A stretch of DNA of 39,509 bases, from positions 1 through 39,509 of the forward strand of contig CAYSDE010000002.1 of NCBI GenBank assembly GCA_964429685.1. The letters run 5' to 3'. The notes beneath the pieces were generated by a model that had not been told where the DNA came from, ran no database searches, and saw nothing but the letters and a program-made list of their open reading frames with translations. Positions 1-39,509 of this stretch are shown here, piece by piece. Both the position numbers and the translations under genes were made by a program. Origin of the DNA: an uncultured Pseudobdellovibrionaceae bacterium (lineage in GTDB: Bacteria; Pseudomonadota; Alphaproteobacteria; UBA2400). How positions within the stretch are numbered: the first letter of the stretch is position 1; each line of letters starts with the position of its first letter.

Positions 1-592
1 CGCGGGTGCCGTGCGCGGGATCAAGCGCCAGCGTCAGCCGGTCGAGAAAACGGCGGCGATGAGAAGGGCTCTCCGTCCACAGCCGGTCCATTGCCGGAGT
101 CAGCCAGTTGAGCGCCAGATGAGCCGAGAAAGCGGGCGGACTGGCTTTCTGACCGTCAATCACCACCACCCGGCGGGACGAGTCCGGTGTAGCCGGATCA
201 CGACCGGTGCCGAGCTGGATACTCAGCCCCCCTCCCGCCTCGCTACGCTCGGTATCCTCCCCCGCAAGCGGGAGAGGGGAAGAAAGCACCGCCCCATTTC
301 CCTCTCCCGCTTGCGGGGGAGGGTTAGGGAGGGGGCCCTTTATTCGGGGTTCTGTCAGTCGCGCTGACACCGCCCACGGCACTGCACACCCGAACTTCTG
401 GAACTCGGCAAGCTTTGCCCCCCGCAGCCCCCGCCCCGGCGCCAACAGGCTGATTGCCTCCATCACATTGGTCTTGCCCGCCCCATTCTGCCCGGTCAGC
501 ACAACACAGCCGGGTGCTAGCTCCAGCTGCGTATGGTCATAGCTGCGGAAAGCAGTGAGGGTGAGAGTGTTAAGAAAAGGCCGGTTAACCAT
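1..592 (-). CDS. recF: RecF, 5' portion of the gene; the 3' end runs off the window start
   Basis: The reverse frame is open from the window edge to ATG at 592-590. It is absent from the ORF track because there is no stop in the window. Translation MVNRPFLNTLTLTAFRSYDHTQLELAPGCVVLTGQNGAGKTNVMEAISLL... carries the RecF N-terminal FRSY motif and Walker A GQNGAGKT. Bases 1-565 match 1065-1629. Confidence 0.75.
   Translation of the reverse strand, partial: MVNRPFLNTLTLTAFRSYDHTQLELAPGCVVLTGQNGAGKTNVMEAISLLAPGRGLRGAKLAEFQKFGCAVPWAVSARLTEPRIKGPLPNPPPQAGEGNGAVLSSPLPLAGEDTERSEAGGGLSIQLGTGRDPATPDSSRRVVVIDGQKASPPAFSAHLALNWLTPAMDRLWTESPSHRRRFLDRLTLALDPAHGTR
227..334 (-). repeat. 108-bp nested-palindrome (RPE/MITE-like) element in frame inside recF copy 1
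   Basis: Same sequence as 1291-1398. It has two mutually reverse-complementary arms, cctcccccgcaagcgggagaggg and ccctctcccgcttgcgggggagg, each itself a hairpin. The ends are cccccctccc and gggaggggg. Confidence 0.7.
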
Positions 593-711
593 GACAAAAC
601 GACCATAAAAGGGAATGCAGACACAAACAAGCGCGATTGTTGTTGCTTTGGTGTGGGCAAATTCTCTAGGATACACCGTTTGGAAAACTTGGAAATTTCT
701 CTGGAGGAATC

Positions 712-972
712 ATGACCACCGTGTATTTGACTCGCACAGATAACGTCACGCAGATCCACCACGTGCACCCGCGCCTTAAGACCAGTTTTAAACGCTTGGC
801 TATAACAGCCACTAGCACAGTTGTCGGCTTGGCATTAGCTGTTCCTCTTATTGGGTATCAATTCCATGGACTAACGCCGATTCAGTCTTTCAAAGTCCTG
901 GCGCGTCCTTCGGCAAGCAGCCCGGCAGTTGTTCCAGTGCAATCGCCGAGACGCACATCACTGATGATCTGA
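712..972 (+). CDS. Hypothetical small single-pass membrane protein (86 aa)
   Basis: GGAGG Shine-Dalgarno lies 5 nt before ATG 712 (ctggaggaatcATG). There is one hydrophobic helix, ITATSTVVGLALAVPLIGY. It sits in the lower-GC spacer between the two recF copies, and its 3' end overlaps the recF' stop convergently. Confidence 0.35.
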   Translation: MTTVYLTRTDNVTQIHHVHPRLKTSFKRLAITATSTVVGLALAVPLIGYQFHGLTPIQSFKVLARPSASSPAVVPVQSPRRTSLMI

Positions 973-1656
973 TCCAGCGGTCACAAGTTCTGATACCCCG
1001 GCGTAGACAGGCCCATCTTTCAGCAGACGGTTGCGCTCGGCCAGCGCGTCTTCATAGCGGTTGACGCGGGTGCCGTGCGCGGGATCAAGCGCCAGCGTCA
1101 GCCGGTCGAGAAAACGGCGGCGATGAGAAGGGCTCTCCGTCCACAGCCGGTCCATTGCCGGAGTCAGCCAGTTGAGCGCCAGATGAGCCGAGAAAGCGGG
1201 CGGACTGGCTTTCTGACCGTCAATCACCACCACCCGGCGGGACGAGTCCGGTGTAGCCGGATCACGACCGGTGCCGAGCTGGATACTCAGCCCCCCTCCC
1301 GCCTCGCTACGCTCGGTATCCTCCCCCGCAAGCGGGAGAGGGGAAGAAAGCACCGCCCCATTTCCCTCTCCCGCTTGCGGGGGAGGGTTAGGGAGGGGGC
1401 CCTTTATTCGGGGTTCTGTCAGTCGCGCTGACACCGCCCACGGCACTGCACACCCGAACTTCTGGAACTCGGCAAGCTTTGCCCCCCGCAGCCCCCGCCC
1501 CGGCGCCAACAGGCTGATTGCCTCCATCACATTGGTTTTGCCAGCGCCATTCTGCCCGGTCAGCACAACACAGCCGGGGGCCAGCTCCAGCTGGGTATGG
1601 TCATAGCTGCGGAACGCAGTGAGGGTGAGGCTTGCGAGGTAAGAGACTGCCGTCAT
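958..1656 (-). pseudogene. recF: 3'-truncated second copy of recF (232 codons; RecF-like to about LLKDGPVY, then unrelated tail AGVSELVTAGSDHQ*)
   Basis: MTAVSYLASLTLTAFRSYDH...GQNGAGKT...HRRRFLDRLTLALDPAH...ERNRLLKDG matches the RecF N-terminal half. The C-terminal signature and Walker B half is absent. RecF is normally ~360-380 aa. Confidence 0.7.
1291..1398 (-). repeat. 108-bp nested-palindrome element in frame inside recF copy 2 (encodes PLPNPPPQAGEGNGAVLSSPLPLAGEDTERSEAGGG)
   Basis: It spans exactly 36 codons (aa 87-122 of the 232-aa ORF). These lie between WAVSARL and LSIQLGTGRD, where E. coli RecF has only a ~7-residue loop. It belongs to the same family as 1667-1774. Confidence 0.7.
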
Positions 1657-1666
1657 AAAAAGATGT

Positions 1667-1774
1667 CCCCCTCCCTAACCCTCCCCCGCTATGCGGGAGA
1701 GGGGACTACACGGTTTTCTTTGAGCCCTCTCCCGCGTAGCGGGGGAGGGTGACGAGCGAAGCGAGCCGGAGGGG
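1667..1774 (+). repeat. 108-bp nested-palindrome element, intergenic copy in the opposite orientation
   Basis: Sequence: ccccctccctaaccctcccccgcTATGcgggagagggg ... ccctctcccgcGTAGcgggggaggg ... ggagggg. It is colinear with the reverse complement of 1291-1398. Ends and stems are conserved while loops differ. Confidence 0.7.
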
Positions 1775-1889
1775 TCTTGTGGAACAAACTCGCTCTTTAC
1801 ACCCGCATGGGCATCAACAGACTCGGCGCTCTCAGCAAGAACAACATAGCCGGAAGCCCGTAAGAAATAAAAATCAAAACACTCTTCTT

Positions 1890-2666
1890 TTATGCGATCT
1901 CTTTGAGAAACTGAGAGCGAGCGTGATGGAGTTTGTCGGGATCGATACACTCTTTCAGTGCCTCAAGAACTTCATTGAAGTTACTCCAGAATCTCGAGTC
2001 ACGCGGGTGTCGTGAAAAAATAACCGGCCCAAATTCAGACGTTTTGACCCATTGAACAATACCATCTCCGGGGGAGGATTTCTTGTTCCCCTCAAAGTTG
2101 GGGAAAACTCCCGACTCAAGGAATTCACTCCAGCAATAATCATTACTCAGGAAAACCACAGCATCAAACTTGCCATGCTGGGCTAGCTCGTTGCGGATAT
2201 GGCGGGTACACATTTCGCTTTGTGCTGCAATCAGTTCCTGCTTGAAAGCCCCACCGGGGTTCCCTTGGAGAGGGGATATTTTCAATATATTGGACCAGCC
2301 AATGTGTTGGTAGAGTTGGGGCCAGAGATTGGTATCATAACGGTCTGCCCCTAAGAAATCAGCTATAACAGCCCGAGTTCCATACCAGAAAGAGGAGCGG
2401 GTTTTATTTGTGAATTGCCAATGAGCATGATCGACAGCATCGTCAAATTCGTCGGAATAACTCCAGTCTTCGCGCCAAGGGTTGTTTGCATACGCTTGGC
2501 CATAGAAGAGAATACGCAGATCACTGGCGTTATCCCGGGCATGAACGAAACTGGGGCGCGGAAAACAGATATTTTCACCGAGTGAGAATTTGTCTCGGAT
2601 TTGTTTTGCGGCATCAACAGCTTCAGAGAAATCGGCTTCCGACGTTAAGGAAATGGGTTTGGCCAT
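1890..2666 (-). CDS. Hypothetical protein (258 aa), possibly a divergent uracil-DNA-glycosylase-superfamily fold
   Basis: AAGGAG lies 7 nt upstream of ATG 2666, and the gene starts 33 nt after the dnaN stop. GC is lower than its neighbours (~45-50% by eye). Motif order resembles family-4 UDGs: ILFYGQAYAN (cf. vGEaPG/GQDPY), SNILKISPLQGNPG...C...L (cf. tNvvkCrPpgNR), VVFLSND (cf. ivlLG), FSRHPRDS (cf. HPS). The CDS call is solid; the function call is weak. Confidence 0.55.
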   Translation of the reverse strand: MAKPISLTSEADFSEAVDAAKQIRDKFSLGENICFPRPSFVHARDNASDLRILFYGQAYANNPWREDWSYSDEFDDAVDHAHWQFTNKTRSSFWYGTRAVIADFLGADRYDTNLWPQLYQHIGWSNILKISPLQGNPGGAFKQELIAAQSEMCTRHIRNELAQHGKFDAVVFLSNDYCWSEFLESGVFPNFEGNKKSSPGDGIVQWVKTSEFGPVIFSRHPRDSRFWSNFNEVLEALKECIDPDKLHHARSQFLKEIA

Positions 2667-2699
2667 GTTAATCTCCTTCGGTAGTAACTGTCGCCATTC

Positions 2700-3821
2700 T
2701 CACACCCGCATCGGCATCAAGACATACAGCGCTGAACTATCCCCGGCTTCGGAGACGATTGTTGGCGAGGCGGAATCGGCCAGCGTCAGCTGGGCGGCGT
2801 CGCCTTCGATCTGCTGGGTGATTTCGTAGAGGTAACGGCTGTTGAAGCCGATCTCCATCGGAGCCGATTCGTAGGACACTTCAATTTCCTCATCACCGGC
2901 ATTGCCGCCTTCGGCGCTGTTGGCCGACAGCTTGAGCGCACCCTTGGAGAGGGCCAGCTTGACCGCTCGGGTTTTTTCCGAGGAAATGGTGGCGACGCGA
3001 TCAACGGCAGAGGCAAAAATCTTGCTGTTGACCTGCAGCACCTTGTCGTTGCCGGAGGGAATAACCCGCTCGTAATCGGGGAAAGTGCCGTCGATCAGCT
3101 TGGTGGTCAGCACCAGACCGCCCACGGTCAGCCGGGCTTTGGTAGCAGAGAGGGCGAGGGTGATGTTGTCCGCGCCTTCCTCAAGCAGCTTGCGGATTTC
3201 GCCCACCGCTTTGCGCGGCAGGATGATTCCGGGCATCCCTTCGCCACCCTCGGGCAGCGGCACTTCCATGCGGGCGAGGCGGTGGCCATCGGTGGCGACA
3301 GCGCGCAGCACCTTGGTGCCGTGCGAGGTGGCCGCATGCAGATAGATACCGTTGAGATAATAGCGGGTTTCCTCGGTCGACATCGCAAATTTGGTACGGT
3401 CGATCAGGTGGATCAGACTGTCAACTGACAGCTTGATGCTGTGGGGTAGCTCACCGCCCGCCATTTGCGGAAAATCATCAACCGGCAGACAGCCAAGCTT
3501 GAAATGCGAGCGACCGGCCTTGATGGTCAGCTGGTCTTTGCCCGCCGGACAATCCAGTTCGACATCCGAGCCCTCGGGGAGCTTACGCACAATGTCATAC
3601 AGCATGGCGGCCGGGGCGGTGGTGGCGCCGGGCTGGGCGACATCGGCGCGCACCGTCTCGACAATCTCCAGCTCCATATCAGTGGCCGACAGGTGCAGGG
3701 CGCCCTTTTCCGCCTTGAGCAGAACATTGGCAAGTATCGGAATGGTATTGCGTTTTTCAACCACGCCCTGAGCATGGGCCAAAGCCTTCAACAGCGCGCC
3801 GCGATCAATGGTCAGTTTCAC
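2700..3821 (-). CDS. dnaN: DNA polymerase III beta sliding clamp, intact (373 aa)
   Basis: MKLTIDRGALLKALAHAQGVVEKRNTIPILANVLL...RYYLNGIYLH...LYVLMPMRV is the full-length DnaN pattern and has typical length. Confidence 0.93.
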   Translation of the reverse strand: MKLTIDRGALLKALAHAQGVVEKRNTIPILANVLLKAEKGALHLSATDMELEIVETVRADVAQPGATTAPAAMLYDIVRKLPEGSDVELDCPAGKDQLTIKAGRSHFKLGCLPVDDFPQMAGGELPHSIKLSVDSLIHLIDRTKFAMSTEETRYYLNGIYLHAATSHGTKVLRAVATDGHRLARMEVPLPEGGEGMPGIILPRKAVGEIRKLLEEGADNITLALSATKARLTVGGLVLTTKLIDGTFPDYERVIPSGNDKVLQVNSKIFASAVDRVATISSEKTRAVKLALSKGALKLSANSAEGGNAGDEEIEVSYESAPMEIGFNSRYLYEITQQIEGDAAQLTLADSASPTIVSEAGDSSALYVLMPMRV

Positions 3822-3891
3822 GGGTATCCTCCCCCAGAATGAACTTGTGGCGGATATAGCACGATTCCCGGAGAGTCAACGGATAGATTCA

Positions 3892-4416
3892 TCAGCCGCA
3901 GCGCCAACGTGCATAAAGAAAATCATCAACAATGTTGCCGCGCTGCCGGGTCCGGCCTTTCAGCACGGCTTCGCGGACGAAACCGGCCTTTTCCAGCACC
4001 CGCTGTGAGGCGGTGTTGTCGGGAAAGGTCAGGGCTTCCAGCCGGTTGAGCGACGGGTATTTTTCAAACAGGTGAGTGGCATAGGTGGAGAGGGCCAGCG
4101 TGGTGACACCCTGACTGCGGGCGCTCCGCCCGGTCCAGTAGCCGATTTCGGCGAAGACGGCACTGGGGCTGAAGCGGGAGACTATCCCCATCATGCCGAT
4201 CAGCCGGTCATTCTGGGTTAAGCAAAGCTGTGTGCTGTCTGTCCGCCCAACGTTGCTGAGGAGAAACTGCGCGGCATCGTCCTCCGTGTAGGGATGAGGA
4301 AAATTGTCTCCCACGCCATAAACCAGATCGGCATCATCAGCCTGCCGGACCAGATCAGCTTGATCCGTCGGGCGGAGCGGGCGCAGGGCATAGCCGGGGC
4401 GGGGCAGGGTGAGCAT
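3892..4416 (-). CDS. GNAT family N-acetyltransferase (RimJ/RimL-like), copy 1
   Basis: 174 aa. IGYWTGRSARSQGVTTLALSTYATHLF...LEALTFPDNTASQRVLEKAGF is the GNAT acetyl-CoA-binding core. Confidence 0.8.
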   Translation of the reverse strand: MLTLPRPGYALRPLRPTDQADLVRQADDADLVYGVGDNFPHPYTEDDAAQFLLSNVGRTDSTQLCLTQNDRLIGMMGIVSRFSPSAVFAEIGYWTGRSARSQGVTTLALSTYATHLFEKYPSLNRLEALTFPDNTASQRVLEKAGFVREAVLKGRTRQRGNIVDDFLYARWRCG

Positions 4417-5168
4417 GTTTTCCTCTTTTCCAAGGGTAGCCGTCCAGTGCGCCCTAAGGCAACAGGAAAACGGCCCCGGTGGAAAAATCTGGGTGCAGGG
4501 GCGAGGGTGATGTTGTCCGCGCCTTCCTCAAGCAGCTTGCGGATTTCGCCCACCGCTTTGCGCGGCAGGATGATTCCGGGCATCCCTTCGCCACCCTCGG
4601 GCAGCGGCACTTCCATGCGGGCGAGGCGGTGGCCATCGGTGGCGACAGCGCGCAGCACCTTGGTGCCGTGCGAGGTGGCCGCATGCAGATAGATACCGTT
4701 GAGATAATAGCGGGTTTCCTCGGTCGACATCGCAAATTTGGTACGGTCGATCAGGTGGATCAGACTGTCAACTGACAGCTTGATGCTGTGGGGTAGCTCA
4801 CCGCCCGCCATTTGCGGAAAATCATCAACCGGCAGACAGCCAAGCTTGAAATGCGAGCGACCGGCCTTGATGGTCAGCTGGTCTTTGCCCGCCGGACAAT
4901 CCAGTTCGACATCCGAGCCCTCGGGGAGCTTACGCACAATGTCATACAGCATGGCGGCCGGGGCGGTGGTGGCGCCGGGCTGGGCGACATCGGCGCGCAC
5001 CGTCTCGACAATCTCCAGCTCCATATCAGTGGCCGACAGGTGCAGGGCGCCCTTTTCCGCCTTGAGCAGAACATTGGCAAGTATCGGAATGGTATTGCGT
5101 TTTTCAACCACGCCCTGAGCATGGGCCAAAGCCTTCAACAGCGCGCCGCGATCAATGGTCAGTTTCAC
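4218..5168 (-). pseudogene. dnaN: Truncated dnaN copy: the first ~222 codons are identical to dnaN, then it reads out of frame across the duplication junction into the GNAT region
   Basis: Identical to 2700-3821 through ...EGADNITLA. After the junction at ~4499-4504 the tail is PAPRFFHRGRFPV... Only 4499-5168 is dnaN-derived. Confidence 0.8.
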
Positions 5169-5238
5169 GGGTATCCTCCCCCAGAATGAACTTGTGGCGG
5201 ATATAGCACGATTCCCGGAGAGTCAACGGATAGATTCA

Positions 5239-5763
5239 TCAGCCGCAGCGCCAACGTGCATAAAGAAAATCATCAACAATGTTGCCGCGCTGCCGGGTCC
5301 GGCCTTTCAGCACGGCTTCGCGGACGAAACCGGCCTTTTCCAGCACCCGCTGTGAGGCGGTGTTGTCGGGAAAGGTCAGGGCTTCCAGCCGGTTGAGCGA
5401 CGGGTATTTTTCAAACAGGTGAGTGGCATAGGTGGAGAGGGCCAGCGTGGTGACACCCTGACTGCGGGCGCTCCGCCCGGTCCAGTAGCCGATTTCGGCG
5501 AAGACGGCACTGGGGCTGAAGCGGGAGACTATCCCCATCATGCCGATCAGCCGGTCATTCTGGGTTAAGCAAAGCTGTGTGCTGTCTGTCCGCCCAACGT
5601 TGCTGAGGAGAAACTGCGCGGCATCGTCCTCCGTGTAGGGATGAGGAAAATTGTCTCCCACGCCATAAACCAGATCGGCATCATCAGCCTGCCGGACCAG
5701 ATCAGCTTGATCCGTCGGGCGGAGCGGGCGCAGGGCATAGCCGGGGCGGGGCAGGGTGAGCAT
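5239..5763 (-). CDS. GNAT family N-acetyltransferase, copy 2 (identical to 3892-4416)
   Basis: The 174-aa translation is identical to copy 1. Confidence 0.8.
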   Translation of the reverse strand: MLTLPRPGYALRPLRPTDQADLVRQADDADLVYGVGDNFPHPYTEDDAAQFLLSNVGRTDSTQLCLTQNDRLIGMMGIVSRFSPSAVFAEIGYWTGRSARSQGVTTLALSTYATHLFEKYPSLNRLEALTFPDNTASQRVLEKAGFVREAVLKGRTRQRGNIVDDFLYARWRCG

Positions 5764-5898
5764 GTTTTCCTCTTTTCCAAGGGTAGCCGTCCAGTGCGCC
5801 CTAAGGCAACAGGAAAACGGCCCCGGTGGAAAAATCTGGGTGCAGGGGCGATTTTTAGCTGACCGTGCAACCCTGCCGAGTTATAGTCGAGAGATGAG

Positions 5899-6516
5899 TT
5901 GCTCCCCCCCCCCCCCGCAAAGTGCGGCCCGATAGTACGGAAGAAAAGAGGCTTCAACCTGATTGAAGCCGCGATTGTGCTGGGTGTGATCGGGCTGGTA
6001 ATTGGCGGGATTTGGGTGGCGGCGGCGGCGGTTAACAGCCATATAAGGATAAACCGGGCGCTAGTTTCTATAGAACAAATTTTTGGCGGGTTGGACAGTT
6101 TGTATCAAGGCAGGCTCTCAGCATCTACCAATTACACATCTCTCTTAATGAGTTCAGGCGCTATAGCCGCAGACTTGGTGCAGAATGGTTCCGCCGTAGA
6201 TCCTTGGGGTGGATCACTGGATGTCCGCACACCATATCCCGGCGTTAGCAATGTTCTTCGGATTACTTTTGATAATGTCCCAAGTGGGGATTGCCTGAAG
6301 TTTGTATCAAAAGCAGCGGGGTCTCTGAACAGTGACGGGAGTACGTCAGGTATAAGGGGAATGACGGGTATCTCTGTGAACGGCTCGGGATACACATCCG
6401 TACTTGTTTTGAGTGGGGGGCTGCAGGCATTATTGTCTGCGTTTAAGGCGCGCTGTACATCGGCAAGTTCGGTGACAGTCAGATTTGAGTATGAGTATCC
6501 CCACTATAGTGATTAG
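5899..6516 (+). CDS. Type IV pilin/pseudopilin-like protein with a prepilin N-terminal methylation motif
   Basis: ...RKKRG|FNLIEAAIVLGVIGLVIGGIWVAAAAV is the class III signal peptide plus hydrophobic alpha1-N helix. There is a C-terminal Cys pair (GDCLKF / ARCTSA). The start is uncertain: TTG 5899 as drawn, while ATG 5894 is out of frame. GC is lower than the surroundings. Confidence 0.75.
   Translation: MLPPPPAKCGPIVRKKRGFNLIEAAIVLGVIGLVIGGIWVAAAAVNSHIRINRALVSIEQIFGGLDSLYQGRLSASTNYTSLLMSSGAIAADLVQNGSAVDPWGGSLDVRTPYPGVSNVLRITFDNVPSGDCLKFVSKAAGSLNSDGSTSGIRGMTGISVNGSGYTSVLVLSGGLQALLSAFKARCTSASSVTVRFEYEYPHYSD
5904..5916 (+). repeat. C13 homopolymer inside the pilin leader/5' end
   Basis: gct followed by 13 consecutive C, then gcaaag. 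It is read as LPPPP in the current frame. Confidence 0.9.
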
Positions 6517-6640
6517 ATCTGCACGAACAGATTTTCTTTGGCATTGCCTTCGCTAGTAGGCGCGTAATCACTGAAGGGTATACAATGTGACAGCCCGACA
6601 GCGTTCTCCCGTGTCTCCTGGCTAGACTTCACCAGACCGA

Positions 6641-8038
6641 TCACCCCTCCAGCATCCGCCGCAACAAATCGACATCCTCGGCGAAGGCGGCATCAGCGCC
6701 TTTCATCTGTTCGATAACTTTGACCGCGTGCATGACGGTGGTGTGGTCGCGGCCACCGAATTTGCGGCCGATTTCGGGCAGGCTGCGCGGGGTCAGCTGT
6801 TTGGCCAGATACATGGCAATCTGGCGCGGGCGGGCGATGGAGCGGGAGCGCCGCGCCGAGGCCATATCAGCCAGCCGGATATTGAAATGGGCGGCGACCT
6901 GACGCTGAATCTCGTCAATCGTAATGCGGCGGTCATGGGCGCGGAGCAGATCCTGCAGCACTTCCTGCGCAGTTTCGAGGCAGATGGGACGGCCCACCAG
7001 CTCGGCATGAGCGACGATGCGGTTCAGCGCCCCTTCCAGCTCGCGGACATTGGAGGTGATTTTGTGGGCGAGGAATTCCAGCACCTTCAGCGGCACATTG
7101 CGGCCCATGCGCTCGGCTTTGCTTTGCAGAATGCCAAGGCGCAGCTCGTAGCTGGTGGGGTGAATATCGGCGACCAGACCCCAGCCGAGGCGCGAGCGCA
7201 TCCGCTCTTCCATGCCGTCAAGGTCGGACGGGCTCTTGTCGGCGGAGATAATGACCTGACGGTTCTGGTCAACCAACGCGTTGAAGGTATGGAAAAACTC
7301 CTCCTGCGTCGCATCCTTGCCGATGATGAATTGCACGTCATCAATCATCAGCACATCGACCGAGCGAAAGAGGTCCTTGAAGGCGTGGGTATTCTGATAA
7401 CGGACCGCCTTGATGAACTGGTACATGAATTTTTCAGCCGATAGATACAGCACCCGGCGCGAGGGGTCTTTGACCCGGATATGATTGGCAATCGCGTGCA
7501 TCAGATGGGTTTTGCCGAGGCCGACGCCACCATAGAGAAAGAGCGGATTGAAAGTGACAGTAGTGGCTTCAGCGACCCGGTGCGCGGCGGCATAGGCCAG
7601 TTCGTTGGGTTTGCCGACAACAAAGCTCTCAAAGGTGAAGCGGGGGTCAAGCGTGGTGGAAAGATCGTCACGCGGGTCTTTGGGCGGAGTGGAGGCTGTT
7701 GCCACCGGCGCCGCCACCTGCAGCGGGCGCTGCGTTACCGAACTGGCTTCAACCGGCGCCGCCTTGCCGGGATCGCTCAGGGTTTCGGCCAGCGTCACTT
7801 CCACCGATTTGATAGCAGGATTTTCGGCGGCCCACAGGGTCGCAAGGCGGTCGGCATAGTTGGTGCGCACCCAGTCGCGCACCACGCGGGAGGGCACGCC
7901 GAGCATCAGCTCACTGCCTTCAAGACCAACCAGAATGAGGGGGCGGAGCCAGTTGCGGTAAGCGGCGTCGCCAACTTCGTCCTTGAGACGTGCGCGAACC
8001 CGTACCCACTGCCCGTCCAATGTGCTGCGCTCTACCAT
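6641..8038 (-). CDS. dnaA: Chromosomal replication initiator DnaA (465 aa from ATG 8038)
   Basis: MVERSTLDGQWVRVRARLKDEVGDAAYRNWL...GGVGLGKTHLMHAI...IDDVQF...GRDHTTVMHA shows the AAA+ and DnaA-box-binding signatures. The upstream 82 codons of the track ORF look non-coding. Confidence 0.93.
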   Translation of the reverse strand: MVERSTLDGQWVRVRARLKDEVGDAAYRNWLRPLILVGLEGSELMLGVPSRVVRDWVRTNYADRLATLWAAENPAIKSVEVTLAETLSDPGKAAPVEASSVTQRPLQVAAPVATASTPPKDPRDDLSTTLDPRFTFESFVVGKPNELAYAAAHRVAEATTVTFNPLFLYGGVGLGKTHLMHAIANHIRVKDPSRRVLYLSAEKFMYQFIKAVRYQNTHAFKDLFRSVDVLMIDDVQFIIGKDATQEEFFHTFNALVDQNRQVIISADKSPSDLDGMEERMRSRLGWGLVADIHPTSYELRLGILQSKAERMGRNVPLKVLEFLAHKITSNVRELEGALNRIVAHAELVGRPICLETAQEVLQDLLRAHDRRITIDEIQRQVAAHFNIRLADMASARRSRSIARPRQIAMYLAKQLTPRSLPEIGRKFGGRDHTTVMHAVKVIEQMKGADAAFAEDVDLLRRMLEG

Positions 8039-8397
8039 GTGCCCTGAACTCCCCGACCTGAAACGACCACCGGATTCACCTTTACCTGTCCCTGTTGAGG
8101 GAACAATTACTGGTAAAGGGGAGGGCCCGATGTTCTCAGGTATTTTGACGCTTTTATAGAGTAACAAGCCCGCGCTGTCTTGAAAATGATGGGCTCCAGT
8201 TCCTGCTTGTACAGCTTGGGGGCAACCTTGGGATTGACCCGGTGAGAGGACAGGCGAAACCTGTCCGGCCCGACGAAAACGCAAAGAAATGACTCAGCCT
8301 GACGCATGACACACTGCTCCCGTTTGTGGCAGGACTCCCGCCACACCGTCAAAACTACCTGACTAGTGCTTCTGCTGTTGCCCGGATCCAGCTGGAC

Positions 8398-8664
8398 TTA
8401 GCTGGCGAGCTTCTTGATGCGCTGGGCGAAGCGCGCCACCTTGCGGGCGGCGGTGTTCTTCTTGACGACGCCCTTGGTCGCGGCCTTCATCAGCTCGGGC
8501 TGACAGGCCTTGAGTGCTTCGGCGGCCACCTTCTGATCCCCTGCCTTGATCGCTTCTTCAACCTTGCGCACATAGGTGCGGACGCGACTGACGCGGTTGC
8601 GGTTGACAGCAGTGCGTCGTTCGGTCTGACGCATACGCTTGGCAGCGGATTTATGATTGGCCAT
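8398..8664 (-). CDS. rpsT: 30S ribosomal protein S20 (88 aa from ATG 8664)
   Basis: [39 protein letters not shown]... is the canonical S20 N-terminus. Confidence 0.92.
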
Positions 8665-8683
8665 GAGTTCCTCGTTAATCTCG

Positions 8684-8692
8684 TTATCCACA
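8684..8692 (+). promoter_or_regulatory. Perfect consensus DnaA box TTATCCACA, 20 nt upstream of the rpsT start
   Basis: Exact 9-mer read in tcgTTATCCACAggcc. Confidence 0.5.
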
Positions 8693-9009
8693 GGCCATCT
8701 CTGCCTGTCAGGGGGCGGTTTATAGACTGTCCGGACGGGCCCCGTCAAGTGAATCCGACTCGATTTTACGGGTCTTTTTTATCGCCCGACTCTGCCGCTT
8801 CGCCTTGACCCGCATGATGGGCTGAATCCGCCAGCCAGCCCCAAGGGTTAGGTCAATCGTTAATATCTGCCTCCGAGTCGAAAAAAGAAGTTGCAGAGTC
8901 TGTTTCAGTTTGCAGAAGCGGGCACCGCTACGTATTGTTCTTGAAGTCCCTACCCTGAGAAATGTACATTGGGGGCCCGTTTCAAAATTCAGACAGAAAG
9001 GTTCGCCCC

Positions 9010-9513
9010 ATGAAGGCCCTCATTTCATCACGTGTATCCGCAAATTTTGCTGCTCTGGCTGCAAGTGCTCTTCTGGTCGCTGGTTGTGGCACCGAGGAAG
9101 TAGATCGGCCGTTGCAGATACCGGGCGGTTTTGTTGAAGTTTCCAAAGAGCAGGCCTTAAAGCTCGCTGAAGGTCTTTCGGCGTGTTTCGTGAAAAGTTC
9201 TGTTAGCGACGTTCGCAGCCCTGAATTCCGCCCTCCCTATGGAGGCATGGATATTGAAAAGGAAAGGCTGAGCCTTGAAGATGCTCTCGCCCTTAGTTCT
9301 TCTGATATTGATACATATCGTGATAAAGGAGCAGACTGTCGGGGCCTAGCACAGAAAGTTATCAGTTATAATGCAAAACAGGAGATGAAAGGTTCTCCAG
9401 GATACGTTCTCACACCCGATGGGCGTGTAGCTTTGCTGCTGGTGGATAGAAAGATACTTACCCCTAAAAGTTTCAAGGACGAGGCTAAAGCTAAGGGCTC
9501 TTGTCCAGAATAA
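9010..9513 (+). CDS. Hypothetical lipoprotein (167 aa)
   Basis: MKALISSRVSANFAALAASALLVAGC has the lipobox LVAGC. GAAAGG lies upstream of ATG 9010. GC is lower than the surroundings. Confidence 0.6.
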   Translation: MKALISSRVSANFAALAASALLVAGCGTEEVDRPLQIPGGFVEVSKEQALKLAEGLSACFVKSSVSDVRSPEFRPPYGGMDIEKERLSLEDALALSSSDIDTYRDKGADCRGLAQKVISYNAKQEMKGSPGYVLTPDGRVALLLVDRKILTPKSFKDEAKAKGSCPE

Positions 9514-9546
9514 AGTATCTTACTTACTCCCGGACAGACGCACAGA

Positions 9547-10374
9547 TCACCGCTGCTTGACCGGACACCAGAAGGTTGATCGGCCTGCCTGCGTGAACCG
9601 CTCGACTCCGGTGCGGCAAGTGCAGCCGGGGCAGGGGTGGCCGGTGCGGTCATAGACCTTGAAGGTATGCTGGAAATAGCCGAGTTCGCCGTCTGACTGC
9701 ACATAGTCGCGCAGGGAAGACCCTCCGGCGGCGATGGCGGCGTTCAGCACCGCCTTGATGGCAGCGGTGAGTTTTTTGACTTCCTCAGCGTTCAGACTTC
9801 CCGCAGCGCGGCTGGGGTTGAGGCCAGCCCGGTAGAGTGCTTCAGAGGCGTAGATATTCCCCACCCCCACCACCACGCTTTGACCAAGCAGGGCGACTTT
9901 GAGCGCGGTCTTGCGGCCTTCCAGCTGTTGGGCCAGCCGGGCCGGGGTAAAACTTTTTTCCAGCGGTTCAGGGCCGAGCTTTTGGAAGAGCGGGTGAGAC
10001 TCTTCCTCGCCGGTTTCAACCAGATCAATCAGGCCAAAGCGGCGGGCATCGTTGAAAGTCAGATAGGCACCATCCGCAAAACTGATGACCAGATGATCGT
10101 GCTTCTGCCGCGCTGCCGGGGCATCCGCAATGGTCATGCGGCCACTCATGCCCAGATGGACGATGAGGGTTTTATGCCCGGAGAACCGCAAGAGCAGATA
10201 TTTGGCGCGACGCTCAACCGCCTCCAGCTTTCTGCCTTGGAGAGAGACATCAAGCCGGGCGGGCATGGGAATGCGCAAGCGCAACTGCCCCTGCCAGACC
10301 GAAGCCACTTTCTGCTTCAGCAGCTTGGCGGCGAGGCCGCGTCCAACCGTTTCAACTTCAGGAAGCTCAGGCAT
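9547..10374 (-). CDS. mutM: Formamidopyrimidine-DNA glycosylase
   Basis: MPELPEVETV N-terminus, H2TH region, and C-terminal zinc finger CPGCTC...FWCPVKQ. Confidence 0.92.
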   Translation of the reverse strand: MPELPEVETVGRGLAAKLLKQKVASVWQGQLRLRIPMPARLDVSLQGRKLEAVERRAKYLLLRFSGHKTLIVHLGMSGRMTIADAPAARQKHDHLVISFADGAYLTFNDARRFGLIDLVETGEEESHPLFQKLGPEPLEKSFTPARLAQQLEGRKTALKVALLGQSVVVGVGNIYASEALYRAGLNPSRAAGSLNAEEVKKLTAAIKAVLNAAIAAGGSSLRDYVQSDGELGYFQHTFKVYDRTGHPCPGCTCRTGVERFTQAGRSTFWCPVKQR

Positions 10375-10500
10375 GTCGGCAAATTATACCAACCACCATA
10401 AATAACAACTTTTCGCTACAATGATGTGTGGGATTATTGAACCACAAAACGAAAGGGCCGGAGTTTCCTCCGACCCTTTCTCAAGATTTAACCGCAGAGA

Positions 10501-11310
10501 TTACTTGAAGGAAATCTCGGCGCGGCGGTTTTCGGCCTGCTTGACGCCATCAGCGGTCGGCACCAGCTGGGCACCTTCGCCAAGACCGTTAACATGCACG
10601 TTGCGACCACGGAAGCCGTTGGCGACCAGCGCAGCCTTGACAGCATTGGCACGCGCCATCGAGAGGGCCCGGTTGGCATTGGTGCTGCCCACCGTATCGG
10701 TATGACCGACCACAGCGAACTCGGTGATGTGACGAGCCTTGGCGTCAGCCACGGCCTGCCGGACAATCGCCCGCGCCGCCGAGGTCAGATGCGACGAACC
10801 GAAGTCGAAGAAGACCACATACTTGGCCGGGCCAATCTGGGCCATGGTTTCGTCAAAGGTCTTGCGGCATGAGGAAATATCATCGGGCTGATGATTTTCT
10901 TCCTGCTGTTCCATCCAGCAATCGAAGCTGGCCTGCGCCTTGGCGGCGAGAGCGGGAACGCGGTCACGCGCACCGCCATCAAGCACCTCAACCAGACGGC
11001 CATGGGCTTCGGTAATGTCCGAAACCGCAAACTCCGGCAGATCACGGGTCGCGACTTCATCCGGCAACACCACTTCACCACCCGCTGCGGTCAGACCCTT
11101 GATGGCGTAGTGCTTGCCATCACGATAATCGAGCATCTTGGTCCATTCGAAATTGGCGAGGTCGCGATATTCCGACGCCAGCGCTGCCGTAAAGCCGCCT
11201 GCACCCAGATCCGCCTTGTTCAGATCATCAACATAACCCTGACCGGTAAAACCAGCGCACCCGGTTACCAGCGAGGCCGCCATCAGCAAACCAACATGAA
11301 TCTTTTTCAT
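10501..11310 (-). CDS. OmpA-family lipoprotein (269 aa from ATG 11310)
   Basis: MKKIHVGLLMAASLVTGC lipobox. The C-terminal OmpA-like domain reads VVFFDFGSSHL...VVGHTDTVGSTNANRALSMARANAV...NRRAEISF. Confidence 0.85.
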   Translation of the reverse strand: MKKIHVGLLMAASLVTGCAGFTGQGYVDDLNKADLGAGGFTAALASEYRDLANFEWTKMLDYRDGKHYAIKGLTAAGGEVVLPDEVATRDLPEFAVSDITEAHGRLVEVLDGGARDRVPALAAKAQASFDCWMEQQEENHQPDDISSCRKTFDETMAQIGPAKYVVFFDFGSSHLTSAARAIVRQAVADAKARHITEFAVVGHTDTVGSTNANRALSMARANAVKAALVANGFRGRNVHVNGLGEGAQLVPTADGVKQAENRRAEISFK

Positions 11311-11414
11311 CTTCTTTCCTCCAGCGGACAGGGGATCATCTTGACCAGACAGGTTGCCGCACCGTCCGCCGATGCAGCGAAATCCGACACAGACTTGCAC
11401 GAAATGGTTAAAAA

Positions 11415-12161
11415 TCAAAGAGCCGACCGAGTCGGCACCGCACTATCTATCTGAAATTCTTCACCATGTCGCGGGGAAGACACACCAATTCGGAACAGGC
11501 CAGCCCCTTGAGTCTTAAGCCAGGTACGCTGTGAAGAACTGGCCCCAACCAGTTGATTCACAAGCTTCCAGAAGCGGGGCGAGTGATTAAGTTCCATAAG
11601 GTGAGCGACCTCGTGGGCAATCACATAGCGGGTGACATCCGGGGGAGCGAAAGCCAGCCGCCAGGACAAATGAATCTCGCCACTGGCGCTGCAGCTGCCC
11701 CAGCGCGAGCGGGTATCGCGCAGCTTGATGGCACGATCCTTGACCCCCAGCGCCTGCATCAGGTCGCTGGCCATCACCTGAAAACGACGGCTGGCTTCCA
11801 GCTTCACAAAATCGTGCACACGGCGGGCGAAGAAGTCTGTCTGTCCACCCACCAGCAATTGTCCCGCCCGCAGCACGGGCGCGCCGCGCTGCTGTGAAAC
11901 ATGAACCAACTCGATGTCATCACCGAAAAGCGGCAGGAGGATGCCGGGCGCAAAAGGAACGGCCTGTCCCAGTTTTTCCTGCTGCCGGGTAATCCAGCCC
12001 TGACTGGAGTCGAGAAAGCTTTCGATCTCGCGCCGACTGACGCGCTTCGGCGCCGTCAGCACCGGCTGACCGCTGGCCGGATCAAGCCGCAAACGCAGCC
12101 GCCGCGCCCGGCTATGCTGGCGCACGCTAACTCCGGCAAGAACAAGAGATGAAGGTGCCAT
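11415..12161 (-). CDS. YgjP-like (DUF45/M48-type) metal-dependent hydrolase
   Basis: HEVAHLMELNHSPRFW is the zinc-binding HExxH motif in the characteristic YgjP context. Confidence 0.75.
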   Translation of the reverse strand: MAPSSLVLAGVSVRQHSRARRLRLRLDPASGQPVLTAPKRVSRREIESFLDSSQGWITRQQEKLGQAVPFAPGILLPLFGDDIELVHVSQQRGAPVLRAGQLLVGGQTDFFARRVHDFVKLEASRRFQVMASDLMQALGVKDRAIKLRDTRSRWGSCSASGEIHLSWRLAFAPPDVTRYVIAHEVAHLMELNHSPRFWKLVNQLVGASSSQRTWLKTQGAGLFRIGVSSPRHGEEFQIDSAVPTRSAL

Positions 12162-12387
12162 ACCCTCTCCATAGAGCGGGGCGGCGGCAGAGGCAACAGA
12201 GCAGTTTTATCCCAACAGCTATAATTATGGCTGTCACTCCGGCGAAGACCCAAGACTATCGCATATGGATGTCTCAAATAGGCTCAGCGCACTTTAGAAG
12301 TATGGAAAGACAGAAATCGAATCGTACGGAGTTTCCCTGCGGTCTTGTCAGAGAGACGGGGTTTTATTTTCCAGGTCAGCAAAAAAT

Positions 12388-14004
12388 TCAAGCACCGGTG
12401 CTGTTGCGTTTACTATACGGGCTGGGCGGTTTGAACTCCGGCAGCATCTGCGGTGTTGGCTTTCTGCGTACCGCCGCCGGGGCGGCTTCGGCGCCGAGTT
12501 TTTTCCCGGTGTCCGGATCATAGGCATCAAAGCTCTCACCATTGGGCCGCAGCTCAATATGGGTGAGCCCCGCCCGGTTGGCCTGTCCGAAGGCTTTGTG
12601 AATATCCGCCGTGCCGTTGAAGGTCATCTCGACATTGTCTTTGACCTGCATGGTGACGTTCTCACACTTCACCCGCGAGGCCCTCATCTTGACTGCCGCC
12701 CCGGCATCCAGACCGGTCAGGTCGGCATTCTGCACGATCATCGGGCCTTCAGGAGTAGAGGCATTACGCATGTCAACCCGGGTAAAGGCCGCCCCGGTAA
12801 AGTCAGCCTTGCTGACATCGGCATTGACGGCGCAGTCCGTCCATGTCGAGTTCCGCGCCTCAATGCCCTTCATGTTGATCGGCTGGTCACGGGTGCCAAA
12901 AGTGCTTTGACCGATTTCAGCCCGATTGAGCTTGGCGCCTTCCAGACTGGAGTGCTGGCCGCTGATCTGCAGACTGCCGATCTGGGCCCCTTCCAGATTG
13001 ACCTGCGGTGCCCACAGATTATCAATCTTCATGTTCTGGAGTGAGGCACCGGCAAAATTGGCCCCCTGCATGTTGAGATATTCTGCGCGGATATTGTCGA
13101 ACTTGACGCCTGGCGCTTCGGCATAACTCATGTCGACATTGGACATGCTGGAGTTTTCAAAGCGGGTCTTCTTGTCGCCGACAAAGCCGGCCAGATTGAC
13201 GTTTTCGAAGTGGCAGAGGTTGAAGGTCGCTCCCTTGAGGCCGGCCCCCTGCATGTCCACATTCTTGAACTGGCATTCCTCGAACTTGGCTCCACCCAGA
13301 TTGGCCCCGCGTAGATCGAGGTTCTGGAAATTCATGCCCTTGAATTTAACACCTTCAAGCTGAGCCCCAGCTAGATTGACGGTCTGCTTGGACGGATCGG
13401 TACTGGTGGCCGCTTCTTTCAGCTTGAGTTGAATGAGATGCTCAGCCGATTCCGCCTTGCCCTGCATCAGAACCCGGCCCTCTCCATCGCGAATCTTGAT
13501 GGTAGGCAGGTCTTCCTTGGGATCCCTGGCTTCCATACCCGGACGATCCGGAAAACGGGAGCGCAGTTCGGCAATCTCTCCCTGCACCCGACCCGGATCA
13601 TACTCGGCCAGCTTGGCCATGTTCTCGAAGCGCTTCTCCTGTCTCACCGCGCCGAGCGCGGCGGCTATTCCGCCGACCTGAGGCAGATAAGGCGACAAAC
13701 TATCCGCCCGGGTTTCCTGCGTGACCGCAGCACCCAGCAGATACCACCCCGGATTATCGGGCACATAGCCCCCCCGGCCCGCATTGCCTTCACGATCACT
13801 CCAGTTGATGAAATTGGAAGGAGGACGGCCACCGGGAACGGAAATGTCGCCCCCTGCCAGCGGATGCCCGGCAGCAATATAAGGCACATGTCTCTGCACA
13901 TAAGGCGAGATATAAACGGCAGGAAACTCCTTGGGAGTCGTACGCCCAACCACACCAAACCTGCGGCGCAGCCCGTCAGTTCCACCTAAAATAGAGTACC
14001 CCAT
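12388..14004 (-). CDS. Pentapeptide-repeat protein (538 aa) with unrecognised N- and C-terminal regions
   Basis: About 230 residues (aa ~209-440, nt ~12685-13380) are A(D/N)LxG-type pentapeptides: NLAGAQLEGVKFKGMNFQNLDLRGANLGGAKFEECQFKNVDMQGAGLKGATF... Confidence 0.8.
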   Translation of the reverse strand: MGYSILGGTDGLRRRFGVVGRTTPKEFPAVYISPYVQRHVPYIAAGHPLAGGDISVPGGRPPSNFINWSDREGNAGRGGYVPDNPGWYLLGAAVTQETRADSLSPYLPQVGGIAAALGAVRQEKRFENMAKLAEYDPGRVQGEIAELRSRFPDRPGMEARDPKEDLPTIKIRDGEGRVLMQGKAESAEHLIQLKLKEAATSTDPSKQTVNLAGAQLEGVKFKGMNFQNLDLRGANLGGAKFEECQFKNVDMQGAGLKGATFNLCHFENVNLAGFVGDKKTRFENSSMSNVDMSYAEAPGVKFDNIRAEYLNMQGANFAGASLQNMKIDNLWAPQVNLEGAQIGSLQISGQHSSLEGAKLNRAEIGQSTFGTRDQPINMKGIEARNSTWTDCAVNADVSKADFTGAAFTRVDMRNASTPEGPMIVQNADLTGLDAGAAVKMRASRVKCENVTMQVKDNVEMTFNGTADIHKAFGQANRAGLTHIELRPNGESFDAYDPDTGKKLGAEAAPAAVRRKPTPQMLPEFKPPSPYSKRNSTGA

Positions 14005-14189
14005 ATCCCAACCTCCGCACCGCTCGCGCCAAATGAAAAAGGCTCACAGTTACAGTAGCAAACATTTCTTAAGCAAATTCCAACATTTAAGCTTAAACTT
14101 TAAGCCAGTTTTTTGCTAATTTTCGGGCATATCTTTGATTCCGGGAACAGAATCAGGGAGATGGGGGCAGGGGCGCTATAATAAAAAAG

Positions 14190-15599
14190 TTACTCACCGG
14201 TAGCGATGCGATCGACCAGTTGCTTGACCGTCGGCACAAAACCGTTGGCGTACCACGGATCATCGGCGAAGCGGAAAGCGTTGTGTCCGGCAAACATCAA
14301 CTCATGCTCGCAGTCATCAGTATGGCTGATTGCCTGCAGAGTTTTCTGGATGCAGAAGGAGCGCGGGTCGGCTTTTTTGCCGGTGGTATTGCCTTCATGC
14401 TGCGACCAGTTGGAGAAGGCGCAGGCCGAGAGGCAGCCCATGCAGTTGACCTGATCTTCCAGAATGCGGGCGCCGCTTTCAGGCGTCACAAAAATCAGCG
14501 TGCTGTCGGGGGTGCGCATGCTTTGGGTATAACCCGCCCCCAGCCACGCTTCGGCGCGCAGACGGTCGGAGTGGGTAACATAAACCGGACGACCGCGCGG
14601 GCCGATCTTGAGCTCGGCGGTGTGCTGCCCCACTGCCTCAATCGAGTAGGGAATCTGGCGCTCGGAGCGCTCGGTCAGATCACGGATGAATTCGTTCTTC
14701 ACTGCCGAAGAATAAAAACCGGTCGGCGAGAAGCGCTGCAGATAAATCTCGCCCTTTCTCAGAGTCAGCAGCTTCTTTTTCCAGGCCGCCGAAATCGGGC
14801 TTTCCTGTGTCAGCAGCGGGCGGGTGCCGAACTGGAACGCCACCGGGCCGACTTCGGGGTTATCAAGAAAATGCGTCCATTCCTTCAGCCACCACACGCC
14901 ACCTGCCATAACAATGGGAGTAGCCTGAAGGCCGAATGAATTCATCATCTCGCGCAGTTCCTTGATGCGCGGATAGGGATCTTCCGGCTTCTCGGGATCT
15001 TCGGAGTTGGAGAGGCCGTTATGGCCGCCCGCCAGCCACGGGTCTTCATAGACCACCGCGCCCAGCCATTCAGGAAACTTCTTGTAAGCCCGCAGCCACA
15101 GCGCCCGAAAGGCGCGGGCCGAGGAGACAATGGGATAATAATAGACGCCATAGCGAGCGCAGATTTCGGCCACCTTGTAGGGCATACCCGCGCCACAGGT
15201 CACGCCATGCACCAGACCCGGCGCGCCTTCCAGAATGCCATGCAGCACCCGCTCGCAGCCGCCCATCTCCCACAGGACATTCATATGGATGCGCCCCTGC
15301 CCGTTTGACACTTCATGCGCCTTGCGGGCCTGATGGATACCGCCCTTGATCGAAAAATTCAGCAGCTCTTCGTGGCGCTCCGAACGGGTTTTGCCGTGAT
15401 AGATTTGCGGGATGATGTTGCCCGCTTCATCGGTATAGTCGGCATTCACACCAGAGAAGGTGCCAACCCCGCCCGCTGCCGCCCACGCGCCCGAGCTTTC
15501 GCCAGTCGAAACCGAAATGCCTTTGCCTCCCTCAATCAGGGGCAGCACTTCCTTGCCGGAAATCATCAGGGGTTTAAGGCCGCTCAGCACGTTACACAA
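14190..15599 (-). CDS. Nitronate monooxygenase / NPD-family FMN oxidoreductase (long 469-aa form)
   Basis: LIEGGKGISVS...AAAGGVGTFSG and PIVMAGGVW are TIM-barrel FMN motifs of the 2-nitropropane dioxygenase family. Confidence 0.6.
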   Translation of the reverse strand: MCNVLSGLKPLMISGKEVLPLIEGGKGISVSTGESSGAWAAAGGVGTFSGVNADYTDEAGNIIPQIYHGKTRSERHEELLNFSIKGGIHQARKAHEVSNGQGRIHMNVLWEMGGCERVLHGILEGAPGLVHGVTCGAGMPYKVAEICARYGVYYYPIVSSARAFRALWLRAYKKFPEWLGAVVYEDPWLAGGHNGLSNSEDPEKPEDPYPRIKELREMMNSFGLQATPIVMAGGVWWLKEWTHFLDNPEVGPVAFQFGTRPLLTQESPISAAWKKKLLTLRKGEIYLQRFSPTGFYSSAVKNEFIRDLTERSERQIPYSIEAVGQHTAELKIGPRGRPVYVTHSDRLRAEAWLGAGYTQSMRTPDSTLIFVTPESGARILEDQVNCMGCLSACAFSNWSQHEGNTTGKKADPRSFCIQKTLQAISHTDDCEHELMFAGHNAFRFADDPWYANGFVPTVKQLVDRIATGE

Positions 15600-15659
15600 T
15601 CCTTCAGCTGTTATAGGGGAGTTATAAAGGGGCTTATTCCATTATGCCAGCGGGAATTA

Positions 15660-15884
15660 TCAAGTGAAAACAGGAGGCCGGATTCGCTCAAAGCGGGCAG
15701 GTAGAGTTTCCTCTACCCGTTTCTTGCCCCCTACCTGCCACCTTACAGTCCTGATCTCAATCCGATCAAACCGGCCTTCTCAAATCAAGGCTCGTCTCCG
15801 CAAAGCTGCCGCCTGCACCGTCGAGGCCCTCTGGGCTACCATCGCCACCCTGTTAGCCCCAACTTCTTCGCTAACTTAAGCTAG
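15660..15884 (+). mobile_element. Degraded C-terminal relic of an IS630-family transposase
   Basis: Across shifting frames I read GQVEF-LPPYSPDLNPI-(K)PAFS, then KIKARLRKAAACTVEALWATIATLL, then NFFANL*. This matches the conserved IS630 DDE C-terminal block (LPPYSPDLNPIE..FSKLK). There is no intact ORF. Confidence 0.55.
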
Positions 15885-15905
15885 GCCGTATGATATGGAG
15901 ATTCT

Positions 15906-16949
15906 CTACATATAATGCCGTCCACCTCTCGGCTTGAGGCTGGTGAGGATTTCGTAGCTGATGGTGCCTGCGGCAGTGGCGACTTCATCAACCGTGAGGG
16001 TAGCGCCCAGCAGTTCGACCAGATCGCCGGATTTGGTGTGCGGGGCTTTCGAGACGTCGAGGGTGATGAGGTCCATCGAAACCCGGCCAATGATGGGAAC
16101 GCGGATGCCGTGGGCAACGGCTTCCCCGCGCCCGCTTAGGCTGCGCATAAGCCCTTCGGAATAGCCCGCTTCGATGGTGGCGACCAAGGTGGGCCGGTCA
16201 GTCATCCAGCTTGCGCCATAGCCCACCGTCTCGCCTGCCGGAACTTCGCGCACCTGCAGCACCCGCGCCATGTAATGCGCCACCGGATGCATGGGATTCT
16301 TTTGTCCCGGCGTGGGGTTGCCGCCATAGAGGGCAATGCCGGGGCGCACCATGTCACCATGATATTGCGGCCCGAGGAAAATGCCGGACGATGCGGCCAG
16401 ACTGGTTTTCAGGCCGGGAAAAGATTTATGGGCAATGCGGAATTTCCGCAGCTGTTCAACATTGGCGAAGTGGGCAGGTTCATCCGCACAGGCCAGATGG
16501 CTGAGGATGCCCTGCACCTGCGCGGGCCATGGATGGGGCCATTCTCCCTCGCCAAAGCCCAGCCGGTTCATGCCGGTATCGATATGCAGCCAGCAGGGGC
16601 CGTTCTGCTCCTGCCAATGCGCAACATCGGCGTGAGTGCTGAGAACCGGCACCAGCCGGGCCTCGGCGATTTCAGCTGCCCGACCGGAGGGTACGCCATG
16701 CAGTAACAGGATGGTGGCCTCGGGGATCAGGAAGCGCAGGGCCATGGCTTCAGGCAGCGTCGCCACAAAGAAGGTTTTGCAGCCTGCCGCCCACAATGCA
16801 GGCGCAACCCGGGCCGCGCCCATGCCATAGGCATCGGCTTTGACCACCGCCGCGCAGTCTGCCGCGCCAGCCATACCGGACAGCAGCCGCCAGTTGGCAA
16901 CCACCGCTTTCAGATCAACGGTAAGTCCGGGCGGGGTCAGGCTCGTCAT
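15906..16949 (-). CDS. alr: Alanine racemase
   Basis: AVVKADAYGMGA is the PLP-lysine motif. C-terminal VSMDLITLDV...ISYEILT is typical. The gene overlaps the dnaB stop by 4 nt. Confidence 0.88.
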   Translation of the reverse strand: MTSLTPPGLTVDLKAVVANWRLLSGMAGAADCAAVVKADAYGMGAARVAPALWAAGCKTFFVATLPEAMALRFLIPEATILLLHGVPSGRAAEIAEARLVPVLSTHADVAHWQEQNGPCWLHIDTGMNRLGFGEGEWPHPWPAQVQGILSHLACADEPAHFANVEQLRKFRIAHKSFPGLKTSLAASSGIFLGPQYHGDMVRPGIALYGGNPTPGQKNPMHPVAHYMARVLQVREVPAGETVGYGASWMTDRPTLVATIEAGYSEGLMRSLSGRGEAVAHGIRVPIIGRVSMDLITLDVSKAPHTKSGDLVELLGATLTVDEVATAAGTISYEILTSLKPRGGRHYM

Positions 16950-18418
16950 TCAGGATCACTATACTGCCGGTCTTTATCAAGATCGGCGAAGCGAGTGAAC
17001 TTGCCGTCAAAGAACAGCTGCACGGTGCCGACCGGGCCATGACGCTGTTTGGCAATGATGACGTCGGCGATGTTGTAGACTTTTTCAAGCCGCTGCTGCC
17101 AGGCGGTGTAACGCTCGTTGAAGCGGTCATCCGACTCGTTGGAGTGGCGGCCCGGCTCGTTACGCAGATAATATTCTTCACGGTAGATGAACATGACAAC
17201 GTCGGCATCCTGCTCAATCGAGCCGGATTCGCGCAGATCGGCCAGTTGTGGCTTTTTATCGTCGCGGTCTTCAACCTTACGGCTGAGCTGGGACAGCGCG
17301 ATGATCGGCACTTTCAGTTCTTTGGCCAGCATCTTGAGGCCCCGGGTGATTTCGGAGACTTCCAGAACGCGGTTTGATTCATTGCGCTTGCTGGCTGAGC
17401 CCGCCATCAGCTGCAGATAGTCAATCACAATCAGGTCAAGGCCCTTGGTGCGGTGCAGACGGCGGGCGCGGGTGCGCATCCCCATCACCGAGATGCCCGG
17501 CGTTTCGTCGATATAAAGCGGCAGCCGCTGCAACTCCTGCGACAGGCTGAGGAACTTGGCGAAGTCGCGCTCCTTGAGCTGGCCCCGGCGAATATCCTCG
17601 GAGGGAATCTCCGCCTGTTCAGAAAGGATGCGCAGCGCCAGCTGCTCAGCGGACATTTCCAGCGAGAAGAAGGCGACCCGGCCGCCTTCCTTGCCGTGAC
17701 TGCGTAAATACGTTTGGGCGGCTTTGAAGGCGATATTGGTGGCCAGCGCGGTTTTCCCCATCGAAGGGCGAGCAGCGAGAATGAGCAGATCGGACGGATG
17801 CAGCCCGCCCAGACGCTTGTCGAGATCGCGGTAGCCGGAGGTGATGCCGCTGATGCCGCTATCACGCTGGAAAGCCGATTCCGCAGTTTCAATCGCCTGA
17901 CCAAGCGCCACGCTGAAATCAAGAAAGCCGCCGCCCGCTACCCCGGTCGAGGCCAGATCGAACAGGCGTTTCTCGGCGCTTTCAATCATCTTGTTGGCGG
18001 GCACGTCCAGATCGGGCGAAGTGGCCTCGGTGATGATTTCGGTGCCGACGTCGATCAACTCGCGGCGCAGATAATCCTCGTAAATCGCCCGGCCATAATC
18101 CGCCGCGCCCGCCAGCGCTACCACATTAGTTTCCAGCGAGGCCAGATATTCGCCCCCGCCCACCTCGGTCAGCCCCTCATCCGCCGCGAAGAACGGCTTG
18201 AGGGTAACGGCGCTGGCCAGTTGGCCGCGTTCAATCTGGGTAGAGATGGCGGTGTAGATGCGACCATGCGTCGGCACGGCAAAATGATCGGCCTTGAGGA
18301 ACTCGGCCACTTTCTCGTAAAGCCGGTTATTGACCAGCAGAGCGCCCAAGAGCGCCTGTTCAGCCTCGATATTCTGGGGCGGCAAAGGTTTGGCCAAGCT
18401 GGCAAGGTCGGTTGTCAT
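16946..18418 (-). CDS. dnaB: Replicative DNA helicase DnaB (490 aa from ATG 18418)
   Basis: PPQNIEAEQALLGALL N-terminus, Walker A ARPSMGKTALA, and IVIDYLQLM. Confidence 0.93.
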   Translation of the reverse strand: MTTDLASLAKPLPPQNIEAEQALLGALLVNNRLYEKVAEFLKADHFAVPTHGRIYTAISTQIERGQLASAVTLKPFFAADEGLTEVGGGEYLASLETNVVALAGAADYGRAIYEDYLRRELIDVGTEIITEATSPDLDVPANKMIESAEKRLFDLASTGVAGGGFLDFSVALGQAIETAESAFQRDSGISGITSGYRDLDKRLGGLHPSDLLILAARPSMGKTALATNIAFKAAQTYLRSHGKEGGRVAFFSLEMSAEQLALRILSEQAEIPSEDIRRGQLKERDFAKFLSLSQELQRLPLYIDETPGISVMGMRTRARRLHRTKGLDLIVIDYLQLMAGSASKRNESNRVLEVSEITRGLKMLAKELKVPIIALSQLSRKVEDRDDKKPQLADLRESGSIEQDADVVMFIYREEYYLRNEPGRHSNESDDRFNERYTAWQQRLEKVYNIADVIIAKQRHGPVGTVQLFFDGKFTRFADLDKDRQYSDPE

Positions 18419-18542
18419 GGAGCGCACACTACCCAAAAACAGGGGCAAGAGGCCAGATTTTTTACGCATTCCGGCCAATAAAAAATTTCCGGTACGCGGG
18501 ACGTGCATTTAACCCCTTGGCTGTGCTAGAAGATTGCCCATC

Positions 18543-19550
18543 ATGATGGAACGAATCGCTAAACGTCTGGCCCATGCTGGCCTCTGTTCGCGCCGCGACG
18601 CCGAGCGCCTGATTGCTGACGGTAAGGTCAGCGTCAACGGGCAGGTGTTGACTTCGCCCGCTGTTAACGTCTCCGACTCGGATGTCATTCTGGTCAACGG
18701 CCAGCGGGTTGAAGACCGCCCGCCGACCAAGCTGTGGCGCTATCACAAGCCGGTTGACGAGTTGACGACCGCCCGCGATCCCGAGGGACGCGCTACGGTT
18801 TTTGACGGTCTGCCTGAAGAGTTGGGCCGCGTCATCTCGGTTGGCCGTCTTGATCTGAATTCGGAAGGTTTGTTGCTGCTCACCAATAACGGCGAGTTGG
18901 CCCGCTATTTCGAACTCCCGGCGACCGGCTGGCTGCGTCGCTACCGCGTCCGCGTCTTCGGCCATGTTACTGAAGAAAAGATCAGCGAGATGGAAAAGGG
19001 GCTGGTGGTGGAGGGTGTCCATTACGGCCCGATGGAAATCAAGGTCGAGAAGGGCGAAGGCCGCAACAGCTGGCTGGAAGTCGGCCTCAAGGAAGGCAAG
19101 AACCGCGAAATCCGCAAGGTGATGGCGGCGATGGAGTTGACCGTCAACCGCCTGATCCGCATTTCCTACGGCCCGTTCTCGCTCGGCACTCTGCCACGCG
19201 GGGCCATTGCGGAAGTTCCCCAGCATACCCTGCGCGAGCAACTGCCGGTGGCTTTGCTGAGCGGCCTGCCCGAGCTTGATACGGCCACTGGCAAGCCCCA
19301 AGGATGGGCCAAGGCCAAGCCGAAGAAAAACAAGGTTGTTCATAAAAAGCCCCTCGGCCAAAAGCCGCCGGTGAAGAAAAAACGCAAGAACAAGGCAGGA
19401 GAGCGCCTCGCGCCCGATGGTCGCCGTCTACCCAAACCCGACAGCGTCCGCACCAAGAAGCGCGTCGGCAAACAGCGCCTCCTGCAGGCGGCCCGGGGCA
19501 AGTTGAAAGCTGAGAAGGCGGAAGCCAAAGCGCAAGCGGCTGAAGAATGA
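18543..19550 (+). CDS. rluB: RluB/RsuA-family pseudouridine synthase with a Lys-rich C-terminal tail
   Basis: MMERIAKRLAHAGLCSRRDAERLIADGKVSVNG is an S4 domain. GRLDLNSEGLLLLTNNG is the catalytic Asp motif. The track start TTG 18534 is less likely than ATG 18543. Confidence 0.8.
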   Translation: MMERIAKRLAHAGLCSRRDAERLIADGKVSVNGQVLTSPAVNVSDSDVILVNGQRVEDRPPTKLWRYHKPVDELTTARDPEGRATVFDGLPEELGRVISVGRLDLNSEGLLLLTNNGELARYFELPATGWLRRYRVRVFGHVTEEKISEMEKGLVVEGVHYGPMEIKVEKGEGRNSWLEVGLKEGKNREIRKVMAAMELTVNRLIRISYGPFSLGTLPRGAIAEVPQHTLREQLPVALLSGLPELDTATGKPQGWAKAKPKKNKVVHKKPLGQKPPVKKKRKNKAGERLAPDGRRLPKPDSVRTKKRVGKQRLLQAARGKLKAEKAEAKAQAAEE

Positions 19551-20095
19551 TTCGTATCATCGCCGGCAAGCATCGCTCGCGTCAATTGCAGCTGCCCGAA
19601 ATCGAGGGAATCCGCCCGACCACCGACAAGGTGCGCGAAGCGCTGTTCAGCATGTTGACCCATCGCCTCGGGACTTTTGAAGGGGTATGGGTTTGTGATG
19701 CCTTCTGCGGCACTGGCGCTTACGGGCTGGAAGCCATTTCACGCGGGGCCGAAAAAACTTTCTTCCTCGATCAGGACAGAACGGCGTTAACGCTGGCCAA
19801 ACGCAATGCCGAGAGCCTGCGCGAGTTGGCCAAATGCGGCTTTGTGCAAACCGATGTCCGTCGCCCACCGTCCGCCACCAAAGCCTGCCACCTTCTGCTG
19901 CTCGATCCGCCCTATCACAAGGGACTGGCTGAATCCGGTCTGGCAGCGCTCACCGCTCAGGGCTGGGCCGAAAAAGCCGCGCTGGCAGCGGTCGAAGTCG
20001 CCCGTGATGAAGCATTCACCGCCCCGGATGGCTGGCACCTCCAAACCGAACGCAACCACGGCCCGGCAAGGTTGATTTTGCTCGAACTCAGCTGA
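19547..20095 (+). CDS. rsmD: 16S rRNA (guanine966-N2)-methyltransferase
   Basis: MIRIIAGKHRSRQLQLP...IRPTTDKVREALFSML...LLLLDPPY. The start overlaps the preceding gene by 4 nt. Confidence 0.85.
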   Translation: MIRIIAGKHRSRQLQLPEIEGIRPTTDKVREALFSMLTHRLGTFEGVWVCDAFCGTGAYGLEAISRGAEKTFFLDQDRTALTLAKRNAESLRELAKCGFVQTDVRRPPSATKACHLLLLDPPYHKGLAESGLAALTAQGWAEKAALAAVEVARDEAFTAPDGWHLQTERNHGPARLILLELS

Positions 20096-20103
20096 GGTTT
20101 GTT

Positions 20104-20625
20104 ATGCGAATTCACATCCTTGGTGGTTGTGGCTGCGGAAAAACGACCATGGCCAAAAAACTGGCTCAGGATTTTGGTCTGTCTCATTATGATCTTGATG
20201 AACTGAACTGGGACAACACAGCTGCTCAACACAACACCAAGGCCGACCCGCTCCGGCGCGATGCCCGGTTAACTGAAATAATCAGTACTGATAACTGGGT
20301 GGTTGAGGGGGTTTATTACACATGGTGCGCCCCGAGCTTTCGCGCCGCTGATTGTATCATCCTGCTGGAAACCCCGCGCTGGATAAGGCAGCTGCGCGTC
20401 ATGCGTCGGTTTTTGCGCAAACTGCTGACAGACCCGCACGGTCTGCGCCAGAGCGAGATCAAGAATCTGTGGTCTTTGCTATGCTGGAATCATTTTTATG
20501 ACAAAAATGATCTTGCCAAAGCCAAAACCCTGATTGCTGCTTTGGGACGCCACCCGGTTATCTGTCACTCTGAAACTGAGGTTAGAACGGCTATAGCTTC
20601 TGCAACAACACCGTCTGCCAGCTAA
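20104..20625 (+). CDS. P-loop NTPase/kinase-like protein (adenylate-kinase/FlaR-like)
   Basis: MRIHILGGCGCGKTTMAKKLA is a Walker A at the extreme N-terminus. Size is 173 aa and GC is lower than the surroundings. Confidence 0.6.
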   Translation: MRIHILGGCGCGKTTMAKKLAQDFGLSHYDLDELNWDNTAAQHNTKADPLRRDARLTEIISTDNWVVEGVYYTWCAPSFRAADCIILLETPRWIRQLRVMRRFLRKLLTDPHGLRQSEIKNLWSLLCWNHFYDKNDLAKAKTLIAALGRHPVICHSETEVRTAIASATTPSAS

Positions 20626-20734
20626 CGCTTGGGCGCCCATTGACGTCGGGAGTGTCGCGGCAATAAAGCAGCGTCAGATCAAACGAGTGGGCCAGCCCGG
20701 CAAAGTTGATCTTGCTGGAATATGGCTGAGGCCC

Positions 20735-21517
20735 TTATCGCCGTTCCAGCTGCAAGTAAAGAAAACGCGGGGTGTCGCCGCATTGGGGTTTATGATTGCG
20801 CCAGTTGTCCAGAGTGATGACGCCCGAGGGAATCTCTCCCATGACTTCGGGGTGCAGCCCCGCTTTGCTAATAGCGTTCAGCAACGCTGACATTGGTTTG
20901 TGATGATAGCTTGCCCGCTCCGGATGATTGTTCGCTTCATTCATGATGCTGAGGGCGTAAGTGGTGGGTGCGGTATCAAAATAGCCTTGGTGTCCTTCAA
21001 ACTTGGTATTGGGCCGGCTGGCCTGTGCCGCCAGCAGGTCTTCCTTGAATGCATAAGACGGGTGCTGCGTGAAAATATGGGCGCGACCTGTTTCCGGCTT
21101 GATGGAGGTAGCAATCGTATTGAAGAAAGCCTGCACCCCCGCCACCGGAATTTCCTCTACCACGAATATGGCTGTTGCTACGTCAAAGCCGGTTAATGGC
21201 TTGGCCAGCGGCGCACTGAGATCAGCCCGCGCAAAATCGATCCGGGAGTCATCTTCTTTCAAATCAAGTGCGGTTTTGAGAATGGCGCTCCCTCCATCAA
21301 GGCCCAGCCAGTGCTGGAAAGGGTGGTCTTTGAAATGGCGGATGAGATTGCCATTACCACAACCAAAATCGATCAATCTCAAACCGGTTGCCGCGCCAAT
21401 GGATTCAGCAATCAGAGGGTAGATAAGGCCGGGGCGAATGGGAGCCTTTGCCATATCAAGGCCATAAGTATCGTTCCACGCCTGTGCAAAAGAATCGTCG
21501 TCCCATACTGAACTCAT
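20735..21517 (-). CDS. Class I SAM-dependent methyltransferase
   Basis: LRLIDFGCGNGNL is SAM motif I. I chose the start at the third ATG (MSSVWDD...) because GGGGGA lies 7 nt upstream. The track ORF extends to 21550. Confidence 0.7.
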   Translation of the reverse strand: MSSVWDDDSFAQAWNDTYGLDMAKAPIRPGLIYPLIAESIGAATGLRLIDFGCGNGNLIRHFKDHPFQHWLGLDGGSAILKTALDLKEDDSRIDFARADLSAPLAKPLTGFDVATAIFVVEEIPVAGVQAFFNTIATSIKPETGRAHIFTQHPSYAFKEDLLAAQASRPNTKFEGHQGYFDTAPTTYALSIMNEANNHPERASYHHKPMSALLNAISKAGLHPEVMGEIPSGVITLDNWRNHKPQCGDTPRFLYLQLERR

Positions 21518-21770
21518 AATCATTTCCCCCTGAACGTGGAAAATAGCCAAACAGGAAGGGTAACTTCAAGAGAATTCCACGACGAGGCGTTCCATGACAA
21601 ACTAACAGTCCCCACGGACCGGCTGATCTTGCTGGAATACAGCTGAGGCCTTCAGGGCCTGTCTGGCAACTGGTTAACAGAGTTGATGACAATGGGGATA
21701 TGACCAGTTCCGGTTAAAATACCCTAGCAGAACCGGCTCGGTTGGCGTAGTTTCGCCGCCGGAGATTCTG

Positions 21771-22193
21771 ATGGCCCTTATCCATGCTTCCTGCGTTGCC
21801 CTTGGTCCTCGCGGTGTCCTGATCCGGGGGAAAGCCGGGGTTGGCAAGTCCGACCTTGCCTTGCGCCTGATGGATGGTGGCGCGCAGCTGGTCGCGGACG
21901 ATCAGGTTGAAGTTACCCCGCAGGGCGGGCAGTTGGTGGCCAGCTGTCCGGCCAGCATCCGGGGCCTGATTGAAGTCCGCCATGTCGGATTACTGGCGAC
22001 CCCCATGCTTGACAGCGTCAGTCTGGCGCTCATTCTCGACCCCGGCACACCCGGCCTGCTGGAACGCCTGCCGGAGCCAACGACCATCATGCTGGCCGGA
22101 TTGGCGATTCCGGCACTCCGTCTGCCTTACTTTGAAGCCTCCACGCCAGCCAAAATCCGGCTATTCCTGCAACAGGGAGATATTGTCATATGA
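21771..22193 (+). CDS. hprK: HPr kinase/phosphorylase, short C-terminal-domain-only form
   Basis: VLIRGKAGVGKSDLALRLM P-loop and IEVRHVGL. The 140-aa form is typical of Alphaproteobacteria. Confidence 0.75.
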   Translation: MALIHASCVALGPRGVLIRGKAGVGKSDLALRLMDGGAQLVADDQVEVTPQGGQLVASCPASIRGLIEVRHVGLLATPMLDSVSLALILDPGTPGLLERLPEPTTIMLAGLAIPALRLPYFEASTPAKIRLFLQQGDIVI

Positions 22194-23116
22194 CCGCACC
22201 CGCAGCCAGACGTCGTATCGTTGTTGTTACCGGCATGGCTGGCGCCGGACTCAGCACCGCCCGCACCGCCTTTGAAGATATTGGTTTTGAGGCGATTGAT
22301 AACCTGCCGCTATCGCTGGCCGAGCAGCTGATTAACAGCCCTGACGCTTCCCGCCCGCTCGCTTTCGGTATTGATGTCCGCACCCGCGGTTTTGCCGCCG
22401 ACAAGGTGCTTGAGTTGATCGACAACCTCAACCAGCGCCCGGATACTGAAGCCAGACTGGTTTTTCTTGAATGCGAGAATGAACAGCTGATTGCCCGCTT
22501 CTCGGAAACCCGCCGCCGTCACCCGCTGGCGCAGGAGCGCCCGATTGCCGATGGTCTGGCGATGGAGCGCCAGCTACTGCAGCCCCTCAAGGCGCGAGCC
22601 AATCTCATGATTGATACCTCTCTCATCAGCACCACCGATCTGCGTCATCTGCTGCATGGGCATTTTCCGCCTGAGGGCGGGCGGGGCCTCGGCGTGCAGG
22701 TGATGTCTTTTTCCTATCGCTATGGCGTTCCGCGGGAGGCTGATCTGGTGTTTGATGCGCGTTTTCTCGCCAACCCCCATTATATAAAAGAGCTGCAGCC
22801 GCAGACCGGACAGGATCAGCCGGTGGGAGAGTACATCCGGCAGGATCCGGCTTTTGCCCCGTTCTTTCAGGGTCTTTCCCAGTGTCTGACCACCATGCTG
22901 CCGGGGTTCAGGCGCAATGACCGACCCTATCTGACCATTGCCTTCGGCTGCACTGGCGGTAAACACCGCTCGGTTTTCTTGACCGAGTGTCTGGCCCGCT
23001 GGTTTGAGGAACAGGGCTATCCGGTGGGCGTCTCTCATCGGGAACTGACCAGGAATGGCACCGTCAAACCGCGCATGAAGCCAGCTCCGGCGTCTTTTTC
23101 TGCTACTCCTTCATAG
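22190..23116 (+). CDS. rapZ: RNase adapter protein RapZ (YhbJ)
   Basis: IVVVTGMAGAGLSTARTAFEDIGFEAIDNLP...FGCTGGKHRSV. The start overlaps hprK by 4 nt. Confidence 0.88.
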   Translation: MTAPAARRRIVVVTGMAGAGLSTARTAFEDIGFEAIDNLPLSLAEQLINSPDASRPLAFGIDVRTRGFAADKVLELIDNLNQRPDTEARLVFLECENEQLIARFSETRRRHPLAQERPIADGLAMERQLLQPLKARANLMIDTSLISTTDLRHLLHGHFPPEGGRGLGVQVMSFSYRYGVPREADLVFDARFLANPHYIKELQPQTGQDQPVGEYIRQDPAFAPFFQGLSQCLTTMLPGFRRNDRPYLTIAFGCTGGKHRSVFLTECLARWFEEQGYPVGVSHRELTRNGTVKPRMKPAPASFSATPS

Positions 23117-24821
23117 CCGCCGCCCGCGCCAGCTGCAGACGATGCTGGATCGATTCTTCAGCCACATCCATGGTTCGCAGTGCCAGCGCTGAAAGCTGCA
23201 AGGCGAGTTCAAGATTCTCAGGAACAACCGACACACCGGGAAAACGCTTCAGCCGCCGGGCCTGCGAACGGTCAACAGTACGAACCGCAAGCGGCAGTCT
23301 GGGCCAGTGTTCACGACAGACCGTCACAATCTGTTCCGCAACCTCAGAGACATCGGTTGTCACCACCAGACCACGGGCGCGGGCAATCCCCAGACGGTCC
23401 AGCATGATATGCAGCCGTGCATCACCAAACCAGACCGGCAGATCGCGTGTGCGGGCGGCAGCTACAGCGATGCTGTCAGAGTCCATTGCCACCCACGGCA
23501 CACCCTCGGCCTCGAGAACCTCGGACAGAACGCGACCGACCCGGCCATATCCGGCAATGATGATATGCCCGTCAAACTGCAGATCCCGGAAGGGCATGGG
23601 CGCCAGCGCCGCCTCGGCTCCGAAACGGGCCGACAGCCGTTGGGCGAGCCCCGCCAGAACCGGCGTTACCAGCATCGACAGCCCGGTCAGAATCAACATG
23701 AACTGACCGATGTCCCCGCCAAGCAGCCCGTTGCTCATCGCCAGACCGATAACGATAAACGAGAACTCGCCCGCCTGTCCCAGCAACAGCCCGGTTTCCA
23801 GTGCCGTCGGCCATGACAGCCCGAACCAGCGACCAAGAACAGCAATAATCAGTCCTTTAAGCAGAAGAAGGCCCGGAAGCGACAGGCTGAGCCACAGCAG
23901 ATTGTCAAACACGGCGCGCAGATCCAGCCCCATGCCGACACTCATGAAGAAAACCCCCAGCAGCAAGCCCTTGAAGGGGGCTATATAGGTTTCAATCGCG
24001 TGGCTGTATTCGGTTTCGGCCAGCAGCATCCCTGCCAGGAAAGCCCCCAGTGCCATGGACAGTCCGGCGGCACCGGTCAGGGCCGATGTCCCCACCGCTA
24101 CAAGCAGCGCCAGCGCGAGAAAAGCTTCCTCGCCCACCGCTCTCGCCGCCAGCCTGAAGAGCGGACGCAGCAGCAACAGGCCGACCGCCACAATAACCGT
24201 GATGGCCAGCGCCGCCTTGAACCCGGCATTCAGCAAGGCGACCGCAACACTGCCACCCTCAGCCAGCGCTCCCGCCAGAACCAGCACCGGCACCACCGCC
24301 AGATCCTGCATCAGCAGGATGGCGAAGCTCATGCGCCCCAGCGGCAGACCGGTTGCGTGGCGCTCAGCCAGAAGCTGCATCACGATGGCCGTGGACGATA
24401 GCGCCAGCGCCGCCCCCAGCAACAGGGAGGCTGACAGGCTGTTACCAAAGCCATGAGCAATGAATCCGATAATCACAGAGGTCACCACGAACTGAAGCCC
24501 GCCCAGACCCAGCACATAACGCCGCAACGACCACAGCCGTCCCACGGACAGCTCAAGCCCGATGACGAAAAGCAGTAGAACAACCCCGAGTTCGGCCAGC
24601 GCCTGAACTTCCTGCCCATTCCGGATGACAGCGGCCGCAAGGAAATGATCTGCCGGAACCACAAGTCCAATACCGTAGGGGCCAATCAGAAGACCGGCCA
24701 GCAGATAGGCCAGCACAGGGCTCAGACTGAACCTCTGGAACAGGGGAACCAGAATGCCGGAAGCGGCCAGCAACGTAATGGCTTCAAGCAGAAAGGGGAT
24801 ATGCAACTGCGGCTGTTCCAT
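23103..24821 (-). CDS. CPA2-family monovalent cation:proton antiporter with a C-terminal RCK/TrkA-N domain (Kef-like)
   Basis: 572 aa. There are ~12 hydrophobic segments followed by IIIAGYGRVGRVLSEVL, a Rossmann GxGxxG motif. Confidence 0.8.
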   Translation of the reverse strand: MEQPQLHIPFLLEAITLLAASGILVPLFQRFSLSPVLAYLLAGLLIGPYGIGLVVPADHFLAAAVIRNGQEVQALAELGVVLLLFVIGLELSVGRLWSLRRYVLGLGGLQFVVTSVIIGFIAHGFGNSLSASLLLGAALALSSTAIVMQLLAERHATGLPLGRMSFAILLMQDLAVVPVLVLAGALAEGGSVAVALLNAGFKAALAITVIVAVGLLLLRPLFRLAARAVGEEAFLALALLVAVGTSALTGAAGLSMALGAFLAGMLLAETEYSHAIETYIAPFKGLLLGVFFMSVGMGLDLRAVFDNLLWLSLSLPGLLLLKGLIIAVLGRWFGLSWPTALETGLLLGQAGEFSFIVIGLAMSNGLLGGDIGQFMLILTGLSMLVTPVLAGLAQRLSARFGAEAALAPMPFRDLQFDGHIIIAGYGRVGRVLSEVLEAEGVPWVAMDSDSIAVAAARTRDLPVWFGDARLHIMLDRLGIARARGLVVTTDVSEVAEQIVTVCREHWPRLPLAVRTVDRSQARRLKRFPGVSVVPENLELALQLSALALRTMDVAEESIQHRLQLARAAAMKE

Positions 24822-24831
24822 GCCACATAGT

Positions 24832-26052
24832 ATGACCCCGTTTCAGAGGAGATGCCAGAGCGTGTTGCGGAAACATTTACGCTATTTTTCGGACGGCGCA
24901 TTTTCGAGCCGTCACCTCAACCTGCTCAACCTCCATATCGGCCTGGTCAATTTCGGGCAGATTCTGCGGCTGTCGGTCAGCGCGGTTTTCTTCCTCACGC
25001 TTGGCATGAGTCTTGCGGCCACCTGTCTGGCGATGGGGGCGCTGATCGGGCTGCGCTGGGTGCTGCGGACCCCGCTCATCCTCATTCCCCACCGCTACGG
25101 CACCAAGCCTGCGCTTGTCATCGGCCAGATCATGCTGGCGCTGGCCTTCTGCCTGTACGGTGTGATCGACCATAATGGCCCGCTGCTCTGGGCCACGCTG
25201 GTGCTGATGGCAGGCGGCGAGGCGCTGTACTGGCACGCCGTCCACACCACCTTTGCCACTCTGTCCGAACACGGAAAGTTCGGGCGGCAACTGGCGGCCC
25301 GCGGCATTTTCATGAGTGTCGGCGCCATTCTCGCCCATCTCGCCACCGGAGCCTTGCAAACCGATCTCGGCTGGGCGGCGCTGTTCATCCTGACCGCCCT
25401 GACCCTGTTCTGCAGCCTCCTGCCGCTCTTTTTCATGCCCGAACCCTGCCCGCCCAAGCCGATGCACTGGGGTAAGGGATTCCATATCAGCAAGAAAGGC
25501 ATGAAGCTGTTCGGCGGCTGGGGCGCGGCCAGCGCGGTGCTGGCGGTAATCTGGCCGATTATCATCTATCAACAGTTCGGCAGCGTCAGAAGCCTTGGCT
25601 ACATGATGACCGCCACCACCCTGCTCGGCCTGCTCATCAGTATCTTCATTGCCAGACGCATCGACATTGGCAAGGGACGTGGCCCGGCCATGATCGGCGC
25701 CCTGCTCTACATGCTGGCTGTTTCGCTGCTCGCCTTGTTCGGACGCGACCCGTTATCAATTGCCCTGCTCAGCGCCCTACTTAATCTGGCGGCCAGCGCC
25801 TTCACCCAGCCCTATAACGCCGCCCTTTACCAATGGGCCAAAGAAACCCATGATCCGCTGTGGTTTCATTACTGGTCGGAATTCGGCTGGGATCTCGGCA
25901 ATCTGGTCGTGCTGTGGAGCGCCGCCCTCCTCCTTTACCTCCACCCCACGCTTGACCTGCGCTGGCTGATGCTGGCCGTCTTCCCCGCCTGCCTGTGGTG
26001 TTTGTATATTTATGTGCGGTATGCACCGAAATCGGAGACAAGGCCATCATGA
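24832..26052 (+). CDS. Polytopic membrane transporter, MFS-like
   Basis: It has multiple TM segments. I chose the start at ATG 24832 to avoid overlap with the divergent antiporter start. The family call is tentative. Confidence 0.5.
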   Translation: MTPFQRRCQSVLRKHLRYFSDGAFSSRHLNLLNLHIGLVNFGQILRLSVSAVFFLTLGMSLAATCLAMGALIGLRWVLRTPLILIPHRYGTKPALVIGQIMLALAFCLYGVIDHNGPLLWATLVLMAGGEALYWHAVHTTFATLSEHGKFGRQLAARGIFMSVGAILAHLATGALQTDLGWAALFILTALTLFCSLLPLFFMPEPCPPKPMHWGKGFHISKKGMKLFGGWGAASAVLAVIWPIIIYQQFGSVRSLGYMMTATTLLGLLISIFIARRIDIGKGRGPAMIGALLYMLAVSLLALFGRDPLSIALLSALLNLAASAFTQPYNAALYQWAKETHDPLWFHYWSEFGWDLGNLVVLWSAALLLYLHPTLDLRWLMLAVFPACLWCLYIYVRYAPKSETRPS

Positions 26053-26513
26053 CCAACCAGCCTCCCTATTGCATCGATAATTTCAAGGCCGATGATCAGG
26101 AAGCCTGGAGCAGGCACTGGATCGGCTATATGGGCAGTCATCATCCCCCTGCCATTCAGCCCGCAGTCATGGATACCAACTGGAAAACCATTATGGCTCA
26201 GGATGGGCGCCTGCTGGCTTGGGCCCTGCGCGATGCCGCCGGAGGCTGTCAGGGCTTTGCCCATATCACTACCCAGTACAGCACCGAGGCGGGGCTTGAT
26301 GAAGCCTATCTGATGGATCTCTATGTCGATCCGGCGCACCGGGGCCATGGAGCGGGGCATCTGCTGATGCAACACGTTATTGAGGACTGCCACCGCAAAG
26401 GCCTCTACCGCCTGTTCTGGATCACTGTGCCGGGGGTTGAGTATAACCGCCGCTTTTATGAGAAATATGCGCAGGGCCGCAGCTGGGATCGGTATTTTGT
26501 TACGACGAAATAG
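26049..26513 (+). CDS. GNAT family N-acetyltransferase
   Basis: LMDLYVDPAHRGHGAGHLLMQHVIEDC is the R/QxxGxG/A motif. ATG 26049 overlaps the upstream stop by 4 nt. Confidence 0.75.
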   Translation: MTNQPPYCIDNFKADDQEAWSRHWIGYMGSHHPPAIQPAVMDTNWKTIMAQDGRLLAWALRDAAGGCQGFAHITTQYSTEAGLDEAYLMDLYVDPAHRGHGAGHLLMQHVIEDCHRKGLYRLFWITVPGVEYNRRFYEKYAQGRSWDRYFVTTK

Positions 26514-26522
26514 GCCTGCTCC

Positions 26523-27665
26523 TCAGGGCGCAACATCAAGCGCGATAATCATGCCGCCCATGCCATCGGCGGAGTCCTGTTCGTCTCCCATGGTGTGATG
26601 ATTGATGTGGCAGTGAAGCATCCAGGTGCCGGGGCGGGTGGGCGACCACAGCAGGTCATAGCGCTCGCCGGGGGCGACTTCGATGGTGTCTTTGGTCAAC
26701 TGGGCAACGGTGGGCACCGGGTGACCATCGGTGGCGACGACGGTAAAGGGCGCGCCATGCATATGGATGGGATGGGAGAATGAACCGGACCCGATCAGAC
26801 GCAGCAGGATCTTGTCTCCAACCTTGGCCTGAATATGCGGGGTGGCGGGCCAGGCTTTGCCGTTAATGGTGAAATAATTGGGGAACATGCCTTCCATCGG
26901 CATTGAGGGGACATTGCCGTTCTCCTTCACCGTCCATTCTCCGAGCAGGAACGTATAGTCGGCGCTGTAGGGCTTGGCCTGACCTTCCTTGGGATCAACG
27001 ATGAAAGCGCCATAAAGCCCGAGCGCCTGCTGTTTGTCCGGCATCACATGAGTATGATAAAAGAACGTGCCGGGGGCATTGGTGATGGTGAACTCATAGG
27101 TGAAGCTTTCACCGGGTTTGACCGGCTCCTGCGAGACGCCCGGCACTCCGTCCATCTCGATCGGCACATCCAGCCCGTGCCAGTGGATCGTGGTCGGTTC
27201 GGACAGGTTGTTGGTGAAAACCACCCGCACCTTCTCGCCCTGATGCACGCGAATGGCCGGGCCGGGTACCTGACCGTTATAGGCCATGGCCGCCACCGTA
27301 ACATGTTCGCTGATCGGCCATGCGATCATGCTGGCGGTAAGGTGAAACTCCCGCACCCCGTCTTTCATTTCGCTGGCCAACTCGCCGCCGCCCAAACGAT
27401 CGGGCGCGGCTTGCGGTAGGGTGGTCGGGTTAAGCGGGGTCATGTCGTGGGCACCGCTCATATGGCCCATACCGGCCATGCTCTCGTCCTGCGGCATCAA
27501 CTGGGTTGGCTCAGCAGTAGGGGACGCGGGCAGGGGTTCCACAACCGGCGCTTCAGCAACCGGCGCAGCCATGCCGTGATCCATATGATTCGTATGATCC
27601 ATTTGGGCCAGAGCCAGTGCAGGCAAGGCAACCGAAAGCAGCAGGGCAGACAGAAAACGGGTCAT
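26523..27665 (-). CDS. Secreted multicopper oxidase, compact (two-domain-sized) form with a Met/His-rich N-terminal stretch
   Basis: Signal peptide MTRFLSALLLSVALPALALA. All four copper motifs are present in 380 aa: HWHG, YHTH, HPIHMHG, HCHINHHTM. Confidence 0.8.
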   Translation of the reverse strand: MTRFLSALLLSVALPALALAQMDHTNHMDHGMAAPVAEAPVVEPLPASPTAEPTQLMPQDESMAGMGHMSGAHDMTPLNPTTLPQAAPDRLGGGELASEMKDGVREFHLTASMIAWPISEHVTVAAMAYNGQVPGPAIRVHQGEKVRVVFTNNLSEPTTIHWHGLDVPIEMDGVPGVSQEPVKPGESFTYEFTITNAPGTFFYHTHVMPDKQQALGLYGAFIVDPKEGQAKPYSADYTFLLGEWTVKENGNVPSMPMEGMFPNYFTINGKAWPATPHIQAKVGDKILLRLIGSGSFSHPIHMHGAPFTVVATDGHPVPTVAQLTKDTIEVAPGERYDLLWSPTRPGTWMLHCHINHHTMGDEQDSADGMGGMIIALDVAP

Positions 27666-27740
27666 GAGTCACTCTCCATGTCGCCTCAAGAGTAGAAGCC
27701 GCCCGGAAAACGTCAACCGGGACTTAAGCGCACAGGCCAT

Positions 27741-28306
27741 TCAGTACTGTTCTCTGTCAAATGCATAATAGACGGTGGCCTTGCTGGCAGTGGCGGGACA
27801 GTTTGGCGGCCAAGGGGTGCTGACGGGCGGGTTGTAGACCCACCAGGTTGTCTCCGGTACATCAGAACAATAGGCATAACTGACGATGTTCTTCATACCC
27901 TGCAGATAGGCATACATGGTGAGGTCGGCCTGTTGTTTGTTCAACCCCGACCCTGTTATCAGGATTGCACGGTTTGTGACTAAAGGCGCGTACAGCAGAG
28001 TGACATTGAAGGAGGTGCCGGAATAGGGTTGGTTAGCTGACCGTTCTTCAAGATACTCTCTGGCACTTTGCCGCTAGCTATCAAAGTTGATGTAATATAT
28101 GTCTGCCCCGCCGGATCGCTGGGCCACATCTGGGTAGTAAAAAGCTCACGCGTACCGTTAACCATGAGCGGAATGGCTTCCTGAAGTTGCGCTCTCTTGC
28201 GCTGGTCACTCACAGCCACAGCTGCTACCCATACTCCCCCGATCACCAGCCCGATTATGGCAAGGACAATCGCTGATTCAATCAGGTTGAAGCCTTTATC
28301 TTTCAT
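27741..28306 (-). pseudogene. Type IV pilin-like gene split by a frameshift near 28026 (paralog of 5899-6516)
   Basis: ORF 27980-28306 begins MKDKG|FNLIESAIVLAIIGLVIGGVWVAAVAV. The next frame is open from upstream of the stop and continues ...NPYSGTSFNVTLLYAP...YAYCSDVPE...PPNCPATASK. That continuation aligns with NGSAVDPWGGSLDVRTPYP... of the first pilin and supplies the C-terminal Cys pair. Confidence 0.65.
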
Positions 28307-28509
28307 TATCTGTTTGTGCTTTGCAGGGAATGAAGTGCCATTCGCTCAGTGTAGCGGTCGCACCAAGGTTGTCATCAGGGAAAGTTGAAAATACTATGCT
28401 GGCCGTGCCCGATAGCGCCGCATATCCTGAAGACGCTGAGGCGTAACTCTACCTTAACCTCTGCAACTAATCGACGACCAGCTTGGGCAACTTAGCCCGT
28501 CGTTTTAGT

Positions 28510-29997
28510 TTACGGCAGCAATCCGCGCCGTTGGCACTCCAGCAAGGCCCACCGCAGATAAGGCATGATTTTTGGATGCGCCAACGCCCCGGCTATCCGG
28601 TCGTAATATACCGCCTCACACTCATAACATCCGGTGATAGTGCCGCCCCGGTCATGCCAGAAATAGACGTAAAGCGGCACTTTATGCTGCGTGATGTCCT
28701 CGGTTACAATGCCAACCAGAACGGCCTCTTCTGCTGCGATTTTAGCACCAACTTCTTCTTCCAGCTCACGCCGCATCCCTTCAAGCGGCGTTTCGCCTTC
28801 TTCGAGATGCCCACCAAACGAAGTCAGGCGGCCAGCCGAGGCCCCCCAATTCTCGGGGCGCTGTTGTAGAAGAATTTTGCCGTCATGGGTCATGACTATG
28901 CAATCCGCACAGCTCGGCGGCTCAAGACCGACCAGAGTTTCTGTATCAACCGGGCGCACCGCGTCAGTCATGACTTCAACCACCGGTGACCACACCACCT
29001 GCCGGATGTCGGTGGCGCCGGTGGCCAGCATGACCATGCGGTCAAAGCCGAGGGCGATTCCGGCGGCGGGGGGCAGGCCGAAATCAAGCGCGGCCAGAAA
29101 GTCTTCGTCGACCGGAAAGCGTTCACCATAAAGTTGTTCACGTAGATCCATGTCGGTGGTGAAGCGCTGGCGTTGCAAAACCGGGTCGGTCAACTCGCCA
29201 TAAGCATTGGCCAGTTCCAACCCCGCCACATACAGCTCGAACCGCTCGGCCACTCGCCCGTCACCGGGCTTGGGCCGGGACAGCACCGCTTGCGAGACGG
29301 GGTATTCGCACAGAAAAGTTGGCCGCCCGCTGCCCAGATTTGGTTCGATATGGTCGAGCATCAGGCGAAAGAAAACATCCTCCCAGCGGTCATCCGCTGC
29401 GACCCGGTAGCCTTTGGCCCGGGCCTCTTCTTCCAGCCGGGGCGAGTGGATGTCCAGCCCGCAATACCGCGTGAAGGCTTCAGCAACGGTCAGGATCTCC
29501 GGTTCGGCGGTAAGGTCGCAGCTGCGGCCTTCCCAAGTGGCGATCTTCCGCCCGGTGGCCTCTGCGGCAAGCCTCAGCAGGGCGGTGCAGTCGGCCATCA
29601 GGGCGGTATAGTCGGCCTGCGCCCGATACCATTCCAGCAGGGTGAATTCCGGCTGGTGGCGTTCAGTGGATTCACCATTGCGGAAAACCCGGGCGAACTG
29701 AAAAATCCGCTCCATGCCGCCCACCAGCAGCTTCTTCATGGCAAATTCCGGGCTGGTGTGCAGCCACAACTCCCGCCCGTTTTCCTTCTTCAGACCTTCC
29801 AATCGGGTCTTGAAGCCGCGCATATGTACTTCCACGCAGGGGGATACCTGCAGACAGGGCGTTTCCACTTCGTCGAAATTCTGTGTCTCGAACCAGTGCC
29901 GCCAAGCCCGCAGGACAGCCTGCCTCCCGGCAAGGGCCGAACGCCGCGCTGCCAGATTGTCGGGGTGCCACCAGAGGGCAGGGGTGCAAGTCGTCAT
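28510..29997 (-). CDS. epmA: EF-P lysine ligase EpmA (PoxA/GenX, aa 1-~338) fused to a C-terminal Nudix hydrolase domain (aa ~355-495)
   Basis: Class II aaRS-like motifs are FRNGESTERHQPEFTLLEWY, ELANAYGELTDP and GIALGFDRMVMLATG. The C-terminus carries a canonical Nudix box, GGHLEEGETPLEGMRRELEEEVGA. Confidence 0.8.
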   Translation of the reverse strand: MTTCTPALWWHPDNLAARRSALAGRQAVLRAWRHWFETQNFDEVETPCLQVSPCVEVHMRGFKTRLEGLKKENGRELWLHTSPEFAMKKLLVGGMERIFQFARVFRNGESTERHQPEFTLLEWYRAQADYTALMADCTALLRLAAEATGRKIATWEGRSCDLTAEPEILTVAEAFTRYCGLDIHSPRLEEEARAKGYRVAADDRWEDVFFRLMLDHIEPNLGSGRPTFLCEYPVSQAVLSRPKPGDGRVAERFELYVAGLELANAYGELTDPVLQRQRFTTDMDLREQLYGERFPVDEDFLAALDFGLPPAAGIALGFDRMVMLATGATDIRQVVWSPVVEVMTDAVRPVDTETLVGLEPPSCADCIVMTHDGKILLQQRPENWGASAGRLTSFGGHLEEGETPLEGMRRELEEEVGAKIAAEEAVLVGIVTEDITQHKVPLYVYFWHDRGGTITGCYECEAVYYDRIAGALAHPKIMPYLRWALLECQRRGLLP

Positions 29998-30163
29998 GAT
30001 TTCTGGGCTTTTTCCGGGGTTTGGGTTGAACCCGGACAGTCATAGTGACCACTGCCCCCGGAATCAACCGGAAAGCGGGCCTGTTCCATCTGGCCCGTTG
30101 CATCCTGCCTTTCATGCTGCTAGTTTCCGCGCACTCAGGTTTATACAGCGAGGATAAAGACTT

Positions 30164-30730
30164 ATGAAAGTGACTGCAATCGATGTTCGTCCCGGCGCCG
30201 TTCTTGAAGAAGAAGGCAAGCTCTGGCTGGTCAGCAAAATCCAGATCAACCAGCCCGGCAAGGGAGCCTCGGTCATTCAGGTCGAGATGAAGGACATCCG
30301 CTCCGGCACCAAGCGCAATGTGCGCTATCGTACGCAGGAAACGCTGGAAACAGCTGAAATGCGCAGCCATGAAATGCAGTATCTCTACACCGATGGAGAT
30401 CAGGCCCATTTCATGAATCAGGAAAATTACGACCAGATCACCATTGCGCTGGAAATGATCGGCGAGCCCTCCCGCTTCCTGCAGGACAACATGGTCTGCA
30501 ACGTTCTTTTTCATGAAGAAACGCCGGTTACGGTGGAGCTGCCCAAGTCGGTCATTCTGACCATCGCGGAAGCCGAGCCGGTCATCAAGGGGCAGACGGC
30601 GACCTCTTCCTACAAATCCGCCACGCTGCAGAATGGTGTCAAAATTCAGGTGCCGCCGCACATCACCGCTGGTGACCGGGTGGTCATCAAGACCGAGGAC
30701 GGCGCCTATATGGAGCGCTATAAGGGCTGA
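30164..30730 (+). CDS. efp: Elongation factor P
   Basis: MKVTAIDVRPGAVLEEEGKLWLVSKIQINQPGKGASVIQVEMKDIRSG has the modified-loop lysine in PGKGAS. Size is 188 aa. Confidence 0.92.
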   Translation: MKVTAIDVRPGAVLEEEGKLWLVSKIQINQPGKGASVIQVEMKDIRSGTKRNVRYRTQETLETAEMRSHEMQYLYTDGDQAHFMNQENYDQITIALEMIGEPSRFLQDNMVCNVLFHEETPVTVELPKSVILTIAEAEPVIKGQTATSSYKSATLQNGVKIQVPPHITAGDRVVIKTEDGAYMERYKG

Positions 30731-30761
30731 TTTATTCGGTTGCACTCAAAAGACGTGAAAA

Positions 30762-30801
30762 CGCCGTCCCTTCTGTCCATCTGATGACAGAGGGGACGGC
30801 G
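30762..30801. terminator. Hairpin between convergent efp and gltA
   Basis: Arms cgccgtcccttctgtc and gacagaggggacggcg form 16 bp with 1 mismatch and an 8-nt loop. On the minus strand it is followed by ttttcacgtctttt. Confidence 0.5.
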
Positions 30802-30812
30802 GTATCAAGAGC

Positions 30813-32150
30813 CTATTTCCGCTTCTCCAGCGGCACATAATCCCGCGTATCCTGACCGAGATAGAGCTGGCGGGGGCGGCTGATTTTCTGGGCTTTGTCT
30901 TCCATCATTTCCGTCCACTGGCTGACCCAGCCGACGGTGCGGGCGACGGCAAACAGAACCGTAAACATGCTGAGTGGAATGCCCATCGCCTTCAGGATGA
31001 TGCCCGAATAGAAATCGACATTGGGGTAAAGCTTGCGCTTGATGAAATACTCGTCACTCAGCGCAATCCGCTCCAGCTCCATCGCGATGTCGAGCAGCGG
31101 ATCATCCTTGATACCCAGTTCGGCCAGTACTTCATCACAGGTCTTCTTCATGACCTTGGCGCGGGGATCGTAGTTCTTGTAAACGCGATGGCCAAAGCCC
31201 ATCAAACGCGCCGTGCTGTTGGGCGACTTGACGTTTTCGATGAAGGCTGGAATTTTGTCCTTGCTGCCGATCTCCATCAGCATGTGCAACACCGCTTCAT
31301 TGGCGCCGCCATGCGCCGGGCCCCACAGCGAGGCAATGCCGGAGGCCATACAGGCAAACGGATTGGCGGCAGAAGATCCGGCGGTGCGTACCGTCGAGGT
31401 GGACGCATTCTGCTCATGATCGGCATGGAGGATAAGGATACGATCCATCGCCCTCGCCAGTACCGGATTGACCACATAGGGCTCAGCCGGAACCGCAAAC
31501 ATCATGTTGAGGAAGTTCTCGGCAAAGCCCAGATCATTGCGCGGATACACAAAGGGCTGGCCGATGGAATATTTATAGGCCATCGCCGCAATCGTCGGCA
31601 TCTTGGCAATCAGGCGGTGCGCCGAGATTTCGCGTTGGCGGGGGTCGTGAATATCAAGGCTGTCGTGATAGAAAGCTGACAGTGCGCCGACTGTACCAAC
31701 CAGCACCGCCATCGGGTGCGCATCGCGGCGGAACCCGCGCAGGAAAGCGATCAGCTGTTCATGCACCATGGTATGATGGGTGATGTCGAACTGGAATTTC
31801 TTCTTCTGCGCCGGATTGGGCAGGTCGCCATACATCAGCAGATAGCAGACTTCCATATAGTCGCTGTGATCGGCCAACTGGTTAATCGGATAGCCGCGAT
31901 GGGTGAGAACGCCTGCATCGCCGTCGATATAGGTAATGGCGCTCTCACAGGCAGCGGTCGAGGTGAAGCCGGGATCAAAGGTAAAGCAGCCGGTTTCGGC
32001 ATAAAGCTTGCGGATGTCGATGGTGTTGGGGCCAACCGTACCTCCCAATACCGGCAGCTTGAGGGTCTTGCCGGATTTTTCAAAGGTCAGGGTGACGGTG
32101 TCTACCTGCTGCGCCTGAGCGCGGGAGGGCGGGGGAAGTTCGGCGGGCAT
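30813..32150 (-). CDS. gltA: Citrate synthase (445 aa from ATG 32150)
   Basis: ...HRGYPI...[17 protein letters not shown]...[14 protein letters not shown]... are type II citrate synthase signatures. Confidence 0.92.
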
Positions 32151-32388
32151 GGTATCCTCTTTTCTGGGACAGGACAGAGCGAACACGCTCAAGGCTAGTG
32201 TGACCGGTGCCCCACTACAACCCAGCTTGGTTAATATTTTCTAACTGTAGTGAAGAATATGTCAGTTTGCAGGACCGGATAATTGTTGGCGGGGGGGTGT
32301 TTTTTCCGGCAAAGATTAACCATTTGCAAATAGTTCATAAATTTCATCAAACTTAGGTGATTTTTTAGATTTTGCGGGTTAGAATCTC

Positions 32389-35127
32389 TTGGTGAACGCA
32401 CCGGCTCCCCCCTTCTCTGATTCTGGCAGCGCGCCCTCGCCAACTCACGCTCTGCGTGCAATGACGCTGGCCAGTGCCATGCCAACCGCATTCCGCCTTG
32501 AGCAGCAGGGGGGGACCACCGATGTTTACAAGGAACTGGCAGCCCTGTTCGCTCAGCCCAATCCGGAAATCTTTGCAGAACACAAAAAAAACGCCGGGAT
32601 TATTTATGGTCAGACGGTATTCGCCTTTGTTGAAGCCTGTGTTGACCCCCAACTCAAACATGCCCCTCCAGCGCCAGGGCAGGTGCTGCAGGATCTGCGC
32701 GAAATATGGCTGCAGAACGGCTTTATCCCGCCGCATGAACTCAAGCTCAAGCTGATGAAGCGGTATGCGCCGGATCTGCCGCCGGTCGCCTTTGATACCA
32801 TGCAGGAACTGCTGGTATCGCGCTATAACGATCTTGAGCCGCTGACCGGGTTCCAGCGCAAACAACATGCCCCCATCACCACCGGCCTGGCCCATCTCTA
32901 CGCGATTCTGACCGACCGTCCGGTGACCATGGTTGAATTTGACTTTCTCAACATGGGCGGCACCAACGAATTCCGCCGCAAGCTGATCGCTGGCGCCCGT
33001 GGCGTTCCCGTCACCGATGTTGATGAGAGGGAAGCTTGGTCTTTCACCGATCAGGCTGCCCGCGTCATTGCCGGGATTTCCCGTGAGGCCATGCAGGTCG
33101 GGGCCCGGGATCTCGGCGTCACCGACGCCAAAATCCAGGGCTTCCGTACCGGTGGCGATGAAATGCGTCTGGTTTGTGTCGGGCTGACCCAGGAGCAATG
33201 CGACCAGATCATCCGTGATTATGTTCAGCCTGCCATCGAGCGGTTCACCGCTGAGGCCGGACTGCACGACCATGAACACGGCAAAGCCCGTGATGATGAC
33301 TGGCGGCGGGGTTTTGGCGCTGTCTGTGCGACCATTGCACTTGACCTGAACACCCAACCCGGCCATGAGCTTGAACAGGTCGATCAGAGAATTGCGGCTA
33401 ACAAGCTGGCCATGGGGGTACGCCGTCGCGGTGCTTTGCCTCCGGCTCCCGGAGTTGAGACAGGCGCTCTACCACCGCCCGCCGCTGTTTCCGCATTCGA
33501 AAATCACCTGTCGCCCGAACTGCGCGAACTGCTGCAGCTGGCCCGTAAAGCCGGTCTGGAGGATGACGAGGAAGAGAGCGGGGACGACGAAGAGGGTAAG
33601 GAAGAAAAGGCTGGTACCAGCCTCCAATATGCCACGCTGTCCCCCGGTGCCGAGGATGAGTCAACCCTTGACCCGGCCAAGGCTGGCCGCAAGCGCGTAG
33701 GCGGTGGCCGTCGCAAAAAGAAAACCAGACTCCAGAAGCAGAGCCGTCAGGAACTGGAAAAGCGCCTCGGCGGCCTTGGCATCAAACGGGATCTCAGCAA
33801 GACCCCGGATGGCGAGTTGCGCGATCTGGTGCAGGCAACCGTTGCCTACAAGCTGCAGAATAACATTCAGCGCCACGCTGCCGAATATACCGCGCTCAAG
33901 CAGCGCTGCGGCACGCTCTACGCGCCAGAGCGCAGCTTCAGCGGCAAGCCCAGCGAGTTCCGCAGTACGCAGGGCTTTGCCATGACAGCCGACCGGGCCT
34001 CGGCGCTGCTGAATGCTTCGTCTCTTGTGCTCCAAAACCGCTATGGCCGTTTTCTGACCCCACTGGCCGCGCCTCCCCGGCCTTTTCCCGATATTACGTT
34101 GCCACCCACCCTGTTCCGCACACCAATTGAGCGGGATACCCAGTTGATGCATGCTGCTCTTGATAAGCGCGGGGCCAGTCTTGATCCGGCCCAACGGAAG
34201 CTGTTCGAGCGGATGCTGGCCAGCTCCAGCCCGATTGATAGCGCCACCCGTACCTATGTCGGCGATGTCATGCCGGAAATCTTCGGCCAGTTTGCCAAAG
34301 ATGCCGGGAAGTTGCGCGAACATCTGCGCGACAACCCGGAACTGCTCGCCAAACTCCAGAATCCCAACCTTGCCGACCTCAAGGCGCGGGCCATGGCAGT
34401 ATCCATGGAAAATCTGGGCGGCATCAACAAGCTGCTCGGCCATGACAATGCCAATATCGTTCTCCATCATTTTGCCCAGAAGATCGTGCTGGACAGCTTT
34501 GCCGCCACCGGTGTCAAACTCGGGCGGGAGAATGTCGAGATCGGGCATGATGGTGGCGGTCGCATGTTGCTGGCCATCCGTCCGATTGTCAGTTCAGCTG
34601 AAGGTACCCGCATTCTTTCCGATCAGGACATCAAGGCCGCCCAGAGGGAAATTGACCGCCGCATGCAGGACTTCCGGAACGCCAACGTTTCCCGGTTTCT
34701 GGAGCAGGCGGGCGGAACCCTGCCCAAAGGGTTGGATCGCTTGATGACGATGGCGGAAATTGCCGACGGCAAAGGCCGCGCCGAATTGAGAGGGATGGAT
34801 GTAGTCAGCACCGTCATGCCGCTTGAGCATAAAAACGCTCATGGCAAGGTCATTCGCGGTGGTGAAAACAAGGACGCCCTTATTACCAAAATCGAAACGG
34901 AAATTTCTGCCAAACGCGCCGATGCGCTGGAGCGGTACACACAGGACGAGCAAAGGAGAAACGCCAATGGGCAAGGAACGCGACAAACTCATCAAACAGT
35001 ACAGTGGAACCCCCTTCTCGGAGAAGGGCAAAACCATCCGTCAGGCGGGGATGGAGGAAATAGCCCGGAGTCTGGCCAGCGGCGAGATTCCAGATCAGTT
35101 CAGCGGCCCGGCGGAGCCGGCCTATGA
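32389..35127 (+). CDS. Large orphan protein with two divergent GGDEF-like (palm) domains and an acidic/basic low-complexity linker
   Basis: Domain 1 (nt ~32830-33348) reads LEPLTGFQRK / VEFDFLNMGGTNEF / FRTGGDEMRLVCVG, with GGDEM at 33151-33165. Domain 2 (from nt ~34390) reads SMENLGGINKLLGHDNANIVLHHFA / GHDGGGRMLLAI, with GGGRM at 34552-34566. The start (TTG 32389, GTG 32392 or ATG 32461) and the true C-terminus are uncertain. Confidence 0.6.
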   Translation: MVNAPAPPFSDSGSAPSPTHALRAMTLASAMPTAFRLEQQGGTTDVYKELAALFAQPNPEIFAEHKKNAGIIYGQTVFAFVEACVDPQLKHAPPAPGQVLQDLREIWLQNGFIPPHELKLKLMKRYAPDLPPVAFDTMQELLVSRYNDLEPLTGFQRKQHAPITTGLAHLYAILTDRPVTMVEFDFLNMGGTNEFRRKLIAGARGVPVTDVDEREAWSFTDQAARVIAGISREAMQVGARDLGVTDAKIQGFRTGGDEMRLVCVGLTQEQCDQIIRDYVQPAIERFTAEAGLHDHEHGKARDDDWRRGFGAVCATIALDLNTQPGHELEQVDQRIAANKLAMGVRRRGALPPAPGVETGALPPPAAVSAFENHLSPELRELLQLARKAGLEDDEEESGDDEEGKEEKAGTSLQYATLSPGAEDESTLDPAKAGRKRVGGGRRKKKTRLQKQSRQELEKRLGGLGIKRDLSKTPDGELRDLVQATVAYKLQNNIQRHAAEYTALKQRCGTLYAPERSFSGKPSEFRSTQGFAMTADRASALLNASSLVLQNRYGRFLTPLAAPPRPFPDITLPPTLFRTPIERDTQLMHAALDKRGASLDPAQRKLFERMLASSSPIDSATRTYVGDVMPEIFGQFAKDAGKLREHLRDNPELLAKLQNPNLADLKARAMAVSMENLGGINKLLGHDNANIVLHHFAQKIVLDSFAATGVKLGRENVEIGHDGGGRMLLAIRPIVSSAEGTRILSDQDIKAAQREIDRRMQDFRNANVSRFLEQAGGTLPKGLDRLMTMAEIADGKGRAELRGMDVVSTVMPLEHKNAHGKVIRGGENKDALITKIETEISAKRADALERYTQDEQRRNANGQGTRQTHQTVQWNPLLGEGQNHPSGGDGGNSPESGQRRDSRSVQRPGGAGL

Positions 35128-35188
35128 CCCGACCAAGGGCGATCCGTTTGCCTTGCCCCCGGATAAAAAGCCGAAGGATGACAAGTAG
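34967..35188 (+). CDS. Hypothetical hydrophilic 73-aa protein overlapping the tail of the large ORF in another frame
   Basis: AAGGAG (34952-34957) lies ~9 nt before ATG 34967. Third-position G+C is high in this frame (~75% by my count) against ~47% for the large-ORF frame over the same bases. Confidence 0.55.
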   Translation: MGKERDKLIKQYSGTPFSEKGKTIRQAGMEEIARSLASGEIPDQFSGPAEPAYDPTKGDPFALPPDKKPKDDK

Positions 35189-35199
35189 TGCCCACGGCC

Positions 35200-37146
35200 T
35201 TATGAAGCCGTATTCAGCCGGTTTGCAACCAGATCAGCCACCACGGACGGGTCGGCCAGTGTCGAGATGTCGCCGAGACTCTCCTGCTCGTTGGCGGCAA
35301 TCTTGCGCAGGATACGCCGCATGATTTTGCCGGAGCGGGTTTTGGGCAGACCCGGCGCCCATTGCAGCAGATCCGGTGCCGCAATCGGGCTGATTTCATG
35401 GCGAACCCACAGGATCAGCTCTTTCCTCAACTCATCCGTTGGCTCAATCCCGCTGTTCAGCGTCACATAGGCATAGATGCCCTGTCCCTTGATGTCATGG
35501 GGATACCCGACCACGGCGGCTTCCGCGACTTTGGGATGAGCGACCAGTGCGCTTTCAATTTCAGCGGTGCCGAGACGGTGACCGGCGACATTGATGACAT
35601 CATCCACCCGCCCGGTAATCCAGTAATAACCGTCCTCATCACGGCGGCAGCCATCACCGGTGAAGTACTTGCCCTTGTAGGTGCTGAAATAGGTCTGCAC
35701 AAACCGTGCATGATCCCGGTACAGCGAGCGCGCCTGCCCCGGCCAGGAGCGGACGAGGCAGAGATTACCTTCGCAGGGCCCGGTCAGTTCGCGGCCTTCA
35801 TTATCAACAATCACCGGTTCTACCCCGAAGAACGGCTTGGTAGCCGAACCGGGTTTCAGTGCTGTTGCACCGGGGAGCGGAGAAATCATGGCGGCGCCGG
35901 TTTCCGTCTGCCACCACGTATCCACCACCGGGCAGCGCTCATCACCAACCACGCGCCAGTACCACAGCCACGCTTCGGGATTGATCGGCTCGCCGACCGA
36001 ACCAAGCAGACGCAGAGAGGCCCGCGATGTTTTTTTGACCCAGCTCTCTCCTTCGCGCATGAGGGCACGAATGGCGGTGGGCGCGGTATAGAAAATGTTG
36101 ACCTTGTGCTTGTCGATCACCTGCCAGAAGCGCCCCATATCGGGATAATTGGGCACGCCTTCAAACATCAGGGTGGTTGCGCCATTGGCCAGCGGGCCAT
36201 AGACCACATAGCTATGGCCCGTCACCCAGCCCGCATCAGCGGTACACCAGTAAATATCGCCGTCATGATAGTCGAAGACATAGTGGTGGGTCAGAGCCGC
36301 ATAGACCAGATAGCCGCCGGTGGTATGCAGCACGCCCTTGGGTTTGCCGGTTGACCCCGAGGTGTAGAGGATGAAAAGCGGATCTTCGGCATTCATCGGC
36401 TCGGGCGGGCAGACAGAAGAGACGTCGCTTCCCACATCATGATACCAGATGTCACGACCATCAACCCAGCCGATCAGCGTACCGGTCCGGCGAATGACAA
36501 TCACGTTTTTAACTGCCGGACATTCCTCAAGAGCGGCATCACAGCTGTCCTTTAGCGGCACCCGTCGGCCACCGCGCAGTCCTTCATCTGCCGTAATGAC
36601 CAGACAGCTGTTACAATCAAGAATGCGATCCCGCAGGCTTTGTGCCGAAAACCCGCCAAATACCACGCTGTGAATGGCCCCGATACGGGCACAGGCCAGC
36701 ATGGCAATGACAACTTCTGCAATCATCGGCAGATAGATGGTGACGCAATCCCCTTTTTTAATCCCCAGCCCCTTCAGCACATTAGCCATGAGGCAGACTT
36801 CGGCATGGAGCAGGGCATAGCTGATATGGCGGCTTTCCTCGGGATTGTCGCCCTCCCAGATGATGGCAATGTCGTCCGCCTTGGTGGACAGATGGCGGTC
36901 AATACAGTTGTAGGAGACATTGAGAATGCCGTCCTCATACCACTTGATCTCCACACCATCATTGAAATCGCCGCTGCGGATTTTGGTCGGAAACTTTTCC
37001 CAGTGCAGCCGCTTGGCCTGCTCCGCCCAGAACCCGTCCGGGTCCTGCAGGGAATGCCGGTACATATCCTCGTAGCGATCTGCATTGCACCAGGACTCTT
37101 CAGCCAGTTTGGCAGAAACCGGAATAAGGGTTGGCTGATCGGTCAT
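35200..37146 (-). CDS. acs: Acetyl-CoA synthetase
   Basis: 648 aa. [14 protein letters not shown] is the AMP-binding motif, and [24 protein letters not shown] and [12 protein letters not shown] are also present. Confidence 0.93.
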
Positions 37147-37258
37147 GAAGAACCTCCTGCGTAGCTACGCGCAGGAACTGTGCGGATTTTTTCTCAGGAA
37201 GTCGAGAGGGATATAATGCTGCAACGCAAGAAACGCCCTGCCGCAAAGTAACCGGCGC

Positions 37259-39253
37259 TCACACATCCAGCCCTTCGGCAAAGCGGGCATTCTCCTGAAT
37301 GAACTGGAAGCGGAGTTCGGGCTTGCGGCCCATCAGCCGCTCGACGAGGTCATGCGTATACTCAGCTTCGTCGGCTTCGTCGGGGCGGGAGCCGTCGGGG
37401 ATGTAGACTTTGAGCAGAATGCGCTTCTTCGGATCCATGGTGGTTTCCTTCAGCTGCGCGGGCTGCATTTCGCCCAGACCTTTGAAGCGGCCAATATCCG
37501 GTTTCTTGTTCTTGAAGTGCTTGGCCAGCAGCTCATCTTTATGTGCATCGTCGCGGGCATACATCACCAGACTGCCATGCGAGAGCCGATAGAGCGGCGG
37601 CTGGGCGAGGAAAACATGACCCTTGGTGATGAGGTCCGGCATCTCGCGGTAGAAGAAAGTCAGCAGCAACGAAGCGATATGGGCGCCGTCGACATCGGCA
37701 TCGGTCATGATGATGACGCGCTCATAGCGCAGTTTCTTGACATCGAAATCACGGCCCGAGCCGCAACCGAGCGCCTGAATCAGATCACCGATTTCCTGAT
37801 TGGCGCGGATTTTCTCCAGCGAGTTGGAAGCCACATTGAGAATCTTGCCCTTGAGCGGCAAAATCGCCTGCGTCTCGCGGTTGCGGCCCTGCTTGGCGCT
37901 GCCGCCCGCCGAGTCACCCTCGACCAGAAAAATCTCGGTGCCTTCGGAGCTGCGCGACGAGCAATCCGACAGTTTGCCGGGCAGACGCAGTTTGCGGGTA
38001 GCGGTCTTGCGCGCCATCTCGCTATCCTGCTTTTTGCGGGCGCGGTCTTCGGCCTTTTCGATCAGGCGCTCAAGCAAAGATTTGGCGGCACTGGTATTGC
38101 TGGTCAACCAGATATCAAACCGGTCTTTCACCGCGTTTTCAACCAGACGGGTGGCCTCGGTATTGGCCAGACGGTCTTTGGTCTGGCCCTGAAATTGCGG
38201 GTCGCGGATGAAGGCCGAGAGCAGGGTAATCGCTCCGCCCATCACGTCGTCCGCCGTAATCGCCGCTGCCCGCTTGTCCTTTATCATCTCGCCATAGGCC
38301 CGCACCGAGCGGGTCAGGGCCAGACGCAAACCGGCTTCATGGGTGCCGCCCTGCGGAGTGGGCACGGTGTTGCAATAGCTGCTGTTAAAACCCTCTTCAT
38401 CATGCGGCCACGCGACCGCCCATTCCACCCGGCCCTGATCATTGCCGAAGGTGGCATTGCCGGTGAAGGGAGTCGGGGTCAGGGTGGCGCGGCCCGCCAG
38501 CGAGGCAGTCAGATAATCGCCCAGACCGCCGGGAAAATGCAGATCGGCCTCGGCGGGGGTGGTGCTGCCTTCAGCGAGCAGCGCGGGGTCACATTTCCAC
38601 GCCACATGAACGCCAGCAAACAGATAGGCCTTGGCCCGCGCCATCTTGTAGAGGCGTTCCGGCTTGAAGCGGATGGAGGTTCCGAAAATCTCGGGATCAG
38701 CATGAAACCGCACAGTGGTGCCGCGCCGGTTATGGACCGGGCCGATATTTTTCAGCTTGCCCTGCGGGATGCCCCGCGAGCAGGTGAAGGCATAAAGCTG
38801 ACGATCCCGCGCTACTTCAACATACAGATCATCCGACAGCGCATTGACCACCGAAATGCCGACCCCATGCAACCCGCCCGAGGTCTTGTAATTCTTGCCC
38901 GAGAATTTGCCGCCCGAATGCAGCATACACAGAATGACCTCCAGCGCCGACTTGCCGGGATATTTGGGATGAGTATCCACCGGAATGCCGCGTCCGTTAT
39001 CGCGCACGGTGACATAGCCATCGGCGCCCAGCTCCAGATCAATGCGGCTGGCATGACCCTCCACCGCCTCGTCCATGGCATTGTCCAGCACCTCGGCGAC
39101 CAGATGATGCAGCGCCGATTCATCGGTGCCGCCGATATACATACCGGGCCGCTTGCGGACAGGCTCCAGCCCCTCCAGCACCTCGATATCAGCGGCGGAA
39201 TAAGAGGGCTCGGCCTTCTTGGCGGCATTGGACTTAAAGAGATCGTTTGACAT
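37259..39253 (-). CDS. parE: DNA topoisomerase IV subunit B (664 aa from ATG 39253)
   Basis: IEVLEGLEPVRKRPGMYIGGTDESALHHLVAEVLDNAMDE, LHSGGKF, SGGLHGVG and the Toprim motif EIFLVEGDSAGG are present. The length lacks the ~170-aa insertion of proteobacterial GyrB. Confidence 0.75.
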   Translation of the reverse strand: MSNDLFKSNAAKKAEPSYSAADIEVLEGLEPVRKRPGMYIGGTDESALHHLVAEVLDNAMDEAVEGHASRIDLELGADGYVTVRDNGRGIPVDTHPKYPGKSALEVILCMLHSGGKFSGKNYKTSGGLHGVGISVVNALSDDLYVEVARDRQLYAFTCSRGIPQGKLKNIGPVHNRRGTTVRFHADPEIFGTSIRFKPERLYKMARAKAYLFAGVHVAWKCDPALLAEGSTTPAEADLHFPGGLGDYLTASLAGRATLTPTPFTGNATFGNDQGRVEWAVAWPHDEEGFNSSYCNTVPTPQGGTHEAGLRLALTRSVRAYGEMIKDKRAAAITADDVMGGAITLLSAFIRDPQFQGQTKDRLANTEATRLVENAVKDRFDIWLTSNTSAAKSLLERLIEKAEDRARKKQDSEMARKTATRKLRLPGKLSDCSSRSSEGTEIFLVEGDSAGGSAKQGRNRETQAILPLKGKILNVASNSLEKIRANQEIGDLIQALGCGSGRDFDVKKLRYERVIIMTDADVDGAHIASLLLTFFYREMPDLITKGHVFLAQPPLYRLSHGSLVMYARDDAHKDELLAKHFKNKKPDIGRFKGLGEMQPAQLKETTMDPKKRILLKVYIPDGSRPDEADEAEYTHDLVERLMGRKPELRFQFIQENARFAEGLDV

Positions 39254-39309
39254 GGGGGCATATATGCCCGCAGATTCGGGGGAAATCAAGCTGTAGCGCC
39301 GATATGCCT

Positions 39310-39346
39310 TCTTCTATTCTCCTTCCCCCGTTTGCGGGGGAAGGTC
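39310..39346 (+). repeat. Partial copy (half-element) of the palindromic element family
   Basis: The hairpin ccttcccccgTTTGcgggggaagg is followed by tcgggatgggggg. Confidence 0.5.
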
Positions 39347-39379
39347 GGGATGGGGGGCATGGTGGTTTAGTCAGAAAAT

Positions 39380-39428
39380 TCAGGGTTTTTCCCCGCATCC
39401 CTCCCCCACCCTAGCCCTCCCCCGCAAG
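39380..39428 (+). repeat. Partial copy (other half) of the palindromic element family
   Basis: tccctcccccaccctagccctcccccgcAAGCgggggaggg resembles the left end of 1667-1774 (ccccctccctaaccctcccccgc...). Confidence 0.5.
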
Positions 39429-39509
39429 CGGGGGAGGGAATTGAGCAGCCTATGCGTATACTGCTCCCCGTTTCGGGCTAGCGTGTGACAAGAGAGTGAT
39501 TGGGCTGCT

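Follow-up and report, generated by a model that had tools for sequence, protein, structure and literature searches.

A triplex-motif repeat doublet in frame within recF of an alphaproteobacterial metagenome bin, and the repeated occupation of two RecF loops by its family

The stretch of DNA analysed here, called the window, is the whole of contig C2 (39,509 nt) of a metagenome bin. The bin totals 2.04 Mb in 264 contigs, has 57.6% G+C and is 79% complete. Part of recF is present twice near the start of the window. Along the minus strand the order is dnaN (2700-3821), an unrelated ORF of 258 codons, a repeat at 1667-1774, recF copy B (958-1656), about 400 nt of other sequence, and recF copy A (2-592). 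Copy A is only the 5' part of the gene and runs off the contig start. Copy B follows the RecF sequence to about residue 215 (near base 1012) and is unrelated after that; as assembled, it is cut off there by a local duplication. The two copies share 98% protein identity over residues 6-197, and their N-termini differ. The rest of recF (the 3' half), followed by gyrB, lies on contig C20 in a 93%-identical allele that starts inside the element described below. The truncated and duplicated recF of the window may not be a working gene. Despite substitutions, the frame of the element is kept in both alleles, the one in the window and the one at the start of C20.

The minus-strand ORF 958-1656 encodes the peptide PLPNPPPQAGEGNGAVLSSPLPLAGEDTERSEAGGG as residues 87-122 of RecF copy B. 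This peptide, which runs PLPNPPPQAGEG...SEAGGG, maps exactly to 1291-1398, that is 108 nt or 36 codons. In the DNA, two triplex-motif (TM) units stand in inverted order with their tails outward, and by motif this doublet extends to 1399. Unit 1 (1364-1399, plus strand) opens with a hairpin, CCCTCTCCCGC-TT-GCGGGGGAGGG. TTA then links it to a purine block, GGGAGGGGG, which is the 3' arm of the hairpin in exact mirror image. Unit 2 (1291-1343, on the minus or coding strand) is the hairpin CCCTCTCCCGC-TT-GCGGGGGAGG, then a 19-nt linker, ATACCGAGCGTAGCGAGGC, then GGGAGGGGGG. The usual TTA linker would give TAG in the recF frame, and the long linker of unit 2 avoids this. A TM unit is free of stop codons in 4 of its 6 reading frames, and the same is true of the recF element. 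The spacer between the units (1344-1363, about 20 nt, unstranded) varies between copies of the family. Two arms of 26 nt each, at 1320-1345 and 1361-1386, are 96% complementary, and either arm is also a hairpin alone. With tools that consider Watson-Crick pairs only, the RNA of the whole 108-nt element folds as a single long hairpin (-86.9 kcal/mol, z -6.7, 0 of 200 shuffles equally stable) and its DNA folds at -44 kcal/mol (z -6.6).

An identical copy of the element occupies 227-334 (minus strand) in the partial recF copy A. The repeat at 1667-1774 (plus strand) is an intergenic long-linker doublet, diverged and oppositely oriented. About 10 nt lie between its end and the start codon of recF copy B, which is downstream of it, and it adjoins the point of divergence between the two recF copies. 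The initial annotation of this DNA had described a palindromic element of two arms that fills exactly 36 codons of recF in frame. It had also reported an identical insertion in the other recF copy and a diverged intergenic copy in the opposite orientation. Our analysis agrees with it on each of these points.

That annotation further held that E. coli RecF has only about 7 residues at this site, and the ortholog alignment it proposed agrees with an insertion. The interval is about 42 residues long in the RecF of the window and 3-8 in 29 related RecF genes, and the excess is due to the 36 residues that the element encodes. RecF matches in 41 related genomes split in two around the segment, and 3 genomes of the same family have 2-8 residues there. 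The solved RecF structure 5Z67 is 43 residues shorter across the interval. Among the best 114 RecF homologs from a collection of 5.8 billion proteins, the interval has a median of 19 residues; it is long in only 3, and the segment is absent in 111. One can imagine that the segment is an ancestral loop of RecF. This is ruled out by its absence in the 29 relatives, by an ortholog of 73% identity (P0002) that is empty at this site, and by the 111 homologs that lack it. The nearest named RecF relatives, at about 49% identity, belong to Azospirillum, Stellaceae and Aliidongia. The closest pair of filled and empty RecF genes has about 78% DNA identity, and 1291-1398 is the codon-exact span, from which the ends of the insertion may differ.

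It is worth considering where the insert sits in the protein. An AlphaFold2 model of the window's 215-residue fragment, made with 86 homologs, has confident strands at residues 74-81 and 123-131 with coil between them. Over residues 81-120 of this fragment model the mean pLDDT of 10-residue blocks is 46-69. A full-length RecF, P0001, is 96% identical to the C20 allele and has a mean pLDDT of 89.4. All segments of its model with pLDDT below 50 fall in the two insert sites, and the model superposes on 5Z67 with a TM-score of 0.88 at 2.8 Å. Confident strands, a low-pLDDT coil and the superposition on 5Z67 together place the insert, as modelled, in the loop that caps a beta-hairpin of the N-terminal sheet, within the ATPase head of RecF. 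A structural model was another check proposed in the initial annotation, and its outcome is this low-confidence loop between two confidently modelled strands. Judging from the RecF fold, the insert would lie on the protein surface. The predicted product is a Pro/Gly-rich, disordered loop of 36 residues that leaves the RecF fold intact.

Judged by its sequence, the element belongs to a family that already has a name. It is an inverted doublet of the G/C-rich intrastrand-triplex motif called BoxC, PIT or TM_ECO. The consensus of the half-element is a GC-clamped hairpin, CCCTCYCCCGC-loop-GCGGGRGAGGG, then a linker and a purine block in mirror image to the 3' arm of the hairpin. Holder 2015 gives the TM_ECO pattern as CCCTCNCCC-N3-6-GGGNGAGGG-N3-GGGNGAGGG with one stem mismatch permitted (PMC4666352). 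The unit at 1364-1399 reads CCCTCTCCC-GCTTGC-GGGGGAGGG-TTA-GGGAGGGGG and fits this pattern with one mismatch. An antiparallel purine-motif triplex requires mirror symmetry between the second and third blocks, and the unit has it, since GGGGGAGGG reversed is GGGAGGGGG. The TM_ECO pattern with at most one mismatch (third stem) has 31 matches in the genome and 0 in a shuffled genome; the strict pattern with no mismatch has 0 matches in the genome. Rfam holds no matching family, only sub-threshold look-alikes among microRNA hairpins, so the element is no known RNA family.

A good deal is already published on this motif. TM_ECO occurs 3610 times in 262 proteobacterial genomes, makes a triplex in vitro, and has no associated mobility genes (PMC4666352). 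Its loci are linked to local genomic instability and are hotspots of local rearrangement, and the copies in E. coli K-12 are always intergenic (PMC4666352). Earlier triplex-motif work by Hoyne and Maher is cited there (PMC4666352). The intergenic location describes the E. coli copies and is no part of the motif definition.

The genome, of about 2 Mb, holds about 90-100 TM units. The exact hairpin-plus-tail pattern has 43 matches, one of them at 1365-1399 in unit 1, and a reversed-pattern control has 0. There are 101 hairpins in 72 loci. A generic detector of complementarity and mirror symmetry, set to accept 8 or 9 Watson-Crick matches out of 9 and likewise 8 or 9 mirror matches out of 9, yields 90 units in this genome and 0 after shuffling. 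The units come in three arrangements. Some are single. Others form tails-out doublets of about 100 nt like the one in recF, and the spacers and loops of these vary between copies. The third arrangement is an element of about 125 nt that has a TM unit, a spacer and an inverted TM unit with the tails inward. It has about 19 full copies with about 85% identity. One lies in the window at 39321-39442 (minus strand), and its ends are arranged as around DUF559 genes. The contigs of the bin often end at these repeats. Because the repeats break assemblies and adjoin local duplications, they can distort gene calls in metagenome bins.

The family is expanded in this lineage. The strict pattern has 1, 0 and 0 matches in three sister genera, though it undercounts variants: G003 has 0 matches, yet its DUF559 gene is flanked by variant units. 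Across the class the unit pattern is found in 8 of 401 genomes, with 83 matches in one of them. An exact 35-mer, scanned for in a collection from which the records of the window's own genome were excluded, also occurs in Xanthobacteraceae, Pseudomonas citronellolis, P. delhiensis, Gallionella, Abditibacterium and freshwater bins labelled Rickettsiales. As far as these sequence matches go, the distribution is very patchy and extends across phyla, since it comprises 8 of 401 genomes and a scatter of other taxa.

The copies inside genes deserve separate attention. Our screen took frames that run through a repeat locus without a stop and extend at least 40 codons beyond it in both directions, and the host genes were checked against Pfam. 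There are 8 in-frame sites in 7 Pfam-verified genes, which account for 9 of the 72 repeat loci. Two sites are in recF: site 1 is the element at 1291-1398 (minus strand), and site 2, at C20:470-560, is between a long helix and the next strand. In both the E2 and the E1-beta subunits of pyruvate dehydrogenase (PDH) the repeat is in the linker after the lipoyl domain, and in Mfd it is between domains 2 and 3. The other hosts are GluQ-tRNA synthetase (GluQ-RS), a PMT_2-type glycosyltransferase and QueG, each with the repeat within the gene. The QueG and Mfd inserts are absent in 3 of 3 sister genera. Another 7 stop-free frames span a repeat and were not counted as in frame. Six of these were compared with Pfam; 5 have no match and resemble antisense frames of G+C-rich genes, and the sixth is a ComEC copy with the repeat upstream of the ComEC domains.

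In-frame copies occur elsewhere too, but they are rarer than here. The exact 35-mer has 124 sites in other taxa, and 3 of them look truly in frame: in an AcrB-like pump of Gallionella, in GlyS of a bin labelled Rickettsiales, and in an RluA-like synthase. Selection would keep only those insertions that preserve the frame, contain no stop and fall in permissive loops. This would explain the in-frame position of every genic copy and its placement in a loop or linker. The initial annotation had suggested that a family comparable to the palindromic elements of Rickettsia (RPEs) is present throughout this genome. The genome scan that it proposed supports the suggestion: the exact matches, the hairpins and the tabulated in-frame copies amount to a dispersed motif that is also in frame in other housekeeping genes. 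The family name, the second in-frame recF copy and the flanking of DUF559 genes go beyond that annotation.

The orthologs of RecF allow the history of the two sites to be examined. P0001 (L148), the protein 96% identical to the C20 allele, has the same doublet at site 2, but at site 1 both the doublet and the loop residues beside it differ. P0002 (L151) has 73% protein identity to the C20-allele RecF and is empty at site 1 and at site 2. P0003 (L150), at 65%, is empty at site 1 and has a long-linker doublet at site 2. P0004 (L149), at 60%, has both sites filled with its own unit variant. P0005 and P0009 are close relatives of P0003 from the genus of G001, and both sites are empty in them. The RecF sites of the sister genera G002 and G003 are empty as well. 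We argue that the two RecF loops have been hit repeatedly, because in four relatives each is either vacant or occupied by a variant specific to the lineage. This pattern is most simply explained if insertion or turnover took place several times, independently, at two permissive loops. Site 2 adjoins a conserved C-rich tract, TTCCCCNCCCCC, which encodes F-P-x-P, and this tract hints at a target preference or at microhomology.

One can imagine instead a single ancient insertion at each RecF site, with later losses and with overwriting by gene conversion or recombination with other copies. Such a history fits the use of the same two positions by all filled orthologs. It also fits the RecF pair of 96% identity, whose site 1 doublets and flanking residues differ as in local turnover, and the report that TM loci are local rearrangement hotspots (PMC4666352). 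However, P0005 and P0009 are empty at both sites and their close relative P0003 is filled at site 2 only, and G002, G003 and P0002 are also empty. An ancient insertion therefore needs many independent precise losses, and we regard it as unlikely. A different argument would be that the insert has been recruited for a function, either as mRNA structure (a stem of about 23 bp that would pause ribosomes or recruit RNase III) or at the protein level, as a loop useful to RecF. Inserts at the same site have unrelated sequences in different lineages, the loop is predicted to be disordered, and most relatives have no insert, including the 73%-identical ortholog. The repeat is also found in linkers of unrelated proteins. 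Against these points can be set the very stable RNA hairpin, the frame kept in two alleles that differ by substitutions, and the conservation of site 2 between C20 and L148. On balance a recruited function is quite improbable.

The remaining alternatives concern what the element is. An artefact of assembly (a chimeric join), or a lineage-specific expansion of low complexity unrelated to the repeat family, would have to explain in-frame TM doublets at the same RecF positions in 3 independent assemblies from other samples (L148, L149 and L150). It would also have to explain an insert that matches dispersed genomic copies unit by unit. The bin does have 264 contigs and is 79% complete, contig breaks are frequent at these repeats, and the recF region is duplicated in the window, but we find such an explanation barely credible. 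REPINs have the same architecture, in which short palindromes pair as an inverted doublet and fold into one long hairpin, and REP/REPIN doublets are moved by a RAYT transposase of the IS200/IS605 (Y1) type. No match to the RAYT family PF01797 was found in 7 genomes, including this one and two repeat-rich genomes of the class, G058 (83 units, 100% complete) and G139 (100% complete), whereas 6 of 14 control genomes gave matches. The GTAG and CGTC tags of REPs are named in PMC3733652, and the units here have neither as a head; they end in CCCTC... and ...GGGGG. With no RAYT gene and no such tag, the REP/REPIN identity is rejected as highly improbable, slightly less so than an artefact. We consider it quite likely that the 108 bp are an inverted BoxC/PIT/TM_ECO doublet inserted at the tip of a RecF beta-hairpin. 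It would make a stop-free loop that the fold tolerates, in a family that has expanded and has refilled the same two loops.

The units also lie next to a particular gene. The genome has two full-length DUF559 genes (C12:2853-3158 and C48:7879-8190), which match PF04480 at 125-133 bits, and each has a unit on either side at a distance of 5-45 nt. With 72 loci spread over 2.04 Mb, we estimate a probability of about 1e-5 that any one gene would have units within 100 nt both upstream and downstream. We compared 34 DUF559 loci drawn from genomes of the class: a unit lies within 150 nt of 22 of them, and in 14 this holds upstream as well as downstream. The density of units is 4.07 per kb within 150 nt against 0.034 per kb in the remaining 1.5-kb flanks, a 119-fold difference. 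The purine tail faces the gene in all 36 gene-proximal units (20 upstream and 16 downstream), and this is the orientation of terminal inverted repeats. Long-linker units of the unit 2 kind also flank DUF559 genes in other genomes (L186, L187 and L197). The 125-nt family has the same arrangement of ends without a gene, and these are similar to the ends that the C12 cassette has. The recF doublet has no DUF559 gene inside. DUF559 genes and inverted TM units are thus physically associated. The association may run in either direction: units may be mobilised by the nuclease, or pre-existing units may serve as homing sites for the gene.

A mechanism can be proposed from this, and we hold it only tentatively. 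The units would be the terminal inverted repeats of a small cassette whose sole gene is a DUF559 nuclease (Vsr-like, PD-(D/E)xK). The gene-less singlets, doublets and 125-nt elements would then be non-autonomous relatives moved in trans. Since the tails of the recF doublet point outward, opposite to those of the cassette, it is not a simple internally deleted cassette. Variation in spacers and loops from copy to copy means that no single master copy gave rise to a recent burst. The 19 aligned 125-nt copies, like nine doublets, show no visible target-site duplication. None was seen in the filled and empty RecF pair either, but that pair is too diverged (78% DNA identity). Among the classical features of a MITE, then, the inverted ends are present and no duplication was seen, and the candidate parent is the DUF559 cassette and not an insertion sequence.

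The Vsr clade of PD-(D/E)xK nucleases, which includes DUF559, contains a proven homing endonuclease, I-Bth0305I (PMC3424549, PMC3239194, PMC12907096). Caulobacter VsrA, a characterised DUF559 protein, has a proposed role in T:G mismatch repair and not in mobility (PMC3424549, PMC3239194, PMC12907096). VsrA was the sole characterised DUF559 protein that our literature search found, and the search found no published link between DUF559 and these repeats. A wider version of the cassette scenario is that the BoxC/PIT/TM repeats in general are the terminal inverted repeats and gene-less offspring of a selfish DUF559 cassette of about 450-500 bp. Such a cassette would be widespread in bacteria and would spread within and between phyla. 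Since most reading frames of the repeat have no stop codon, it could enter essential proteins in frame wherever a loop is permissive, and do so at the same loops time and again. We regard this version as possible, and a shade more doubtful than the mechanism itself.

The RPE-like way of life is new for a known repeat family, and the feature is real. In-frame palindromic repeats in housekeeping proteins are still regarded as peculiar to Rickettsia. A 2024 review describes them as unusual and offers their occurrence elsewhere only as speculation (PMC10969869). Here an apparently unrelated and very widespread family, reported as strictly intergenic in E. coli, does likewise in a free-standing alphaproteobacterial lineage. 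Our literature search found no published report of an in-frame lifestyle for the BoxC family, of recurrent use of RecF loops or of an orientation-specific link to DUF559. The recurrent filling of RecF shows, as a natural experiment, which sites of a well-studied repair protein are permissive. It is also a system in which target preference can be separated from selective filtering. The BoxC/PIT/TM repeats have been an orphan family since the 1990s. The DUF559 association supplies a candidate enzyme, and with it a 30-year-old question about the nature and spread of these repeats becomes testable at the bench.

Several known systems resemble the one described here. The repeat-flanked gene belongs to the same Vsr/DUF559 clade as the nucleases discussed above. 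REPs and REPINs are also short palindromes, single or in inverted doublets that form long hairpins, with high copy number. However, REPs are extragenic, and the repeats here come without a RAYT or a GTAG or CGTC tag. Intragenic MITEs such as ERIC in enterobacterial genes are small and non-autonomous and are occasionally in frame (Delihas 2007, as related in PMC10969869). In contrast, the repeats here show no visible target-site duplication and lack a parent insertion sequence, and their in-frame frequency is far higher at about 1 in 8 loci.

In behaviour the element matches the RPEs. As PMC10969869 relates from Ogata et al. 2000 and 2002, these are palindromic elements of 100-150 bp with no associated transposase, and they lie in frame in many unrelated housekeeping genes at surface loops compatible with the fold. 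Unlike them, the repeat here extends beyond one genus and is physically linked to the DUF559 nuclease family. Its sequence also appears unrelated, and it is G/C-rich and built of triplex-motif units. Rickettsia genomes are A/T-rich. The element is RPE-like in behaviour and not an RPE by family, because its family is already named as BoxC, PIT or TM_ECO. With that family it shares the C-rich block, the loop, the complementary G-rich block, the 3-nt linker and the mirror G-rich block. It also shares the frequent inverted doublets, the patchy distribution among genomes, the lack of a transposase nearby and the local rearrangement. A GC clamp lengthens the hairpin here, GGGAGGGGG or GGGTGGGGG takes the place of GGGNGAGGG as third block, and there is a subtype with a linker of 18-19 nt. 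A further difference is one of place: the E. coli copies are reported to be always intergenic, whereas conserved genes hold 9 of the 72 loci here, in frame.

Many contigs of the metagenome bin start or stop within a unit of the triplex motif (TM) repeat. Such units lie at contig ends at C20:1-64, C131:19-56, C6:77-114, C70:1-36, C183:4-44, C172:3667-3696 and C120:5869-5923. Since many contigs begin or end this way, TM repeats are a major source of assembly breaks in this bin and may conceal more genic copies.

It is worth considering what surrounds the repeats. Four copies of the 125-nt element (C175:1076-1202, C136:693-819, C25:4924-5050 and C49:6510-6632) have similar flanks on both the left and the right, and so belong to a repeated unit that is larger than the element. 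At its right end the family has GGAGAAGGAAAGAAG, with an ATG a few bases further on, which looks like a ribosome-binding site ahead of a start codon. Two complete genes for DUF559 (Vsr-like) nucleases, one within C12:2713-3216 and one within C48:7775-8249, have TM units on both sides, and the final codons of each gene extend into the downstream unit.

The C20 copy of recF has a C-rich tract, TTCCCCNCCCCC (C20:555-575), immediately downstream of insertion site 2. The tract encodes F-P-x-P and is conserved at the equivalent position in the close recF relatives (L148-L151). It is similar to the C-rich tail of the TM repeat, and may represent microhomology or a target preference.

The exact 35-nt unit is also found in frame in other taxa. 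The host proteins were assigned by eye, solely from the protein sequence flanking the unit: an AcrB-like efflux pump in a Gallionella bin (L045; frame of 1075 codons), glycyl-tRNA synthetase beta in a bin labelled Rickettsiales (L058; frame of 736 codons) and, in an alphaproteobacterial bin (L079), an RluA-like pseudouridine synthase.

In the window itself, a tandem duplication with a 1347-bp unit (3152-5851) has produced a second, truncated dnaN (4218-5168) and an additional GNAT gene (5239-5763). The slot between dnaN and recF holds an ORF of 258 codons (1890-2666). This slot differs among the relatives, which have ORFs of 116 (L148), 193 (L150) and 87 (L151) codons there, and all of these ORFs are mutually dissimilar.

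The assembly also shows an apparent partial duplication of recF (1-1664), in which bases 1-472 are identical to 1065-1536. Past this 472-nt stretch the two copies have seven single differences and then diverge completely, at about 566 in copy A and about 1630 in copy B, within the first recF codons. An intergenic TM doublet (1667-1774) is about 35 nt from this divergence point. This arrangement fits the published instability near triplex motifs.
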